A stretch of DNA of 64,000 nucleotides from a virus. The position numbers were made by a program, and so were the translations under genes. Shown in pieces: positions 1-64,000 of this stretch (positions are counted from its first letter, which is position 1; each line of letters opens with the position of its first letter). The notes under the pieces are model-generated. The model saw nothing but the letters and a program-made list of their open reading frames with translations. It did not search any database and was not told the DNA's origin. Location of the stretch: positions 74,255-138,254 of the IMG/VR virus record IMGVR_UViG_3300046559_000446, one strand, 5' to 3'.

Positions 1-8
1 TCATCCTC

Positions 9-722
9 ATGAATGCCCAGCTTGTCTACACCAATCGCCTGTACGAGGCAGAAACGGTGGACATGGCCGGCGCTCCGCTCAAAAAGCCAACCTGGTCTGT
101 GAGCCTCCGCTATCCCAAAACCACCCAGAACTGGTTCGACGAGCCGCTGCTGTTGGCCCTCCGCAATGCCTGCGGCGTCATCAAGAGCCGCGAAATGGCT
201 CACGTTCCTTTCGAGCGGATCGAGTTCCCCGTCAAAGACGGCTCCCTCCCCAACAAAAAGAACAAGATCCCGTCCTGGGCGAAGGATCACTGGATCATCC
301 GCGCCAATACGACGATCAAGCGGCCTCTGGTCGAGCAGCGCGTCGATGGCGTCGTCACCCCGCTGGAGGCGATCCAGCTTGGCGGAACGCGCCTCTGGGG
401 CGACGGCGACTACGCCGGCGTCGTCATGTCCGTCGCCAAGCGCATGACCGATGATATCGGCATCAAGTGCTATCTCCAGAGCGTCTGTTTCATGGCGCAC
501 GGCGAGCCTCTCAACACGGCGGGCGAACCCACTGACTGGGATGTCGCGATCAGCCAGGCTGCGGAGCACGGCATCAACATCAAGGCCGACGCCCCCGGCT
601 TCAATGCCGGTGGATTTCCGCCGGCCAGCAACGGCGCGGCGCCGCCCTTCGCTCCGTTCAATCCGACCGGTGGCCCGTCGCCGTTCAGCGGCGCCGGTCC
701 CAAGGCCGCCGATCCCTTCTAA
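9..722 (+). CDS. ssb: Single-stranded DNA-binding protein, DUF2815/T7 gp2.5-like (possibly 5'-truncated)
   Basis: OB-fold-like pattern (WSVSLRYPK...FPVKDG...WIIRAN...GIKCYLQSVCFMAHGEPL) plus a flexible Gly/Pro C-tail ending in PF. It sits upstream of PolA. No in-frame stop lies upstream of base 9 within the window. Confidence 0.7.
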   Translation: MNAQLVYTNRLYEAETVDMAGAPLKKPTWSVSLRYPKTTQNWFDEPLLLALRNACGVIKSREMAHVPFERIEFPVKDGSLPNKKNKIPSWAKDHWIIRANTTIKRPLVEQRVDGVVTPLEAIQLGGTRLWGDGDYAGVVMSVAKRMTDDIGIKCYLQSVCFMAHGEPLNTAGEPTDWDVAISQAAEHGINIKADAPGFNAGGFPPASNGAAPPFAPFNPTGGPSPFSGAGPKAADPF

Positions 723-746
723 AATCAAAACCCAATCAAAAAGATG

Positions 747-771
747 CCCCAGCGTTCGCGCTGGGGTTTCT
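747..771 (+). terminator. Intrinsic terminator candidate
   Basis: ccccagcg-TTCG-cgctgggg followed by tttct, just after the ssb stop. Confidence 0.7.
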
Positions 772-794
772 AACTGCGCCCGGAGCTACCCAAA

Positions 795-1586
795 ATGCGC
801 CTGCATCAACTCCTAGACTTCAAGAACCAACTGCCTGCTGTTGTTAGCAATTGGTTCTTGAAGTTCGGACCTGACGTGAAGCAATTCTACTTTGGGGATA
901 TCATGTCGATCTCTGGAGACGAGTGGGTCGATCTACAGAATTACGCCGTTGATCTAGTTGCGTTAGGAAAATTTCAGCTTCCCTTTGAGCATGTGTCATA
1001 CGCTTATGAGTGTGGCGCCATGCAGATTTTGGGCTGCTTGGAGTTTAAGAACAATGCGTTTCGTATTGCATTGGCTCGAATGTGGAAAGATGAAATAGGC
1101 CGAGCCGCCGTATTTAGTCATTATGCAATAGAAGATCTGGAATGCTCTAAGGAAATTAAGGGTGTTGGTTGCAAATTACGCGACATAGCTTGTTACCCAC
1201 CGGTTGAAACAAAAGATCAAGCGACGGAAGCGATTGAAGACGCGCGCGATCACATGCTCGCGTTCATGGCCCTGACCGTCATGCTGTCGGCCAAAGGCGT
1301 CGGGGTTGAAGTCATCCCTGCGCCAGAGAAATTGAACAAGTGCCGAGCCAAAAAAGGGCGCCCGCCGATCAGTGAAATCCGCACTGTCCACATCCGCATT
1401 GGCGGCGAAAAATACACTTTCGCCGGCGAGCGACACGGGCACCACGCCTCTCCCAGGCTGCACTGGCGTCGCGGCCACATTCGCCGCCTGCCTTCCGGTG
1501 GCATCACTAATGTTGTGCCGTGCCTCGTCGGAAATGCGGAGCGCGGCGTCGTCAAGCACGACTACGACGTGAGGGTCAAGCACTAA
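795..1586 (+). CDS. Phage hypothetical protein with C-terminal HASPRLHWRRGH motif
   Basis: 263-aa ORF. The SPRxHxRRGHxR motif is common in phage hypotheticals. The 5' half is noticeably AT-richer than its neighbours. Confidence 0.7.
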   Translation: MRLHQLLDFKNQLPAVVSNWFLKFGPDVKQFYFGDIMSISGDEWVDLQNYAVDLVALGKFQLPFEHVSYAYECGAMQILGCLEFKNNAFRIALARMWKDEIGRAAVFSHYAIEDLECSKEIKGVGCKLRDIACYPPVETKDQATEAIEDARDHMLAFMALTVMLSAKGVGVEVIPAPEKLNKCRAKKGRPPISEIRTVHIRIGGEKYTFAGERHGHHASPRLHWRRGHIRRLPSGGITNVVPCLVGNAERGVVKHDYDVRVKH

Positions 1587-2005
1587 TGGGCGGCAGACGC
1601 AGAACAGACGGCGATACGTGCGCCCCTTTGGAAGCATCGACCATTCGTCTTTTACACCGCAAGATTTTCTTTGCGCTTTACCACTATGGCCCCATGACCG
1701 CGCTGCCTGCTTCTCTGGCGGTTGGGAAAACTGAACAGACCGTCACTACTCGTTTTGAAGAAATGCTTAAACGTGGCCTCGCTACTAATGCTGGAAAGGC
1801 AAAAAATTTGTTTACGAACAGATCTGCCATCGTGCGAAAACTTGTCATGGGTCACCCCACCATCCCAACCAGCTTTGCTGAATTTATGACCATGTCAAAG
1901 GAATATCGCGCGATCAATCGCGAAGACCGGGAAGCCTTCCGCGCCGTGTTACGCGGCATGCTTGATGAACTCGATAAATTTGATCAACTGGACGAGGGAA
2001 AATGA
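1586..2005 (+). CDS. Hypothetical protein, possible winged-HTH
   Basis: ATG overlaps the upstream TAA and the stop overlaps the next ATG. HTH-like spacing in ALYHYGPMTA...VTTRFEEMLKRGL. Confidence 0.55.
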   Translation: MGGRRRTDGDTCAPLEASTIRLLHRKIFFALYHYGPMTALPASLAVGKTEQTVTTRFEEMLKRGLATNAGKAKNLFTNRSAIVRKLVMGHPTIPTSFAEFMTMSKEYRAINREDREAFRAVLRGMLDELDKFDQLDEGK

Positions 2006-2286
2006 CAGACAATCGCGGAGGAACCAGCGGACCAGGAAAATGGGGTCCGGAAGAGAAAGAATCGGCGGCGAAACAGCGCCGGCGGGTCTGGATGATCATG
2101 ATCGATTGGGAGTGGCACACCCTCTCCGAATTGCACATCCTGACCGGCGATCCGGAGGCGTCCGTTTCTGCGCGCCTTCGCGATCTGCGCAAGAAGAAAT
2201 TCGGCGGATATGACGTGCTGCGCAGGCGTGTTTTGGGCTTGAAGATTTACGAATATCGTGTGGTCGAGCCAGCAGGTGGCGCGTGA
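2002..2286 (+). CDS. Small winged-HTH-like phage protein
   Basis: WHTLSELHILTGDPEASVSARLRDLRKKKFGG pattern; ATGA/GTGA coupling on both sides. Confidence 0.7.
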   Translation: MTDNRGGTSGPGKWGPEEKESAAKQRRRVWMIMIDWEWHTLSELHILTGDPEASVSARLRDLRKKKFGGYDVLRRRVLGLKIYEYRVVEPAGGA

Positions 2287-4238
2287 AAAAGCTCTACGTC
2301 GATGTCGAAACCCGCTCTAGGGTTGAACTGGGCGACGCCGGCTCCCGCCGGTATGCCGCCGATCCTTCGACCATGGTCACCACGGCGGCGTGGAAATGGG
2401 CGGCGCCGAAGGGCGCCTTTTCGCCGGCGATGACCGCCTGTAACGTCCCCAGCCTTGCCGGCATGGGGCGGGCCTCGATGGCCGAATTTACCAAGGCCCT
2501 GGGCGAGGCCGACACCATCGTCGCCCATCACATCAATTTCGACGTCAATGTGATTGCGAAGACGCTCGGCCCCTGCGGCATGCGGCTGGAGCAATTCGAC
2601 TGCACGATGGCGCGCGCCCAGCGCATGAGCCTCCCTGGCGGGCTGGACGAGCTATGCCGCGCGCTCGGCGTCCAGGGCAAGACCGTCGGCGGGCGCAAGT
2701 TCGTCATGGCGACCTGCAAGCCTAAGCGCGACGGCTCGTGGAACGAGGATCCGGAAGTCTTTCGACACCTGATCGATTACAACGCCCAGGATATCCACTG
2801 CCTTGAGAGCGTCGATGAAATCCTGCCGCCGCTGCCGCCAGAGGAAATGGCGATCTGGCGGCGAACCTGGTGGAAAAACGCTCGCGGGTTGCCGCTCGAT
2901 CTGGAGCTATGTCACCGAATCGCGGCCAAGAAGGCCGAGATCGAGCGCGAGATCGCCGGCGAGCTATTTGAGATCACCGGCGGCGCCGTCACCGCCCTGA
3001 CCCAGCGCGCGCGGATCCTGACCTGGCTCAAGACGCAGGGCGTCGATATCGGCAACACCCAGCGCGCGACGCTCGAAACCTGGCTCGATCTGGAAACGCT
3101 GCCATTTTCCGCCTGGCGGATCCTGACGTATCTTTTCGACAGCGGAGGCTCGGCGCCGACCAAGGCCCAGGCTTTGCTCGACCGGCAGGTCAACGGCCTG
3201 TTTCAGGACGCCACCCGCTATTTCGGCGCTCGATCCGGACGAGGGACGTCCGAGGGCGTCAATATGTTCAACATCGCCCGGCCATCAGGCAAATACGACA
3301 CCGAGACGGTGATCGCGCGGCTGAAAGCGGAGCCAAACGGCGTCTTCACCAACACCGAGCTATCGGACGTCCTGCGCGGCGCCATTGTTGCTCCACAGGG
3401 CGACGTGGTGATCGACGCCGATCTGTCCAACATCGAGCTACGCCTGTCGCTGTGGTTCGCCGGCGATCAGGCCAAGCTGGACCTGCTCGCCAAGGGAGAC
3501 GACCTTTACGCCAAAACCGCCGGCAATTCGATGGGGGTTCCGGGATTGACTAAAAACAGCCATCCCAAAGAGCGCCAGGCCTACAAAAAAGTGGTGCTGT
3601 CGGGCGGCTACGGGATCGGCATCGACAAGCTTTTCCGCACCTTCAAGGTCGATAAAGACCTGCCCTACGAGTACAGGCGCGACATCACCTATGATCAGGT
3701 CGCCGCGATCCACCGAGGCTATCGGGCCGATAATGTCCCTCTGCAAAAATCCTGGTACGCCCTGGGCGACGCCATGAAGCTGGCCCTGCGCGAGCGCGGG
3801 CGGGTGATCGAGGTCTGCGACGGCAAGATCGCCTTTCTCTATCGCGGCGCCGAGGATGTCATGGCCCTGCGCCTGCCGTCGGGCCGGGTGATCCCACACT
3901 ATAAGCCTCACCTCGACGAAGAGGGCCAGCTATGCTTCTGGAGGGCGAAATACGGGCGCATGATGAAATGCCGCACCTGGGGTGGCGCGCTGATGGAGAT
4001 TGCCTGCCAGAGCGCGGCGCGCGACGTCCTGGTGGCTGTCGAAGCTGGCATCGAGCAGGAGCTTCCCGACGTGCGCCTGATCCTCGACATCTACGACAGC
4101 GTGGTCGCCCTGGCGCCCAAGGCGGTCGCCCAGCAGCGATTGGATCACATCTTAACCATCATGCGGCGGACGCCGGCTTGGGCTGTCGGCCTGCCCCTGA
4201 ACGCTGAGGGCATGATCGCGGCGAGGATGCAAAAATGA
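2283..4238 (+). CDS. polA: DNA polymerase family A with 3'-5' exonuclease
   Basis: ExoI DVET, ExoII HINFD, ExoIII YNAQD; motif A DLSNIELR; motif B RQAYKKVVLSGGYG; motif C IYDS. Confidence 0.93.
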   Translation: MKKLYVDVETRSRVELGDAGSRRYAADPSTMVTTAAWKWAAPKGAFSPAMTACNVPSLAGMGRASMAEFTKALGEADTIVAHHINFDVNVIAKTLGPCGMRLEQFDCTMARAQRMSLPGGLDELCRALGVQGKTVGGRKFVMATCKPKRDGSWNEDPEVFRHLIDYNAQDIHCLESVDEILPPLPPEEMAIWRRTWWKNARGLPLDLELCHRIAAKKAEIEREIAGELFEITGGAVTALTQRARILTWLKTQGVDIGNTQRATLETWLDLETLPFSAWRILTYLFDSGGSAPTKAQALLDRQVNGLFQDATRYFGARSGRGTSEGVNMFNIARPSGKYDTETVIARLKAEPNGVFTNTELSDVLRGAIVAPQGDVVIDADLSNIELRLSLWFAGDQAKLDLLAKGDDLYAKTAGNSMGVPGLTKNSHPKERQAYKKVVLSGGYGIGIDKLFRTFKVDKDLPYEYRRDITYDQVAAIHRGYRADNVPLQKSWYALGDAMKLALRERGRVIEVCDGKIAFLYRGAEDVMALRLPSGRVIPHYKPHLDEEGQLCFWRAKYGRMMKCRTWGGALMEIACQSAARDVLVAVEAGIEQELPDVRLILDIYDSVVALAPKAVAQQRLDHILTIMRRTPAWAVGLPLNAEGMIAARMQK

Positions 4239-4402
4239 GGATTAATATGGATGGAGCGCGACAGGACAGGCTCACCATCGAATCAGGAGAATTTGCTGAT
4301 CGGGAGGCGTTCGAAAAATGGATTAAACAGCTAAACACCGCTGCCGCCATCCTGTGGGGGCCGGCGCCCAAGAAAACGAAAAAATCCGTGGAGCCGAAAT
4401 GA
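4235..4402 (+). CDS. Hypothetical protein (55 aa)
   Basis: ATGA-coupled to polA and to the next gene; translated by hand as MRINMDGARQDRLTIESGEF...VEPK. Confidence 0.55.
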   Translation: MRINMDGARQDRLTIESGEFADREAFEKWIKQLNTAAAILWGPAPKKTKKSVEPK

Positions 4403-4563
4403 ACGACGGCGACATGCACTGGTATCGGTATGTCCCCTGGGCGCTGGTGGAGGCCTATCAGGCGCTCGGCTGGGTGCTGGAAGGCGACATGGGGCCGGTC
4501 ATGCGCGTCTACCGCGCCATCATGCGCTGGGCGGGCCAGGGCGAACCCGTGGAGCCGAAATGA
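4386..4563 (+). repeat. 17-bp direct repeat ccgtggagccgaaatga at 4386-4402 and 4547-4563
   Basis: Exact copies read from the sequence; they bracket the 54-aa gene. Confidence 0.9.
4399..4563 (+). CDS. Hypothetical protein (54 aa)
   Basis: GGAG RBS, ATGA coupling on both sides; MNDGDMHWYRYVPW...VEPK. Confidence 0.6.
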   Translation: MNDGDMHWYRYVPWALVEAYQALGWVLEGDMGPVMRVYRAIMRWAGQGEPVEPK

Positions 4564-5564
4564 GATATTTGAGCGTCGCGAGCGGGATCGAGGGCGCCAC
4601 GGTCGCCTGGGGGCCGCTCGGCTGGGAGCCGGTGGCCTTTGCCGAGATCAATCCGGCGGCGACCGCGATCCTGACGCGCCACTATCCAAAAGTGCCGAAC
4701 TTTGGCGACATGACCCGGCTGTTCACGCCGGCGCTGGGGCCGGTCGATCTGCTTGTCGGCGGGACACCATGCCAGGCCTTTTCCGTTGCCGGCGTCCGCC
4801 GGGGCCTCGATGACGCGCGCGGCAACCTGGCCCTCGCATTTGTGGAGTTAGCGCATGAACTCGCCCGAAAAAACGGCCTCCGGAATTGCCTGTGGGAAAA
4901 CGTCCCCGGCGTCCTCTCAATGCGAGACAACGCCTTTGGCTGTTTCCTGGGAGGCCTTGTCGGCGGCGACGCCATCGTTCTGCCAGGAGGCGGAAGGTGG
5001 CCCGATCAAGGTATGGCTTCCGGTCCCAGGGGACGCCTTTGCTGGCGTGTGCTCGACGCTCAACATTTCGGCCTCGCCCAACGACGCCGTCGCCTGTTCG
5101 TTGTCGTCGATTTTGGAGGTGGGGCCGATCCCGCTGCAGTTTTATTTGAGCGCGCAGGTCTGCATAAACATCCTGCGCAAGCGCAAGATGCTCCCTTTCC
5201 TGCTGTACCGGGCGCTAATACACCAGGCGCTCAGGATGGGGAGCAACCCTTCACTCTCGCCATCAGGGGGCGCAAGGACGGCGCGCAGATAGAATGGCGG
5301 CAGGATGGCCTGGCCAATGTGCTGCTGACGCCCAGCGGGGGCCGGGCCGGCATAGGCGTCGGCGCTATTTGTGTTGACGATACATTGCGGCGGTTCACGC
5401 CGACCGAGGCCGAGCGGCTGATGGGCTTTCCTGACGGTTATACCGGCGGCCAGGCCGATTCGGATCGATACCGGCAGCTTGGCAACTCATTTCCGATCCC
5501 CGTATTACGCTGGATCGGACGGCGCTTTGAAAATAATTTTGAAAAAATGCAAAAAGGTGTTTGA
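4560..5564 (+). CDS. DNA (cytosine-5) methyltransferase
   Basis: Motif I-like SVASGIEG, IV GGTPCQAFS, VI WENVPG, VIII QRRRRLFVV, IX RRFTPTEAERLMGFPD, X RYRQLGNS. Confidence 0.93.
   Translation: MRYLSVASGIEGATVAWGPLGWEPVAFAEINPAATAILTRHYPKVPNFGDMTRLFTPALGPVDLLVGGTPCQAFSVAGVRRGLDDARGNLALAFVELAHELARKNGLRNCLWENVPGVLSMRDNAFGCFLGGLVGGDAIVLPGGGRWPDQGMASGPRGRLCWRVLDAQHFGLAQRRRRLFVVVDFGGGADPAAVLFERAGLHKHPAQAQDAPFPAVPGANTPGAQDGEQPFTLAIRGRKDGAQIEWRQDGLANVLLTPSGGRAGIGVGAICVDDTLRRFTPTEAERLMGFPDGYTGGQADSDRYRQLGNSFPIPVLRWIGRRFENNFEKMQKGV
4855..5292 (+). CDS. Nested +1-frame ORF, putative beta polypeptide of the C5-methyltransferase
   Basis: GGAG at 4844-4847, 7 nt before the ATG. The segment CSLSSILEVGPIPLQFYLSAQVCINILRK resembles the SLSxILE...YxLS...GILRR block I recall from alternative-frame MTase subunits. 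Confidence 0.6.
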   Translation: MNSPEKTASGIACGKTSPASSQCETTPLAVSWEALSAATPSFCQEAEGGPIKVWLPVPGDAFAGVCSTLNISASPNDAVACSLSSILEVGPIPLQFYLSAQVCINILRKRKMLPFLLYRALIHQALRMGSNPSLSPSGGARTARR

Positions 5565-5600
5565 CAACCGAACACGCCATGTCCTATAAGGGGTCATCAG
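5561..5600 (+). promoter_or_regulatory. Sigma70-like early promoter, copy 1
   Basis: TTGACA(5561-66)-N18-TATAAG(5585-90), upstream A/T tract, shared core acacg..tgtcctataaggg.catca. Confidence 0.8.
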
Positions 5601-5642
5601 CGGACGGGAATTGACCCGCCGCTCTCTCCAGGGGCCAAGACC

Positions 5643-5948
5643 ATGAACCACACTCTCGCTGATCGTTACCAGGCCGCCAAGGCCGTCGCCGCCAAGGCCG
5701 ATGCCGAGGTCAAGGCGCTCCACGCCGAACTGCTCGCTCTGGGCCAGCCGGTGGTCGAGGGCCAGCGTTGCACGATCAAGATCGCGGACGCTCCCAAGGA
5801 CAGCCTGACCAAGGAAATGCTCGTCGGTGAGTTCGGCCTCGACTGGTACAAGGCTCGCGCCAAGACCATCGAAGGCAAGCGCGTCACCATCATCGCCAAG
5901 GCCATGCAGACCTTGGTCGTCAAGGCGCTGGAGGAAATCAGCGCCTGA
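5643..5948 (+). CDS. Hypothetical early protein
   Basis: 101-aa ORF with phage-typical codon usage directly after the promoter. Confidence 0.75.
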   Translation: MNHTLADRYQAAKAVAAKADAEVKALHAELLALGQPVVEGQRCTIKIADAPKDSLTKEMLVGEFGLDWYKARAKTIEGKRVTIIAKAMQTLVVKALEEISA

Positions 5949-6022
5949 TTGAAGTCTCAGTGCGGTGGGGGTTTAGGCGCCCCCATTTCGCGGACACTTT
6001 CGTCCGACCAAGAGGAACACGC

Positions 6023-6163
6023 ATGAAAAAGTTCTACATTCCCGGCCTTCTGCTCGCCATCATCATCGTCGGCGGCATCGTCGCCAAGGCCCACGCTGGA
6101 ACCTGCACCACGACCTGCAACACCTACGGCAACCAGCGGTACTGCAACACCACCTGTTACTAA
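6023..6163 (+). CDS. Small secreted Cys-rich peptide (46 aa)
   Basis: GAGG RBS; signal-peptide-like MKKFYIPGLLLAIIIVGGIVAKAHA followed by GTCTTTCNTYGNQRYCNTTCY. Confidence 0.7.
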   Translation: MKKFYIPGLLLAIIIVGGIVAKAHAGTCTTTCNTYGNQRYCNTTCY

Positions 6164-6267
6164 ACACAGCTTCGGTTCAATAGCCCTGGGGTCGCCCCCG
6201 GAGATGCGTCCTGCGCGTCGGCTGTGTTTTCTGTCCCTCTGGACCTGCCCCCTTGAGAAAGGGGCAG
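6162..6267 (+). ncRNA. Structured intergenic element (multibranch plus hairpin), possible RNA element or terminator
   Basis: aaacacagc(6162-70) pairs with gctgtgttt(6221-29) and encloses two hairpins; then ctgcccc/ggggcag (6245-6267). Confidence 0.35.
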
Positions 6268-6297
6268 ACCCGGAAGATCCGAAAAAGGAAAAAATCA

Positions 6298-6627
6298 ATG
6301 TCCGTCTTTGAAGTCGCCCTTTACGAAATCACTCAGAGCGTTCGCCACCTGAAGCGCAGCGCCAAGGAAAAGAACCAGGTCAAGTTTGACAGCAACGCCG
6401 CCTACCTGCGCGGTTTGGTTGAGGCGCTGATCAGCCAGCAGGCCAAAGCTTTCGAGGCCCCCGTCCTGCCGCTCTACGCGGTGCGGCTCTACAGCAAGAT
6501 CACCAAGACCGAGGCGTCGTTCGACGTGCGGGCCAGCAGCGAACTGGCGGCGGTTCGCGCCCTCGTCAACCGTGGTTTCCACAACAAGGACCACATCGTG
6601 CGCGGCGTCGATCTGGTGCGGGCATGA
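6298..6627 (+). CDS. Hypothetical early protein
   Basis: AAGGA RBS, ATG at 6298, coupled to the next gene. Confidence 0.7.
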   Translation: MSVFEVALYEITQSVRHLKRSAKEKNQVKFDSNAAYLRGLVEALISQQAKAFEAPVLPLYAVRLYSKITKTEASFDVRASSELAAVRALVNRGFHNKDHIVRGVDLVRA

Positions 6628-6827
6628 AAGCGAAGCTTGACGTCTCCGTCGAAGACCACGGCTCGCTGTGGCTCTTTCGACCCATCACCGAGGACGCCAA
6701 GACCTGGATCGACGACAACGTCGAGGACGCGGCGCTATGGTTCGGCGGCGCCCTCGCCGTCGAGGCCCGGTTCGTCCAGGCCCTGATCGAGGGCATGCTG
6801 GCCGACGGCCTGGAGGTGGGCAGATGA
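6624..6827 (+). CDS. Hypothetical early protein
   Basis: 67 aa, ATGA overlaps; HGSLWLFRPIT...WFGGALAVEARF pattern. Confidence 0.7.
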   Translation: MKAKLDVSVEDHGSLWLFRPITEDAKTWIDDNVEDAALWFGGALAVEARFVQALIEGMLADGLEVGR

Positions 6828-7009
6828 AGCGCGCCACATGGGTGAACGGCAAGCGCCGCGTCACCGGCGAGTGGCGATACCACTGGAGCAGCGACACGTT
6901 CGTGATTGTGCTCGACGGACGCAATCGCCTGACGGGGCGTCCAAACGTGATCTACGCCAAGGGCGAAGAGCCTGAATGGGGCAACTGGAAAAGAGAGGCG
7001 GAACGATGA
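6824..7009 (+). CDS. Hypothetical early protein
   Basis: GGAGG RBS, ATGA coupling, 61 aa. Confidence 0.65.
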   Translation: MKRATWVNGKRRVTGEWRYHWSSDTFVIVLDGRNRLTGRPNVIYAKGEEPEWGNWKREAER

Positions 7010-7203
7010 ACATTGAGCAGCGCCGAATCCTGGCCCACCTGCCCAACAATGTCACGGTCGAAGAGTGGCCGGAACAGACCTATTGGCGCTGGATCGTGGC
7101 CCGCGCCTATACCAAAGGCGCCCGCGAGGTGAAGGCATACACCACCAAGGCCAGCGCAATGCGCGGCGGCCAGCGTTTGAGCAAACACCGGAAGGGGATC
7201 TAA
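7006..7203 (+). CDS. Hypothetical early protein
   Basis: GAGG RBS, ATGA coupling, 65 aa. Confidence 0.65.
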   Translation: MNIEQRRILAHLPNNVTVEEWPEQTYWRWIVARAYTKGAREVKAYTTKASAMRGGQRLSKHRKGI

Positions 7204-7206
7204 AGC

Positions 7207-7434
7207 ATGACGACGAAGGAAATGAGCGAAATGGGCTTGACCGATATCCCGCTCACTGCGGACGAGGTTCGCACCGCCATCCTGGCGCTGCACGAAGCGG
7301 AGGAAATTTACCTCCGTCGCGCCGCGCGCTACAGGGAGGCCGGATTCTCGGCCAACCATGCCGACTGCCTCAAGCGGGCCGGCAAGGCCCAGGCGCTGGC
7401 CAACTGGGTCGCCCACCACGCCGACGCGGAGTGA
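7207..7434 (+). CDS. Hypothetical early protein
   Basis: 75-aa helical ORF in a tightly packed operon. Confidence 0.65.
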   Translation: MTTKEMSEMGLTDIPLTADEVRTAILALHEAEEIYLRRAARYREAGFSANHADCLKRAGKAQALANWVAHHADAE

Positions 7435-7622
7435 TGGCCATGCGCAAGTTTGAAGTTACGGTCCTGGTGACCAGGGAAGGGGCGCTGCGCCCTTTCCGCG
7501 TCCATTATCTCACGATGGCCCACACTTTCGAGCAGGCGCGCCAGAAGGTCGCTGCCCAGGCTCTGAAGCATAAAACCCACCAGTTCATCCGCGTCGTCGA
7601 TGCAAGGAAACCCGAAGCATGA
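7434..7622 (+). CDS. Hypothetical early protein
   Basis: TGATG overlap, 62 aa. Confidence 0.6.
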   Translation: MAMRKFEVTVLVTREGALRPFRVHYLTMAHTFEQARQKVAAQALKHKTHQFIRVVDARKPEA

Positions 7623-7927
7623 AGCGTCGCTATCTGACGAAGACCCAAAAGGCCGTGCTCAAGAGCATGGCCGACAACGGCGGGCGCGCGGTGATCGCCA
7701 CTGGCACCCGGTGGAGCACCTTCAGCCCCGGCAGGTGCTGCATCTTCGGGCAAGGAATGCACTGCCTGCTTCACAATCGCTGGATCACCAGCCGTGGCGA
7801 AAACCAAATCGGATTTTACGCCTGGACGACCGAAGGCCGGCTGGCGCACGAGCGCGGCTGGTTCATCCCGCAACTCTATTCCTCGCCCCACTGGGCTGAT
7901 GAAAAACCCTTGCCCGACGAATCTTGA
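7619..7927 (+). CDS. Hypothetical early protein
   Basis: 102 aa, ATGA coupling. Confidence 0.6.
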   Translation: MKRRYLTKTQKAVLKSMADNGGRAVIATGTRWSTFSPGRCCIFGQGMHCLLHNRWITSRGENQIGFYAWTTEGRLAHERGWFIPQLYSSPHWADEKPLPDES

Positions 7928-7946
7928 ACTTTTTTCGAAAAGGCTG

Positions 7947-7990
7947 TTGACACCCGATCACGTTGTGTCCTATAAAGGGTCATCAACAAC
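7947..7990 (+). promoter_or_regulatory. Sigma70-like early promoter, copy 2
   Basis: TTGACA(7947-52)-N18-TATAAA(7971-76) with the shared tgtcctataa.gggtcatca core. Confidence 0.8.
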
Positions 7991-8005
7991 GACGAGGCGC
8001 ACAAA

Positions 8006-8158
8006 ATGTTCGGTTACTTCTACGGAAACGTCCTCATCATCGCGAAGACCCCTTACGGAGGTAAGGATTTTCGGGACGGCGAGCAGATCATCTGCTGGAG
8101 CAAGCGCGAAGCCCGCAAGATCTGCAAGGCTCGCGGCATCAAGCCCTGGAATTTCTAA
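8006..8158 (+). CDS. Hypothetical early protein (50 aa, not in the ORF track)
   Basis: GAGG RBS; hand translation MFGYFYGNVLIIAKTPYGG...KARGIKPWNF; followed by the GAAA hairpin cgggggc-gaaa-gcccccg (8160-8177). Confidence 0.65.
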   Translation: MFGYFYGNVLIIAKTPYGGKDFRDGEQIICWSKREARKICKARGIKPWNF

Positions 8159-8208
8159 CCGGGGGCGAAAGCCCCCGCCTGCCCCCCACCCAAACGGGAT
8201 TTCCTGCT

Positions 8209-8523
8209 ATGTCCAAGATCTACCTCCCCATTTCCAAAGGCCCCTACCTCAAGAAAGAGGGCAACTGGGTTCGCGAGAACCCGCTCTGCGACCTGACCTT
8301 CGACGCCCTGCTCAAGGATCTGGTCGATGGTCAGTATGACGACGAGATCGTCTCGATCATCGAGATCGACCTGGTCGCCGGCACCTCGAAAGAGGTGATC
8401 GACGAGTTCGCGGACGCGGTCTACGCCAAGGTCGAGGCCGACTGGCGCCCGATTGGCGCGGACCTGGCCGAATGGCTGGCTGATCGCGGGTTCCAGGTGT
8501 CTCAGAGCGGGGGAGAACGCTGA
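8209..8523 (+). CDS. Hypothetical early protein
   Basis: 104-aa acidic ORF with typical codon usage. Confidence 0.7.
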   Translation: MSKIYLPISKGPYLKKEGNWVRENPLCDLTFDALLKDLVDGQYDDEIVSIIEIDLVAGTSKEVIDEFADAVYAKVEADWRPIGADLAEWLADRGFQVSQSGGER

Positions 8524-8612
8524 TGAGCGCCTTCTGGAAAGACGCCATCCTGGTCGCCCTCGCGACCCTCGCCATCCTGGGCTATGTGAACCTGGTTGAA
8601 AATTTTTTCTGA
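8523..8612 (+). CDS. Single-TM peptide (29 aa)
   Basis: GGAG RBS, TGATG overlap; MSAFWKDAILVALATLAILGYVNLVENFF. Confidence 0.5.
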   Translation: MSAFWKDAILVALATLAILGYVNLVENFF

Positions 8613-8619
8613 AATCAGG

Positions 8620-8660
8620 TTGACAGGCGAACACGGTGTGTCCTATAAGGGGACATCAGC
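8620..8660 (+). promoter_or_regulatory. Sigma70-like early promoter, copy 3
   Basis: TTGACA(8620-25)-N18-TATAAG(8644-49) with the shared core. Confidence 0.8.
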
Positions 8661-8675
8661 AACGAGGACACACCG

Positions 8676-9110
8676 ATGAAACTCTCCACCGCCCGCCTCA
8701 CAGACATCGCCGCGATCAACAAGTTCCTGTTCGCCGGCAACGCCACTTTCACCCTGGTGTCGGCCAAGACCGGCGCTCGCTACACCTTCAAGGCGCGTCA
8801 CTGCGGCGACGAAGGCAAGGATCTGTTTTTCGTGTCGGTCCTGACCGGCGCCGACAACGAGGCCTCCTACACCTACCTGGGCCAGTTCGTCGGCATGCGC
8901 GGGTTCCAGCATGGCCGCAAATCGACGATCAGCGCCGAGGCGCCGTCGGCCAAGGCCCTGGCCTGGTTCTCCAAGTTCCTGAACACCGCGAGCCTGCCCG
9001 ATGTGGTCGAGTTCTGGCACGAGGGCAAGTGCTGCCGCTGCGGTCGCAAATTGACCGTCCCCGCTTCCATCGCTTCCGGCATTGGTCCGGAATGCGCCAC
9101 CAAGATCTGA
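8676..9110 (+). CDS. DUF6011-like zinc-ribbon protein
   Basis: C-terminal CCRCGRKLTVPASIASGIGPEC motif; N-terminal AGNATFTLVSAKTG pattern. Confidence 0.8.
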   Translation: MKLSTARLTDIAAINKFLFAGNATFTLVSAKTGARYTFKARHCGDEGKDLFFVSVLTGADNEASYTYLGQFVGMRGFQHGRKSTISAEAPSAKALAWFSKFLNTASLPDVVEFWHEGKCCRCGRKLTVPASIASGIGPECATKI

Positions 9111-9121
9111 GGATTTCTCTG

Positions 9122-10054
9122 ATGAAAAAGCTTGCTCTCCTGGCTTCCCTGCTGTGCTCCGTCTCGGCCCAGGCCGCCGAATACAAGATCGTCAACATGC
9201 CGAGCGGCGACATCCTCGCCGTCGAGGGCGACATCAATTATGGCGAAGAAACGGTTTTCGAGGCCCGCCTGGCCGATATCGCCAAGGCCGGCCACACCGT
9301 CACCGGGATCGGCCTCAACTCGCCTGGCGGCAACGTCTACACCGCCGAGGCCATGGCGATCATTGTCGCCAAGCAGGGCTACACCGTCATGGTCGCCAAT
9401 GGCGATATGTGCGCCTCGTCCTGCTTTCTGATCCTGGCCGCCGGCAAGGAAAAGCTGGTCATGGCCGACGCTAAGATCGGCGTCCATGGGGCCAGCATGA
9501 ACGGCAAAGAGGACACCAGCGCCGCCAAGGTCACGCTCTTGATGATCGCGGATCTGAAAGAGTACGGCGTCCCGCCGGCGATCCTGGGCAAGCTGGCGAT
9601 GACCGGCAACAGCGAGGTGTCCTGGCTCGATAGCGCGGACCTGCGCAGCATGGGCGTCGATATCGTGCCGGTCAAACCCAAGGCGGCTGCGGCGCCCGCG
9701 TCCATGCCCAGGCCTTCTGCTGCGCCGCCGGCGCCGGCCAGCAATACGATCAACTGGTCTGGCTCCTGGGGCGACTACGTCGATCAGGCCGCTCGCTGGT
9801 CGAAAGAGAGCTACGGCAAGCTGAACCTGTCGCGGGTCATGCATAACGACGGCTCTTACCTGTTGAGCATCAGCTATGTGTCGAACACCAAGAAGCGGGT
9901 CGAGCTTGTGGAGAACCACACCACCGGCGCTGAGAAGGAATTTGACGCCTGGACCTGCGTCCACTACTCGGACGCACTCAAGAAGTGCCGTGGCTGGGGC
10001 ATTCAGCAATGGGACACCTACAACAAGATCAACGCAAGATGGGTGAAGCAATGA
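9122..10054 (+). CDS. Secreted ClpP/crotonase-fold peptidase-like protein (COG3904-like)
   Basis: Signal peptide MKKLALLASLLCSVSAQA; LNSPGG, CASSC and IGVH motifs; Pro/Ala linker; separate C-terminal domain. Confidence 0.75.
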   Translation: MKKLALLASLLCSVSAQAAEYKIVNMPSGDILAVEGDINYGEETVFEARLADIAKAGHTVTGIGLNSPGGNVYTAEAMAIIVAKQGYTVMVANGDMCASSCFLILAAGKEKLVMADAKIGVHGASMNGKEDTSAAKVTLLMIADLKEYGVPPAILGKLAMTGNSEVSWLDSADLRSMGVDIVPVKPKAAAAPASMPRPSAAPPAPASNTINWSGSWGDYVDQAARWSKESYGKLNLSRVMHNDGSYLLSISYVSNTKKRVELVENHTTGAEKEFDAWTCVHYSDALKKCRGWGIQQWDTYNKINARWVKQ

Positions 10055-10128
10055 TGCAGACTATGTGGATGCTTATCGTGGGATTCGCGATTATCTATAT
10101 GGTGATCGCGGCGGTATTTAGGAGGTAA
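10051..10128 (+). CDS. Single-TM peptide (25 aa)
   Basis: ATGA overlap; MMQTMWMLIVGFAIIYMVIAAVFRR; its 3' end supplies the GGAGG RBS of the next gene. Confidence 0.45.
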   Translation: MMQTMWMLIVGFAIIYMVIAAVFRR

Positions 10129-10130
10129 AA

Positions 10131-10334
10131 ATGAAAACACACCCGTCAATTACTATTGACCGCCTCTTGGATGCGGTCGAGCGCCGCGATCATTGCCTGG
10201 ACAATCCGGGCTTCTGCATCGCATGCGGCGGCGAGCAGGATGGCTGCGAACCGGACGCCAGGAAATACGTCTGCGAGGCCTGCGGCAAGCGGGCGGTGTA
10301 CGGCGCCGAGGAGATCCTGCAATGCATTTCATGA
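10131..10334 (+). CDS. Small zinc-finger phage protein
   Basis: GFCIACG...CEPDARKYVCEACG motif. Confidence 0.75.
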   Translation: MKTHPSITIDRLLDAVERRDHCLDNPGFCIACGGEQDGCEPDARKYVCEACGKRAVYGAEEILQCIS

Positions 10335-10447
10335 TCGGATTCGGGATTTTCGTGCTGTGCTGGGGCCTGTTCCCGCGCGTCATGGGCTGGATCACCCTGC
10401 TGGCTGTCGTCGCTCTCGTCTTGACCATTGGAGGGTCGCACCAATGA
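10331..10447 (+). CDS. Small membrane protein (38 aa)
   Basis: ATGA coupling, strongly hydrophobic. Confidence 0.5.
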   Translation: MIGFGIFVLCWGLFPRVMGWITLLAVVALVLTIGGSHQ

Positions 10448-10650
10448 ACTGGAAACCGGAGGTTAAAATCAGCGGAAACTGGGAGCACAATCGCCTGGTG
10501 TTCGCGACCAAGGAAGAGGCCGAAATCAGCGCGCATAGCCTGTTCATGCGCTGGACCCTGGCCGAGGATCACCGGGCCGTCGAGAGCAGCGACCCGGTCA
10601 ACTACGTCATCATCGACGGCGAAATGTCGCCGGTCAGGGAGGGGGCTTGA
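10444..10650 (+). CDS. Conserved-type phage hypothetical protein
   Basis: MNWKPEV...NRLVFATKEEAE...WT...RAVESSDPVNY pattern; GGAGG RBS. Confidence 0.7.
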   Translation: MNWKPEVKISGNWEHNRLVFATKEEAEISAHSLFMRWTLAEDHRAVESSDPVNYVIIDGEMSPVREGA

Positions 10651-10754
10651 CCCTCGCCTTTATCATCATTCTCCTGGCGGCCAGCGCGCCCAAAACCATG
10701 CTGGCCGGCTTAATTGCAACCCTCATCACCCTGAACTGGACGAGAACCCAATGA
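10647..10754 (+). CDS. Small membrane protein (35 aa, TTG start)
   Basis: TTGA and ATGA coupling; hydrophobic LAFIIILLAASAPKTMLAGLIATLITL. Confidence 0.4.
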   Translation: MTLAFIIILLAASAPKTMLAGLIATLITLNWTRTQ

Positions 10755-11026
10755 ACAACAGACCCGAATTTCCCTTTCCGCCCATGCTCTACGGCAATGT
10801 CGAAGGGATGGAAGAGCCAATCATTACCGCCGCAGTCGATGTGGGCGAGGATCTGAGCTTTCTGCCGCCCGACGCCATAATCAACGTCGGCATGCTGCTG
10901 ATCGTCATGGGCGTCAATGGCATGGACGCCTGCCCCGACCCGATTGCGACGCTCAACAAGGTGCGGGATTGCGCCTTTGCTTCGCTGGAAAACCTGCGCA
11001 AATACACCCAAGAGAGGACAAACTGA
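10751..11026 (+). CDS. Hypothetical protein, paralog A
   Basis: 91 aa; shares YGN/DL..PP/N.GMLLIV/DCA..SL.N.R with the next gene. Confidence 0.7.
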   Translation: MNNRPEFPFPPMLYGNVEGMEEPIITAAVDVGEDLSFLPPDAIINVGMLLIVMGVNGMDACPDPIATLNKVRDCAFASLENLRKYTQERTN

Positions 11027-11307
11027 TGAGCACGGAAATGAACTTCGACAGGCATGCGCCGACTTTTTACGGCAATATCAGCATGCTCGAGAAACTCACG
11101 CTCGGCATGATGCTGACGCGGCTGCTGAAGGGCGACCTGGCGCTGGCGCCGCCAAAGTTCCTGCTGAACCTTGGCATGCTGCTGATCGTCTCGGCCATGC
11201 AGCGCATGAAGACCGACAAGCCCGACGCCATCATGGCCGACATTTCCGACTGCGCCGTGCGCTCCCTGTCCAACATGCGAGCCTGGATGCATGACAATGA
11301 AATGTAA
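11026..11307 (+). CDS. Hypothetical protein, paralog B
   Basis: GAGG RBS, TGATG overlap, 93 aa. Confidence 0.7.
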   Translation: MSTEMNFDRHAPTFYGNISMLEKLTLGMMLTRLLKGDLALAPPKFLLNLGMLLIVSAMQRMKTDKPDAIMADISDCAVRSLSNMRAWMHDNEM

Positions 11308-11497
11308 TCAGTGCCGGTTCTACGATCCGCTCTCCAAGCCGTGGGAGTGGCGCGGCTCCTGCAACATCAAGCTGCCGCCTGGCGCTATTATGGACGCCAA
11401 CGGGGGCTATATTCCCGACAGGTTCACGCGCGGCGATTCGGGCTGCGATCTGGGCCAGCCGATTGAAGAAAAGGAGGAAACAGCCGATGACGCCTGA
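11291..11497 (+). CDS. Small Cys-containing protein
   Basis: CxxCxxY...GxC...C pattern. Confidence 0.6.
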   Translation: MTMKCNQCRFYDPLSKPWEWRGSCNIKLPPGAIMDANGGYIPDRFTRGDSGCDLGQPIEEKEETADDA

Positions 11498-11714
11498 AAT
11501 GTTGGAAACCGTGGGCCAGAACCTGTTCGGCGCTCATTGGATCGGGGAACTGGCCGCGCGCTTGAACGTGGCGCCGCGTACGGTTCGGCGCTGGGCCAGG
11601 GGTGAGTTCGCCATGCCAAAGGACGCCCAGGAGGCTCTGGGGGTGATCGCGCAGGAGCGGGTCCGGGAGGCGGCGCGCGCTTTGGAGGGGTTGCTTGGCG
11701 CTGGACAGAATTGA
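11487..11714 (+). CDS. Cro/XRE-like HTH DNA-binding protein
   Basis: GGAGG RBS; WIGELAARLNVAPRTVRRWARGE helix-turn-helix. Confidence 0.75.
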   Translation: MTPEMLETVGQNLFGAHWIGELAARLNVAPRTVRRWARGEFAMPKDAQEALGVIAQERVREAARALEGLLGAGQN

Positions 11715-11751
11715 AATCCGGGCCTAAGTTGGACGCCCCAAATAAACAAGA

Positions 11752-11780
11752 CCCCGGCCTTGCGGCTGGGGCCTTGGTCT
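11752..11780 (+). terminator. Terminator candidate closing the early small-gene operon
   Basis: ccccggcc-ttgc-ggctgggg hairpin; weak U tract. Confidence 0.45.
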
Positions 11781-11918
11781 GCACTACCACCGGGAGAACG
11801 GACGACGGGACGACAGGAGAATAGTCAGTGGACGCTGACTTGACAGCAATTTAGGCTCCCCCGTCATCATTGTCAACGAACAGCCTTGCATTTTGCAGGG
11901 GCGGGAGAGCTTTGCGCG

Positions 11919-12572
11919 ATGGCTGACTATGATGTTGAAAAGATCAAGAAAATTATCGCCATGCTGTCGAGCGAACACGATGGCGAGGCTGCTGCGGCTG
12001 CAAGAATGCTTTGCATTCACGCAAAAAAGCAGGGCCACAACGTCACAGAAATGATGGCGGCGGTTTTTGGCGGGGGCGGCGGCGGCATGCTGCAGTATAG
12101 GCTCGACGCCGCCTTGCACATGGTCGAGGTCGCCAAAGAGGCGGTCGCGGTGGCGCTGGCTAAGGCCGAAGAAGAGAAGGCCAAGCGCATCGCGCTGGAG
12201 CGCCATCGAGACGCAGGCTTTACGGCAACGTCGGCGCCGCGCCCGCAGCAAGAGGATCGATCCGCCTTCTGGAACGCAGCAGCCAACGCACGGGCGTCGA
12301 GCAATCCCGATCCCTGGGCTTGGGGAGCGCCGCCGTGGGGGGCCAAGCCCTCGCCCCCACCGCCGCCCTGGATGGACATCCTGCGCGATATGTTCGACCG
12401 GCACGGCGTGTCCATGCTGACGCAATGGGAGCAAAATTTTGTCGTTGACCTGATCGACCGAGGCATCCGCCATCCGAGCGAAAAGCAAGAGGCGGTGATT
12501 GTCAGGATCGTGGCGAAATACCGCACATGGGAAGACACTGGAAATTGTGGTTTTCACAGCGTCGGGCGATAG
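11919..12572 (+). CDS. Hypothetical protein with N-terminal LSSEHDGEAAAAA motif
   Basis: 217 aa; coiled coil, Pro-rich linker, C-terminal LTQWEQNFV...SEKQ domain. Confidence 0.7.
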   Translation: MADYDVEKIKKIIAMLSSEHDGEAAAAARMLCIHAKKQGHNVTEMMAAVFGGGGGGMLQYRLDAALHMVEVAKEAVAVALAKAEEEKAKRIALERHRDAGFTATSAPRPQQEDRSAFWNAAANARASSNPDPWAWGAPPWGAKPSPPPPPWMDILRDMFDRHGVSMLTQWEQNFVVDLIDRGIRHPSEKQEAVIVRIVAKYRTWEDTGNCGFHSVGR

Positions 12573-12577
12573 ACAAA

Positions 12578-12610
12578 GAAACGGGGGCTTGCGCCCCCGT
12601 TTGCAGTTTT
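12578..12610 (+). terminator. Intrinsic terminator candidate
   Basis: aaacgggggc-ttgc-gcccccgttt hairpin followed by T-rich sequence. Confidence 0.65.
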
Positions 12611-12667
12611 TGCCCAAACAACACACCCAAAAGGCAGACCCGAACGATGGAAAAGGGACCGACTTAG

Positions 12668-15544
12668 ATGTCGAATATAGATCACGGTTCAGGCGGAAGC
12701 AAGGGCGGCGGCGGGGGCGGCTCGCAATATCGGTTTTTTCAGATGATGGCTAATTATGCCGATTTGCTGATCGACGCCGGCTATCCCATCATCCCGGTCA
12801 AGGGCAAGATCCCGACAGACGAAGGTTGGCTGGATCGAAAATACAGCAAGAGCGACATGCGCGAGCGCATGCTGGCCGGCGGCAATATCGGCCTGCCCCT
12901 GGGCCGTGAAGTGGGCGACGACATGGCGCTGGTGTCCATCGACGTCGATATCCCATTTCTGGCCCCTGCCGAGGCGGTGCGCGGCGTCATGCCAGACGGG
13001 CCGACCTGCTATGGAAATCAGCCAAAATTTAAGATGATCGCGCGTGTGCCCCTGGCCGAAGCTTATTCGCGGGATTATCCCTTTGTGCGCTACAACGGCG
13101 CCGGCGAGGAAAAAATCCAGGTCCAGGTGCTGGGCAAGGGCAAACAAGCGGTGATTTTCGGCATCCATCCCGAAACCGGCAAAATGTATTTTTGGGACGC
13201 CGATTCGCAGCAACGGCGCATTTTCGAAATGGCGCCGGATGATTGGCCGGCAATTAACAACATCGAGACGCTGATAGGATCGATAGCGCGGGCGCTGGAG
13301 CCGTTCGGCTGGTCCCGGCGGGCGTCAGGCGTCGGCGGGGCGTCGCCGCGCGCCCAGGCCTATCCGGAGGGCGTCGAGATCCCGGAGCATATCCTGGACG
13401 CGGTCGAAGCTTACCTGAACCGCGAGATCGCCGTCCTGGCCGGCATGGCGCCTGGCACGGGGCGCGGGACCAAAGCTTTCGAAATCGGCTGCTGGGCCGG
13501 GTTCGCGCTGCGCGATGGCGGCATTGATTTTGACGCGGTGCGGGCCGAGGTGTCGGACGCCCTGGGCGAAAATCAAAAAGACCTGCGACAATTCGACAAT
13601 GGCGTGGCTAAGTCGGACGGGCAGCAATTCGCAGAGCCAAAAATCGACTGGAACGCCGAGGCGGCAAAGATGGGCGGGCCTGGGCCAGCGCCAAACGTCA
13701 CCTCAATCGGCCATGACGGCTACAGGATCGCCCTCGCCACGCTGCACCGGACCCTTGAGCGCCGGCATGTGCTGCGCCATGGCACAGACACGTCATATGC
13801 GGCGCTGATCGCGGAGGCGGCGACCCTGTCCTGGCGTGGTTCGCTTTACCGCAACATGGCCGGCGATGTGGTGCGGGTGATGCCGTCCGCCGGCGCGCAT
13901 GGCACGGCGGCGCCAAAGGGCACGTTGAAGGATCCGACGCCGCCGCAAGTGCGGGTATCGGTTCCGGATGATTGCGAGGTGCGGCTGATGATCGGGGACG
14001 CGGTCACAACCTGGGAGCGGGTCAGGATCCCGGACGAGGGCGGGCCGTCGCATATCGTGATCAATCGCGACCCCAACGGCGAGGACATATCGTGGAGGGG
14101 CGCCGGCGGGCTGAAGGTCGAGGGCGCCAAAACCTCGATCTGGGCCAGGCGCGCGGCGCACAATCACGGGCGCGAGGCCTGGATTGACGACCGCGACGCC
14201 TGGGTGAAATGCGCCTTGCCCAAGGGCGAAGGGATTAAGGCGGTGGTGAAGGCCTTCCGGACCAATGCCGGCACAGTGGGGACGCCGTGGCTGCGCTCGG
14301 TATCGACGGCGCCGTCTTTCGGCAGGGACGGGCGGCTGCTGATGGATGACGGGCCGCTGGAGACGGCGGCGGGTGAAATCGTGTTTACGGTCCAGGGGGC
14401 GATGCGCGGCCACGTCAAGCTGATGCATATTGACGACGCCAAGAAGGTGCTGATGGACTTCCTGGCCCTGTTTCCGTTCGCTGACGACGTGAGCGAATCG
14501 GTGGGCCTGGCGCTGTTCCTGTCGCTGATCGCGCGCGGGGCCTTTGGCGTGGGGCCGGCTTACGTGATCGACGCGCCGGATTATGGCGCCGGCAAAACTT
14601 TTCTGGCCGGCAAGCTGGGGCTGTTTTCGGGGCAACCCATGAACCTTATCCCGTGCGGCGTGGACAAGGGCGAAGAGGAATTAAGCAAGCGTTTCGAGAC
14701 GGCGCTGATGACGGAGGCGAGCGGGATGCTTTTGCTCGATGATGTGCCGCATGGAAAGATGCCGAACTTTCCGACGATGCGAACCTACCTAAGCGCGACC
14801 ACGCCAGAGCTAAAAATCCGGCGGTTCGGCAAAAACGACGATCACAAGACAGTCAGGACGGACGCGACCACGCTTGCGGTCACCGGCTGCGCGGTCGAAG
14901 TGAGCAAGGACATGGTGCGGCGGGTGCTGCGCACGAACCTGGATCCGCGCAAGGCGGCGGACAGGGTGGAGTGGGAGGCCGAGGCCTGCCGGCTGGACCT
15001 GGACGCCATGTATGCAGACCCGGCAGCGCACGGGCGCGTCCTGGGGGCCGCGCTGACGGTCCTAGACCATAACTGGCGCACCAGGCCGGCCAGGCTCGAT
15101 CCGTCGCAGAATTACGAAGCTTGGTCGCGGGTGGTCAGGGAAGCTTGCAAGGCGGTCACTAATTTTGATCCGGACGATTCCAGGGCGGTGCTTGAGGCGA
15201 TGGACGCCGATCATGAGCAATGGAGCGACACGCTGCTGGCGGTCAAGGCGGTGATGGACGGCAAGCCGTTCACGGTCGCGGAACTTGTGGAGAAAGCGCA
15301 GGCGTCGGGGAGCACGTTCGGGAGCGTGGGCGCGCCTAGCCCGGCTCAGGCGGCGCTCGATCACCTCATAGATGAATTTGAACTGCACCGCATCAAAGCA
15401 AGCCGGTTTGCGAAACGGCTGGGCCGGTTCCTGCTCAAGCATCGCGATAGGCCATTGTGGGAAAAGGGTAAGGAAATTTTCTTGCGCCAGGCCGCCAAGC
15501 GAACACAGTTTAAGGGCGAAAAGACGGTCTGGCGGTTCGAATAG
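12668..15544 (+). CDS. Bifunctional primase-polymerase (Prim-Pol) fused to a P-loop helicase-like domain
   Basis: N-terminal GYPIIPV...NIGL...DVDI...GIHPETG Prim-Pol motifs; Walker A DAPDYGAGKT and Walker B LLLDD. Confidence 0.85.
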   Translation: MSNIDHGSGGSKGGGGGGSQYRFFQMMANYADLLIDAGYPIIPVKGKIPTDEGWLDRKYSKSDMRERMLAGGNIGLPLGREVGDDMALVSIDVDIPFLAPAEAVRGVMPDGPTCYGNQPKFKMIARVPLAEAYSRDYPFVRYNGAGEEKIQVQVLGKGKQAVIFGIHPETGKMYFWDADSQQRRIFEMAPDDWPAINNIETLIGSIARALEPFGWSRRASGVGGASPRAQAYPEGVEIPEHILDAVEAYLNREIAVLAGMAPGTGRGTKAFEIGCWAGFALRDGGIDFDAVRAEVSDALGENQKDLRQFDNGVAKSDGQQFAEPKIDWNAEAAKMGGPGPAPNVTSIGHDGYRIALATLHRTLERRHVLRHGTDTSYAALIAEAATLSWRGSLYRNMAGDVVRVMPSAGAHGTAAPKGTLKDPTPPQVRVSVPDDCEVRLMIGDAVTTWERVRIPDEGGPSHIVINRDPNGEDISWRGAGGLKVEGAKTSIWARRAAHNHGREAWIDDRDAWVKCALPKGEGIKAVVKAFRTNAGTVGTPWLRSVSTAPSFGRDGRLLMDDGPLETAAGEIVFTVQGAMRGHVKLMHIDDAKKVLMDFLALFPFADDVSESVGLALFLSLIARGAFGVGPAYVIDAPDYGAGKTFLAGKLGLFSGQPMNLIPCGVDKGEEELSKRFETALMTEASGMLLLDDVPHGKMPNFPTMRTYLSATTPELKIRRFGKNDDHKTVRTDATTLAVTGCAVEVSKDMVRRVLRTNLDPRKAADRVEWEAEACRLDLDAMYADPAAHGRVLGAALTVLDHNWRTRPARLDPSQNYEAWSRVVREACKAVTNFDPDDSRAVLEAMDADHEQWSDTLLAVKAVMDGKPFTVAELVEKAQASGSTFGSVGAPSPAQAALDHLIDEFELHRIKASRFAKRLGRFLLKHRDRPLWEKGKEIFLRQAAKRTQFKGEKTVWRFE

Positions 15545-15547
15545 TGT

Positions 15548-15858
15548 TAGGGGTTTGGGGAAAATTTTGGGGGTTTTATGGGGGTTTGCGTTTGAGCAAA
15601 CCCCTAACCATTTTTCCTGTTAAATCAATGGTTTAGGACGTAATACAGGGGTTTTAGGGGTTTTATTTTATATTTAAGGAATATTTTTTATATCTTATGT
15701 CTTAATATGAGACACATATGAATGATTTTTCTATATAAAGGTAGCTCGTAAAACCCCTAAAACCCCTAAAATCGAGAAAGGCCTTTAGAATCATGGTTTT
15801 AAGGCTAGGGGTTTGTTTGCCAGGGGTTTTATTTCAAACACCTAAGCAAACCCCTAAA
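15548..15858. repeat. Putative replication origin: about 10 (A)GGGGTTT iterons around an AT-rich core
   Basis: Perfect 18-bp inverted repeat aggggttttaggggtttt (15647-64) / aaaacccctaaaacccct (15750-67) flanks an 85-bp AT-rich spacer; further copies at 15548, 15598, 15806, 15821, 15848. Confidence 0.65.
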
Positions 15859-15907
15859 CGAAAGAAAGACGCCCGGAGGCGTCAATCTAGTTGACTTTCG
15901 TTAAAGG

Positions 15908-16114
15908 TCACGATTTCGTATACGTCATGACTTGTTTTTGTGACATGCCGGTGCGGATCATGAGGCGCAGGAACATTGCGACAGGCAATGGCGGCCCGAT
16001 ATGCTGCCAGTGCTGATAGTGGGTCTGCCGAGAGTAGCCGAACAGGGCGGCGCATTGCGGCCCTGTTAGTTTGAGGTGGCGCAAGGCCATGCAATATTCG
16101 GTGGCGTCCATCAT
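15908..16114 (-). CDS. Small Cro-like HTH regulator
   Basis: LRHLKLTGPQCAALFGYSRQTHYQHW...PPLPVAMFLRLM pattern. Confidence 0.65.
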   Translation of the reverse strand: MMDATEYCMALRHLKLTGPQCAALFGYSRQTHYQHWQHIGPPLPVAMFLRLMIRTGMSQKQVMTYTKS

Positions 16115-16326
16115 TTGACCCTCGTCTTTTCAATGCGCCAGGTATATGCGGCGTTTTGGGTGATCGCCAAGCCTTCGTCGCGCCTGTCATGGTTGAAGCG
16201 CACGATGCGGAAGGCGTAGCGAAAGGCGGCGTCGCCGCGCTTGAAAGCGTCGTCGGCGCATCCCTGGCGATGGGCCGCCTGATCGGCGGCGCCACGGGCG
16301 GTTTTGAAGGTTTGGGCGAGAATCAT
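16111..16326 (-). CDS. Hypothetical protein (71 aa)
   Basis: AAGGA RBS before the ATG at 16326; coupled to the HTH gene. Confidence 0.6.
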   Translation of the reverse strand: MILAQTFKTARGAADQAAHRQGCADDAFKRGDAAFRYAFRIVRFNHDRRDEGLAITQNAAYTWRIEKTRVK

Positions 16327-16342
16327 GGCGGTTTTCCTTTGG

Positions 16343-16909
16343 TTAGCGCGCCAGGGAGGCGGCGTTGCGGGCCTTGATGGCGGCAATTTTGGCGTCGGTG
16401 TGGACCGAACGACGCTTGCCATAAGCGGCGCGAACCTGGCGGAAGCCGGCTTGCGTCAGGGCGCTTTCAGCGGCCAGGAGCACGGCGTCAACGACGTCGA
16501 AAGCGGCCTTTTGGGTGTCGTAGCTGCCGCCGTCCTGGCTCTCAGCGACCAAGTCGGCGGCATCGACGGCGGCCTGGATGTGCTGATCGATCACCAGGCG
16601 TTCGGCCTGATAGGCCTTCCACGAGGCGCGCTCGAAATCGCGCAGCGCCTTCATGTCATGCTTGGACATGCAGCCGTCCAGGTTTTCCAGGATGAAATCG
16701 GCGCCTTCTGCGGTCAAATGCATGGCGTCATGTTCGACGCGGATGAGGATCGGGCTGTTCAGGCGCAGCGACAGGTCTTTTTCTTCGCGGTTGCCGCAAT
16801 GGATGATGTGGCCGCCGGCGGTGAAATCAAGGTCGCTGCGAGCGCCTGTGATGATGGCGAGGACGGCGCGGTCGTTAACGGTGCGGGCGAGTGTCGGGGA
16901 AGTGGTCAT
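16343..16909 (-). CDS. Hypothetical protein
   Basis: 188 aa, GGAG RBS, coiled-coil C-terminus. Confidence 0.7.
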   Translation of the reverse strand: MTTSPTLARTVNDRAVLAIITGARSDLDFTAGGHIIHCGNREEKDLSLRLNSPILIRVEHDAMHLTAEGADFILENLDGCMSKHDMKALRDFERASWKAYQAERLVIDQHIQAAVDAADLVAESQDGGSYDTQKAAFDVVDAVLLAAESALTQAGFRQVRAAYGKRRSVHTDAKIAAIKARNAASLAR

Positions 16910-16935
16910 AACGTGTGCTCCTGTTCGGTGTCTCT

Positions 16936-16964
16936 TATGTAAACTGGGTTGACAGGCTTGTCAA
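16936..16964 (-). promoter_or_regulatory. Leftward promoter overlapping two operators
   Basis: Minus strand TTGACA-N17-TACATA; lies in the perfect inverted repeat aactgggttgaca-ggct-tgtcaacccagtt (16942-16971). Confidence 0.6.
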
Positions 16965-16981
16965 CCCAGTTGTCGAATTAT

Positions 16982-17767
16982 TTACGCCTGGGCGCCAACA
17001 AAACGCTTGGCGGTGGCGCCGTGGGCGATGATCACCATGGACGCTTTCGCCTTTGCGCTGGTGCCGCCGCAGGCCTGGCAAGCGTCGCAGGAGGTCTTCA
17101 CGCCGGCTTCTTTCGACGCCGGGCAGATCACTTCACCCTTGGCCTTAGCCTCCGACGGGGTGCGGACGCGGAACGAGCGCCAGCCGGCGGCGGTCGCGTC
17201 CGCCAGGTCGGCCAGGCTGTCGCATGACGCCATGCAGATGGTCTTGAGCGCCTGGAAACGAGCGTCGCGCCATTGGTGCGAATAGCCGTTAGTGAAGGCG
17301 GCGCGAAGCGTGGCGGCGCGCCAGACCTGGAAAGGCACAGCAGCTGGATCGCCATATGTGCCGAGGCGGAAGCCCAGGCCGGCGAACAATTCCGGAAGGA
17401 TGGCAACGTCATAATCGACGCCCGGCTCGGCGTAGCGGTCGCCACGGATTAGCGTCTCGTATACGCTGCGAACGCTGCGCCCGACGTTGACGTAGCAGGC
17501 GCCACCCAAATACGGGCGCATGAGGCAGTCACCGCACACGCTGCTGTCAAGGCCGCTCTTGAGCGCGACGACCGGCGACACATCCGAGCGGATGATAAAG
17601 GTCTGCACCATCGCGCCCGTCTTGACGTTGGTGCTGGCCGAGGTGATTTTGTTGGCGATGGCGACAATCGGGGCGCCGTCGATCATCGACGGGCCACGAT
17701 AAAGGACGACGCCGCAAAAGCGATTGGACTTGAGAGCGGCGAGCATGTCGGAGGCGGTGCGGATCAT
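16982..17767 (-). CDS. Cys-rich phage protein, Gp88/DUF7227-like (radical-SAM-like Fe-S candidate)
   Basis: CGDC-x9-CY, RLGTYGDP, GYSHQW, and a C-terminal CP...CDACQACG cluster. Confidence 0.6.
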   Translation of the reverse strand: MIRTASDMLAALKSNRFCGVVLYRGPSMIDGAPIVAIANKITSASTNVKTGAMVQTFIIRSDVSPVVALKSGLDSSVCGDCLMRPYLGGACYVNVGRSVRSVYETLIRGDRYAEPGVDYDVAILPELFAGLGFRLGTYGDPAAVPFQVWRAATLRAAFTNGYSHQWRDARFQALKTICMASCDSLADLADATAAGWRSFRVRTPSEAKAKGEVICPASKEAGVKTSCDACQACGGTSAKAKASMVIIAHGATAKRFVGAQA

Positions 17768-17806
17768 GTGGAGAGGCCTTTTTGTCTGCGGCGTTGAACT
17801 GTCCCG

Positions 17807-17901
17807 AATATAGCCACAGCGTATGCGCCTGTCAACTAGGTTTACAAATTAAAATAAATTATTTTTGCGCTTGACAACTAGATTGACGCCAGGCATATAA
17901 A
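17807..17901. promoter_or_regulatory. Divergent promoter pair
   Basis: Minus strand TTGACA(17835-30)-N17-TATATT(17812-07); plus strand TTGACA(17871-76)...TATAAA(17896-901); AT-rich spacer; each -35 touches an operator. Confidence 0.7.
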
Positions 17902-17935
17902 GGGCAGTTAACAACCGCACACGAAAGGCGCTCAC

Positions 17936-18241
17936 ATGCTGCAAGTTCAAGGCCTTCCCTTCCACAAAGGATCCGACGCCTGGCGCGTCATACACGAGGG
18001 GCGCATCCTGCCCAAGTATGTGCGCGACGAGATCGCCCGCCTGCGCCGCGAGCGGAACGAATACAGCGAGATCCGGGTGCTGATGACGGGCGAGCCTGGC
18101 TGGATCAGCCGGGCAGAGCAGGCGGCGCGCAGCGCCCGCACCTACGCCGAGCACGAGGCGCGCGCCCTGGGCTGGACCGAGCCAAGCGTCGCCGCCGAGG
18201 GCGCCGCCGCCTACGCCGAGGCGCTGGCGCGCCAGGCCTAG
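17936..18241 (+). CDS. Hypothetical protein
   Basis: 101 aa, RBS, downstream of the rightward promoter. Confidence 0.7.
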   Translation: MLQVQGLPFHKGSDAWRVIHEGRILPKYVRDEIARLRRERNEYSEIRVLMTGEPGWISRAEQAARSARTYAEHEARALGWTEPSVAAEGAAAYAEALARQA

Positions 18242-18249
18242 CCAGGCCC

Positions 18250-18420
18250 AGGCCTGTCAGAGGGCTGACAGCCCTCTGACACGCCTGTTCCCGGTCTGTT
18301 CTGGCAGGGTGCTGACAGGGCAGCGACAGGCCTCGAAGTAAAAAACGACCGGGGGTACCCCCGCTAATAGGCGGCCTAGAGTATACTATAAGCCCCAAAA
18401 ATTTTTCTCAAATTTTTCAC
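18250..18420. other. Candidate packaging initiation / genome terminus region
   Basis: Five CTGACAG-like boxes and a 12-bp-arm inverted repeat (18255-18281), the perfect palindrome cgggggtacccccg (18350-63) and A/T tracts; upstream of terS. Confidence 0.4.
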
Positions 18421-18507
18421 CCAATAAATAATCGTATTCGGTTGTTGACCAATAAACGGACACTCTCATGGATTTTGGGAAATGAATGAGAGTGTTCATT
18501 TCCCGGT

Positions 18508-18891
18508 TCAAATAGCCCCAGACAGTTTTGAACTTTTCTCCCTAACTTTGACCATGAGGTCATTCAGCCCAGTGACGAGCTTCTCCAAGGCTTCCAACGT
18601 ATCGTTCATTTCCCCCGCCGAGTCCCCCTCCCAGGTGTCGATATGCGACCGTATCGCCTCCAGCAGGTCGATCTTGCTCTCCTGGACGCCCTCGGCGTAG
18701 GTCATATAGATCTCGAATTGTTTATCCGCGACCCACACGCACAGGTTCACCCTTGGCAGGATGCGGGTTTCCCACTTCGATAGTTTGAAGCCGTGGCGGC
18801 TGTAGTCGTATGGCTTGGTGATCTGGGTGAAGGGGTCGTACCCCCCGCAGTCGTCCCCTTGCATTTCCGGCGCTCTGTGTCTACCCATCAT
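18508..18891 (-). CDS. Hypothetical protein
   Basis: 127 aa, GGAGGAG RBS, divergent from terS. Confidence 0.65.
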   Translation of the reverse strand: MMGRHRAPEMQGDDCGGYDPFTQITKPYDYSRHGFKLSKWETRILPRVNLCVWVADKQFEIYMTYAEGVQESKIDLLEAIRSHIDTWEGDSAGEMNDTLEALEKLVTGLNDLMVKVREKSSKLSGAI

Positions 18892-18932
18892 ATGCTCCTC
18901 CTCCGTATTCTACTGTCTAACCTGTTTTCGCT

Positions 18933-18963
18933 CTTGCCGGCAAGCCCATTTCCCTCATATACT
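18933..18963 (+). promoter_or_regulatory. Promoter candidate for the terS/late operon
   Basis: TTGCCG(18934-39)-N18-TATACT(18958-63); the -35 lies inside the perfect palindrome cttgccggcaag (18933-44). Confidence 0.5.
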
Positions 18964-18993
18964 CCAGCACCCCCGACCGACGAGGCCCACGCC

Positions 18994-19560
18994 ATGCCCA
19001 CCAAAAAGCAAAACCGGCGCATAGCTCGCTTCGAACTAGCGCAATCCACCAGGGCGGCGCCGACGCCCCCGGAGGTCAAGCCGCCGTGGGCCAGTATCTA
19101 CACCCCCGCTATCGGGGAGCGGATTTGCGATCTGGTCACCAATGGCAAGACCTTGCGGCAGATTGCGCTGGAGGAGGTCTGGGCGCCCAACGCCCGGATC
19201 ATGTATTATTGGCTGGAGGAGCATCCGGAATTTGCGCGGGCCTTCGCGGCGGCGCGAGAGCTATACGCGGATGACATCGCCCGCGAGATCGTGACCATTG
19301 CCGACGAGGCGGCGACCGATCTCGACATCGCCAAGCTGCCGCATCGCATCCATGCCAGGGAGTGGCTGGCGGTGAAGCGGTCCCCCCGCTTCTATGGCGA
19401 CCGCCGCATGATCGACACCACCTCGCAGGTCAATATCAACAATTTGACCAAGATTGATGTCTCCCATCTGTCCTCGGACGAGATCCTCATTGCCGAGAAG
19501 GCCCTGATGAAGGCGATAGGACATTCCAGCTGCAATCCGGAGGACGACGACGATGCCTAA
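18994..19560 (+). CDS. terS: Terminase small subunit (Sf6 gp1-like)
   Basis: YTPAIGERICDLVTNGKTLRQI...YYWLEEHPEF...AR...ADEI-like...REWLAVKRSPRFYGD. Confidence 0.88.
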   Translation: MPTKKQNRRIARFELAQSTRAAPTPPEVKPPWASIYTPAIGERICDLVTNGKTLRQIALEEVWAPNARIMYYWLEEHPEFARAFAAARELYADDIAREIVTIADEAATDLDIAKLPHRIHAREWLAVKRSPRFYGDRRMIDTTSQVNINNLTKIDVSHLSSDEILIAEKALMKAIGHSSCNPEDDDDA

Positions 19561-19762
19561 ACACATCCAGCCCGCCAAGACCCTGGTCGATATCACGGTC
19601 GCCGGCCCAAGCCCTTACGAAGGCCGGATATTCCCGCTCAATGTTCAATTTCTCGAGGGCGAGTGGATGATGCAGGTCATTCCCGCCGGCCCCTCCAGGG
19701 AGGCGGCGTTTTATTTCCCGATCAAGGATCTCAAGGTCTGGGCGCCGGCGGGGCATCTATGA
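19553..19762 (+). CDS. Hypothetical protein
   Basis: 69 aa, coupled in the terminase operon. Confidence 0.6.
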   Translation: MPKHIQPAKTLVDITVAGPSPYEGRIFPLNVQFLEGEWMMQVIPAGPSREAAFYFPIKDLKVWAPAGHL

Positions 19763-19962
19763 ATCCGATCACCCTGCTCCAGGACTGGTGGTGCGCCAGG
19801 CTCCGGAATATCGACATTCAATACCTCTGGCCGATCTGTAAGGAACAGGCCCGCGACTTCGCTGAGGCCCGTTACGTTTTTGCTATTCACGCCATTTGCG
19901 ATCCGGCCTGGCTGCGGCTTCCCGCCGAAGAGATCAAGCGCATTATCGGGGAGTTGCAATGA
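19759..19962 (+). CDS. Hypothetical protein
   Basis: ATGA coupling; RNIDIQYLWPICKEQA...AFAIHA..DPAW pattern. Confidence 0.6.
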   Translation: MNPITLLQDWWCARLRNIDIQYLWPICKEQARDFAEARYVFAIHAICDPAWLRLPAEEIKRIIGELQ

Positions 19963-20144
19963 AGAACACTTTTGAGATCAAGCTGGGCCTCCATGTTCAC
20001 GGCTCCGACGACTGGGAGCCGATGAATTACTCCAACTATTCCTCCTGCGTTCACGCCTGGCGCGCCGTCGATCCCGACTGGGATCCCCATTTTGCCGAGT
20101 TTTCATTCGAGATCGCGGAGTTTAACGGGGTGCTGTTCGGATGA
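19959..20144 (+). CDS. Hypothetical protein
   Basis: GGAG RBS, ATGA coupling on both sides, 61 aa. Confidence 0.55.
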   Translation: MKNTFEIKLGLHVHGSDDWEPMNYSNYSSCVHAWRAVDPDWDPHFAEFSFEIAEFNGVLFG

Positions 20145-21775
20145 CGTCCATCAATCTTCAAAAGGTCAATCCGCAGGATGTCCTCGACCGCATGGACAAG
20201 GAGATGTGCGAGCGGTCCCTGCACGAGTTCGTCAAGCGGGCCTGGAAAGAGGTCGAGCCGGGCCAGCCCATGCTCGACAACTGGCACCTGCCGTTCATCT
20301 GTGAACATTTGGAGGCGATCACCGACGGCGCCCAGGTCGATGGCAAGCCCTACAACCGTCTCCTGATCAACATTCCTCCCGGCGGCATGAAATCCCTGCT
20401 GCTCAATGTGTTTTGGCCGGCCTGGGAATGGGGGCCTGCCGCCATGCCCCACATGCGCTATCTCTGCGCGTCCCATAACATCGACCTGGTCGAGCGCGAC
20501 AGCATTCGCATGCGCCGGCTGGTCACCACCGCCTGGTATCAGAAGCACTGGGGCGACCTGGTCGAACTGACCGGCGACCAGAACTCCAAGACGGTGTTCG
20601 AAAACACCCGCTCCGGATGGCGCAGGGCGGTCGCGGCGGGAGCGGATACCGGTCACCGGGCCGACCGCGTCCTGATCGACGACGCTCTGAGCGTCAAGAA
20701 CGCCAACAGCGACAGCACCCGCGAGAGCGTCAACCTGTGGTTCAGGGAATCGGTGCCGACCCGCCTCAATTCGCCGCGCAAGAGCGCCATCGTGGTGATC
20801 ATGCAGCGGCTGCACGAGGCCGATCTGTCCGGAATGATCCTCGACAAGAAGCTCGGCTACGATCACATCATGATCCCGATGCGCTACGATCCGGACCGCG
20901 CCCACCCCACCATGCTCGGCTACAAAGACCCCCGCACCATCCCCGGCGAGCTTTATTTCCCGACCCGTTTTCCCCTCGACGTGGTCGAACGCGAAGAGCG
21001 GATCATGGGGCCGTTCGCCACCGCCGGCCAAATGCAGCAGGCCCCAGTCCCGCGAGGAGGCGGCGTCATCAAGGACGCCGACTGGATCCTGTGGGACAGG
21101 CCGGAATTTCCGGCGCTCGACTTTATTATCGCCTCCATCGACACCGCCTACGGTCTGAAGCAGGAGAACGACCCCAGCGCCATGACGGTGTGGGGGGTGT
21201 TTTCAGGCGACACCCGCAACCAGGCCACCAGGCTGGTGGATCGCTACGGTCACCCGAAGGAAATGCCTGAAGGCGGCGCCTCCACTCACCTCGACGCCGC
21301 GCCGCGCGTCATTTTGATGTACGCCTGGACCGAGCGCCTCAGTCTTTCCGACCTGGTCGCCAAGGTGGCCCTCCATTGCAAGAAGTTGAAGGTTGACCGC
21401 CTGCTGGTCGAGGCCAAGGCGAGCGGCATATCGGTCGCGCAGGAGATGCGCCGTCTTTACGGACATGAGCCATGGGCGGTTCACCTGATCAATCCAGGCA
21501 ACCAGGATAAACTTGCTCGGCTGTACAGTGTTCAGCCGCTGTTTGCGGAAGGCATGGTCTACGCTCCAGACAAGGAATGGGCGGAAATGGTGATCAGGCA
21601 AGTGGCTTCCTTCCCCAAGGCGCTGCATGACGATCTTACCGACACCACATCACAGGCGATTCGCCACCTGCGCGACTGCGGATTGCTGACCCGGTCCGAC
21701 GAAAGGTTGGCGGAAATGAACGAGGAAGTCCAGTATGGCCGCACCAGGCCGCTGGAGCCGCTCTATCCAGGCTGA
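20141..21775 (+). CDS. terL: Terminase large subunit
   Basis: Walker A INIPPGGMKS, Walker B VLIDD, VIMQRLHEADL coupling motif, nuclease SIDTA...DPSA...HDDLTD. Confidence 0.95.
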   Translation: MTSINLQKVNPQDVLDRMDKEMCERSLHEFVKRAWKEVEPGQPMLDNWHLPFICEHLEAITDGAQVDGKPYNRLLINIPPGGMKSLLLNVFWPAWEWGPAAMPHMRYLCASHNIDLVERDSIRMRRLVTTAWYQKHWGDLVELTGDQNSKTVFENTRSGWRRAVAAGADTGHRADRVLIDDALSVKNANSDSTRESVNLWFRESVPTRLNSPRKSAIVVIMQRLHEADLSGMILDKKLGYDHIMIPMRYDPDRAHPTMLGYKDPRTIPGELYFPTRFPLDVVEREERIMGPFATAGQMQQAPVPRGGGVIKDADWILWDRPEFPALDFIIASIDTAYGLKQENDPSAMTVWGVFSGDTRNQATRLVDRYGHPKEMPEGGASTHLDAAPRVILMYAWTERLSLSDLVAKVALHCKKLKVDRLLVEAKASGISVAQEMRRLYGHEPWAVHLINPGNQDKLARLYSVQPLFAEGMVYAPDKEWAEMVIRQVASFPKALHDDLTDTTSQAIRHLRDCGLLTRSDERLAEMNEEVQYGRTRPLEPLYPG

Positions 21776-21791
21776 AAAAGGGAGAAAAGTC

Positions 21792-21938
21792 ATGTTTTTT
21801 CGCAATAACCCCACGTCCGTGACGGAGAAGGCTCCGGAAAAGCCGATTCCAGCCCCAAAAACCCCTGAAAAACACGAAAAACACGATGAAAAGACCGAAA
21901 AACACCCCCACCGCGACATGCACGAGAGCAAAAAATGA
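21792..21938 (+). CDS. Small Lys/Glu/His-rich protein
   Basis: GGAG RBS, 48 aa, coupled to the next gene. Confidence 0.45.
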   Translation: MFFRNNPTSVTEKAPEKPIPAPKTPEKHEKHDEKTEKHPHRDMHESKK

Positions 21939-22522
21939 CTAAAAAGACCGAACATGAGCACCAGGTCCATAAGTCGAGCCGCATCAAACCCTCGATTCAG
22001 GCTGCTTTGGACGAAACGCACCCCACCGGGGGCGCTGAAGTGCTCCACCATCACCCTTCCGTGGCCGGATCGCACCGCCGGCCCGGCGATTTCGACGTAT
22101 TCGACCCCCAAGACCCCGGCATGCAGGGCATTCCGCTGGCCGGGCCTCCTTCTTACCTGTCGCCATCGACCGGCGACCTCCAAAGGAAGCTGGCGGAAGC
22201 TCCTCCTCTCTTAATGCCCGATCTTGAGCACGTCGCCGCCTTTGGCGAGGGCTTCACTCACATCGCCAGCGGCAATGAGGGCGTCACCGCGACCAATATT
22301 CATCCCAACCAGGTCCGCTTCATGGATTTCGGCGCCGCGCTTCTCCAATTGGAGCAGGGCCACCGCATTCAGCGCAAGGCGTGGAGCGGCAGATGGGTCG
22401 AGGCCCGCTTTCCCGACGGCGCGCCGGCGTGTCTTTACATGACGCTGGCCAACGGCGAAATGACCATCTGGACTATCTCCCAAGCTGACGTATTGGCCAG
22501 AGACTGGAGCATTGCGCCATGA
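21935..22522 (+). CDS. DUF2829/Tad2-like sponge domain with a disordered N-terminal extension
   Basis: C-terminal MDFGAALLQLEQGHRIQRKAW...LYMTLANG...WTISQADVLARDW. Confidence 0.75.
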   Translation: MTKKTEHEHQVHKSSRIKPSIQAALDETHPTGGAEVLHHHPSVAGSHRRPGDFDVFDPQDPGMQGIPLAGPPSYLSPSTGDLQRKLAEAPPLLMPDLEHVAAFGEGFTHIASGNEGVTATNIHPNQVRFMDFGAALLQLEQGHRIQRKAWSGRWVEARFPDGAPACLYMTLANGEMTIWTISQADVLARDWSIAP

Positions 22523-22857
22523 CCGTAGTTGAGAACGACCGTATGACGTCCATCAATCCCTACAGCATGGATTTTGGCACGGCCATCCTGCAAATGCGGG
22601 CCGGCTGCAAAGTCCAGCGCGAGGGCTGGAACGGCAAGGATATGTGGATCGCCCTGTCGGGCGTGGAGGGACCGCGCGTAGTCTACCACGAGCAGCTTTG
22701 GTCGAAGGTCGCCCGCGATTACGCCAAAACCCAGCCCGATGGGAGAGTTACCGTCCTGCCCTGCTTCATCATGAAGACGGCGACCGGCGAAATCCTGATG
22801 GGTTGGCTGGCGAGCCAATCCGACATGCTGGCCCAGGATTGGAGAGTTGTGCCGTGA
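22519..22857 (+). CDS. tad2: DUF2829 / Thoeris anti-defence 2 (Tad2)-like protein
   Basis: MDFGTAILQMRAGCKVQREGWNGKDMWIAL...PCFIMKTATGEILMGWLASQSDMLAQDW closely matches the family consensus as I recall it. Confidence 0.85.
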   Translation: MTVVENDRMTSINPYSMDFGTAILQMRAGCKVQREGWNGKDMWIALSGVEGPRVVYHEQLWSKVARDYAKTQPDGRVTVLPCFIMKTATGEILMGWLASQSDMLAQDWRVVP

Positions 22858-23045
22858 CCCCGTTCAGGCCCGAACCCATCAAGACGACCAAGCTATGGAC
22901 CGGCGTCTGCCGCGACGGCCCGTGGAAAGGCCTGCCATTGACGGCGGGATCGCGCTTCGTCTGCGCCCCCGACGGCAATGAATACTGCAATGACGGGACC
23001 GGACACTGGAACTGGGTCGAGCTACACCACGAGGGCAAGAAATGA
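22854..23045 (+). CDS. Hypothetical protein (63 aa, GTG start)
   Basis: GGAG RBS; GVCRDGP...EY...WNW, paralogous to the N-terminus of the next ORF. Confidence 0.6.
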   Translation: MTPFRPEPIKTTKLWTGVCRDGPWKGLPLTAGSRFVCAPDGNEYCNDGTGHWNWVELHHEGKK

Positions 23046-23500
23046 GCAAAATCCTCAATGGCGTTTGCGTCGGCGGTCCCCTGAATGACCGGGGCCTGAC
23101 CTGGGACAAGGACGTGAAAGTGCTGCTGGCGTCGAACAACGACGGCCACGCCGGCGAATACCACTATGACCACGCAGCCACCAACAAGTGGATCTGGCTT
23201 GACGAAGGCAAGGAACAAACCATGAGCAGAGCAGCCGAAGAGCAGACCATACCCCGAATTACGCCCGAAATCATCGATAAGCGCATCGTGCGGGTGAAAT
23301 ACTATCAATTTCCCGACTCCACCGTCATGATCTGCGCCATCGAACTGACCAATGGCTACCATGTCATTGGCGAGGCCGGCTGCTCTTCTCCGCTCACTTT
23401 TGACGAAACCATCGCCAGGCGGATCTCCTTCGACGACGCCCGCCGCAAGATCTGGCCGCTGGAGGGCTACGTCCTCCGCAACGAACTGAAGGGGCTATGA
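23042..23500 (+). CDS. Phage_gp49_66-family (Acb4-like) protein with an N-terminal extra domain; internal start at 23222
   Basis: PRITPEIIDKRI...TVMICAIELTNGYHVIGEAGCSSPLTFDETIARRISFDDARRKIWPLEGYVLR. Confidence 0.8.
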   Translation: MSKILNGVCVGGPLNDRGLTWDKDVKVLLASNNDGHAGEYHYDHAATNKWIWLDEGKEQTMSRAAEEQTIPRITPEIIDKRIVRVKYYQFPDSTVMICAIELTNGYHVIGEAGCSSPLTFDETIARRISFDDARRKIWPLEGYVLRNELKGL

Positions 23501-23640
23501 CGCCGCTCGATATCGCCATTTCGGTTTTCATCCTGCTGCTTGTCAGCCGCCTCTCCTACAACAAGGGGCGGCGCGACGAGCGCGCCGCTCATTTCGAGGA
23601 TTACGAAAATGAGTTTCATGATGAAGGCCACTGTCGATAA
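23497..23640 (+). CDS. Small membrane-anchored protein (47 aa)
   Basis: ATGA coupling; N-terminal TM segment followed by YNKGRRDER. Confidence 0.45.
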   Translation: MTPLDIAISVFILLLVSRLSYNKGRRDERAAHFEDYENEFHDEGHCR

Positions 23641-23824
23641 TCACCCGCTGCCTGGCGGGCGACCCTCACACCTGTTTGACGTCCATGTCGAGGGCGGCGA
23701 TCCGCCGGCCAAGGCCGAATACACCATCATCGCCAACGATGAGGATGAAGCGGCCCGCGAGGGCATGAAACGGTTCCAAAAGGCCCATGACAAGACGCCG
23801 ATGCCCGACATTGGCGATATTTGA
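23609..23824 (+). CDS. Hypothetical protein
   Basis: GAGG RBS, 71 aa; YTIIANDEDEAAREGMKRF. Confidence 0.6.
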   Translation: MSFMMKATVDNHPLPGGRPSHLFDVHVEGGDPPAKAEYTIIANDEDEAAREGMKRFQKAHDKTPMPDIGDI

Positions 23825-23868
23825 AATAGGCGTTATAGTCCCTTCTGCTTTTCCAGAGAGGATGCGCC

Positions 23869-26403
23869 ATGCCATTGGTGCCGGGCTTGCCCCTGAACAT
23901 CCGCCAGACCAATGGCGGCGCCCCGCCGGCCATTTCTCCGGGCGTCTCCATCCAGCATGACGTTCACGAGCCTCCCGGCGTCCCCGAAATGGACGACGCC
24001 GGCGCTGTCATCAAGATCGAGCATGCCGACGGCAGCGTCACTGTCTCGCTTGATGGCAAATCGCTGGTCGATAAGCCAGAGCAGAACACAGGCTGGTTCG
24101 CCAACCTGGCCGAAAAGCTTCCGGAAGACGATCTGAGCGGCATTGCCGACGATTTGCTGCGCGGGATCGACGAGGATCTGACCAGCCGCAACGACTGGAT
24201 CGAAGAGCGCGCCCAGGGCATCAAGCTGCTCGGCCTCAAGATCGAGATCCCCAATTTGCAGTCGGCGGCGGACGGCGCCCCGGTGGACGGCATGTCAAAA
24301 GTGCGGCATCCGCTGCTGCAGGAGGCGGTGCTCCGCTTTCAAGCCAACTGCCGCTCCGAAATGCTGCCCACCGACGGGCCGATCAAGATCCGCGATGACG
24401 GCAGCAACTCCAATCTCCCTCGTGACGCACTGGCGACCGCCCTTGAAAAAGACCTCAATCATTATCTCACTGTCACTGCGACCGAATACTATCCCGACAC
24501 CGACAAGATGTTCCTTCTGCTGGGCTTTGGCGGCACGGCATTCAAGAAAGTGTACAACTGCCCGCTGCGTAATCGGCCAGTTTCTGAATCGGTTGACGCC
24601 AACGACCTCATCGTCAACGACGCCGCCACCGACCTCGCCAACGCCAAGCGTGTTACCCATCGATCTATGATGCGGCCCTCGACGGTCAGGCGCATGCAGA
24701 TAATCGGCGCCTATCGCGACATCGACCTCGATACGCCCAAGCCGCAGACGCTCGACGCTGCGCAGGAGGCGGCTAAAAACCAGCAAGGGATCCAGACCAA
24801 CACCACGAGGCCCGACGACCGTGACCGCGAGATCTACGAGTGCTATTGCGAACTCGATCTCAAAGGCTACGAGCACAAGTACAAAGGCAAGATTTCGGGC
24901 CTTGAGATCCCGTACCGGGTCACCATCGACCTCTCCAGCCGCAAAATCCTCTCGGTCGTCAGAAACTACGATGAGGACACGAAGGAGCTTCCTGAAGCTA
25001 GAGAGACATTCGTCAAATATACCTACGTACCGGGCCTCGGCTTCTACGATATCGGACTCCTTCATATATTGGGCAATACCACCAACGCTGTTACTGCTGC
25101 TTGGCGCGAGTTGCTGGACGCTGGAATGTTTAACAACTTTCCCGGCTTTCTCATGGCTGATACGGGAGCCAGACAGAACACGAATATCTTCCGCGTACCG
25201 CCGGGCGGCGGCGTCCTCGTCAAGACGGGCGGTCTTCCCATCAATCAGGCGATTATGCCACTTCCTTACCAGCCGCCGTCTCAAGCTCTGATGGCCCTGG
25301 TCGATAACATGGTGCAGACCGGCCAGCGCAGCGGCGGCACCGCCGAACTGCCGGCCAACGAAGGCAAGGCCGAAATCCCCGTCGGCACCATCCTGGCGAT
25401 GATCGAGCAGGCCCAGAAGGTGCTGAACAACGTCCACAAGCGCATGCACTCGGCGCAATCGCAGGAATTTCGCCTGCTGATACGCTGCTTCAAGGAGAAC
25501 CCCAAGGCGTTCTGGCAGCGCAACAAGAAGCCGTCCGCGCCGTGGGACGAGCAGAACTTCCGCGCCGCGCTCGATCAGGCCGACCTGACCCCGCAGGCCG
25601 ATCCGAATACGTCGAGCCATGGCCAGCGCGTGATGAAGATCATGGCGCTCAAGCAGTTGCAGCAGCAAAACCCCAGTCTCTACGACCCCATCGCCATCGA
25701 TACGGCGGCGCTGCAGGCGCTGGGCTGGAACAATCCGCAGCAATTCATGGCGCCGCCGAGCGCCCAGGCCGCGCCTCCCCCGCAACTCATCCAGCAGCAG
25801 GCTGAGACGGCGGCGAAGACCCTCACCTCGCAGGCGGCGATGGTCACCGCCCAGGCGCGGGCCAAGGAGGCCGGCGCCCGCGCCATGAACCTGATGGCGG
25901 AAGCCCAGACCATGGGCATGGACGAAACCGGCCAGATCCAGCAGGACACGCCGGTCGATCAGCACCGCGCCGAATCGGAGCGCATCAAGGCCAACGCGCA
26001 TGCGCAGCAGGCCGACACTCACCAATCCGTCATGCAGGCCAAGTCCCAGGCCGACCTGCTGAACGCCCAGACGCGGGCCAAGGAAATCCAATTGAAGCTG
26101 GGCGAACTGTCGATGAAGGATTCGCACCACGACGACGAGCAGCGCCTCAAGGCGAGGCAGAGCGCCGTCGATATGGCCAAGCAGGTCATGGACACCCGTG
26201 CCGAAGACCAGCGCACCGCCGCCGAGATCCATCACGATCACACCATACTGAGCCGCGAGCAGGAGCACGATCACGCGATCACCGAAAAGACCCACGCGCA
26301 TGAGAAGGAATTGGAGGGCGTGAAGAAAGCGGCGGCTATCGCGGTCGCTAAAGCCAAACCGAAACCCAAGCCTGCAGCCGCCAAGCCAAAGGCCAAGAAA
26401 TGA
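23869..26403 (+). CDS. Portal protein
   Basis: WFANLAE...SRNDW...GIKLLGLK...HPLLQEAVLRFQA...GP.K motifs of a podoviral portal family; long coiled-coil C-terminus; follows terL. Confidence 0.88.
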   Translation: MPLVPGLPLNIRQTNGGAPPAISPGVSIQHDVHEPPGVPEMDDAGAVIKIEHADGSVTVSLDGKSLVDKPEQNTGWFANLAEKLPEDDLSGIADDLLRGIDEDLTSRNDWIEERAQGIKLLGLKIEIPNLQSAADGAPVDGMSKVRHPLLQEAVLRFQANCRSEMLPTDGPIKIRDDGSNSNLPRDALATALEKDLNHYLTVTATEYYPDTDKMFLLLGFGGTAFKKVYNCPLRNRPVSESVDANDLIVNDAATDLANAKRVTHRSMMRPSTVRRMQIIGAYRDIDLDTPKPQTLDAAQEAAKNQQGIQTNTTRPDDRDREIYECYCELDLKGYEHKYKGKISGLEIPYRVTIDLSSRKILSVVRNYDEDTKELPEARETFVKYTYVPGLGFYDIGLLHILGNTTNAVTAAWRELLDAGMFNNFPGFLMADTGARQNTNIFRVPPGGGVLVKTGGLPINQAIMPLPYQPPSQALMALVDNMVQTGQRSGGTAELPANEGKAEIPVGTILAMIEQAQKVLNNVHKRMHSAQSQEFRLLIRCFKENPKAFWQRNKKPSAPWDEQNFRAALDQADLTPQADPNTSSHGQRVMKIMALKQLQQQNPSLYDPIAIDTAALQALGWNNPQQFMAPPSAQAAPPPQLIQQQAETAAKTLTSQAAMVTAQARAKEAGARAMNLMAEAQTMGMDETGQIQQDTPVDQHRAESERIKANAHAQQADTHQSVMQAKSQADLLNAQTRAKEIQLKLGELSMKDSHHDDEQRLKARQSAVDMAKQVMDTRAEDQRTAAEIHHDHTILSREQEHDHAITEKTHAHEKELEGVKKAAAIAVAKAKPKPKPAAAKPKAKK

Positions 26404-28616
26404 ACGAGCGCGCGAAAGCCCTTGGCTTCGATCCGTCGCAGACGTGGTTTCACGGCTCAACTAAGGATCTGCCGGCTTTCGCCGCCAAGCGCGCTCCGCG
26501 CAGCGAGCAAATGGGCCTGGAAGGCGTTCACCTTGCGCAAAATCCGGATTTTGCCTCCCATTACGCCGAAGGGCCTGGCGGCAACGTCACGCCAGTTCAT
26601 GTGCGCGGCAATATTCTCGACGCCACCCAGCTTATCCCCGAAGGCGGCGAGCATCACGCCATTCTCGATAAGCTGCTGAAGGGAACAGGCCGCAAGCCAT
26701 ACTGGAACTCTGATGAGCAGGGGCGTCGATTCGCCCCGCCGCTTCAGGGTCATATCGACGCCGTCAGCCCGCAAAAGGCCAAGCGCGTCATCCAGGAACA
26801 CGGCTACGACGGCGTCAAATACGATGCTCGATACGGATCATTGCAGCCTGGAGGCCGCAGCGCGAGCATTTCAAACAAAAGCCCCGCAGTGGTGATGTTC
26901 GACCCATCGAATATCCGGGCCAGGACTGCACAATTCGACCCCCAGCAAGCAGGGAGCGCGGAACTAATGGCATCGAGAGGCGGTAAGGCGATCCACTCTG
27001 CGCTCCTGACGGCCAAGAGCCTTTATGACAAGCTGCCGCATGTCGTCGGCGGCGGGGCGCCGATGGCCAAGGGCGGCGCTGCGCTGGCGCCGATTCCCCA
27101 GATCATCATGCCGGGCGATCACCCGGCCCGCATCGACACCCGGCTGGCGACCGGGGCCAAGCCGCTCGATCTGGGGCCAGGGCCGCGCACCGTCAACATG
27201 GCTGCGTTGCGGGCGACGCCGGCGCTGTTCGACAAGAACGTCGATATCCTGCGGCACTACCCGAATGTTTCGAAAAGGGCGGCGAAGCTGTCGAACCCGG
27301 ATATGGCCGAGCATTTCATCAATCACGTCAAGGACAACCTGCTGTGGCTGCACGATCAGGTGCCCAACGAAACCCGGCAGCGGTCCAAATTGTGGTACGA
27401 CGGCGCCAACAAGCTGGCCAAGGAGTGGGCGCAAAAATACGGCGTCTCGGAGGCGTCCGCCGCCGGCGCGCTGGCCGCGCTGTCGCCGCAGAAGGACTGG
27501 TTTCAGAACGTGTCGCTGGCCGAGCGCGTCCTGCATGCGATGAAGGGGCGCGGCAATAACGCATATCATGGTGAAACCTTTTCGCCTGAAATGGAGGGCA
27601 CCTATCGCGGCCTGGACAAGCTGGCCACCGAGAAGAACGAGCCAATCTTCCAGGCGATCAGGGGCAAGTCGCTGGGCGACATCGACGACATGAAGCACAT
27701 TCCCGGCGACGAGCGCGCGGTCATGAAGGCGCTGTGGATCCGGATGCACGATCAGACCCACGGCGATCCCGGCTACAAGATCGCCACGCCGGAAGGTCAT
27801 TTTGGCGAGGTCGCCCGGAACGCCGACGGATCGCCATCGAGGGCGGGCTGGGGTTCGCTGGGCGAAATCGGCAAGGCGGTGCAGGCCATCGAGAGCAATG
27901 GCGATCCGACCTTCATGAACCGCCTGATGGGCGAGCGCCACAAGGTTCGCAATTTCTACAATAACATCCTCGATCCCAACTCCCAGCACGGCGACGTCAC
28001 CATCGACACCCATGCGGTCGCCGCCGGCCTGCTGCGCGCGCTGTCGGGCAATTCGCTTGAGGTGGCGCACAATTTCAGCAACTACGCCGGCAAGGGCGTT
28101 CCCGGCGCCGGCGGCTCCAACGCCACCGGCGTGAACGGAACCTATCCGCTCTACGCCGACGCCTATCGCCAAGCCGCCAAAGAGCGCGGTATACTGCCGC
28201 GCGAAATGCAATCGATTACGTGGGAGGCGATCAGAGGATTGTTCCCCGACACCTTCAAAACTGATAAAAACAACGCCCATATCGACAGCATCTGGAACGA
28301 CTACAAGAACGGAAAGAAGGGAATCGACGATGTCCGCAAAGAAATCCACGACTTCGCGGGGGGCATCCGGCCACCGGAGTGGCACGACACCTCTGGAACG
28401 CCTGATGCACCGGTTCGGGGTGCCAGTGGACCGGGACTCGTACCTGGCCCTGGATCACGCGGGCCAGCCCCCCAAGGAATTATCGGCGGAACAGGAAATG
28501 GACCTCCCGGAGCACCTGCGCCGCAAGCACCCCGGCAGTCGGGGCTGATCCTGCCGCCAGGTTATGCCTGCGGCGGCATGATCGACAAAGCATTGGCCGC
28601 GACACGGCCCCGGTAA
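26400..28616 (+). CDS. Multidomain protein: ADP-ribosyltransferase-like (ART-PolyVal type) N-domain plus DUF7178/HhH-glycosylase-like domain
   Basis: N-domain: WFHGS...GVHLAQNPDFASHYA...GYDGV...VVMFDPSNIR. C-domain: ALSPQKDWFQN...KVRNFYNNI...VTIDTHAV...YADAY..AA..G..PREMQSITW. Confidence 0.7.
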   Translation: MNERAKALGFDPSQTWFHGSTKDLPAFAAKRAPRSEQMGLEGVHLAQNPDFASHYAEGPGGNVTPVHVRGNILDATQLIPEGGEHHAILDKLLKGTGRKPYWNSDEQGRRFAPPLQGHIDAVSPQKAKRVIQEHGYDGVKYDARYGSLQPGGRSASISNKSPAVVMFDPSNIRARTAQFDPQQAGSAELMASRGGKAIHSALLTAKSLYDKLPHVVGGGAPMAKGGAALAPIPQIIMPGDHPARIDTRLATGAKPLDLGPGPRTVNMAALRATPALFDKNVDILRHYPNVSKRAAKLSNPDMAEHFINHVKDNLLWLHDQVPNETRQRSKLWYDGANKLAKEWAQKYGVSEASAAGALAALSPQKDWFQNVSLAERVLHAMKGRGNNAYHGETFSPEMEGTYRGLDKLATEKNEPIFQAIRGKSLGDIDDMKHIPGDERAVMKALWIRMHDQTHGDPGYKIATPEGHFGEVARNADGSPSRAGWGSLGEIGKAVQAIESNGDPTFMNRLMGERHKVRNFYNNILDPNSQHGDVTIDTHAVAAGLLRALSGNSLEVAHNFSNYAGKGVPGAGGSNATGVNGTYPLYADAYRQAAKERGILPREMQSITWEAIRGLFPDTFKTDKNNAHIDSIWNDYKNGKKGIDDVRKEIHDFAGGIRPPEWHDTSGTPDAPVRGASGPGLVPGPGSRGPAPQGIIGGTGNGPPGAPAPQAPRQSGLILPPGYACGGMIDKALAATRPR

Positions 28617-28642
28617 CCTGATACGGTGATTTAGCTAGAAGG

Positions 28643-28906
28643 ATGACGCCGATGTGTTTCTCGCTCGCCTGGCTTGAGAATTTGCTCATTTGGGTTGTCA
28701 TCGTCGGCGCCCTGATCGCCATCCTCCAGCTTTTCGTGCCTTGGGTGCTGGCCCAAGTCGGGGATCTGGGCGGCGCCGTCGGCGTCATCCTGCAAATCGT
28801 CAAAATTATCGTCTGGGCGGTGATCGTGATCTTCGTGATCTATGTTGTGTTCGATCTGATTCAGTGCCTGATTGGCTCCGGTGGCTTGAAGCTACCCAAG
28901 TCATAA
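28643..28906 (+). CDS. Two-TM membrane protein (holin-like or moron)
   Basis: Two long hydrophobic segments in 87 aa. Confidence 0.7.
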   Translation: MTPMCFSLAWLENLLIWVVIVGALIAILQLFVPWVLAQVGDLGGAVGVILQIVKIIVWAVIVIFVIYVVFDLIQCLIGSGGLKLPKS

Positions 28907-28948
28907 CCCCACGGCTCCGGTAAGCCGTAAACCGAGAGGACCATATCG

Positions 28949-30229
28949 ATGTCCGAACAAGCCAAAACATACCGCGCCGCGATGCGGGCTAAGGCCGAGC
29001 GTTTGGGGACGGCCACGTCCGCAGGCAAAGTCGATTGCAGCGATTTCGGCCCTGTCGAGCAGGATCCAATTCACGCCGATAAGCAGGAGGGCCTGCGACC
29101 CGTCTCCAGGCGAGCGTATAAGAGCGGCGGCGCCGTCATGGGCGCGGCGGCTTTCAAGCATGGCGGGCGCGTTGCGCGCAAGGGCGGGGGCGCGGCCAAC
29201 GCCAGTTCCATGTTCGGCAACGCCATCTACAATAGCGACGTCAAGGAAGCCAACGAGAAGCGCGACGGCTACGTCAAGCGTGAAGGCGGCATGAAGAAAG
29301 GCGGCAGGACCGGCAGATTTGGCGGCGGCGGCAATGGCCCGATTGGCGGCCAGACTGCTGTCAACAATCAGGCGGCTGCGAACGCCATGCAGGCCATCGA
29401 CGCCAACAATAGAGTCGGCGGCAACGTGCCGACCAACGCCTTGGGCGTTTCGGCGGGCAGTGGCAGCGGCCATATGTTCGGCATGGCGAAGGGCGGTCAC
29501 CCGCACAAGGCCGAAGACGAGAAATGCGCCAAGAAGCTGGTCGCACACCACAAGGCCGACGGCGGACCGATCCCGTCGCCGGCGGACGCCGGTCCGCCTC
29601 CCGGCCCGCCCGAAGCTTCACCTTCCGGAACGGACCAGGATTCGGGCAAGCTGGATGCGCTGATCAGCGCGCTGGAGCACCAGCATAAAAAGTCGAAGAA
29701 GCACAAGGCGCCGCCGATGCCGCCTCCGGGTGCTGATGATGAGGCCGGCCCGCCCCCCGATGAGCAGGCCGGCCCGCCTCCAGGCCTCGGCGCCAAGCGC
29801 GGCGGCAAGGCCCGCAAGGAAGGCGGCGGCGTCTACGCCCCCAACATCAAGCTCGGCCCGCGCGACGGTTACGCCAAGGGCGGCAAGACCAAGGGCAGGA
29901 CGAACATCAATATTGTCATTGGGCAACCTGGCGGCGCCTCTCCTCCCGATGCTGGCGGACCTCCTCCCCTGGCCGGGCCGCCGCCGGGGCCGGGGGCGGT
30001 TCCTGTGCCGCCTCCCGCGCCCCCGCCCCCGCCGATGGCTGGACCTCCAGGCATGCAGGGACCGCCGGGCGCGCCCCCGCCGATGCCGATGCCGCCTCCG
30101 GGCGGGCCGATGGGCCGCAAGCATGGCGGTCGAGCCTATCCGATTGACGATGGATCGGGCGGCGGCAAAGGCCGTCTGCAGAAGATCAGGTCTTATGGCC
30201 TGGTTCCAGCCAAAGGAGGTGGGAAGTGA
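28949..30229 (+). CDS. Gly/Pro/Lys-rich low-complexity putative internal head protein with many xxxGG motifs
   Basis: GAGG RBS; YKSGG, FKHGG, MKKGG, MAKGG, KADGG, AKRGG, RKEGG, YAKGG, RKHGG; poly-Pro tracts. Confidence 0.7.
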   Translation: MSEQAKTYRAAMRAKAERLGTATSAGKVDCSDFGPVEQDPIHADKQEGLRPVSRRAYKSGGAVMGAAAFKHGGRVARKGGGAANASSMFGNAIYNSDVKEANEKRDGYVKREGGMKKGGRTGRFGGGGNGPIGGQTAVNNQAAANAMQAIDANNRVGGNVPTNALGVSAGSGSGHMFGMAKGGHPHKAEDEKCAKKLVAHHKADGGPIPSPADAGPPPGPPEASPSGTDQDSGKLDALISALEHQHKKSKKHKAPPMPPPGADDEAGPPPDEQAGPPPGLGAKRGGKARKEGGGVYAPNIKLGPRDGYAKGGKTKGRTNINIVIGQPGGASPPDAGGPPPLAGPPPGPGAVPVPPPAPPPPPMAGPPGMQGPPGAPPPMPMPPPGGPMGRKHGGRAYPIDDGSGGGKGRLQKIRSYGLVPAKGGGK

Positions 30230-30495
30230 GCTTCGAAAAGTCTGTTGTCGATCACGCGCTTGTTGTCGCTTTGGGGATCCTCCTCCTGCTGTTCGCTTTT
30301 GCCGGCTTTGTCATTTCGGCTCGTGCTCAGTCTATCGAGATTGGGCCAGGCGGCGTTGCGGTAAGTCCTGGCCGCGAGCGCGGCTGGGGCGGGCAGTGCG
30401 AGGAACTGCGGCGCGCTTGCGAATACAAGGAAGAGCGCGGCGAGGAAGGTTACGGCAACTGCCGTCGCTATCGCCGCTTCTGCCAAGGCAGGTAA
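30226..30495 (+). CDS. Small secreted/membrane-anchored four-Cys protein
   Basis: Hydrophobic leader ending ARA, then CEELRRACEYKEERGEEGYGNCRRYRRFC. Confidence 0.65.
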   Translation: MSFEKSVVDHALVVALGILLLLFAFAGFVISARAQSIEIGPGGVAVSPGRERGWGGQCEELRRACEYKEERGEEGYGNCRRYRRFCQGR

Positions 30496-30513
30496 TCAAA
30501 TAGGAGAAAGTTG

Positions 30514-31203
30514 ATGGTGCTTCGTCATGTTGTAATTCGTGGAGTGGCCGAGATCGGTGACGTGGCCGGCTCGGTCGATCCCGGCTTTGGGCGCCCTGGC
30601 TTTGGCGGTCATCCCGATCAGGGCCTTCCCGGCTACGGCCATCCCGATCAGGATTTGCCTGGCTACGGACATCCCGATCAGGGTTTGCCTGGTCACGGTC
30701 ATCCCGATCACGATCTTCCCGGCAGGCGCCCGCGTCCCGATCAGGGCCTGCCCGGCTACGGTCATCCGGATCAAGGATTGCCTGGCTACGGTCATCCCGA
30801 CAACAGCCTGCCCGGCTTGCCGGTTTATCCCTCACAGGGTCCAATTCTTCCGGCCCCTCCCGGCCATCCTATTCCCGTGCCGCGCATTCCCGTGGTGCAA
30901 GCCATCGCGCTGCCTGAAGGCGAAACGCTGCCGACTGGCGCGCCCCATCGCCCCGGCAGGATTTGCGTGGTGGTTGACGGCGAAACCAAGGCGGTTGGCT
31001 GGCTGCAGGGTTCGGATGATCTTCCGGTCGCAGAGCCGAAAGGCGATGCGCCTGTGCCTGGCGGTCATTGGGTCGCGGTCGAAGCCTTCCCGCAGGCGCG
31101 ACCGAAAAAGTGCCCCGATGGCGGCGAAGGCGTCGGCAAGACTGGTTTTGCCTGGGTGTTTGAGGTGAAGGCCGACTGGGGAACCCAGCCGACGCCGGTC
31201 TGA
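30514..31203 (+). CDS. Protein with tandem PGYGHPDQGL decapeptide repeats
   Basis: GGAG RBS; seven repeats, then a Pro-rich linker and a small C-terminal domain. Confidence 0.7.
   Translation: MVLRHVVIRGVAEIGDVAGSVDPGFGRPGFGGHPDQGLPGYGHPDQDLPGYGHPDQGLPGHGHPDHDLPGRRPRPDQGLPGYGHPDQGLPGYGHPDNSLPGLPVYPSQGPILPAPPGHPIPVPRIPVVQAIALPEGETLPTGAPHRPGRICVVVDGETKAVGWLQGSDDLPVAEPKGDAPVPGGHWVAVEAFPQARPKKCPDGGEGVGKTGFAWVFEVKADWGTQPTPV
30607..30816 (+). repeat. About 30-bp coding tandem repeat (7 units)
   Basis: ggtcatcccgatcagggc.t.cc.ggctac units with synonymous variation. Confidence 0.9.
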
Positions 31204-31210
31204 AAACACA

Positions 31211-31247
31211 GAGGGCCGCTTCCAGTACATCCGTGGAAGCGGCCCTC
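31211..31247. terminator. Perfect 14-bp hairpin (terminator or processing site)
   Basis: gagggccgcttcca-N9-tggaagcggccctc; a T tract is present only on the minus strand. Confidence 0.5.
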
Positions 31248-31308
31248 ATACCCTCGGTCGTCACCTTGAGCTTGTCTTACATCAGGAACAAATCAGGTTC
31301 AAGCCCTA

Positions 31309-31521
31309 ATGCAGACTTTCAAAAGCGTTTTTGCCGAAGAACTGAAGAAGCTCCTGCGCGAGCAGATCGAAGCTCAAAAGAACGACCTCGCATACGGCGC
31401 CAGCATGACGACCTTCGAAGCCTATCGCGAGGCGGTTGGCGTCATACGCGGCCTCAACAACGCCATCGACACCGTCGATGAGGCCGAGCAGAAGGCCAAC
31501 GACCGCGAGCGCGGCCTCTAA
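31309..31521 (+). CDS. Small helical protein preceding GroES
   Basis: LAYG...FEAYREAVGVIRGL pattern typical of this head module. Confidence 0.7.
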   Translation: MQTFKSVFAEELKKLLREQIEAQKNDLAYGASMTTFEAYREAVGVIRGLNNAIDTVDEAEQKANDRERGL

Positions 31522-31578
31522 ATCCTATTGTCAGCGCACTGACAGTGTGCGAGTAATTGCGTGTCACAGGAGACGCGC

Positions 31579-31965
31579 ATGGCCTTTGCCGAAATGCAAC
31601 ATGAACTGGAACCTCGCCTGAAGCTTCTGGATGAGCTTGGTGATCTGTCAGGGGTCGAACTTTTCCACAATCAGTTGCTGGTCGCGGTCTACATCAGGCC
31701 CGAAAAGACCAAGAGCGGCCTGTTCCTGGCCCAGCAGACCCTCAACGAGGATCGTTTCCAGTCCAAACTGGGCCTCGTCGTCAAGAAAGGCCCCCAGGCT
31801 TTCATCAGCGGCGGCGAATGGCAGTTCCCTGACATCGAACTGCATGACTGGATCCTGTTTCGCCCCTCGGATGGCTGGAACATCACCGTCAGCGGCGTTC
31901 TGTGCCGCATCCTGACCGATACGGCTGTCAAGGGGCGCATCAGCAGCCCCGATCTCATTTGGTGA
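31579..31965 (+). CDS. groES: GroES-like co-chaperonin
   Basis: NQLLV...PEKTKSGLFL...GLVVKKGP...DWILF...CRIL.D; GGAG RBS before ATG 31579. Confidence 0.85.
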   Translation: MAFAEMQHELEPRLKLLDELGDLSGVELFHNQLLVAVYIRPEKTKSGLFLAQQTLNEDRFQSKLGLVVKKGPQAFISGGEWQFPDIELHDWILFRPSDGWNITVSGVLCRILTDTAVKGRISSPDLIW

Positions 31966-31970
31966 GCGAC

Positions 31971-32816
31971 ATGGCGAAAGATCCGAATAGCATCCCGGCC
32001 TTCGATCCGAACACCGATTGGGAGCATGGCGGCAAGGAAGAGCGCGATCCGCTGGTCGAACTGCGGGCGCAACTCGACCGCGAGCGCGCCGCGCGCATCG
32101 AGGCGGAACGCCGCGCCAACGAATACGCGACCACCGCACACGGCGCGCAGGTCGAAGTGGCCGACAACGAGCTTAAACTGGTGATCAGCGCCATCGAGCG
32201 GGTCAAGGAGCACACCAACGCCCTGAAGGCCGCTTACGCTGAAGCGATGCGCAATGGCGATTTTGACAACGCCGCTGAATTTCAGTCGCAGCTTGGCGAC
32301 AATTCGGCCCGCCTGCTGCAGCTTGAAAACGGCAAGGCGTCAATGGAGGCGCAGCCGGCGCCGGCGCCGCCGCAGCCGATCAAGACGATCATCGATCCCG
32401 TCGAGGAATTGGCGAGCCAGTTGACGGCGAAATCCGCCGCCTGGGTCCGCGCGCATCCGGAATGCGCCCGCGACAAGAAGCTTTACGCCAAGATGGTCGC
32501 CGCCCACAACATCACGGTCGCTCGCGACATCGATCCCGACACGGACGATTATTTTCGCTCGGTCGAGGCGCTCGTCTACGACAGGCCCGCAGGCCAAGAT
32601 TTGGACACCGGCGCCGACGATCCGCAGGCCATGTCCGCCAAGGCGGCGCCGCAGCGTGAATCGGCCCCGCCGGCTGCGCCTGTCAGCCGTGGGTCGAGCG
32701 GCAGGAGCGCCGTGCTGACGCCGCTTGAGCGCGAATACGCCGAGATCTCTGGCATGTCCGAGCAGGAATACGCCAAGGCCAAAGAGGAAATGCGCAAAGC
32801 TGGGCGCATGCATTGA
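31971..32816 (+). CDS. Capsid scaffolding protein
   Basis: Coiled coil; C-terminal LTPLEREYAEISGMSEQEYAK helix-turn-helix; position before the capsid genes. Confidence 0.75.
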   Translation: MAKDPNSIPAFDPNTDWEHGGKEERDPLVELRAQLDRERAARIEAERRANEYATTAHGAQVEVADNELKLVISAIERVKEHTNALKAAYAEAMRNGDFDNAAEFQSQLGDNSARLLQLENGKASMEAQPAPAPPQPIKTIIDPVEELASQLTAKSAAWVRAHPECARDKKLYAKMVAAHNITVARDIDPDTDDYFRSVEALVYDRPAGQDLDTGADDPQAMSAKAAPQRESAPPAAPVSRGSSGRSAVLTPLEREYAEISGMSEQEYAKAKEEMRKAGRMH

Positions 32817-32826
32817 GGAAAAGATA

Positions 32827-33408
32827 ATGGTCAACCGTCCGCCTCCGCAGCGTTTCACCACCCAAGAGCCGAGAGTTGAAGAGGCCATGCAGGCGCCTTC
32901 TTTCATTGAGCGCCCGCCGCTTCGCCAGCCGGTCGAAACCTCGATGGACCGCGCCGCCCGGCGCACCTTGGAATTGCGCGGCCACTTCACTAACGGCGTT
33001 CTCGACGAGGGCGCCGATGAATTTTACATCAACCCCGCGATCATTCCGGAAGGGTGGTCATACGAGTGGAAGCTGTTCTCGATCCTCAACGAAGAGCAGT
33101 CGTCCTATCAGGTCACTCTGGCCCGCACGGGCTGGGAGCCGGTGCCGTCGGATCGACATCCCGAATTGATGCCTCGCGGCACTAAGGAAAAGACTGTAAT
33201 GCGGCGCGGCATGCAGCTTATGGAGCGCCCGCTCGAAATCACGCTGGAGGCCAAGCAGCTTGAGCGCGACAAGGCCCGCCGCCAGGTTCGCATCAAGGAA
33301 GAGCAGCTTACTGCGGCGCCTCCGGGCCAGTTTGGGCGCGACAACAAGGGTGAACCCTTGACCCGTCTCGGCAAGACTTACGAGGCCATGCCGGTGCCAA
33401 ATAATTGA
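32827..33408 (+). CDS. Conserved head-module protein
   Basis: IPEGWSYEW...GWEPV...GMQLMERP motif; GAGG RBS. Confidence 0.7.
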   Translation: MVNRPPPQRFTTQEPRVEEAMQAPSFIERPPLRQPVETSMDRAARRTLELRGHFTNGVLDEGADEFYINPAIIPEGWSYEWKLFSILNEEQSSYQVTLARTGWEPVPSDRHPELMPRGTKEKTVMRRGMQLMERPLEITLEAKQLERDKARRQVRIKEEQLTAAPPGQFGRDNKGEPLTRLGKTYEAMPVPNN

Positions 33409-33490
33409 CGGCGCTTGACGGCGCCGTATTTTTGGATGTACAAAACGTGTACTCGCTTCTCCCCGCTGTGAGAAGCCGTATTTTTCGGAC
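33405..33490 (+). promoter_or_regulatory. Capsid-gene promoter candidate with repeated boxes
   Basis: Tandem ttgacggcgc x2; TTGACG-N18-TACAAA; gccgtattttt(c)gga x2. Confidence 0.45.
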
Positions 33491-33546
33491 CTCCCCTAGC
33501 CCCCGGTGTGGCATAGCAGGTCTTCCTTGAAAGAGGAGGGTGAGCT

Positions 33547-34155
33547 ATGGCCAATATCAATGCGCCTTTCGGGTTCCGGCAGGTCCAGGGTCTGGGCAGC
33601 GCCCCGACTTATGAGCACGTCGAAGTCGTCGTCAACTACAACACCGGCGCCATCTACGAAGGCGACCCCGTGGTTCCGCTTGCTGACGGCACCGTCGGCC
33701 CCGCCACGCAGACCCTGGCCGTGCTGGCTTCCGGCATCGCCGGCATCTTCAAGGGCTGCAAATATCTTTCCGTTTCGCAGAAGCGCACCGTCTGGTCAAA
33801 CTACTGGCCCGGCAGCGATGTCGCGTCTGGCAATTCGGTCACCGCTCAGATCATCAATGATCCGAACGCCCATTTCATTGCGCAGTCCGACGCCACCGGC
33901 CTCGGTCTGGCCGATGTCAATGCGCTGATCGGCATCAACATGGGCGTCCCGAATCCGGCCAACGGCTTCTCCGGAGCCTTCCTCGACACCACGACGCTCG
34001 GCACCGCGCTCGATCCGTTTATCATTGTGAGGATCCACCAGCAGCCCGCTGGCTCCCCCGGCACCTTCGTGCCGAGCGATGCGACGACCAAGCCCTATGA
34101 CTGGGCCATCGTTCGCTTCAATAACGTCGTCACCCGTGGCCTCACCGGCATCTGA
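33547..34155 (+). CDS. Minor capsid / head decoration protein
   Basis: MANINAPFGFR N-terminus, IYEGDPV motif, immediately before the MCP. Confidence 0.75.
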   Translation: MANINAPFGFRQVQGLGSAPTYEHVEVVVNYNTGAIYEGDPVVPLADGTVGPATQTLAVLASGIAGIFKGCKYLSVSQKRTVWSNYWPGSDVASGNSVTAQIINDPNAHFIAQSDATGLGLADVNALIGINMGVPNPANGFSGAFLDTTTLGTALDPFIIVRIHQQPAGSPGTFVPSDATTKPYDWAIVRFNNVVTRGLTGI

Positions 34156-34183
34156 TCCGGCCATCACAAAGGAGTAACCCGTC

Positions 34184-35098
34184 ATGGCCGTCAATCTTAG
34201 CGCCATCAAAGACCTTCTGCTCCCCGGCCTCCGTGGGATCGAGGGCAAGTACGAGATGATCCCGTCTCAGTACGACAAGATCTTTACCAAGCACAACTCA
34301 AAGATGGCGCTGGAGCGCACGGCTGAGATGCGCTACCTGGGCCTCGCCGCCCTCAAGACTGAAGGCGGGCAGACCCAGTTCGACAACGGCGCCGGCGAGC
34401 GTTACGTCTACAACCAGGAGCACGTCGAGATTGGCCTGGGATATGCGATGACCCGCAAGGCCATCGACGACAACCTCTACAAGACCCAGTTCCATCCCTC
34501 CAACCTCGGCCTGATCGAATCCTTCCAGCAAACGAAGGAAATCTACGGCGCCAACGTCCTGAATACGGCCCAGGCCTATAATCAGACAATCGGCGGCGAC
34601 GGCAAGGCGCTCTGCGCGGTCGATCATCCCATCGACAGCGGCCTCGTCGGCAACACGCCGGCGGTGCAAGTCGATCTCGGTGAATCGACCCTGCTCAACG
34701 CCATGATCGGCGTCCGGACCAACTTCAAGGACCAGGCGGGTTTGAAAGTTTTCGCTCGCGCGCGGAAGCTTATCATCCCGCCGCAATTGGAACCGGTAGC
34801 AATTCGTCTTCTCAAGACAGAATTGCGGCCAGGCACGGCAGACAACGACGTCAATGCCATCCTCTCGACTTCGGGTGGACTGTCTGAAAGCTTCATGGTC
34901 AATGACTTCTTGACCTCGCCCTTCGCCTGGTTCCTTCTCACAAATATCGATGGTCTTTCCTTCATGGAAAGAATAAAGTTCGAAACGGATATGCAAGTCG
35001 ATTTTGTGACCGATAACCTGCTCGTGAAAGGTTACGAGCGGTATTCGTTCGGTTACTACAACTGGCGAGCAGTCTACGGCAACTTCCCGACCTCGTAA
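34184..35098 (+). CDS. Major capsid protein (Mu gpT-like HK97 fold)
   Basis: LLPGL...K.EG....D...GLGYAMTRKAIDDNLY...LIIPPQLE...A..LL...NDFLT...WFL. Confidence 0.9.
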   Translation: MAVNLSAIKDLLLPGLRGIEGKYEMIPSQYDKIFTKHNSKMALERTAEMRYLGLAALKTEGGQTQFDNGAGERYVYNQEHVEIGLGYAMTRKAIDDNLYKTQFHPSNLGLIESFQQTKEIYGANVLNTAQAYNQTIGGDGKALCAVDHPIDSGLVGNTPAVQVDLGESTLLNAMIGVRTNFKDQAGLKVFARARKLIIPPQLEPVAIRLLKTELRPGTADNDVNAILSTSGGLSESFMVNDFLTSPFAWFLLTNIDGLSFMERIKFETDMQVDFVTDNLLVKGYERYSFGYYNWRAVYGNFPTS

Positions 35099-35122
35099 TA
35101 CTGGCTCAGAAGGAGAAAGCAC

Positions 35123-35587
35123 ATGGGTGCGACACACTTCACGGGGCCGGTTATCGTAGGCGACCCCGCTGTTTCTCAGGGTGAGCTTGAATTGTATCAA
35201 GACACCATGATTACGTTTGCGCAGACGCCTGCGTCTTCGACGCTCAACTTCCCGCTCAACATTCCGGCTGGCTCCACCATCATGGGGTTTGAAGTCGCCT
35301 TGCTGACATCGTGGGTTGGCCCCGCCACGGCGGTGCTCACTATCGGCACCGACACCACTACGAACAAGGCCTCGCTCGTCGGCGCGACCGATCTGAAGGC
35401 GGCGGCGCCGTTCCCGGCCATGACGCAGTCGGCGGCGAACATCGCCGCCCAGCGCGGATACACGCTGCTTGGCGTTCCCGCGCCAAATCCGTCGGCGCTC
35501 AACATCCAGATCGTCACGGGCGCGGGCGCTCCGAGTGCCGGCGCCGCGCTGGTGTCCGTCCACTACATCCAAAATCCGTCACCTTGA
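35123..35587 (+). CDS. Virion structural protein
   Basis: MGATHFTGPV N-terminus; beta-rich; follows the MCP. Confidence 0.75.
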   Translation: MGATHFTGPVIVGDPAVSQGELELYQDTMITFAQTPASSTLNFPLNIPAGSTIMGFEVALLTSWVGPATAVLTIGTDTTTNKASLVGATDLKAAAPFPAMTQSAANIAAQRGYTLLGVPAPNPSALNIQIVTGAGAPSAGAALVSVHYIQNPSP

Positions 35588-35597
35588 GGGGGCTTCG

Positions 35598-35840
35598 ATG
35601 GGCAAGTTTGAGAAGGGCAAGAAGCCTGCTTTCGGCGGCGGCAACGAGGATGTTAAGGAAGAGGCTGAAGAGAAGGGCGGCAAGAAAAAGCGTGTAGGCG
35701 GGCCGGTTGGCGCGTCTGCTCACTCGCACGGTGGTCGAGCGGCTCGCAAGAGCGGCGGCGCCTGCGAGAGCCACCTGTTCTCGTCAGCCGCTGCGGGTAC
35801 GCATGCGCCTGGGCGGAAGCTGATGTCGAAGAAGGATTGA
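35598..35840 (+). CDS. Small basic Gly-rich protein with an xxxGG motif
   Basis: VGGPVGASAHSHGGRAARKSGGA resembles SGGAVMGAAAFKHGGRVARKGGG in the 28949 ORF. Confidence 0.6.
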   Translation: MGKFEKGKKPAFGGGNEDVKEEAEEKGGKKKRVGGPVGASAHSHGGRAARKSGGACESHLFSSAAAGTHAPGRKLMSKKD

Positions 35841-35844
35841 CGCC

Positions 35845-36510
35845 ATGCGGCCAGTCACCGTCTCCGCTGCGCCTCTGGCCGCCGCCAATACGACGGCTGT
35901 TTGCGCGTCACAAGTGCCGCCGGCGGCTCCCGGCGGCGCTCTGGTCCTGACTTCATATCCGGTCGTCCTTGACCAGGCGCGCCAGCTTGCTTTCACCTCG
36001 ACCGGCAGCAATGTCGCCACCACATTCACGATCAACGGCACCGACGCCTTTGGCGCCGCCCAGAGCGAAACTCTCGTCGGCGGCAATAACAGCACGGTCG
36101 TCACCACCAAAAACTACAAGACAGTCACCTCGATCACCAGTTCAGTGACGAGCGCGGGAAGTGTGATTGTCGGCACCAATTCCAGCCCGGCGATCACGTC
36201 CTCGGCGTGGGTGCGCTTCGACGATTCCGGCGATCCGGGGGTTGCGATCCAGATCAATTCGGCTGGGGCCACCAATATTTCGATCCAGCAGACCCTCGAC
36301 GATCCCAACAGCCCGACCAATCCGGTTGCGCCCGCCAACGTGAGTTGGGCGCCGCATCCCGACGCCACTTTGGTCGCCGCCGCCATGGCCACTGGCGCGG
36401 TGTTGCAGGGCAACTACGCCTTCAAACCAGTCTTCGCGCGCCTCCTGCTCAACAGCGGCGCCGGAACGGCGACGGCAACTTTCTGTCAAGCTGGCGGGGC
36501 TGATTACTGA
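35845..36510 (+). CDS. Virion structural protein
   Basis: 221 aa, beta/Thr-rich, in the structural operon. Confidence 0.75.
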   Translation: MRPVTVSAAPLAAANTTAVCASQVPPAAPGGALVLTSYPVVLDQARQLAFTSTGSNVATTFTINGTDAFGAAQSETLVGGNNSTVVTTKNYKTVTSITSSVTSAGSVIVGTNSSPAITSSAWVRFDDSGDPGVAIQINSAGATNISIQQTLDDPNSPTNPVAPANVSWAPHPDATLVAAAMATGAVLQGNYAFKPVFARLLLNSGAGTATATFCQAGGADY

Positions 36511-36896
36511 TGCCTCCCCCCGGCCTATCAAACGGCCACAACAAGCTGGCCTCCCATCCTGGACTAGCCAAGCCTGGAGGCCTCGGCGGCAGTATCGGTT
36601 TGGGGCCGCTCGACGCACCGCTGCTCCGCGATCAAACCCTGACCGTCAACCTTCCTGTTTCCATAGACGAGAAGATCGGCCAGGCGCGGAACTGGGGTGA
36701 TATTGCCGACAAGTTCACCATCGTCTCGATTGAGCCGCCCGTCGCCGGCGGCTATTTCAGCATCAATAAAGCAGGCGAGCTTCACGTCACGCGCCTCGGC
36801 GTTTTGCACCTCCGCAGGCGCGAGTATCGCTTGACGGTCGAAGCTGATAATGTCGTCGGGTCAGGGCGCGCGGTCATCACGATCAAGGTGGTGTAG
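36510..36896 (+). CDS. Cadherin/Ig-like domain protein
   Basis: FTIVS...YFSIN..GEL...YRLTVEADN..G...AVITIKV. Confidence 0.6.
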   Translation: MPPPGLSNGHNKLASHPGLAKPGGLGGSIGLGPLDAPLLRDQTLTVNLPVSIDEKIGQARNWGDIADKFTIVSIEPPVAGGYFSINKAGELHVTRLGVLHLRRREYRLTVEADNVVGSGRAVITIKVV

Positions 36897-36919
36897 CTGC
36901 CCCATCGTAGGGGGTTCGC

Positions 36920-37603
36920 ATGACTTACAGCGACAAGTTCAACTTCGCCCTGGGACTTAGCGACGTCACCCTCTATGCGTTCGGTCTGTGCGGCATCAGG
37001 CGCACCGCGATTCTCCAGGAGCATATGGCCGACGCCTATATCGCGGCCAATCTCCTCCTGGCCGACTGGTCAACCAAGGGCGTTAATCTCTGGCAGGTTT
37101 CCCAGATCTCGATCATCCTGGGCCAGGATGTCGGGATCTACGATGTGCCGAACGAGGCCATCGTCATGCTCGACACCTTCGTGACGGTCGATGGCAGGGA
37201 TCGCATCATGATGCCGGTCAGCCGCACCGAATATGCGAGCTACCCCAACAAGAACCAGCAGGGCGTCCCAAGCGTGTTCTGGATGGACCGCCAGCTTCCA
37301 GGGCGCGGCGGCATTCACATCTGGCCGGTGCCGGATCGCGACGGTTACGTCCTGACCTACCACTATCTGACGCAGTCGATGTCCTCGAATTTCACCAACG
37401 ATCAGCAGCCTCCCGTCCCGCCAGAGTGGCTTTACGCCTTCGCTACCGGCCTGGCCGAGAAGCTGGCGATGTCCTGGGCGCCAGAGCGCCTGGCCTTTCT
37501 TTCGCCCATTGCCGAAAAGGCCTATGATACCGCCTCGCGCAGCGGCGTCGAAACCGCCCAGCAATACATCAGCCCGCAGATCGGCGGCTACTTCAGGAAT
37601 TGA
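36920..37603 (+). CDS. Head-tail adaptor / tail tubular protein A-like
   Basis: NLLLADW...GVNLW...SRTEYASYPNK...G.PS.F..DRQ...IWPVPD. Confidence 0.75.
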   Translation: MTYSDKFNFALGLSDVTLYAFGLCGIRRTAILQEHMADAYIAANLLLADWSTKGVNLWQVSQISIILGQDVGIYDVPNEAIVMLDTFVTVDGRDRIMMPVSRTEYASYPNKNQQGVPSVFWMDRQLPGRGGIHIWPVPDRDGYVLTYHYLTQSMSSNFTNDQQPPVPPEWLYAFATGLAEKLAMSWAPERLAFLSPIAEKAYDTASRSGVETAQQYISPQIGGYFRN

Positions 37604-37613
37604 GGAGTGAGCC

Positions 37614-38162
37614 GTGGGCTACGCATCGAAGCTCGGTCGAGCCAGGATCAATTCCCGCAATCCGCAGGCGGCGGCGATCTGCGACCGATGCGGCTTCGTC
37701 TATAATCACGTCGATCTTCAATTCCAGTTCGACTGGGCCGGCGCGACGACAGTCAACAAGCAGATCTTGGTCTGCAACAATTGCCTCGATACGCCACAGC
37801 AGCAGCTTCGCGCCATCGTCATTCCCGCCGATCCGATGCCGATCAGCAACCCGCGCCCGCAGGAATATCGCGTAGCGGAGGCGAACGTGCGCGTGACGAC
37901 CAATCGCTACGTGCCAGACGGCAAGACCGGCATTCCGGTTCCGGATCTCAATCCGCCGCCCACGGCGAGCGGTCAGCCTACCCAGCCCGCAGGGACGACG
38001 CGCACCACGCAAGTTAACGACACCCGCGTCACCCAGCAAACCGGCGCACCCAACGGCACTCTGAACCAGCAGCCCGGCACCGATCCGAATGCGCCTGGCA
38101 ACGATGATCCGGGTCTGCCTTACCGCAACGTGGATGTTCCAAACACGGGGCCGCTCAAATAA
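37614..38162 (+). CDS. Zinc-ribbon virion-module protein
   Basis: AICDRCGF...LVC..CLD.PQ.QL...DP.P..NPRP. Confidence 0.7.
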   Translation: MGYASKLGRARINSRNPQAAAICDRCGFVYNHVDLQFQFDWAGATTVNKQILVCNNCLDTPQQQLRAIVIPADPMPISNPRPQEYRVAEANVRVTTNRYVPDGKTGIPVPDLNPPPTASGQPTQPAGTTRTTQVNDTRVTQQTGAPNGTLNQQPGTDPNAPGNDDPGLPYRNVDVPNTGPLK

Positions 38163-40459
38163 TGGCAAACATCCAGATCCCCAATCTCCCCGTCGCCGTT
38201 GCGCTGTCAGGCGACGAATCGCTCGAAATCGTGCAGGCCGGCGTTTCGGTGCGCGCCACCACCAAGCAGATGGCGCAACTGGCTGCGGTGGGAGAAGAAG
38301 GCCCGCCTGGGCCTCCTGGGCCTGTCGGCCCTCCTGGGCCAGCCAGCACGGTTCCAGGTCCGCAAGGCCCGCCAGGCACTGCCGGCAATCCTGGCGGCGC
38401 CGCCAATCAGATCCAGTACAACAACGGCGCGGGCGGCTTCGCCGGCTTCACGATGAGCGGCGATGGCACTCTGGTCGCCTCGACCGGCGCCATCACGATC
38501 ACCAAGACCAATGGCGTGAATTTCGGCCCCTACGCCACGGCGACGACGCTCCCCCAGTTCAGCAGCACTGTCGCGGGCATTGTTCCGGCGTCAGGCGGCG
38601 GATCGACCAAATTCTTGTGCGCGGATCAGACTTGGGCGATTCCTCCAGGCACTGGCGGCGGGGGAACAGTCACGACCCCCGGCGGCCTCAACGGCCAGCT
38701 TCAGTATAACAATGCAGGCGCTTTCGGCGGCATATCCACGAACGGCACGGGCGTTCCGCTCGGCACGACTGGTTCAACCGGCGTCAGCCACATCACCGAT
38801 GTCACCGTGACTGGAGTTGGATCTGGCACGGGAGCGAGCGTAACCCTCAATAAAACAGTGGGAAACACCAGCGCCATCTATGCCGAGACTGGCGGCGCCC
38901 TGCGCTGGCAATTGAGCCTTGGCGACAATGTGGCGGAAAGCGGCAGCAACGCAGGATCTAATTTTTCTCTTGCTCGCTTCACCGATGCGGGCGCGTGGGT
39001 GGACAACCCGATCAGCATCACTCGCTCCAATGGCGACACGACGCTGGTTCACAATCTTACGCTAGGTGGGAATGTCTACAGCAACGGCGGGCAACTCTCG
39101 GCAAGCGGCGCGAACGCCAATGTGTGGTTGAATAAGCCAGCTAGTGGAAGCGTGTGCGCGTTATACGGGGCTATGAACGGCAAGGCGCGCTGGCAAGTGA
39201 CGGTTGGCGACAGCGCCGCCGAAAGCGGCAGCAACGTCGGATCTGATTTTGGCCTATACCGTTTCAACGATGCCGGGGCATACCTCGACACCTCACTCGC
39301 CATCAGTCGTTCCAGCGGCGTCGCTACATTCTCACAGCAAGTTTACGCTACTGGATTTAGGGTTGGCACAGGTACGGCTATCGCCGGCGATTCCATAGAA
39401 CTCGGCAGGCCGGGGCAGAATGCGGCGGCTTTCATCGACTTTCACTCCGGTGCGAGCAGCACTGATTATGATTGCCGCATCATATCCGCTGGAGGCACGG
39501 CGTCGGCGGGTGCTGGCGCTCTTAGTCTGATTGGCGCCACTACGGGCGTAAGTGGAAATTTTAGCGTAAATGGGGCGTCAAATATTAACGCTCTGAATTG
39601 CGGTACGATTAATTCTAACAGCAGCGATTACAGGTGGGTCACTGGTGTTCAACCAAATACGCTTACGCTGTCTGATGCGTCATTCAATGGCGGTCAGTAC
39701 CGTGATTTTCACATTCGTGGCGTTGATTCTGGCTACACGGTGGAAGTTCCGCTAAACGCCATATACCTCACTGCTCAAACTGTTCAGTGTGCTAATAACG
39801 TAAATGCCGCTGGCACCATCACTGGCGGAAATGTTACGGCAACCAGCACAGTTTCGGGAGCTTACGTAACTTCATCTGGAACTGTGAACGGGCAGACTGT
39901 TCAGGGAACTTATCTGTATTCGGCTGGAAATGTTAATTGCGCTGGAAACATGGGGGCCTCTGGCTCGGTTGATGGCGCTCAAGGCATCGTCGGTCGTCAA
40001 GGATCAGGCGGCGCGGCTGGACAGAATGTGTGCCAGTTCTGGGATGGCGCCCACATGAACCAGTATGTCGGCGGCACCTTCGTCGGCTACGTCCAATATA
40101 TTTCCGACTACCGCGTCAAGGAGAACGTCGCGCCGCTGATGTCGGTGTGGGACCGCGTCAAGAACCTGAACCCGATCAAATACAGCCTCAAGGATTTCTC
40201 GCCAGAAGGTTTCAGGAACACGGTGGACGAGGCCGTGCCGCTGGTCATAGGCGATGAAAAGGAACGCTGGGGCTTTCTTGCGCACGAGCTTCAGGCGGTG
40301 CTGATCGAAGATGCAGCGAGCGGCGTCAAGGACATCCCTAATCACATTCAGACGCCCAACCCGTGGACAGTGATCGCGGCGTTGACCAAGACGCTGCAAG
40401 AGGCAATGGCGCGCATCGAAGACCAGGACGCCCGCATCAAAATCCTGGAGGGGGCATGA
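38162..40459 (+). CDS. Tail fibre 1 with a collagen-like segment and a C-terminal S74 chaperone
   Basis: GPP repeats; AESGSN repeats; SDYRVKEN...NPIKY...GFLAHELQ. Confidence 0.88.
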   Translation: MANIQIPNLPVAVALSGDESLEIVQAGVSVRATTKQMAQLAAVGEEGPPGPPGPVGPPGPASTVPGPQGPPGTAGNPGGAANQIQYNNGAGGFAGFTMSGDGTLVASTGAITITKTNGVNFGPYATATTLPQFSSTVAGIVPASGGGSTKFLCADQTWAIPPGTGGGGTVTTPGGLNGQLQYNNAGAFGGISTNGTGVPLGTTGSTGVSHITDVTVTGVGSGTGASVTLNKTVGNTSAIYAETGGALRWQLSLGDNVAESGSNAGSNFSLARFTDAGAWVDNPISITRSNGDTTLVHNLTLGGNVYSNGGQLSASGANANVWLNKPASGSVCALYGAMNGKARWQVTVGDSAAESGSNVGSDFGLYRFNDAGAYLDTSLAISRSSGVATFSQQVYATGFRVGTGTAIAGDSIELGRPGQNAAAFIDFHSGASSTDYDCRIISAGGTASAGAGALSLIGATTGVSGNFSVNGASNINALNCGTINSNSSDYRWVTGVQPNTLTLSDASFNGGQYRDFHIRGVDSGYTVEVPLNAIYLTAQTVQCANNVNAAGTITGGNVTATSTVSGAYVTSSGTVNGQTVQGTYLYSAGNVNCAGNMGASGSVDGAQGIVGRQGSGGAAGQNVCQFWDGAHMNQYVGGTFVGYVQYISDYRVKENVAPLMSVWDRVKNLNPIKYSLKDFSPEGFRNTVDEAVPLVIGDEKERWGFLAHELQAVLIEDAASGVKDIPNHIQTPNPWTVIAALTKTLQEAMARIEDQDARIKILEGA

Positions 40460-41163
40460 GCGCCGCAGACATCCTCAACCTTCCTGTCGCCATTGGCCTT
40501 TCAGGCGAGGAGTATATCGAGGTCGTCCAGGGCGGCACTCTCCATCGCGCCACGGTGAAGCACTTCAGCAAGCGGCTGCTGGAGGGCGAGATCCCCAATG
40601 GCGTCCTCGTGCTGGATGGCAAGGAGGGGCCGCCGGGAGGCGCGGGTCCGCCTGGTCCGCCGGGGCCTGATGGTCCGCCTGGCCCGCCGGGGCCACGGGG
40701 AGGGCAGGGTGAGCCTGGCCCGTTCGGGCCGACCTTCACGCCGATGTCTGGCGCTGTCATCCGCTCGTGGTCCGTCTACGACAACAATACGCACTTGTTC
40801 AAGGAACGCTACATTCTGGGGGCCGACTTCCAGAAGAAGAACTTCTACCCGCAACTGATGCTCGCGCCCGCCGTGTCGGCGCTCGGCAACCGGCTGCGGC
40901 TGCGGGCCAAGGTCTGGTGTGTGGGCGCCGCCCACGATTGCGCGATCAACGGCGGCATGTTCGTGAACGGCGAGAAGGCGGTGAGCGTCGCGCGCGCCTT
41001 TGCCGATTCGCCGCTGCTGTTCGACTATGAGTGCATCCCGACTGTTCTGACGCCGCAGATGTTCTCCTTCTGTATCGGCCCGTCAGACGTCGGCGTCGAT
41101 TGCATTGTCAACGTGGGCCGACTGGTTCAGAGTTGCCTCGTCATCGAGGAGATCCAGGCGTGA
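40456..41163 (+). CDS. Short collagen-like fibre/whisker protein
   Basis: Same N-terminal anchor as the two fibres; about 14 GXY triplets. Confidence 0.75.
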   Translation: MSAADILNLPVAIGLSGEEYIEVVQGGTLHRATVKHFSKRLLEGEIPNGVLVLDGKEGPPGGAGPPGPPGPDGPPGPPGPRGGQGEPGPFGPTFTPMSGAVIRSWSVYDNNTHLFKERYILGADFQKKNFYPQLMLAPAVSALGNRLRLRAKVWCVGAAHDCAINGGMFVNGEKAVSVARAFADSPLLFDYECIPTVLTPQMFSFCIGPSDVGVDCIVNVGRLVQSCLVIEEIQA

Positions 41164-44100
41164 GCAATGTCCAGATCCCGAACCTGCCCGCCGCCGGCGC
41201 CCTGACTGGCACAGAGCAATTGGAGCTTGTGCAGGCTGGCGTCTCGGTGCGCGCTACGATTGCGCAAATTGTCACTGACGCGCAAGTTCCGACAGCATCT
41301 GACACCCTGCCAGGGATGGACGGCGGGGCCTCGGCGGGCGTCGAGGTGACCTATTCGCGCGGCGATCACATCCACCCGACCGACACCTCGCGCTATGCGG
41401 CGTCGAATCCGGCGAATTATGTGACGGCGGCTGCGCTGGGGCCTTATGCCCTGATCGACAGCCAGGCGTTCACGGGGACGCCCTCGATGCCGACAGGCGC
41501 CACGGGCGTCACGCAGGCGGCGGCGGATAGTTCGACTAAGCTGGCGACCACCGCCTTCGTTAAGGCCCAGGGTTACCAGGTGGCGTCCGCGCTCGGCACG
41601 ATGTCCACCCAGAACGCCAATAGTGTGGCGATCACCGGCGGCGCCATCAACGGGACGACCGTCGGGGCCACCACGCCTAGCACCGGCGCCTTCACTAATC
41701 TGTCGGCGTCGGGGACGGTGTCCGGAGCGGGGTTCACCGCGCTGCTCGCGCCCTATGCGCTGACGGCGAATGTTCCTGTTGCTTCCTCGACCAATCCCTC
41801 GATGGACGGGACGGTGGCGATTGGCGTAGGGACGACGTGGGCGCGCGCCGATCACGTCCACCCTTCCGATACTTCGCGCTATGCGGCGTCGAACCCAGCC
41901 GGCTATCAGACGGCGGCGCAAGTCACAGCTTCCCTGGGGCCTTACGCCCTGATCAATTCTCAGGTGTTCACGGGGACGCCCTCGCTGCCGACCGGCACGA
42001 TTGGCGTGACGCAGGCGCCTGGCGATAGCTCGACCAAATTGGCGACCACGGCTTTCGTCGGGGCGGCGACCACCGCCTTGGGCCTCGGCACGATGGCGGC
42101 GCAGAACGCCAACAGTGTCGCGATCACGGGCGGCGCCATCAACAACACGGCGATTGGCGCGACGACGCGCAGCAGCGGCGCTTTCACCACGCTGGCGGCC
42201 AACGGCGCGGCGACCTTCACATCCTCGCTGACGGCCTCGCCAGCCAGCGCCAATGTCACTCTGTCGCCCACCGGCACCGGCACGGTCATCATCAACCCGG
42301 CGACGGCTGGCTCCATCGACAATACGGCGGTGGGCGCGACGACGCCCAGCACCGGCAAGTTTACCACGCTGTCCGCGACGTCGATCAACAGCACCCCGAT
42401 TGGCCCCACGACGCCCAGCACGGGCGCCTTCACCACTTTGAGCGCCAATGGCGCGGCGACGTTTACAGGCTCGCTGACGGCCTCGCCAGCCAGCGCCAAC
42501 GTCACGTTTTCACCGACCGGCACCGGCACGGTCACCATCAACCCGGCGACGCTCGGCCATGTCGATAACACGGCAGTGGGCGCGACCACGCCCAGCACGG
42601 GCGCCTTTACCAATTTGTCCGCGACCGGCACGGTGTCGGGCGCCGGCTTCACCACGCTGCTGAACCCCTATGCGCTGGTCAATTCTCAGGTGTTCACCGG
42701 GACGCCATCGTTGCCGACTGGCACCATTGGCGTGACGCAGGCGACGGCCACCAACAACACGACGTTGGCGACTACCGCCTTTGTCAAGGCGCAGGCTTAT
42801 CTGACCGGCAATCAGACCATCACCCATACGGGCGACGCCACCGGATCTGGCACCACCAGCATCCCGATGACGGTCGTCCAGCTTCAGGGCAGGCCGCTCG
42901 CCGCCACCGCGCCTGCCACCGGCAACCTGATGGGCTGGAACGGCTCGACGTGGGGGCCGGTTGCGGCTGGCGCGGCGGCGGCTGGCGGCACCAACGGCCA
43001 GATCCAGTACAACAATGGCGGCGTCCTCGGCGGCTTGACGCTCAACGGCACCGGCAATCCAGTCGGCACGACCAGCCCCACCTTGGCAGGCTCGGTGGTC
43101 ATCAACGGCACGGCGCTCGGCAGTGTCGCGGGCAACTCGCAGATCGTCTTCTCGCCGGGTTCAACCGACACCAATGGCGAGTCGCTGCGCACTGAAATCC
43201 AGCGCAAGTCGGCGGGATCGGATTGGAGCACCGCCGCTTGGCAGATCTACCGTCAGGTAGACAGCACCAAGATGGGCTATATCGAATTTAACAGCGGAAG
43301 CTCCAAGCCAATAGCTTTCGGTAATGGCGTCACTGAACATGCCTATTTCGACAGCGGTAAAAACCTGACCATTTTCGGCAATGTGGCGGCGACTGAAGTT
43401 TCTTACACCAATGGTGTAAACCCAGCGGTTGTTCTGAGTAAAAGCGCGTCAGGTGGCACGTCTCGCATCGTCGGCTCGATGGCGGGTAGCCCCAGATGGC
43501 AGGAAATGCTTGGAGATGCATCAGCCGAAAGTGGCAGCAATGCTGGATCAAATTATGGTCTGCAAAGATACACTGATGCTGGGGTTCTTATCGACGCGCC
43601 GTTTGCTATCAATCGCGCTTCTGGCATCGCCACGTTTTCGCAGGGGGTTGCTGCTGCGAGTTACACGGTAAATGCCTTAGCCGCTACCGATGCCGCTTTA
43701 TACCTCAACAAGCCCGCATCTGGTCGAGCTTCAACTGTGTACGGCCAGATGGCTGGCTCGACTCGTTGGGGCATGAATTTTGGCGATTCTGGGGCTGAAG
43801 CCACAGGCAACGTCGGTTCTGATTTTGGCCTCGCCAGATTTGACAACACGGGCGCGTTTATCGACAACCCGCTAACTATTAACCGTGCAACTGGCGCGGT
43901 GACGCTGAACCAGACCAACTCTAGCGGTGTGCTAAACCTCACTGCAACAGCGGGCGTGTGGCCGCAGATTTCGCTCAATAAAGCGGCCAGCGGCGTGGGC
44001 GCTGTTGTAACTGGCACTAAGGCTGGCGTCGCTCGCTGGCAGGTGTCGCTGGGCGATCAGACCGCTGAAGGCACTGCCAATGCCGGGTCAAATTTCACAA

Positions 44101-45404
44101 TATCCACTTTTTCCGATGCAGGCGCGTACGTAGGCAGTCCGTTTCTTATTGAGCGCGCCTCTGGTTACCTCCGGTTGAACGGCAACGGAGCCACTCCTAC
44201 CACAGCATCCCCTGCGCCTTTTGGTCACAGTCAGGTTGTGCTCAACAAGGCTGGATCGACAAAAGCATGCAATATTGTTGGTCAAAACAATGCTTTGCCT
44301 AGATGGGAAATTGATATTGGAGACACCACCGCAGAGAGTGGCAGCAATGCCGGATCTAATTTTGGCATAGCAAGGTTCAATGATGCTGGTGCAGGCATAG
44401 ACTATCCGTTCTCCATACTTCGTTCATCTGGGATTGCCACTTTTTCTAAAGCCGTAGTCGTACAAAGCTTCGACAATCTAGGTCAGCTTCGCCTTGTTGG
44501 CGGCAACTATGGCGCTGGCATACGCAATGATGGCGCAAGCTGCTACCTCTTGCAGACTGCGGTGAGCGACCAGTATGGGGCGTTCAGCACTGCCCGTCCG
44601 TTCTCGTGGAACCTGTCCAACGGCGCTGTTAATATCGATGGCGGCGCTGCTGGAACTACATTTGGCGGCGCAATATCTACATCAGGTCAAATATACACTA
44701 GCGGAAGCATAATAGGCAGCGGTATTTATGCTTCTGGCGGTCAGATGACCGTACAAACTAGCGGCGCTAACGGGTACATCAATCAATGCGACGCTTCTGG
44801 CAATGGCGGGCAGTTCAGAAACCTTACCATACGCGGGTTGGACGCTGGCTATTCTGGGCAAGTCAACTTGAGCGCGATAACCCTCGCTACGGCTCTTGTT
44901 ACGTCCAACGGGATTATTGACGCTACGAATGGTTTTCGGTGCCGCCTTGGCGCTCCCGGCGGCGCGCTGGGCGCAAACGTGTTCAGCTACTTCTGGAACA
45001 CCGACAACCATCTCTACGGCTCTGTGGACGCCACCAATCTGGGCTGGATCGCGTGGTCTTCCGACTACCGCATCAAGCGGGACATTGCGCCGCTGCCGTC
45101 GATGTGGGACCGCGTCAAGGCGCTGAAGCCGATCAGCTATTTCCATAAGGATTGGACGCCAGAATGGGAGGCGCCGAAAGAAAATGGCGATGCGCCCGAT
45201 CCACTGTTCAGGGACGATGGCGTAGAGAACTGGGGCTTCGTCGCGCACGAGCTTCAAGAGACGCTGATCCAGAGCGCGGCGACCGGCGTCAAAGATGAAG
45301 CCGGTCTGGTGCAGGCGCCCAACCCGTGGACGGTGATCGCGACGCTGACCAAGGCGCTGCAAGAGGCAATGGCGCGCATCGAGGCGCTGGAGGCAAGGCC
45401 ATGA
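41160..45404 (+). CDS. Long tail fibre 2 with repeats and a C-terminal S74 chaperone (GTG start)
   Basis: LATTAFV x3, GATTPSTG repeats, AESGSNAGSNF modules, SDYRIKRDI...GFVAHELQ. Confidence 0.9.
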   Translation: MSNVQIPNLPAAGALTGTEQLELVQAGVSVRATIAQIVTDAQVPTASDTLPGMDGGASAGVEVTYSRGDHIHPTDTSRYAASNPANYVTAAALGPYALIDSQAFTGTPSMPTGATGVTQAAADSSTKLATTAFVKAQGYQVASALGTMSTQNANSVAITGGAINGTTVGATTPSTGAFTNLSASGTVSGAGFTALLAPYALTANVPVASSTNPSMDGTVAIGVGTTWARADHVHPSDTSRYAASNPAGYQTAAQVTASLGPYALINSQVFTGTPSLPTGTIGVTQAPGDSSTKLATTAFVGAATTALGLGTMAAQNANSVAITGGAINNTAIGATTRSSGAFTTLAANGAATFTSSLTASPASANVTLSPTGTGTVIINPATAGSIDNTAVGATTPSTGKFTTLSATSINSTPIGPTTPSTGAFTTLSANGAATFTGSLTASPASANVTFSPTGTGTVTINPATLGHVDNTAVGATTPSTGAFTNLSATGTVSGAGFTTLLNPYALVNSQVFTGTPSLPTGTIGVTQATATNNTTLATTAFVKAQAYLTGNQTITHTGDATGSGTTSIPMTVVQLQGRPLAATAPATGNLMGWNGSTWGPVAAGAAAAGGTNGQIQYNNGGVLGGLTLNGTGNPVGTTSPTLAGSVVINGTALGSVAGNSQIVFSPGSTDTNGESLRTEIQRKSAGSDWSTAAWQIYRQVDSTKMGYIEFNSGSSKPIAFGNGVTEHAYFDSGKNLTIFGNVAATEVSYTNGVNPAVVLSKSASGGTSRIVGSMAGSPRWQEMLGDASAESGSNAGSNYGLQRYTDAGVLIDAPFAINRASGIATFSQGVAAASYTVNALAATDAALYLNKPASGRASTVYGQMAGSTRWGMNFGDSGAEATGNVGSDFGLARFDNTGAFIDNPLTINRATGAVTLNQTNSSGVLNLTATAGVWPQISLNKAASGVGAVVTGTKAGVARWQVSLGDQTAEGTANAGSNFTISTFSDAGAYVGSPFLIERASGYLRLNGNGATPTTASPAPFGHSQVVLNKAGSTKACNIVGQNNALPRWEIDIGDTTAESGSNAGSNFGIARFNDAGAGIDYPFSILRSSGIATFSKAVVVQSFDNLGQLRLVGGNYGAGIRNDGASCYLLQTAVSDQYGAFSTARPFSWNLSNGAVNIDGGAAGTTFGGAISTSGQIYTSGSIIGSGIYASGGQMTVQTSGANGYINQCDASGNGGQFRNLTIRGLDAGYSGQVNLSAITLATALVTSNGIIDATNGFRCRLGAPGGALGANVFSYFWNTDNHLYGSVDATNLGWIAWSSDYRIKRDIAPLPSMWDRVKALKPISYFHKDWTPEWEAPKENGDAPDPLFRDDGVENWGFVAHELQETLIQSAATGVKDEAGLVQAPNPWTVIATLTKALQEAMARIEALEARP

Positions 45405-46006
45405 CAATCGACAGAGAGTTTTTCTTCGACGCCGTCCGCGACGAACTGTTCAGCGGCGGGATGGCGCAGTCTCAGGTGGACGGCATGAACAATCTGCTCA
45501 ACATCTGGGAAGCCGACTATGCCGCCGCCAACCCGCGCGACGGCAAGATGTGGCTGTCCTACGGGCTGGCGACCGTGTACCACGAGAGCGCGCAGACCAT
45601 GCAGCCCATCGAGGAGTATGGCAAGGGCGAGGGCCACAGCTACGCCGACCCGGACGGCCCCTACGGCCAGTCCTATTACGGGCGCGGCCACGTCCAGTTG
45701 ACGTGGTTCGAAAACTACGAAAAGGGCGAGGCTGTCTTCAAGGAAAAATTCGACCGCAATGTGCCGATGGTCAAATACCCGCACCGCATGCTCGAGGAAG
45801 AGACGTCGGCGGTGATCCTGTTCGAAGGCATGATCGACGGCTGGTTTACCGGCGTCGGCCTGCCCGACTTCTTCAGCGCCGAAGAGGGCGAGGAAGATCC
45901 CTACAACGCCCGCAAGATCATCAACGGCCTCGACAAGGCCTCGACCATCGAGGGCTATTATTGGGTGTTCAAAGAGGCGATTCGAGATGCGGAAAGCAGT
46001 GTTTAA
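45401..46006 (+). CDS. Endolysin, GH19 chitinase/lysozyme-like
   Basis: LATVYHES...PIEEYG...YYGRGHVQLTW..NY...ARKIING. Confidence 0.88.
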   Translation: MTIDREFFFDAVRDELFSGGMAQSQVDGMNNLLNIWEADYAAANPRDGKMWLSYGLATVYHESAQTMQPIEEYGKGEGHSYADPDGPYGQSYYGRGHVQLTWFENYEKGEAVFKEKFDRNVPMVKYPHRMLEEETSAVILFEGMIDGWFTGVGLPDFFSAEEGEEDPYNARKIINGLDKASTIEGYYWVFKEAIRDAESSV

Positions 46007-46211
46007 TGGATCGGTCATCGTCGCCGTCCTGACTGCCGCAGCCAACGGCTCCATCGAGTGGCCGGGGGTTCTCGTCACGCCTGAACATATCGTGCAGATC
46101 CAGAAGGTGCTGTTCGCCGCGCTCAGTATTTGGGCGGTCGCATTGCCATTCATCTTGAAGGCGAGCAATGCTATTGATGATGCTGCCGTTAAAAAGGGAC
46201 CGCCGTCATGA
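45987..46211 (+). CDS. Holin candidate
   Basis: Two hydrophobic segments and a charged C-tail; overlaps the endolysin gene. Confidence 0.5.
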   Translation: MRKAVFNGSVIVAVLTAAANGSIEWPGVLVTPEHIVQIQKVLFAALSIWAVALPFILKASNAIDDAAVKKGPPS

Positions 46212-46984
46212 CGGGGATCAGCGAACCGCTCACCTATAACAGCTACGTCTCTGCCATCGCGACCCTTGCTGTCGTCCCGACGCAGGGAGACAGCGGTGGC
46301 GTGATGCATTTCACCGAGCCGAATCTCGATGGCGTCGTCCCACAGATGCTGAATTACGCGGAGCTTCGCATCCAGCGCGACCTTAATCACCTGGCGTCGC
46401 AGAAAATGCGCTCCTACGCGCTGGCGGATGGCTCCTGGGAATTGGACATCCCCTTCGATGATCTCGTCACCGTCCAAAACATCACTCTCGCGGGGGTGAC
46501 CGACACCACTGTTTTCTCCGCATTGACGCCGGTGTCGAAAGAGTTTTGGCAAACCGTTTACATTGATCCCGACTATACCGCCGTCCCGAAATATTTCACG
46601 CCTGTCGGCGGCGAGTTAAATCCGGCGGGCGCCACATATCACATTTACTCCATTATGCCGAAGCCAGATCAGCCGTATAAGGCTTATGTCACAGGCACCG
46701 CGCGCATGCCCTCGCTGTACATGAAAAAGAACTCTGAGCCTAACAGCGGAACAACCTTCATTTCGAGCCAGATGCCTGATCTTTTGCTGATGGCGAGCAT
46801 GGTGTTTTTGAGCGCGTACCAGCGCAACTTTAGCTCGGCAGGCTCCGATCCGCAGATGCCGATCAATTACGAGACGCAATACCAGACCCTGCTGAAGGGC
46901 GCGATGGTGGAGGAAATGCGGCGCCGCTTCTTGATGGTGCCAGGGTCGAGCGATGCGCCGTCGCCGGCGAATATGAAGGGCTGA
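46208..46984 (+). CDS. Tail/connector structural protein
   Basis: NYAELRIQRDL...P.PDQ.Y...T.IS...PDLLL.AS...YQTLL. Confidence 0.7.
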   Translation: MTGISEPLTYNSYVSAIATLAVVPTQGDSGGVMHFTEPNLDGVVPQMLNYAELRIQRDLNHLASQKMRSYALADGSWELDIPFDDLVTVQNITLAGVTDTTVFSALTPVSKEFWQTVYIDPDYTAVPKYFTPVGGELNPAGATYHIYSIMPKPDQPYKAYVTGTARMPSLYMKKNSEPNSGTTFISSQMPDLLLMASMVFLSAYQRNFSSAGSDPQMPINYETQYQTLLKGAMVEEMRRRFLMVPGSSDAPSPANMKG

Positions 46985-46987
46985 CCC

Positions 46988-49174
46988 ATGCCGCACCAGG
47001 TTCTCAAAGTCCAGCCCGGCGTCAACACCAACGAGACGCCTGTCCTGAACATGGCCGGCATTTCGGAATGCGACAAAATCCGCTTCAGGCAAGATCCAGC
47101 CGGCTTGGGCCTGGTCGAGAAGCTGGGCGGCTGGACGCGCTTCTACACCGGCGTTTTCGATTACGCCGTGCGCCATCTCTTCGTGTGGCAGGAAATCGAC
47201 ATCGACAAGTTCGTGGCTGTCGGGATGGCTGGCCTGGGCGGCGTCGAGCTTTTGCGGGCGCAGGATGAGCTTAATCCGATCACCGGTCTGCCCACGGGTT
47301 TCTCGACAGCGACGCCCAGCGGCGCCCTGCCTCTCACGCCGCTGTTCAGGAATACGGACGCTCCGAACACTACGATCCTGGTTTCGACCGTGGCCGGCAG
47401 TCCGTTCGTCTCCATAACCGATCCATCGCTCGACCAGATCCACACCACGGATTCGGTCTATTTCGCCACCCATGTCGCCGTCGGCGGCCTTGTCCTGTTC
47501 GGGCAATATGCGGTCTACGCGACGACGTCTTTCACCAGCTATCAGATCGTCGCGCGCACGGTGCTCGGCGCGCCGCAGGCGGCATCTACGACTGCGGGTT
47601 CGACAACCGCTGTTCCGCCGCTCTTCACCACGGCGACCAACAGTTATGAAATTACTGTCACGCTGCCGAAACACGGCTACGTGGTTGGTGATGTCTTCCC
47701 GCTGCTGATCGCCACCGCCGTCGCCAACATCACGCTCGCGCCGCGCGAGTACGAGATCCAGCGGATCACCGACGTGGATCACTTCGTCATCCTGGCGAAC
47801 GAGATCGCGACGTCAGGCGCGTCGGCCTATCCGAACGGCGGCAACTTCCGCCTGATTTATAATATCGGCGGCGCCCCCAGCAACATCATCAGCGGCTACG
47901 GCGCCGGCATTTACGGCGGCACGGCTGGAGACGGCGGCTATGGCCGAAACAGTGGCGGCGCGCCGACAGCGCCAGGAACGCCGGCCTCGGCCACGGATTG
48001 GAACTTCGACAACTGGGGCAGCATCCTGCTCGCCAGCCCCAGGAACGCCGTCGTCGATGGCATTCCGGTGTCTGGCATCTACCAGTGGGAGGATGAGACA
48101 GGCGCCAAGGTGCTCGCGGTGATCGCGGAGGCGCCGCCTTGCAATGATGGCTTTTTCGTCGGCATGCCGCAGCGCCAGATTATCACTTGGGGTTCCAGCT
48201 TCACCGGCATCCCAGACCCGCTGCTCGTCCGCTGGTGCGACGTCAACGATTACACCGTTTGGGCGGCGACGATCACCAACCAGGCCGGATCTTACCGCAT
48301 CCCGAAAGGCTCCAAGATCGTCGGCGCCCTCCAGGCCGCGCAGCAAGGCATCCTCTGGACCGATATCGGCGTCTGGTCGATGCAGTATATCGGCCAGCCC
48401 TACATCTACAGCTTCAATGAACTCGGCACTGGCTGCGGCATGCTTGCGCAGAAGGGGGCGGGGGCGGTCAATGGCGTGGTCTACTGGATCAGCCACCGCC
48501 AGTTCTTCATGCTGTCGGGGGCCGGCGTTCAACCAGTCCCGTGCCCCGTCTGGGACATCGTCTTTCAGAGCATCGACCGCCGTTATTATGACAACGTCCG
48601 GGTCGCGCCCAATTCGATGTTCAATGAGATCTCCTGGTTCTTCACCTCGGTCAATTCCCCAAATCACGAGAACGATTCCTACGTCAAGTTCAACTACGTG
48701 CTGAACGCCTGGGACTACGGCACGATTGCCCGCTCGGCATGGGTCAACCAAAGCGTCCTCGGCTCTCCGATGGGCGCGGGCGTCAGCCCGGAGGATGGTC
48801 AGATCCGCCTGTTCCAGCATGAGCGGACGCCCGACGCCGACGGTCAGCCAATGCACTCGTGGTTTGCGACCGGCTATTTTGCGATGGCGGAAGGCGACAG
48901 CAAGATTTTCGTCGATGAGATCTGGCCCGACATGAAGTGGGGCGCCTATGGCGTCACCAAGAATGCGACGGTCGATCTGACGTTCACGGCCAAGGATTTT
49001 CCCGCTCAAGACCCGCTGATGACGAACAGTTTTTCCTTCACGGTGGGATCGACTTACGTCACGCCGCGCCTTCGCGGGCGCTTGATGCAGGTGACCCTTG
49101 GGAGCAATGATCGCGGATCGTTCTGGCGCCTCGGCGGCATGCGGTATCGCGCAGCGCCAGACGGGAAATACTGA
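46988..49174 (+). CDS. Tail nozzle / tubular protein B-like (P22 gp10-type position)
   Basis: 728-aa beta-propeller-like protein; PLLVRWCD...WTD..VWSMQYIG..Y...P.PCPV.D.VF...E.SWFF..N.WDYG. Confidence 0.75.
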   Translation: MPHQVLKVQPGVNTNETPVLNMAGISECDKIRFRQDPAGLGLVEKLGGWTRFYTGVFDYAVRHLFVWQEIDIDKFVAVGMAGLGGVELLRAQDELNPITGLPTGFSTATPSGALPLTPLFRNTDAPNTTILVSTVAGSPFVSITDPSLDQIHTTDSVYFATHVAVGGLVLFGQYAVYATTSFTSYQIVARTVLGAPQAASTTAGSTTAVPPLFTTATNSYEITVTLPKHGYVVGDVFPLLIATAVANITLAPREYEIQRITDVDHFVILANEIATSGASAYPNGGNFRLIYNIGGAPSNIISGYGAGIYGGTAGDGGYGRNSGGAPTAPGTPASATDWNFDNWGSILLASPRNAVVDGIPVSGIYQWEDETGAKVLAVIAEAPPCNDGFFVGMPQRQIITWGSSFTGIPDPLLVRWCDVNDYTVWAATITNQAGSYRIPKGSKIVGALQAAQQGILWTDIGVWSMQYIGQPYIYSFNELGTGCGMLAQKGAGAVNGVVYWISHRQFFMLSGAGVQPVPCPVWDIVFQSIDRRYYDNVRVAPNSMFNEISWFFTSVNSPNHENDSYVKFNYVLNAWDYGTIARSAWVNQSVLGSPMGAGVSPEDGQIRLFQHERTPDADGQPMHSWFATGYFAMAEGDSKIFVDEIWPDMKWGAYGVTKNATVDLTFTAKDFPAQDPLMTNSFSFTVGSTYVTPRLRGRLMQVTLGSNDRGSFWRLGGMRYRAAPDGKY

Positions 49175-49584
49175 TGACAGCTTCTCTTGGCGACCTCCTC
49201 TCCGCAGCCAAAAACATCGCGCAGGCGATCAATGACGCGGCGCGGGCCTATGTCGGCGTCCAGGGTTCCCAGGTGTCGCTCACGCTAACGGCTCCTACGC
49301 AGGTCGTTCATGGCGCGGGACGGGTCGCCATGCTCAATGTGCATGCGGCGGGATCGACTTCAGGCAACCTTTGCGACACTACCGATGTCGGCAACAGCAA
49401 CAACCCCAAGCACATCATCGCCACGATTCCGATGAGCGTCGGCTTTTATTTTGTCAACACCACCTTCAACGATGGACTGCTCGTTTTGCCTGGGACGGGC
49501 CAGTCGGTCACCGTGACCTATTCGACCGGATCGGCGGCGGGCAACCAGTCGTCCTCCGCTGCCAACCAGGCGAGAGGACGCTGA
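49174..49584 (+). CDS. Virion structural protein
   Basis: 136 aa; jelly-roll-like GRVAML.V...G...F..GL.V.PG.GQ.V.V.Y. Confidence 0.65.
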   Translation: MTASLGDLLSAAKNIAQAINDAARAYVGVQGSQVSLTLTAPTQVVHGAGRVAMLNVHAAGSTSGNLCDTTDVGNSNNPKHIIATIPMSVGFYFVNTTFNDGLLVLPGTGQSVTVTYSTGSAAGNQSSSAANQARGR

Positions 49585-49585
49585 C

Positions 49586-50275
49586 ATGCCACTGATCAAA
49601 TCCGGATCCAAGGAGGCCGTCAGCCAGAATATCAGGACGGAGATCGGCGCCGGCAAGCCGCAGAAACAGGCGGTCGCCATCGCCCTCGATGTCGCGAGGC
49701 GCGCACGGGACGCCGGCGGCGGCATGCCGACGCTCTCAAAACTGGACACGCCGCCTGATGTTCCGAGCACGGTTCACGCGCACCTGTCGGCCAAGGTCCA
49801 CACCGGCCCGATCCACAGCGCGGTCGCGGGCCGCACCGATCACCTGCCCGTCCATGTTCCGAGCGGCAGCTATGTCATTCCCGCCGACGTCGTCAGCGGC
49901 ATGGGCGAAGGAAACACTAATGCCGGATTCAAGAACATCAAGCGGATGTTTGGTGGCCTGCCTCGTGGGGCCGGCGAGCAACCCTATGATCATAAAGGCG
50001 GACCTTATGGCGCTGGGTCTGCTCCCTATAACATCGATCCCAGCAAGCCCTATGGCGAACCGCTACCTAGTGGGCATGCTGCTGGCGGGAAAACCGGTAA
50101 GGATGTCAAGGTCGTTGTGGCAGGCGGCGAATACACGCTGACGCCTGAAGAGGTGATGGCGGCGGGCGACGGCGACCTGGATCGCGGCCACCGCGTTCTC
50201 GATGATTTTGTCAAACAAATGCGCGGCCACATCGTCAAGACGATGTCAAAGCTGCCTGGACCGAAGCGAGACTAG
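49586..50275 (+). CDS. Putative internal virion protein
   Basis: MPLIKSGSKEAVSQNI...KPQKQAVAIAL N-motif; two GEY-VIPADVV-type units; xxAGG motifs. Confidence 0.7.
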   Translation: MPLIKSGSKEAVSQNIRTEIGAGKPQKQAVAIALDVARRARDAGGGMPTLSKLDTPPDVPSTVHAHLSAKVHTGPIHSAVAGRTDHLPVHVPSGSYVIPADVVSGMGEGNTNAGFKNIKRMFGGLPRGAGEQPYDHKGGPYGAGSAPYNIDPSKPYGEPLPSGHAAGGKTGKDVKVVVAGGEYTLTPEEVMAAGDGDLDRGHRVLDDFVKQMRGHIVKTMSKLPGPKRD

Positions 50276-50279
50276 AGCA

Positions 50280-50783
50280 ATGAGCGACATACGAGTGAGA
50301 TACGGCGTTCCAGCCGACGTGCATAATTTCATGGACCTGACATCCATGTGCGCGGAAGAGAACGGGCTGCTCGCGGTGAACACCAGGAAAGTGCTGGAAG
50401 AGGTGTGGGCCAGCCTGAACTGGGACCACGGCGTGATCGGCGTGATCGAGGGTGACGAAGGCATGCTGGAGGCCGGCATCCTGCTCCGCGTGGACACCAC
50501 GCCTTATAGCGTCGAGGAAGTCCTGTGCGAACGCGCGATCTACGTGCGGCCAGAATTTCGCAAAGTGCAGCGCAGCCTTTATCAGGGCGGGCGCGCCAGC
50601 TATCTGTGCGAGTTCGCCAAGAACGCCGCCATGCGCCTCGAATTACCCCTCCTAATCAGTATTTTGTCAACGCACCGCGCTGCTGGTAAGGTGAGACTTT
50701 ACGAGCGGCATTTCGGGACGCCGGCGGGCGCCTATTGGCTTTGGAACGCGAAGACGGGCCATAAGCAAGAAGCTGCGGAGTAG
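50280..50783 (+). CDS. GNAT-family acetyltransferase-like protein
   Basis: VRYGVPADV...IYVRPEFRK...GRASYLCEFAK...LYER; precedes the ejection genes. Confidence 0.65.
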   Translation: MSDIRVRYGVPADVHNFMDLTSMCAEENGLLAVNTRKVLEEVWASLNWDHGVIGVIEGDEGMLEAGILLRVDTTPYSVEEVLCERAIYVRPEFRKVQRSLYQGGRASYLCEFAKNAAMRLELPLLISILSTHRAAGKVRLYERHFGTPAGAYWLWNAKTGHKQEAAE

Positions 50784-50788
50784 GCGTC

Positions 50789-53700
50789 ATGGGCGGCAAG
50801 ACACAGCAGGCTTCGTCTCAGGTCACGATACCGCCGGAAGTCCTGGCGCGCTATAACGCGGTCAACGCCAATGCGCAGCAAGTGGCGCAAACGCCCTTCC
50901 AGCAGTATTCGAGCGATCCGAACGCCTTCGTCGCGCCGATGACCACGGCCCAGAACATGGGCCTCCAACAGACCGCGAACTATGCCAACGCCGCGCAGCC
51001 CGGCTTGCAGACGGCGATGGGCATGACGCAAGGCGCGATGGGGTCAGCGAATCCGTGGGATCTGAACTCCGATCAGATCAACAAATACATGAACCCGTAC
51101 ACTCAGAACGTCACCAATCAAATGGGCGCTCTGATGAACCAGCAGGCCCAGACGGCGCAGTCGGGCCAACTGGGCAACGCCATCAAGACCGGCGCCTTTG
51201 GCGGCGACCGCAGCGGCATTGTGGCGGCGAACCTTCAGCAGCAGAATGCGCTGGCCTATGGCAACGCCATGGCGCCGGTGCTCCAGCAGGGCTACAACAC
51301 GGCGCTCCAGACCGCCACGGGGCAGCAGGCGCTCGATCTGCAAGCGCAGCAGGCCAACCTGGCGCGGCAGATGCAGGGTGCGGGCCAGTACGGCCAATTG
51401 GCCGGCGCGCAGCAGCAGGCGGGCCTCGCCGGCGCGCAGGCGATGATGGGCGCGGGCCAGGTGCAGCAGCAGACCCAGCAAGCGGGCCTCACTTCGCTCT
51501 ACAATCAATTCCAGCAGCAGCAGTCTTATCCGTTCCAGACGGCGCAATTCATGGCGAATATTGCGGAGGGCACCGGTTCGCTGTCGGGCCAGACGACGAA
51601 CTCCACCCAGCAGGCGCCGTTCTTCTCCGACCGCAAGTTGAAGGAAAACATCAAGCGAATCGGCACCGCCAAGAACGGTCTGCCGATCCACAGCTTCAAC
51701 TACAAGGATGATCCGGAAAAGCTCACCCGCCTCGGCTTCATGGCCGACGAGGTCGAGAAGAAACATCCGGAGGCGGTGGGCCTGGCCGGCGGCTATAAGA
51801 CCGTCGATCACGAGAAGGCGATGAAGAGCGCCGGCGGCAGCGTCACTGACTTCGACCAGGGTCGAGCCTATGATCGCGGCGGCTTCGACCTCGGCGGCGC
51901 TGCCAGCACCTATGACCCGTCCTGGCAGTCTGTCGCCCAGCGGCACATGGCGGGGTTGCAGGGTCAGCAGCAGGGCAGCGGCAGCACTTTGTACGGCGGC
52001 AAGAGCCGTCACGTTCCAACGACGTCTGGCGCTCGCTACAGCCTGCCGAATGCGCCTGGCATGCCGGCGGCAAAGCCGTCAGGTCTGAACCAGGCTGTCG
52101 GAACGGCGCAGGCGACCGTGGGCCTCGGCCAATCGCTTGGCGACGCCTATAATAAGTACACCGGCAAGGATCAGCCTGCCGCCACGACCACCGCGCCTGC
52201 TGCTGGCGGTGCGCCTGCCACGCCTGCCGCGCCTGTGGTGGCGAACAAAGCGCCTGGCACACCCGATCAACCCGACGTCACATATTTGCGCCGTGGCGGG
52301 TTGGCCACCGGCGGCAGCGAGCCTGTCGTCATCGCTGCGGCGCCGCCTGCCGCCGTCGCTTCATCTCAGGGCCTCGCGGCGCCTGGCGTTGCCGATGTCG
52401 TTACGCCGACGGCTCAGTACCAAGAAGGATTGGGCAAGGCCCAAGATGCGCAAGTGCGCGCGAACGACATTCAGCAGGCTGACCGCGACGCAGCAGCGAA
52501 GGCTGGCATGTCGTTCAAGCCCGACTGGGACAATGGTTTCCTGGCGCAAGCCGATCTGGCCCGTTCGATGGGCGTCTATGGATCGCTGAACGGCTATCAC
52601 GACCCAACCCATGGCGGGTCGTATCTCGGTTTCGCGGATGGCGGCGCGGCCAGCACGGATGAATACAAAGCCCCCGATCCGAACGCCACTCAGGACACGA
52701 CGAAGCAAAACATTCCGGACGTGCATTCAACCTACAAGTTGCCCGATCCGCCCAAGCCGCCAGGCGGCAGTGGAAAGAGCGGAGCCGGCCAGGCGCTGGG
52801 CGCCGCCAAATCGCTTATGGGCCTCGCTTCCCTCATTCCCGGCGTCGGCGCCGTCACTGCTCCCCTTGGCGCCGTAATGGGCGCGGGCGAGGCGTTGGCC
52901 GGCGCCAGCGGCGGTCTGATGGTCGCTGGCCGGCGCCGCAAGCGCAAGGGCCTGGCCGCTGGCGGTCAGGGCGAGGGCGTCGATTACATGAGCGAAGGTG
53001 CGCAGGGGCGTACATACGATGACCCAGAGCAGCAAACTGCCCTTAATCTGGATCGCATTAAGGATCTTGAGGGCGAGAACAGTCAAACCGGTCTGGGCGG
53101 TAAGGGCAATAGCGTAGACAACATGAGCGAGGCCAATCAAGGTCGCATGGCCCCGAATGATACAGAAGCGCAAGACGCATGGCGATTGGAGCATATTCCG
53201 CGCGAAGATTTGCACAAGGAAGTACCGCCGGAAAGGTTGGCAAAACTATTCCCGCCGACGCAGGAAACGCCGCCTCCAGGTGTGCTTGGCCCGTGGTCGA
53301 GCCAATCCGCGTCTGCTTCTGTTCCTAATTCGGGCGAGCGGCTGCTCAACACGCAGCCAACTACGCGCGATGCCCAGACTGGCGCGGCGCCGGTCGAAGG
53401 GTCTGGTTTCGACAAGCCGCTCAATCTCGGAAGCGGGCAGCTATATCAAAGGCCACCGGATGTTCCGGCCACGCCTGAACAGGCTGCGGCGGCGAATGCG
53501 TTGCGCAGATCTCCTGAAGCTGCCGCGCTTGCAGGCGCGGAGGAAGCGCGTCAAGGCAAGGCGGCGGATGCTGTAGCACGGGAGAAGGATTATCAGGCGC
53601 GTCATGCGCAATCGTGGACGGATTCGCTGACGGGCGTGAAGCCTGATCTGGCGCCTGAAACACCTGAAGAAGAGAAGGCCCGCTTCGCCCGCTACGATTC

Positions 53701-55396
53701 GACCACGCCGACGACACGCGAGGAAGCTACTGCTGGTCCGATCACGCAGCCTGGTCTTAGGCCGTCAGACGTCGCCGCGCTCGCTGACAAGCCGGCAAAT
53801 CTCGCGACCGCCACGGCTCCTGCTGCGGTTCAGGCTGAAGTCCCCGCAACTCACGAAGCGGGCCTGGTGCTTCCGCCCGAAGCCAGAGGCGCGCCGCCTC
53901 CAGGGGTGACCGACGCCCGCACGTTCCCGCTGTCGCCGGCGCCGCTTGGCGGCGATGTCGCGCAGCCTGCGGCTCCTGCCCCCGTTGTGAAGCCTGCGGC
54001 CCCTGCGGCTCCCGCAAGGGTGGCGCCGACGCCTGTGGCGCATCCCGCCGCCGGCGCTGGCGTTGCGCCTGCCGGCGCAGCGGCCAGGGCGCCGACCGAC
54101 GCCAACGGCAATCCCATCGAGCAGTTCTTTGGGGGCCTCGGTCGCGGTGTGGGCGATTTCTTCCACGGCGTCGGCAACATCTTCACCGGCGGCGCCCAGC
54201 AAGTCGGCAACGTCGTCAACAGCGCGGGCCAGACGGTCAACAGGGCCGGCCAGGCTGTCGGTAGCGCGGTCAGCAATACAGCCCAGGCTTTCGGCAATGA
54301 GATTGGCGGGCGCTACAACGAACTGATGAACGGTTCGCCAAAGATGATGTCGCCTGGTGGAAGATTTAACGCCCAAGGCGTCGATCCGCGCCTGCTCAAT
54401 AACATCACGGAAGCTACGAGAGGTCTGCCACAAGGTTGGCATGCGCAACTCGAATCCGGCTTCCGCAATAACGATCCGCGCCAGCACGGCAAGGGCGCGG
54501 CGGTCGATGTCGCGCTCTACAACGAGAAGGGCGAGAGGCTTGCTAATTACCAAGACCCGACCACCTTCCGCGCCTACGAGAAATTTGCACAGGATTTCAG
54601 GGCGGCGCAGCAGCACAACAATCCCGAACTGGACAAGGCTACGCGCTGGGGCGGCTACTTCAGCGGCAAGGCGGTCCAGCCTGGTCAAAAATACGATGCC
54701 GAGCATCCCTACGGCGCCGTCGATCTGATGCACTTCGACCTCGGCGGGCGGGAAGGCCTCGGCATGCTTGGCGGCTCGTGGGAAGGCGGCATGACAGCGA
54801 AGCAGCATGCGCTGTTTCCCGGCGCCACGTCTGTCGGCATGGGTCAGCGCCCGTCTGGCGGATATCCGACGGCAGTCGCTACCGGCGCCGATGGCTCCAG
54901 GACCAGCGCGACGGGGCAGATCCAGCCGGGCTATCACAATGGCGTTCAGGGCATCCTCTCGCAGGAGGAATCCTTCCGCGACAAGCCGTACTGGGACAAA
55001 TCTGCCGGCGGTGGGGGCGCGTGGGCTATTGGCTACGGCACTCACCAGATCGCGGGCGCCGACGGCAAGATGCGCCCCGTGCAGCAGGGCGATACCATCA
55101 CGCCACAAGGCGCCGCGCAGAATATGGTGCAGCGTCTGCAAACGGAGTTTCTGCCGAGAGCGGTGCAGAAAGTCGGGGGCCTCGATACCTGGCGCGCTCT
55201 GCCGCGCAATGTCCGCGACGGCCTCGGCTCGACCATTTGGAACTACGGCAACCTGCCTGATCGGGTCGCTTTCGTGATCCGGAATGGCGGCGGTCCCAAC
55301 GAGATTGCGAACGCGGTGTTGCAACTCGGCGGCAGGACGGAGGCGGCCCGCGAGCGCCGCGCGCGTGAAGCGGCGCACATTCGTGGTGGAGGTTGA
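50789..55396 (+). CDS. Large ejection (internal virion) protein with S74-like, peptidase M15-like and GH24 lysozyme-like domains
   Basis: Gln-rich N-terminus; SDRKLKENI...GFMADEV; SGFR...HGKGAAVD...WGG...HFDL; EESFR.KPYWD...AIGYG. Confidence 0.8.
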   Translation: MGGKTQQASSQVTIPPEVLARYNAVNANAQQVAQTPFQQYSSDPNAFVAPMTTAQNMGLQQTANYANAAQPGLQTAMGMTQGAMGSANPWDLNSDQINKYMNPYTQNVTNQMGALMNQQAQTAQSGQLGNAIKTGAFGGDRSGIVAANLQQQNALAYGNAMAPVLQQGYNTALQTATGQQALDLQAQQANLARQMQGAGQYGQLAGAQQQAGLAGAQAMMGAGQVQQQTQQAGLTSLYNQFQQQQSYPFQTAQFMANIAEGTGSLSGQTTNSTQQAPFFSDRKLKENIKRIGTAKNGLPIHSFNYKDDPEKLTRLGFMADEVEKKHPEAVGLAGGYKTVDHEKAMKSAGGSVTDFDQGRAYDRGGFDLGGAASTYDPSWQSVAQRHMAGLQGQQQGSGSTLYGGKSRHVPTTSGARYSLPNAPGMPAAKPSGLNQAVGTAQATVGLGQSLGDAYNKYTGKDQPAATTTAPAAGGAPATPAAPVVANKAPGTPDQPDVTYLRRGGLATGGSEPVVIAAAPPAAVASSQGLAAPGVADVVTPTAQYQEGLGKAQDAQVRANDIQQADRDAAAKAGMSFKPDWDNGFLAQADLARSMGVYGSLNGYHDPTHGGSYLGFADGGAASTDEYKAPDPNATQDTTKQNIPDVHSTYKLPDPPKPPGGSGKSGAGQALGAAKSLMGLASLIPGVGAVTAPLGAVMGAGEALAGASGGLMVAGRRRKRKGLAAGGQGEGVDYMSEGAQGRTYDDPEQQTALNLDRIKDLEGENSQTGLGGKGNSVDNMSEANQGRMAPNDTEAQDAWRLEHIPREDLHKEVPPERLAKLFPPTQETPPPGVLGPWSSQSASASVPNSGERLLNTQPTTRDAQTGAAPVEGSGFDKPLNLGSGQLYQRPPDVPATPEQAAAANALRRSPEAAALAGAEEARQGKAADAVAREKDYQARHAQSWTDSLTGVKPDLAPETPEEEKARFARYDSTTPTTREEATAGPITQPGLRPSDVAALADKPANLATATAPAAVQAEVPATHEAGLVLPPEARGAPPPGVTDARTFPLSPAPLGGDVAQPAAPAPVVKPAAPAAPARVAPTPVAHPAAGAGVAPAGAAARAPTDANGNPIEQFFGGLGRGVGDFFHGVGNIFTGGAQQVGNVVNSAGQTVNRAGQAVGSAVSNTAQAFGNEIGGRYNELMNGSPKMMSPGGRFNAQGVDPRLLNNITEATRGLPQGWHAQLESGFRNNDPRQHGKGAAVDVALYNEKGERLANYQDPTTFRAYEKFAQDFRAAQQHNNPELDKATRWGGYFSGKAVQPGQKYDAEHPYGAVDLMHFDLGGREGLGMLGGSWEGGMTAKQHALFPGATSVGMGQRPSGGYPTAVATGADGSRTSATGQIQPGYHNGVQGILSQEESFRDKPYWDKSAGGGGAWAIGYGTHQIAGADGKMRPVQQGDTITPQGAAQNMVQRLQTEFLPRAVQKVGGLDTWRALPRNVRDGLGSTIWNYGNLPDRVAFVIRNGGGPNEIANAVLQLGGRTEAARERRAREAAHIRGGG

Positions 55397-55398
55397 CA

Positions 55399-57003
55399 AT
55401 GGCTGACCCAACGACTGACGACGTCATGCTGGGCACTAATGCCGGCGCTCCTGCACCCGTGGCGCCGGCTAAGATCGATTCAGATCCTGTCGTCGCCAAG
55501 GCCTTGCCCGTGGCCAGGGACGCAGTGTCGCCGCCCTTGCTCGCGCGCAAGCCTGCTGATGCGGCGCCTGCGGACGATAAGGGCGGTGGCCAGAAGGGCG
55601 GCGATTGGTTCGGGCAGAACCGAAGCTGGCTGATCCCGCTGTTGAGCGGCGTTGGCGGCATGGCCTCTTCGAACAGTCCCTACCTCGGCACCGCCCTTCT
55701 GCAAGGACTGGGCAAGGGCGCGGAGGCTTATGCCGGCGAACAGCAGGCGGAAGGCAACCTGGAGCACACCCAGGCCGGCAATCGCGGCATGAACATCGAA
55801 AACCAGCAGCGGGCTGTGGATCTCGGAAAGAGCGGCATTTGGACAGACAATGCCGGCTTTGATCGGGTCACCACGGCAGATGGCCGTTCCATGCTTTTTG
55901 CTACGTGGCTTCAGAAGGACAAAGCAGGAGAACATATCCCGCTTGTTGGCGAAGACGCGGTGCGCAGTTCACGGAAATACCTGGGCGAAACCAAGACGCC
56001 TGACGTATATGGCGGCGGCGCGAAAATCGCTGGCGCTCCTGATGCGCCGGTCGCCCCCAGCGCGCCGGTCGCCCCCAACGCGCCTGGCCCAGCAGGCGGC
56101 GCTGATAACGCCGGCGCTCCTGGCCCAGCAGGCGGCACTGACGGTGGCGGCGGCAGTTTTCTTCCCACAGCCAAGCCCCTTCCGCCGAAGACGGAAGAGG
56201 AAGCCGCGACAGCCGTTGGCGACAAGGGCCGCGCGATCATGGCCGATGCGCAAGATCGCTACATGAGCAACACCAAGGACTACAATACTGCAAAAGCAGG
56301 GTCGCAAAAACTTGCCGATCAGGTGTCCGCAGAAGCGGATTTCGCCAAGGGCCAGCGCAGCAATGTGTACGCCCTGGGCGATAAGCTTCTTTCGCTGCCC
56401 GAAGAAGGCTTTTTGAAGCCTGACATTGCGGGCGATGTGACCAACAGGGTTGGAAATTACTGGAACGCGGCGATGGACCGTTTCAGCAAATTGTATCCTG
56501 ATTTGGCGCAATACAAATTTGATGAGCATGACTTGGGGACTAAAATAGCGGCTGATAAATACTCGAAAGGGCTGGCGTTTCTCCAGGCCCATGGCATGGG
56601 TCAGCAGTCTCTCGGCGGTCTTCAGGAGGCTATCGGCATTGTCCCCAGCGGCGGCATGACCAGAGACGCTGCAATTCAAGTGCTCTCAGGAATGGCCAAG
56701 GGCCAGCAGCGAGCCATCGACCGCGATGCCTACCTCAATGATTGGGAGAAGACGTCGCAGCATGATAATGCGGGGATGCCACGTTGGACCGCTAAAGACG
56801 CCATGCGCGCTTTCGAGGCCGAGCACGGAGATCGCTACGGCAAAGAGGGTGCGGCGTTTGAAAAAGTGCTCCGCATAAAGCACAACACCACGAAGAAGAG
56901 CATGTTCTCCGACATTTACAGTGGCGCGACGCCTGCGTCGGAAGCGGACAAGGCGACAGGCATCAAGGCCATGTCTCGTTGGTTCAAAAACTATTCGGGG
57001 TAA
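55399..57003 (+). CDS. Ejection (internal virion) protein
   Basis: GGAGG RBS; glycine-zipper-like LLSGVGGMASS...LLQGLGKG; helical C-terminus. Confidence 0.7.
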   Translation: MADPTTDDVMLGTNAGAPAPVAPAKIDSDPVVAKALPVARDAVSPPLLARKPADAAPADDKGGGQKGGDWFGQNRSWLIPLLSGVGGMASSNSPYLGTALLQGLGKGAEAYAGEQQAEGNLEHTQAGNRGMNIENQQRAVDLGKSGIWTDNAGFDRVTTADGRSMLFATWLQKDKAGEHIPLVGEDAVRSSRKYLGETKTPDVYGGGAKIAGAPDAPVAPSAPVAPNAPGPAGGADNAGAPGPAGGTDGGGGSFLPTAKPLPPKTEEEAATAVGDKGRAIMADAQDRYMSNTKDYNTAKAGSQKLADQVSAEADFAKGQRSNVYALGDKLLSLPEEGFLKPDIAGDVTNRVGNYWNAAMDRFSKLYPDLAQYKFDEHDLGTKIAADKYSKGLAFLQAHGMGQQSLGGLQEAIGIVPSGGMTRDAAIQVLSGMAKGQQRAIDRDAYLNDWEKTSQHDNAGMPRWTAKDAMRAFEAEHGDRYGKEGAAFEKVLRIKHNTTKKSMFSDIYSGATPASEADKATGIKAMSRWFKNYSG

Positions 57004-57009
57004 AACACC

Positions 57010-59118
57010 ATGGCGCAGGCGTCAGAATACAGCATCGATCCTGTGGCGCCGGCTCCCGTTGACGCTCCTGCGAATGTGACTGCGACTGCTCCGAAACCTG
57101 GCGGCAACACTGCCGCTGACTACGGCGACGATCCTGTCGATTCCTCGAAATCGGGCGCGAATGCAAAGGTTGCGACGCCCCAGCCGCCGCCCGATTACGC
57201 CAATATGTCTGGTTGGGATGTCGCCAAAGGCACCGCCAAAGCTCTTATTCCGTCAGCAGCCGCGAAAGTGGGCGACGTAGTTTCAGGCTTGGGCAGCGCG
57301 GCCAAGCATGTCTATGACACGCATGAGCTTCCCGGCAAAGATCTGGTTCAAGGCGCCGATGCATGGGTTAACAGGAAGCTTTCGGACTATGCTCCCGAAA
57401 CCATGAAGATGGTCAATAAGGCGATAGGCTACACGCCGCCTTCAGACGCGGAGTACGAGGCGAAGGTGAAGCCGGCGACCGAAGCCGCTTCTGCTGCTTA
57501 CCACAGCACCGTGGACCCCTTCACATCGTGGCCTAAGTTTGCTGAAAAGATGACCACAGATCCTATAGATCCGCTGCTCAACGCCGCCAGCGTGGCGATG
57601 CCGGTTCTGCGCGTGGCCAGAACTGGAGCCGAAATGGCTGGCCTAGCCAAGGGCGCTGGAGCCGCCGCCGATCTCACCAAGGTGACGACCCCCGGCGAGC
57701 TAGGCCAGGCTGTCCACGGCGCCGCGTCTGAGGCGCTCGCCGCGAAAGATCTCGCTTATAAGAAAGCTTTCAGCCACACCGCTACGTTTGATCCTGCTGC
57801 GGCTCAACCCATCATGAGCGAAGTGCAGGCCAACCTTGCGAAGACGCCGAACTTCCCAGGCTTGAACCGTTTCGACAAGAACCCGCACCTCGCGGACGCC
57901 AAGGCGGCGTATGACCACCTGGACAACAGTCTCAAGACCATAGATCCGAATGACTTCACCATGCCGAATATGGAGAACATCCGGCGTGACCTCCAGCAGA
58001 AGGCGATGGAGACAGAGAGCGGCCCCGCTCGATACATGATCGGCCAGATGATCGACGGGATCGACAGCGGCATCAGCAAGGTGGCGACGAAGCCGGGAAT
58101 GTACGCGGGCGACGGCGCTGCGGTGGCGAGCGATATGGCCAACGCCCGTAAGCTGAACGTCGATTGGATCAAGCAATTCGGCAATGAAGCGCCATCGAGC
58201 TTCAAGCCCACGATGAACACGCTCCCGAAAGACTTGGCGACGGCTGATGACAGCCATTTCCACGCCGCCGGCACGGGCCTCGGCAATGCGCTGATGAACG
58301 AGGGCAAGGGCGGCGTTCTCTACAATCACCTCAAGCAATTTGTGCCGAAGGAAACGCTCGACAATTACCTGCGTCAGCCGATGCTGGCGGGCGATTCGGC
58401 AACCGTGATGAAGCGGCTGAACACGCCCATCGCGCAAAACGTCTTTGGCTCCGATCTCGACAGGGCCAAGCGGCTGGCCGCTTCGCAGGACACCAAGACG
58501 CTCATGGGCAAGGTGGCCCCGGTCGCTAAGTGGGGATTGGAGGCAGCGGCGCCTTTCGTTGGCCACGCGCTGCTTCCGGGTGGCGGCGGCGCCTTGGCTG
58601 GAGCAGCAGTGAGTGCTGCCGGGGAGCTTGCGAGCAGGAAGTTTTTCCCGCACGGCGTCGGCAACAGAGCGCCGCTCTTTGAGCGTTACGCGGGCAAGCC
58701 GGCGCCTGCGGTGGCCCTGCCAGATAAAGGGTTGCGCGCTGCGCTCCCGCTGGTGAGGCCAAGCAGTTACACGCAATTCCTCAAGCCTTCGACCTACAAG
58801 GGCGGGAGGCTTCCCGTTGCAGCCATCGCCGGCCATCGCCCGCCTGTCGGCGCCACCGCCACGGCGCCAGGAGAACCGACCGCAGACACGGCGCCGAGCG
58901 TCAATCCGCTGGCGGGGATGTCCTATGGCTACGACCCCACCGGGCAAAACCGATACGCCAGCGGCGGCGCTGTGAAAGGCCACCAGCATCTGGTAGATCG
59001 GCTATTCGCCGCGCATGAGCGCGCCAAGCGCGAGGAAAAGGCGCATACTGCGGGCATCCTGCACCAGCCTGACGAGGCGGTCGCAAAAGCCCTTCATGTC
59101 GCGCAGGCGGCTATCTGA
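57010..59118 (+). CDS. Ejection (internal virion) protein
   Basis: Ala-rich helical 702 aa; Gly-rich hydrophobic hairpin; C-terminal YASGGAV. Confidence 0.7.
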   Translation: MAQASEYSIDPVAPAPVDAPANVTATAPKPGGNTAADYGDDPVDSSKSGANAKVATPQPPPDYANMSGWDVAKGTAKALIPSAAAKVGDVVSGLGSAAKHVYDTHELPGKDLVQGADAWVNRKLSDYAPETMKMVNKAIGYTPPSDAEYEAKVKPATEAASAAYHSTVDPFTSWPKFAEKMTTDPIDPLLNAASVAMPVLRVARTGAEMAGLAKGAGAAADLTKVTTPGELGQAVHGAASEALAAKDLAYKKAFSHTATFDPAAAQPIMSEVQANLAKTPNFPGLNRFDKNPHLADAKAAYDHLDNSLKTIDPNDFTMPNMENIRRDLQQKAMETESGPARYMIGQMIDGIDSGISKVATKPGMYAGDGAAVASDMANARKLNVDWIKQFGNEAPSSFKPTMNTLPKDLATADDSHFHAAGTGLGNALMNEGKGGVLYNHLKQFVPKETLDNYLRQPMLAGDSATVMKRLNTPIAQNVFGSDLDRAKRLAASQDTKTLMGKVAPVAKWGLEAAAPFVGHALLPGGGGALAGAAVSAAGELASRKFFPHGVGNRAPLFERYAGKPAPAVALPDKGLRAALPLVRPSSYTQFLKPSTYKGGRLPVAAIAGHRPPVGATATAPGEPTADTAPSVNPLAGMSYGYDPTGQNRYASGGAVKGHQHLVDRLFAAHERAKREEKAHTAGILHQPDEAVAKALHVAQAAI

Positions 59119-59128
59119 GGATCTGGCC

Positions 59129-60154
59129 ATGACTGAATTTACACCAGGCAAAGGCCTTAACGTACCGGCTGCAGGGACGCCGAACTGGGACGTGCCGGTG
59201 AACACCGACTGGCGCTCCATCGATCAGGCCATTGCGGGAGTGCAATACGTTAATGCCGCTGGCTTCACCGGCAACGTCAACCTGTCCAATGCATATCCAA
59301 CTGGTTCATCCGATCCCGCCACTACGCTGTCCTGCTTGCCCTCCACGATTGTCATTTACGGAGCTATTGCAGGGGCGGTCAATCTGGTGTTTCCAGACGG
59401 CCTTGTGGGCCACTGGATCATCAGAAACGCAACCGGCGGGAATTTTGCAGTAAACGTCGTCACGTCTACCGGTACATATAACTATATGTCTGTTCCGCAG
59501 GGTGTCTTATCTCACGTCCATAGCGACGGCCACACTTTTTATTTTGTCGGCGCGAGCGGCACCACGTCGCAGCTTGCGATGATTGGTGAGATCAAAGCCT
59601 GGTCTGGCGGCTGGGTGCCGACGCAGTGGATGGCTTGCGATGGCCGCTGGCTCGACAGGTTTGCCAACGGAGGGCAGTACGGGCCGCTCTATAACGTTTT
59701 TGGCTTCGCCTATGGCGGCAACGGCTCCAATGCATTCGCCATTCCCGATTTGCGAGGGCGCGTGGTGGCGGGCGCAGACAACATGGGGACGCTAGGCAGC
59801 GCCAATCGCCTGAACGGGTGGGGGATGACGGCTGTCGGCGGCGTGGCGAATCTGGCCTTGACCACCGATCAGTTGCCGTCGCACACGCATTATGATTATG
59901 GCCACGGGCACAGCGTGGCCCAGAACCCGCATCACCACACTATCACCATTCCTGACAATAGCGTCGGGGGACAGCCAGGCGTGGGCTACAGCGGCCAAGG
60001 CTGGCCATGGGCTGGAAAACCGACGACCGACGAGACTGTCCCCTTGGGGATCTATGCCGGCTACGCCAGCCTCACGAACACCGGCAACGGCAACGCCTTC
60101 TCGATCCTGCAGCCGACGCTCGTCCTGCAATACATCATTTACACGGGCGTCTAG
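59129..60154 (+). CDS. Tail-collar domain fibre/baseplate protein
   Basis: IGEIKAW...P..WMACDG...Y..L...YGG.G...F.IPDLRGR. Confidence 0.8.
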   Translation: MTEFTPGKGLNVPAAGTPNWDVPVNTDWRSIDQAIAGVQYVNAAGFTGNVNLSNAYPTGSSDPATTLSCLPSTIVIYGAIAGAVNLVFPDGLVGHWIIRNATGGNFAVNVVTSTGTYNYMSVPQGVLSHVHSDGHTFYFVGASGTTSQLAMIGEIKAWSGGWVPTQWMACDGRWLDRFANGGQYGPLYNVFGFAYGGNGSNAFAIPDLRGRVVAGADNMGTLGSANRLNGWGMTAVGGVANLALTTDQLPSHTHYDYGHGHSVAQNPHHHTITIPDNSVGGQPGVGYSGQGWPWAGKPTTDETVPLGIYAGYASLTNTGNGNAFSILQPTLVLQYIIYTGV

Positions 60155-60567
60155 GCGGCTCTCGTCTGGTAACAAGCGATCATGTGCTTGGGGCAGTAGA
60201 TGGTCACGCCGGGTCTATCGACCGTCTCGCAGCAATAGGTGACGCCCGCCGGCGAGCGCGGATCTCCGAACGGATAACGGCAGGTGAAAGCCGTCAGGCC
60301 CATGATCGTCCGATCCTGGACAGGCGGCGCAATGGGCGCGGCGATTGTCTTCATCTTGGGCGTCCTCGGCGGTCTGGGTTTACGAGGCGCCAGAACGCTC
60401 GCGGCCCGACTGACGTCGAATCCGCGAGCGCGGAGCCTGGATATGACACCGATGATCGCGTTCTTGGTTTTACCCAATTTTTCGCCAGCCTCCGTTCCAC
60501 TGAAGCCGGCTTTCCACAGGGCCAGGATCGCGACTTCGTCGCTGTTCATTTCAGTTCGTTTGGTCAT
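60151..60567 (-). CDS. gcrA: GcrA-like cell-cycle regulator
   Basis: LWKAG.SG.E...LGKTKNAIIG..SRL N-domain; TCRYPFGDP...YC...YCPKH..ACYQ C-domain. Confidence 0.85.
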   Translation of the reverse strand: MTKRTEMNSDEVAILALWKAGFSGTEAGEKLGKTKNAIIGVISRLRARGFDVSRAASVLAPRKPRPPRTPKMKTIAAPIAPPVQDRTIMGLTAFTCRYPFGDPRSPAGVTYCCETVDRPGVTIYCPKHMIACYQTRAA

Positions 60568-60778
60568 CTGCCTTTTTCTCGTATCTCACGCCGCAGAACG
60601 GGCAGTATGTCGGAACGATGAGCGGCATCTTGCTGCGCATGCTGGTGATGATTTTTTCGCTCGCGATCAGCGTGGGGATCACGATCAGATGACCATCGAT
60701 AACACGAAAGGCGGTCGTCAGCCTGGCGTTGTTGTCGGCAATCATCTTGTTCATGTCGTCGGCGCAATTGCAGGTCAC
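60551..60778 (-). CDS. Small zinc-binding protein (GTG start)
   Basis: GGAG RBS; CNC...YCPFCG.Y. Confidence 0.65.
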   Translation of the reverse strand: MTCNCADDMNKMIADNNARLTTAFRVIDGHLIVIPTLIASEKIITSMRSKMPLIVPTYCPFCGVRYEKKADDQTN

Positions 60779-60936
60779 GGCGTTCTCCACGTCGCGAGGG
60801 GTTTCGGGTTGAAAAGCATCGAGGCCTCCACCGTGGCGTTGTGACGGGCCTTGACGCGATGCAGGACATAGGGTGCGGCGAGCGTCGAGGCGCTCCACAT
60901 TGCTACAGCCAAGCTTAAGCTTAATTTCTTCACCAT
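60775..60936 (-). CDS. Small hypothetical protein, possibly secreted
   Basis: MVKKLSLSLAVAMWSASTLA leader; coupled stops and starts. Confidence 0.35.
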   Translation of the reverse strand: MVKKLSLSLAVAMWSASTLAAPYVLHRVKARHNATVEASMLFNPKPLATWRTP

Positions 60937-61013
60937 AGCGCCACCAGCATCGCAAAGGCGCACACCCCTGATACGGCGCCGATCACATACCCTTTCCAAA
61001 AGTCACCGCTCAT
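60930..61013 (-). CDS. Single-TM peptide (27 aa)
   Basis: Hand translation MSGDFWKGYVIGAVSGVCAFAMLVALW; GGAG upstream. Confidence 0.45.
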   Translation of the reverse strand: MSGDFWKGYVIGAVSGVCAFAMLVALW

Positions 61014-61383
61014 CTTGATCTCCCAAATTGTCGATGTTGAATACGGCGTTGTCGATTTTCCTGTCGAGGATCGCCAGAATCTCCGCGTATTCCTGCTGGA
61101 GCGCGAGGCGCAGCGCCCGATAGGCGTCCGCTTTGCTGGCGTACCAGGGACCGCCGGTGCCCTGGGCGTCGGTCCTGTCGGTCCTGCTGTAGCTGTGGGC
61201 GCCGGCCCTAAAGCAGCCTTGGTTGACTTTTCGGCTGTATGCGTCGAAGTTCCAGCCGGTCTGATTTAGATCGCTGGGGACCAGCCTGTGCAGGACGAAA
61301 TCGCGAAAGCGCATGGCGCGCGCTTCGTCCAATTGTTTGACGATGAGGTCGAACGCCGCTTTTTCGGCCTTGGTCATGGCCAT
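61003..61383 (-). CDS. Hypothetical protein
   Basis: 126 aa, TGATG coupling. Confidence 0.7.
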   Translation of the reverse strand: MAMTKAEKAAFDLIVKQLDEARAMRFRDFVLHRLVPSDLNQTGWNFDAYSRKVNQGCFRAGAHSYSRTDRTDAQGTGGPWYASKADAYRALRLALQQEYAEILAILDRKIDNAVFNIDNLGDQDER

Positions 61384-61841
61384 CAGCGCAGCCTCGCTCT
61401 GAACCCCAGCTTTTTGCTGGTGGCGTTGAACTTATCGACGGTCGCCCGCTTCAAATCGATGCCGGCTTTGATGGCGATCAGCGAAACGTAGACTTCCACG
61501 TCAGCCAATTCTGTCGCCAGATCGGCAACGGTGGCGCGCGAGCCATCGAGGCCCAGGCGTTCGCGCTCCAGCTTTTTGATCACGTTGCAGGCTTCGCCCA
61601 TTTCGCCGGCGGCGGCGTTGCCGTAATAGGACAGATCGAGCTTGTCGCTGTTCGTCCACTCAAGCTGGCGGGCGATGTTGGCCTCTTCCAGCGTGTCATA
61701 ATAGATGACAGGCTGGGCCTTTCTGGGTATGGGCTGCACCTTTTCGAGCACCCCGGTAATCAAGTTGTGGGCGACTGTTTGATCCATGCAAGCTTTATGA
61801 GCAAGCAACACGCTCATGGCTTCGATTTCTTCAGGGGTCAT
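61383..61841 (-). CDS. mazG: MazG-like nucleotide pyrophosphohydrolase
   Basis: AAAGEMGEACNVIKK...ELADV..Y...A...GIDL..A...KFN. Confidence 0.85.
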   Translation of the reverse strand: MTPEEIEAMSVLLAHKACMDQTVAHNLITGVLEKVQPIPRKAQPVIYYDTLEEANIARQLEWTNSDKLDLSYYGNAAAGEMGEACNVIKKLERERLGLDGSRATVADLATELADVEVYVSLIAIKAGIDLKRATVDKFNATSKKLGFRARLR

Positions 61842-61892
61842 GCTTGGGTTCCTCGTTTTTTGAGCGGGGGCGGATCTAGCCGCCCCCTGGGG

Positions 61893-62552
61893 TCAGACGG
61901 GTTGACGAAAAGCGACGATGCGGCGGATCGACACCATGCCGTAGCCGACATTGTGCCGGTGGTTGCCCGACAGCAGCAGGATCGACGAGGGATAGACTTT
62001 GGCGACGATCCCGATGTGATGGGGCAGGACGGCGACGGCGCCGACCCTGGGTGCGCTAGGCCGGCCATAGTGGGCGTAGGAGACGGCGGCGAGCGATCCC
62101 AGGCGGGAATAGCCGGCCTCTTTGAGCCACAGGCCCACGGAGGCCGCGCACCAGGGGCCATTGAAGCCGGTGAAATTGCCGCCGCCGACATAACGCTCCG
62201 CAACGTGCAGGAGGCGTGTGTCGCCGCCCAGGGACGCCGTGGGCGTGTAGAAACGAAAGCCGAACAGGCTGAAGCCCTGATCGGGTTCAGGGGCCACCGC
62301 CATCGCCGTGCGCGCATAGACGCGGCGCTGATAGTGATGGTGGTGCGCAACAGGGCGCCAGCGATGATAGTAGCGGCGAGGTTCACGCCATCGAGGCTTC
62401 AGGCTTTCGAAGGATTTCTCCTGCGCCTCCATGCCAAAAATGCGCCGGATGTTGAAATTTTGACTGGACGTTTGCGGCGGCGGGTCCACACTGGCAAATG
62501 CCGGCGAGGAACACGCCACGAGTAGAGCCGTGACGGCGAGCAGCTTTCGCAT
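61893..62552 (-). CDS. Secreted CHAP/NlpC-P60-like amidase (TIGR02594-like)
   Basis: Signal peptide; PWCAASV catalytic Cys; HHIGIV His; LSGN. Confidence 0.8.
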   Translation of the reverse strand: MRKLLAVTALLVACSSPAFASVDPPPQTSSQNFNIRRIFGMEAQEKSFESLKPRWREPRRYYHRWRPVAHHHHYQRRVYARTAMAVAPEPDQGFSLFGFRFYTPTASLGGDTRLLHVAERYVGGGNFTGFNGPWCAASVGLWLKEAGYSRLGSLAAVSYAHYGRPSAPRVGAVAVLPHHIGIVAKVYPSSILLLSGNHRHNVGYGMVSIRRIVAFRQPV

Positions 62553-62577
62553 CTTGCATCCTTTCTGGACATAAAAA

Positions 62578-62607
62578 GAGCGCGCCCTGCGCGAACAGGG
62601 CGCGCTC
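62578..62607 (-). terminator. Intrinsic terminator
   Basis: 12-bp stem gagcgcgccctg/cagggcgcgctc followed by TTTTAT on the minus strand. Confidence 0.75.
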
Positions 62608-62631
62608 GATTACTCAACTAGGACGTGACGA

Positions 62632-62994
62632 TCAGTGACCGGCGACGCCGCCGCCGACCGCAATCACGCTCGATCCGCCGCTGGAGGTGGCGCCGGCAAG
62701 GCCGTTGCCCGAAGATACGGCGCCCGTGGACGAAACGGACGAAGCCGTGCCGGCTCCCCCGCCGCCAGCCGCAACCGGGCCGAAGAACGTGCCGGTAGCG
62801 ACGCCGCCGCCACCCGCAACGCCGGTCGCGCCAGCGGTGGTGCCGCCAATCGCAGCCGCGTGGCCGAGCGAACCGACGACGGTCGTCGAGTGGGAGTTGG
62901 TGATGACGGTGCCGCCACCCACGCCGAAGTCGAGAGCGAAGGCCGGGGCCGCAAGCATCGACAGGCCGGCGGCGAGAACAAAGATCTTCTTCAT
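62632..62994 (-). CDS. Secreted Gly/Ala/Ser/Thr-rich protein
   Basis: GAGG RBS; signal peptide MKKIFVLAAGLSMLAAPAFA; mature part is almost uncharged and Gly-rich. Confidence 0.75.
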   Translation of the reverse strand: MKKIFVLAAGLSMLAAPAFALDFGVGGGTVITNSHSTTVVGSLGHAAAIGGTTAGATGVAGGGGVATGTFFGPVAAGGGGAGTASSVSSTGAVSSGNGLAGATSSGGSSVIAVGGGVAGH

Positions 62995-63004
62995 GCTATT
63001 TCCT

Positions 63005-63297
63005 CACGTGTGGTGCCAGGGAAACCGCCCTGGCGCGGATTTCAAGACTACCGCCCGCGACCACGAAACCGCTTATGTGACAGGTCGCGGACGGCAGCTT
63101 CTTGCTTTCGTGGCTGGGTCCGTTTGGAGCAAACCCAGGACGCCCCGCTCTCCACGGGGGACGCAAGATCTCTGCATGACCGCCGAGCCGGTGGGGACGA
63201 ACCCTTCACCTTCCCTCGGCGGTCAGCTTGCTTTCGTGGCTCGCTGATGAGCAAGGGCCACGCCCGCTCGGTTCGGCGCGCGGGGACGCAAGATCAG
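63005..63297 (-). ncRNA. Tandem three-way-junction structured RNA candidate (leader/intergenic)
   Basis: Two units UCUUGC-GU-P2-CGU..ACG-AAA-GCAAG with variable stems, separated by an 11-bp stem carrying a UUCG loop. Confidence 0.6.
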
Positions 63298-63998
63298 TTG
63301 GAGGCCGTCTTGACGCAGACGCCGGCGTCAGCAGACTGGCGGGCGCCCTTGGTGCCGCAGGCGGCGACGACGTACTGGTGGCCTTTCTTGTCGAAGTAGC
63401 TGGCCGAACGCTTCATGTCGAGCGTCACGGGCTGCGACTTTTCGCCGGGAACCTTGCCGTGATATTCGCCCTTGAAGACCGGATGGCCGTAAGGCTCGAC
63501 CACAGCGACCGTCTGCACGGCATATCGACCGATCCGACAGCGGACGCCAGAGGCGACCAGGGCCGAAGCTACTTCGTCGTCCTGGCACATGACCTGGATC
63601 GCGGCGTCACGCTGCCCGAAAGCCCATAGAGTGCGAGCGTTGAGGCGCTTGTTGCAAGGCCCGTCCTGCCAGGGAAAGCCAAGCGCCCCACCGCCGCCGA
63701 CAGCGGCGCCGCCCAGGGAGACGGAGCCATTGCAGCTTTCAATGCCGGCGGCGCTCATGCCGGGGGCGAACACCGACGGCGACTGGCCGGTGGTGGTCGA
63801 ATTGAAGGTGTTGGTGTTGGCCGCGCCAGACTGGTTGGCGTTGACGGAGCGGACGCCGACGTTCTGGCTGCTGTTGATGCGGCTGTTGACGTTGGAGTTG
63901 GAGCGCGAGGCCGAATTGGACTGGCTGGCCGACAGCGCGGTGTTGCGGTTGTTCTGGACGGGATCGGCAACAGCGGCGGAATTGGAGCGCGAGTTGGA
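63294..63998 (-). CDS. Asn/Ser-rich, Cys-containing protein (5' end outside the window)
   Basis: The frame is open to the window edge: SNSRSNS...NTNTFNS then PSVFAP...C...G...DGPCNKRLNAR.L...AAIQVMCQD. Confidence 0.75.
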   Translation of the reverse strand, partial: SNSRSNSAAVADPVQNNRNTALSASQSNSASRSNSNVNSRINSSQNVGVRSVNANQSGAANTNTFNSTTTGQSPSVFAPGMSAAGIESCNGSVSLGGAAVGGGGALGFPWQDGPCNKRLNARTLWAFGQRDAAIQVMCQDDEVASALVASGVRCRIGRYAVQTVAVVEPYGHPVFKGEYHGKVPGEKSQPVTLDMKRSASYFDKKGHQYVVAACGTKGARQSADAGVCVKTASN

Positions 63999-64000
63999 GA

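Follow-up and report, generated by a model that had tools for sequence, protein, structure and literature searches.

Among the described RNA elements that come closest to the one reported here, the tandem glycine riboswitch (RF00504) and other tandem riboswitches have similar three-way-junction domains in series in a 5' leader, and the type III hammerhead ribozyme (Rfam RF00008), of about 60–70 nt, brings three helices together at one junction. Variable tandem copies are common for small ribozymes. Intercistronic processing or stabiliser hairpins, such as the RNase III sites of T7, occur as single hairpins in phage and bacterial operons; sites of this type are long, imperfect hairpins with internal loops that lie between cistrons, next to short single-stranded linkers, and gene-distal expression is set by the RNA structure. 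BOX, REP/BIME and ToxI are structured repeats present in variable numbers in intergenic or leader positions, and the Weinberg-type orphan motifs in Rfam (Mu-gpT-DE, skipping-rope) are known from comparative sequence and covariation and are tied to particular phage genes. The phage locus analysed here shares something with each of these. Its units are three-way junctions that follow one another in variable tandem copies in the leader of a gene with a Gly-rich product, each unit is followed by a long imperfect hairpin, short single-stranded linkers lie between the resulting modules, and the evidence for the motif is likewise comparative.

Source phage and flanking genes

The window, i.e., the whole stretch of 64,000 nucleotides that was analysed, is the last 64 kb of a 138,254-base IMG/VR virus record. 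Self-comparison of the record revealed two related phage genomes of about 69 kb joined head to tail, with copy A (A) occupying bases 1 to ~69,250 and copy B (B) the remainder, at 67–94% identity segment by segment. The three-way-junction locus of the window lies in copy B, and the same region in copy A is 91% identical and carries an extra insert of about 185 nt. Genes for DNA polymerase A, primase, large terminase and portal, all on the plus strand, are those of a tailed dsDNA phage. No cultured phage has a terminase more than 39% identical to this one, a Paracoccus phage coming nearest. The phage DNA is present in many soil and rhizosphere metagenomes, and none of the sequencing runs listed for the region is recorded as RNA. 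Orthologous loci, denoted by L numbers below, were collected through IMG/VR pattern and protein searches, from homologues of the upstream protein and from their contigs.

Two genes for secreted proteins run in the same direction on the minus strand of the window, with a 300-nt untranslated spacer between them. The upstream gene, represented by its 3' part (63294–63998), encodes a secreted protein rich in Asn and Ser whose C-terminal domain contains Cys; the full form of 265 residues, with signal peptide, was seen in copy A. This protein matches phrog_20531 (function unknown), and its homologues were found in metagenomic phage contigs only. The stop codon of the upstream gene (UGA, 63296–63294) lies 1 nt ahead of the first structured unit. 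The downstream gene (62632–62994) encodes a protein of 120 residues with a Sec signal peptide, which is rich in Gly, Ala, Ser and Thr (27% Gly) and 78–95% identical among relatives. No Pfam or PHROG match was obtained for the Gly-rich protein, and the protein atlas returned hypothetical proteins only. A metagenome search with the same protein found nothing, the search being swamped by signal-peptide patterns, and HMMER found no homologue, probably owing to the biased composition of the protein. Translation of the Gly-rich gene would start from a minus-strand stretch (62992–63005) made up of a Shine-Dalgarno sequence, GAGGA (63005–63001), and an AUG (62994–62992), which is mostly unpaired in the predicted folds. 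The transcription unit ends at a strong intrinsic terminator on the minus strand (62570–62607), with a 13-bp GC-rich stem, a UUCG loop and a UUUUUAU tail. A simple consensus scan of 61300–64000 gave no sigma-70-type promoter match, although other promoter types would escape such a scan. In the unit-less relative L013, only about 20 nt separate the upstream stop codon from the R hairpin described below, and the upstream and Gly-rich genes therefore appear to be co-transcribed. Transcription of the sense strand is likewise suggested by the co-oriented flanking genes and the terminator.

Architecture and variation of the array

Two units of about 70 nt were found in the window, both with the core CUUGC-GUC-(CCC..GGG hairpin)-(CGU..ACG hairpin)-AAA-GCAAG on the minus, i.e., gene-sense, strand. 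The tandem of two units with shared junction nucleotides that the initial annotation had described on this strand is thus present, and is marked by exact direct repeats of 15 nt (63101–63115 and 63227–63241) and 14 nt (63157–63170 and 63282–63295) spaced 125–126 nt apart. Unit 1, a type a junction (63225–63295, minus strand), was delimited by covariance model and minimum free energy (MFE) fold. It pairs P1 CUUGC (63292–63288) with GCAAG (63231–63227) and contains the joiner J12 GUC, a P2 of CCCGC/GCGGG, a P3 of CGUGGC/GCCACG with the conserved loop GCUCAUCAGC, and the joiner J31 AAA. Its covariance-model scores were 93.9 bits (R1) and 83.9 bits (R2), and its MFE and centroid structures were both the three-way junction (z = −2.4). 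Unit 2, a type c junction (63099–63170, minus strand) delimited in the same way, has the same P1, GUC and AAA core, a P2 of CCCCG/CGGGG with the conserved loop GUGGAGAGC, and a P3 of CGU..CUGGGUUUG/CAAAC..CCCAG..ACG, with scores of 31 bits (R1) and 49.7 bits (R2). The three-way junction was again the MFE, and was both MFE and centroid when each of the two units was folded alone. In copy A, one P3 pair of this unit is a G.U, which pairs on the minus strand only.

Nineteen distinct units were gathered from about ten related phage genomes or contigs. Across the units, the three-way junction measures about 55–75 nt and the core is almost invariant, with a P1 of CUUGC/GCAAG, a joiner GUC, a P2 starting with CC(C)/(G)GG, a P3 starting with CGU/ACG and a joiner AAA. 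The AAA joiner corresponds to the one originally annotated; the 5' joiner, which had been given as GU, has 3 nt and reads GUC in 18 units and GUU in one. P2 and P3 are separated by 0 nt in all 19 units. Only six unpaired core nucleotides are conserved, and the paired junction bases also keep their sequence (CUUGC/GCAAG, CC/GG and CGU/ACG).

Every unit is followed, 0–1 nt away, by a strong, long imperfect hairpin that starts with CUG and has a lower stem of 11–18 bp, and the repeating module is therefore a junction plus a hairpin, of about 110–125 nt. The lower-stem sequences of the long hairpins differ and yet pair (e.g., UGACCGCCGAG, UGGCCGCCGAUC, UGGUCGUCGGC and UGGCCGUCGAC). The inner, non-terminal hairpins end in ..CCAUG and are followed by 8–14 nt of A/U-rich single strand. 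In the window, the inner hairpin H1 (63171–63226, minus strand), recognised as a perfect inverted repeat and in the fold, directly abuts P1 of unit 1. H1 consists of the perfect 11-bp lower stem already annotated between the units (UGACCGCCGAG/CUCGGCGGUCA; 63177–63187 and 63215–63225), an internal loop and the upper hairpin GGUG-AA-GGG UUCGU CCC-CACC, and it folds at −32.4 kcal/mol. It ends in ..CAUG, after which an A/G-rich linker follows, and in L008, L009, L054, L058 and L062 its lower stem is preserved by other sequences and G.U pairs. The terminal long hairpin T (63041–63100, minus strand; inverted repeat and fold) has the arms CUGCCGUCCGCGACC and GGUCGCGGGCGGUAG, which include two wobble pairs, and the loop UGUCACAUAAGCGGUUUCGU, followed by UCUUGAAAUC. 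The hairpin that had been reported around 63061–63068 corresponds to its 15-nt, 87% complementary arms (63048–63062 and 63083–63097). T has no U-tract and was not called by the terminator scan, and in A, L008, L009, L010 and L054 its stem has another sequence that pairs as well.

Two more hairpins had been proposed ahead of the ribosome-binding site, where only one is strong and conserved. This R hairpin (GCCAGGG-CGGUUU-CCCUGGC; 63034–63015, minus strand), seen in the fold and in the orthologues, lies 9 nt upstream of the Shine-Dalgarno sequence and occurs nowhere else in the phage record. Among the leader elements, it alone is also found in the unit-less relatives L013 and L066, and its stem covaries (GCCGGGG/CCCCGGC and GCCAAGG/CCUUGGC). 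The array thus ends in the order last long hairpin, R hairpin, exposed GAGGA and AUG, with the strong terminator after the Gly-rich gene. In some genomes, unrelated structured inserts also lie in the stretch from the last long hairpin to R, namely the ~185-nt insert of copy A, which is multi-branched, recurs in L055 and shows two compensatory changes between these two copies, and a different structured insert of ~150 nt in L058 and L062.

The number of units ranges from zero to three among close relatives whose Gly-rich proteins are 78–95% identical. Two units were found in B, A, L008, L009 and L054–L057, three in L058 and L062, one in L010, L011, L061 and L012 (the last with an extra ORF ahead of the unit), and none in L013, L066 and more distant relatives. 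The first unit starts 1–4 nt past the upstream stop codon, and the units always lie upstream of the R hairpin, the exposed ribosome-binding site and the Gly-rich gene. Three unit types, orthologous across genomes and each with its own conserved loop, were distinguished, with GCUCAUCAGC in the P3 loop of type a, ..AACGCGCGC in the P2 loop of type b and GUGGAGAGC in the P2 loop of type c. The three-unit phages have the order a-b-c and B has a-c, while L012 has type b only and the L010 type has one c-like unit only. Comparison of soil and rhizosphere contigs with the window showed changes in the linker, in the P3 bulge, in the loops of the units and in the H1 hairpin, where two of them match the L054-type stem; none of the changes listed in this comparison fell in the junction core. 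Metagenome contigs whose unit interiors differ branch off precisely at the conserved ends.

Covariation, folded strand and occurrence

Alignment of the 19 distinct units on the covariance model comprised 16 pairs and 303 pair cells, 97.0% of which held standard pairs, compared with 31.6–45.5% when the 3' partners were slid. Double changes were found in six of the 16 pairs (P2 positions 3–5 and P3 positions 4–6, of the GC, CG, UA, AU and UG types), and none of 500 column shuffles reached the covariation score. The covariation of distal stems first noted between the two units of the window is thus seen across the homologues, which also keep the joiners GUC (18/19 units) and AAA. P1 is invariant save for three one-sided changes, all of which still pair as wobbles (UA to UG twice and GC to GU), and is without any double compensatory change. 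Sixteen of the 19 units were folded alone and all 16 gave the same junction as MFE; in each of these 16 the distal parts of P2 and P3 are paired, although their sequences are completely different from one unit type to the next. The core stays the same in units whose interiors can no longer be aligned, whether these units belong to one genome or to different ones. The thermodynamic z-scores of single units were modest (−0.5 to −3.4).

P3 and the long hairpins contain many wobbles, which pair on the gene-sense strand only. All of the one-sided changes in P1, and many of those in P3, H and T, give G.U or U.G pairs on the sense strand, and the mirror junction is kept on the antisense strand in only 5/8 units. 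The folded strand is therefore the minus strand, the same as that of the flanking genes, which bears out the strand preference of the initial annotation. Tolerance of G.T on the sense strand would also fit a single-stranded DNA structure and, one small clade having been sampled, some of the conservation may reflect shared ancestry or repeat recombination rather than selection. On comparative sequence grounds, the presence of a real structured element on the gene-sense strand of the spacer is confirmed.

The absence of a known Rfam class, suspected from the letters of the window, was borne out by cmscan with Rfam 15 (4227 models). No relevant match was found at E ≤ 10 in 61500–64000 on either strand, and only spurious matches were obtained at E ≤ 5 on both strands of 11 orthologous loci, the recurring one (mir-2830) falling on the terminator hairpin after the Gly-rich gene. 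A covariance model built from the units, run on five whole related phage records, matched this locus only, with 31–94 bits (R1) and 43–84 bits (R2), apart from one weak extra match in a signal-peptide coding region. In 151 genomes of the order Hyphomicrobiales, the model gave one match only, inside a response-regulator gene. The model search proposed at the outset in phage and Hyphomicrobiales genomes thus returned the phage locus and no credible cellular match. A pattern scan of 596 Gb of genomes gave 15 matches, two of which scored with the model and lay inside an ABC-transporter ATPase gene, and a scan of JGI metagenomes gave nine, of which those examined were in coding sequence or without P3. 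A short non-coding contig (L047) has both conserved ends and P2, without P3. The pattern matches in the genomes and in the JGI metagenomes are no more than chance expectation. A looser core pattern matched 47 stretches in IMG/VR, among which only the known clade fits the model. Within the sequences searched, a single clade of uncultured phages from soil and rhizosphere carries the motif, and no description of it was found in the literature searched by sequence words and topic.

Several other identities were considered and rejected. ARAGORN found no tRNA or tmRNA, and the sequence features of integron attC sites and of k-turns are absent. A readthrough or coding extension of the upstream gene, the frame of which is open past the stop in B, A, L008 and L009, was ruled out, since unit lengths differ by non-multiples of three, units 1 and 2 of L008 lie in different frames, and L010 has a stop codon six codons in. 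A small ORF starting from the conserved CAUG after H1 is not conserved and stops after two codons in L009. Mimicry of CRISPR repeats was discarded, only a GC-rich 5-mer and a non-conserved UUGAAA being in common. The motif is an uncatalogued, modular structured-RNA family with three subtypes, of the orphan phage or intergenic RNA motif kind.

Candidate functions and comparison with known systems

The conserved junction core, the variable stems and the tandem layout had suggested a ligand-sensing switch, i.e., a tandem riboswitch in which each junction is an aptamer and binding, by way of an alternative pairing that involves the downstream hairpin, controls the Gly-rich gene; the Gly content of the downstream protein (27%) invites the idea of glycine sensing. 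The complementarity invoked for such a switch exists in the window, where the 8 nt at 63061–63068 are complementary to 63106–63113 and 63232–63239, and both B and the L010 type carry an 8-nt complement of CCACGAAA/CUACGAAA in the T-hairpin loop, with GUUUCG retained in most T loops. However, UUUCGUGG and CCACGAAA can form 8 bp only in genomes with the same T hairpin type, namely B and the L010/L011/L061 type, the latter with a C-to-U change in the unit that still pairs as G.U. Elsewhere 5 bp are left (A, L009, L054, L058 and L062) or 4 bp (L008), L012 has no such pairing, and no compensatory change was found across the orthologues. The pairing had also been described as mutually exclusive with the junction, which the folds contradict, because in the 311-nt fold the T hairpin is present alongside the junction of unit 2, in the MFE as well as in the centroid. 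No Rfam riboswitch family, glycine included, matches any leader at E ≤ 10, conservation of unpaired nucleotides in the core is limited to six, and the searches of cellular genomes did not recover the motif. A metabolite riboswitch is the least probable of the readings considered, and a most unlikely one, because the long hairpins lack U-tracts (except for one UUUU in copy A), the ribosome-binding site is exposed and not sequestered by conserved structure, the copy number varies from zero to three and the distribution is narrow. A required metabolite sensor is not expected to vary from zero to three copies among close relatives, and the element is dispensable. A short UUUCG/CGAAA contact is possible from sequence conservation. 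Pairing of the 5' strand of unit 1 with the Shine-Dalgarno region, which appears in the 311-nt MFE of B, is not conserved in the orthologues and was rejected. A new class of small self-cleaving ribozyme, with the junction as catalytic core cutting the polycistronic RNA into pieces, would account for the compact invariant core with freely varying peripheral helices and for the variable tandem copies in a phage, and the joiners have letters of the hammerhead, as GUC (18 units) or GUU (one unit) fits the cleavage triplet NUH and the 3' joiner (C)GAAA, ahead of the closing helix, recalls the GAAA strand. Nevertheless, the CUGANGA box expected between the first two helices is absent, with a P2–P3 spacing of 0 nt, a bulged G breaks the A15.1–U16.1 register, no Rfam ribozyme model matches on either strand and the conserved core is smaller than in known classes, which makes this reading very unlikely. 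The hammerhead itself was rejected by anatomy, with no CUGANGA on the leader sense strand and P2 and P3 abutting in 19/19 units; the type-a loop CUCAUCAG is only the reverse complement of the CUGANGA box, and GAAA is lacking on the antisense strand.

Processing of the array into trans-acting phage small RNAs was also weighed, with each ~125-nt module being released and acting elsewhere, e.g., by capturing a host protein or a defence factor as a sponge or decoy, and the spacer serving as a safe harbour for such RNAs. The modules are closed at the 5' end by P1, carry a hairpin at the 3' end and are spaced by A/U-rich linkers of 8–14 nt, the three types keep their own loops, and two unrelated structured inserts (~185 and ~150 nt) are present in the same spacer of some genomes, all of which would suit this reading; no similarity to a known decoy was found, however, the likeness to CRISPR repeats being limited to the GC-rich 5-mer, and it is considered unlikely. 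A DNA-level or neutral element, in which the conserved ends are recombination or duplication joints of a cassette-like repeat, or form a single-stranded DNA structure, and in which pairing persists only since long untranslated spacers must stay folded, would explain why copy number shifts by whole modules, why contigs with exchanged interiors diverge right at the conserved ends, and why the distribution is narrow. Such an element is quite unlikely, since the core stays invariant around diverged interiors, the compensatory changes and the wobbles specific to one strand point to selection on a folded single strand, the unit occurs at one locus per genome rather than dispersed, and no recombinase or nuclease gene was identified adjoining the locus except an HNH endonuclease ~1.2 kb upstream in L054. 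A bolder proposal, which is itself doubtful, is that the GUC/AAA junction is the active core of a new ribozyme class or an aptamer or decoy in three versions, delivered as a processed array; the aptamer or decoy may capture a host or phage protein or a small ligand, and the array may come from an intercistronic RNA harbour that also hosts other structured inserts.

The best reading, offered tentatively, is that of RNA modules recognised by a protein or RNase, which would shape the processing, stability or relative expression of the Gly-rich mRNA. A closed junction, an imperfect hairpin and an A/U-rich linker form the layout of a processing or stabiliser element, and for this reason modules acting at the RNA level are favoured. 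The sequence-invariant paired junction bases would suit a surface that a protein or RNase recognises, or else a tertiary fold complete in itself in which, e.g., the AAA joiner docks on P2 G-C pairs, rather than a metabolite pocket coupled to an expression platform. The modules would act on the polycistronic transcript, where they would maintain the long untranslated spacer in a folded state. If this RNA were cut within a long hairpin or in one of the short, A/U-rich single-stranded linkers, the Gly-rich mRNA would be separated from the cistron upstream, and the number of modules would thereby tune expression rather than switch it; the same cut could release structured RNAs of about 125 nt. Should the junction have a specific activity or partner, it would represent a new RNA family from soil phages, which are poorly explored for non-coding RNA, and would indicate that several independent structured RNA modules can accumulate in phage intercistronic spacers. 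The family is unusually tractable, with about 60 nt, a six-nucleotide core and natural 0-, 1-, 2- and 3-copy variants in otherwise near-identical contexts.

Compared with the systems named at the outset, the phage units do not match the glycine riboswitch model (RF00504) at E ≤ 10 and lack the glycine core and, unlike glycine and other tandem riboswitches, the motif has no conserved expression platform, occurs in zero to three copies and is restricted to one phage clade. The hammerhead likeness is one of helices, joiners, size and variable tandem copies, whereas the phage unit is without the CUGANGA strand, has an extra G and gives no Rfam match, and is not a member. BOX, REP/BIME and MITE-like elements are dispersed, with many copies at unrelated loci, in contrast to the phage unit, which was found at one locus per genome in five whole phage records. 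ToxI consists of near-identical repeats of 34–36 nt upstream of a ToxN-type nuclease, whereas the interiors of the phage units are unrelated in sequence and the downstream protein is secreted, Gly-rich and without a family match. The T7 RNase III-type sites, which resemble the phage modules in layout, have no conserved three-way junction, and cleavage of the phage modules is a proposal. The Rfam orphan motifs are of the same kind; the phage motif, matched by none of the 4227 Rfam 15 models, differs in being modular, with three subtypes and an obligatory following hairpin, and is not evidence of a new riboswitch but a clean orphan motif worth adding to RNA family catalogues.

Composition of the viral record and its secreted-protein genes

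The IMG/VR record IMGVR_UViG_3300046559_000446 (138 kb), labelled 'complete, direct terminal repeat', was found to comprise two related phage genomes of about 69 kb arranged head-to-tail, copy A (bases 1 to ~69,250) and copy B (the remainder, carrying the leader), with identities of 67-94%, segment by segment. The two phage genomes join at the 99-bp 'terminal repeat'. Co-occurring strains were probably merged into a chimera during assembly, and the record's length and completeness labels are for that reason misleading. The window spans bases 74255-138254 of the record. A secreted-protein block of three successive genes, each with a Sec-type signal peptide at its start, occupies window positions 61893-63998 on the minus strand, in the orientation opposite to that of the structural genes. 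The first gene, present at full length in L034:1570-2367 (minus strand), encodes an Asn/Ser-rich protein of 265 aa that contains a Cys domain, the second a Gly-rich protein of 120 aa and the third a protein of 219 aa that weakly matches a tail lysozyme (phrog_1259).

Structured inserts of the leader

Copy A and one L054 phage variant carry a multi-branched structured insert of about 185 nt (L002:1318-1512, minus strand, equivalent to about bases 68244-68438 of the record; L055:2497-2692), which copy B lacks. It lies after the last long hairpin and before the small conserved R hairpin, and consists of a closing stem of ~17 bp, five internal hairpins and a T-loop-like segment, GGUUCGAUCC. The copy A and L055 versions differ by two compensatory changes, and neither ARAGORN nor Rfam gave a match to this insert. 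The same spacer position is occupied in phages with three junction units by a distinct structured insert of about 150 nt (L058:2600-2735; L062:2305-2445), closed by the stem AUAAACAGGC/GCCUGUUUUAU, with the hairpin GGGGCCUUCGGACCCC inside and without a match in an Rfam search.

Possible relatives and partners of the junction unit

A non-coding-looking stretch on the minus strand of a metagenome contig (L047:979-1055; 1424 nt, GC 45%) scored 29 bits with R2, a covariance model built from the units. It contains AUCUUGCGUCCC, a P2 of 11 bp, GGGCG and ACGAAAGCAAG, no convincing P3 was found in it, and an intrinsic terminator lies ~80 nt downstream; it may be either a chance match or a degenerate distant relative. 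In L012:2910-3200 (plus strand), the Asn/Ser-rich gene is followed by an extra small ORF and then by the single type-b unit. The frame of this ORF stays open across the entire unit and the next hairpin before reaching a stop codon. Either translation runs through the unit in this phage, or the stop or frame called is not the true one. The R hairpin (window 63015-63034), in its 5' arm and flank (CGCGCCAGGGCG), closely resembles type-b CGCGCGCCCAGGGCG, which comprises the P2 loop, the P2 3' arm and the beginning of P3 (L012, L058). Co-variation of the two segments is seen in L012 and L058 and is absent from L062, and their resemblance could reflect a common origin or a potential for partner swapping.
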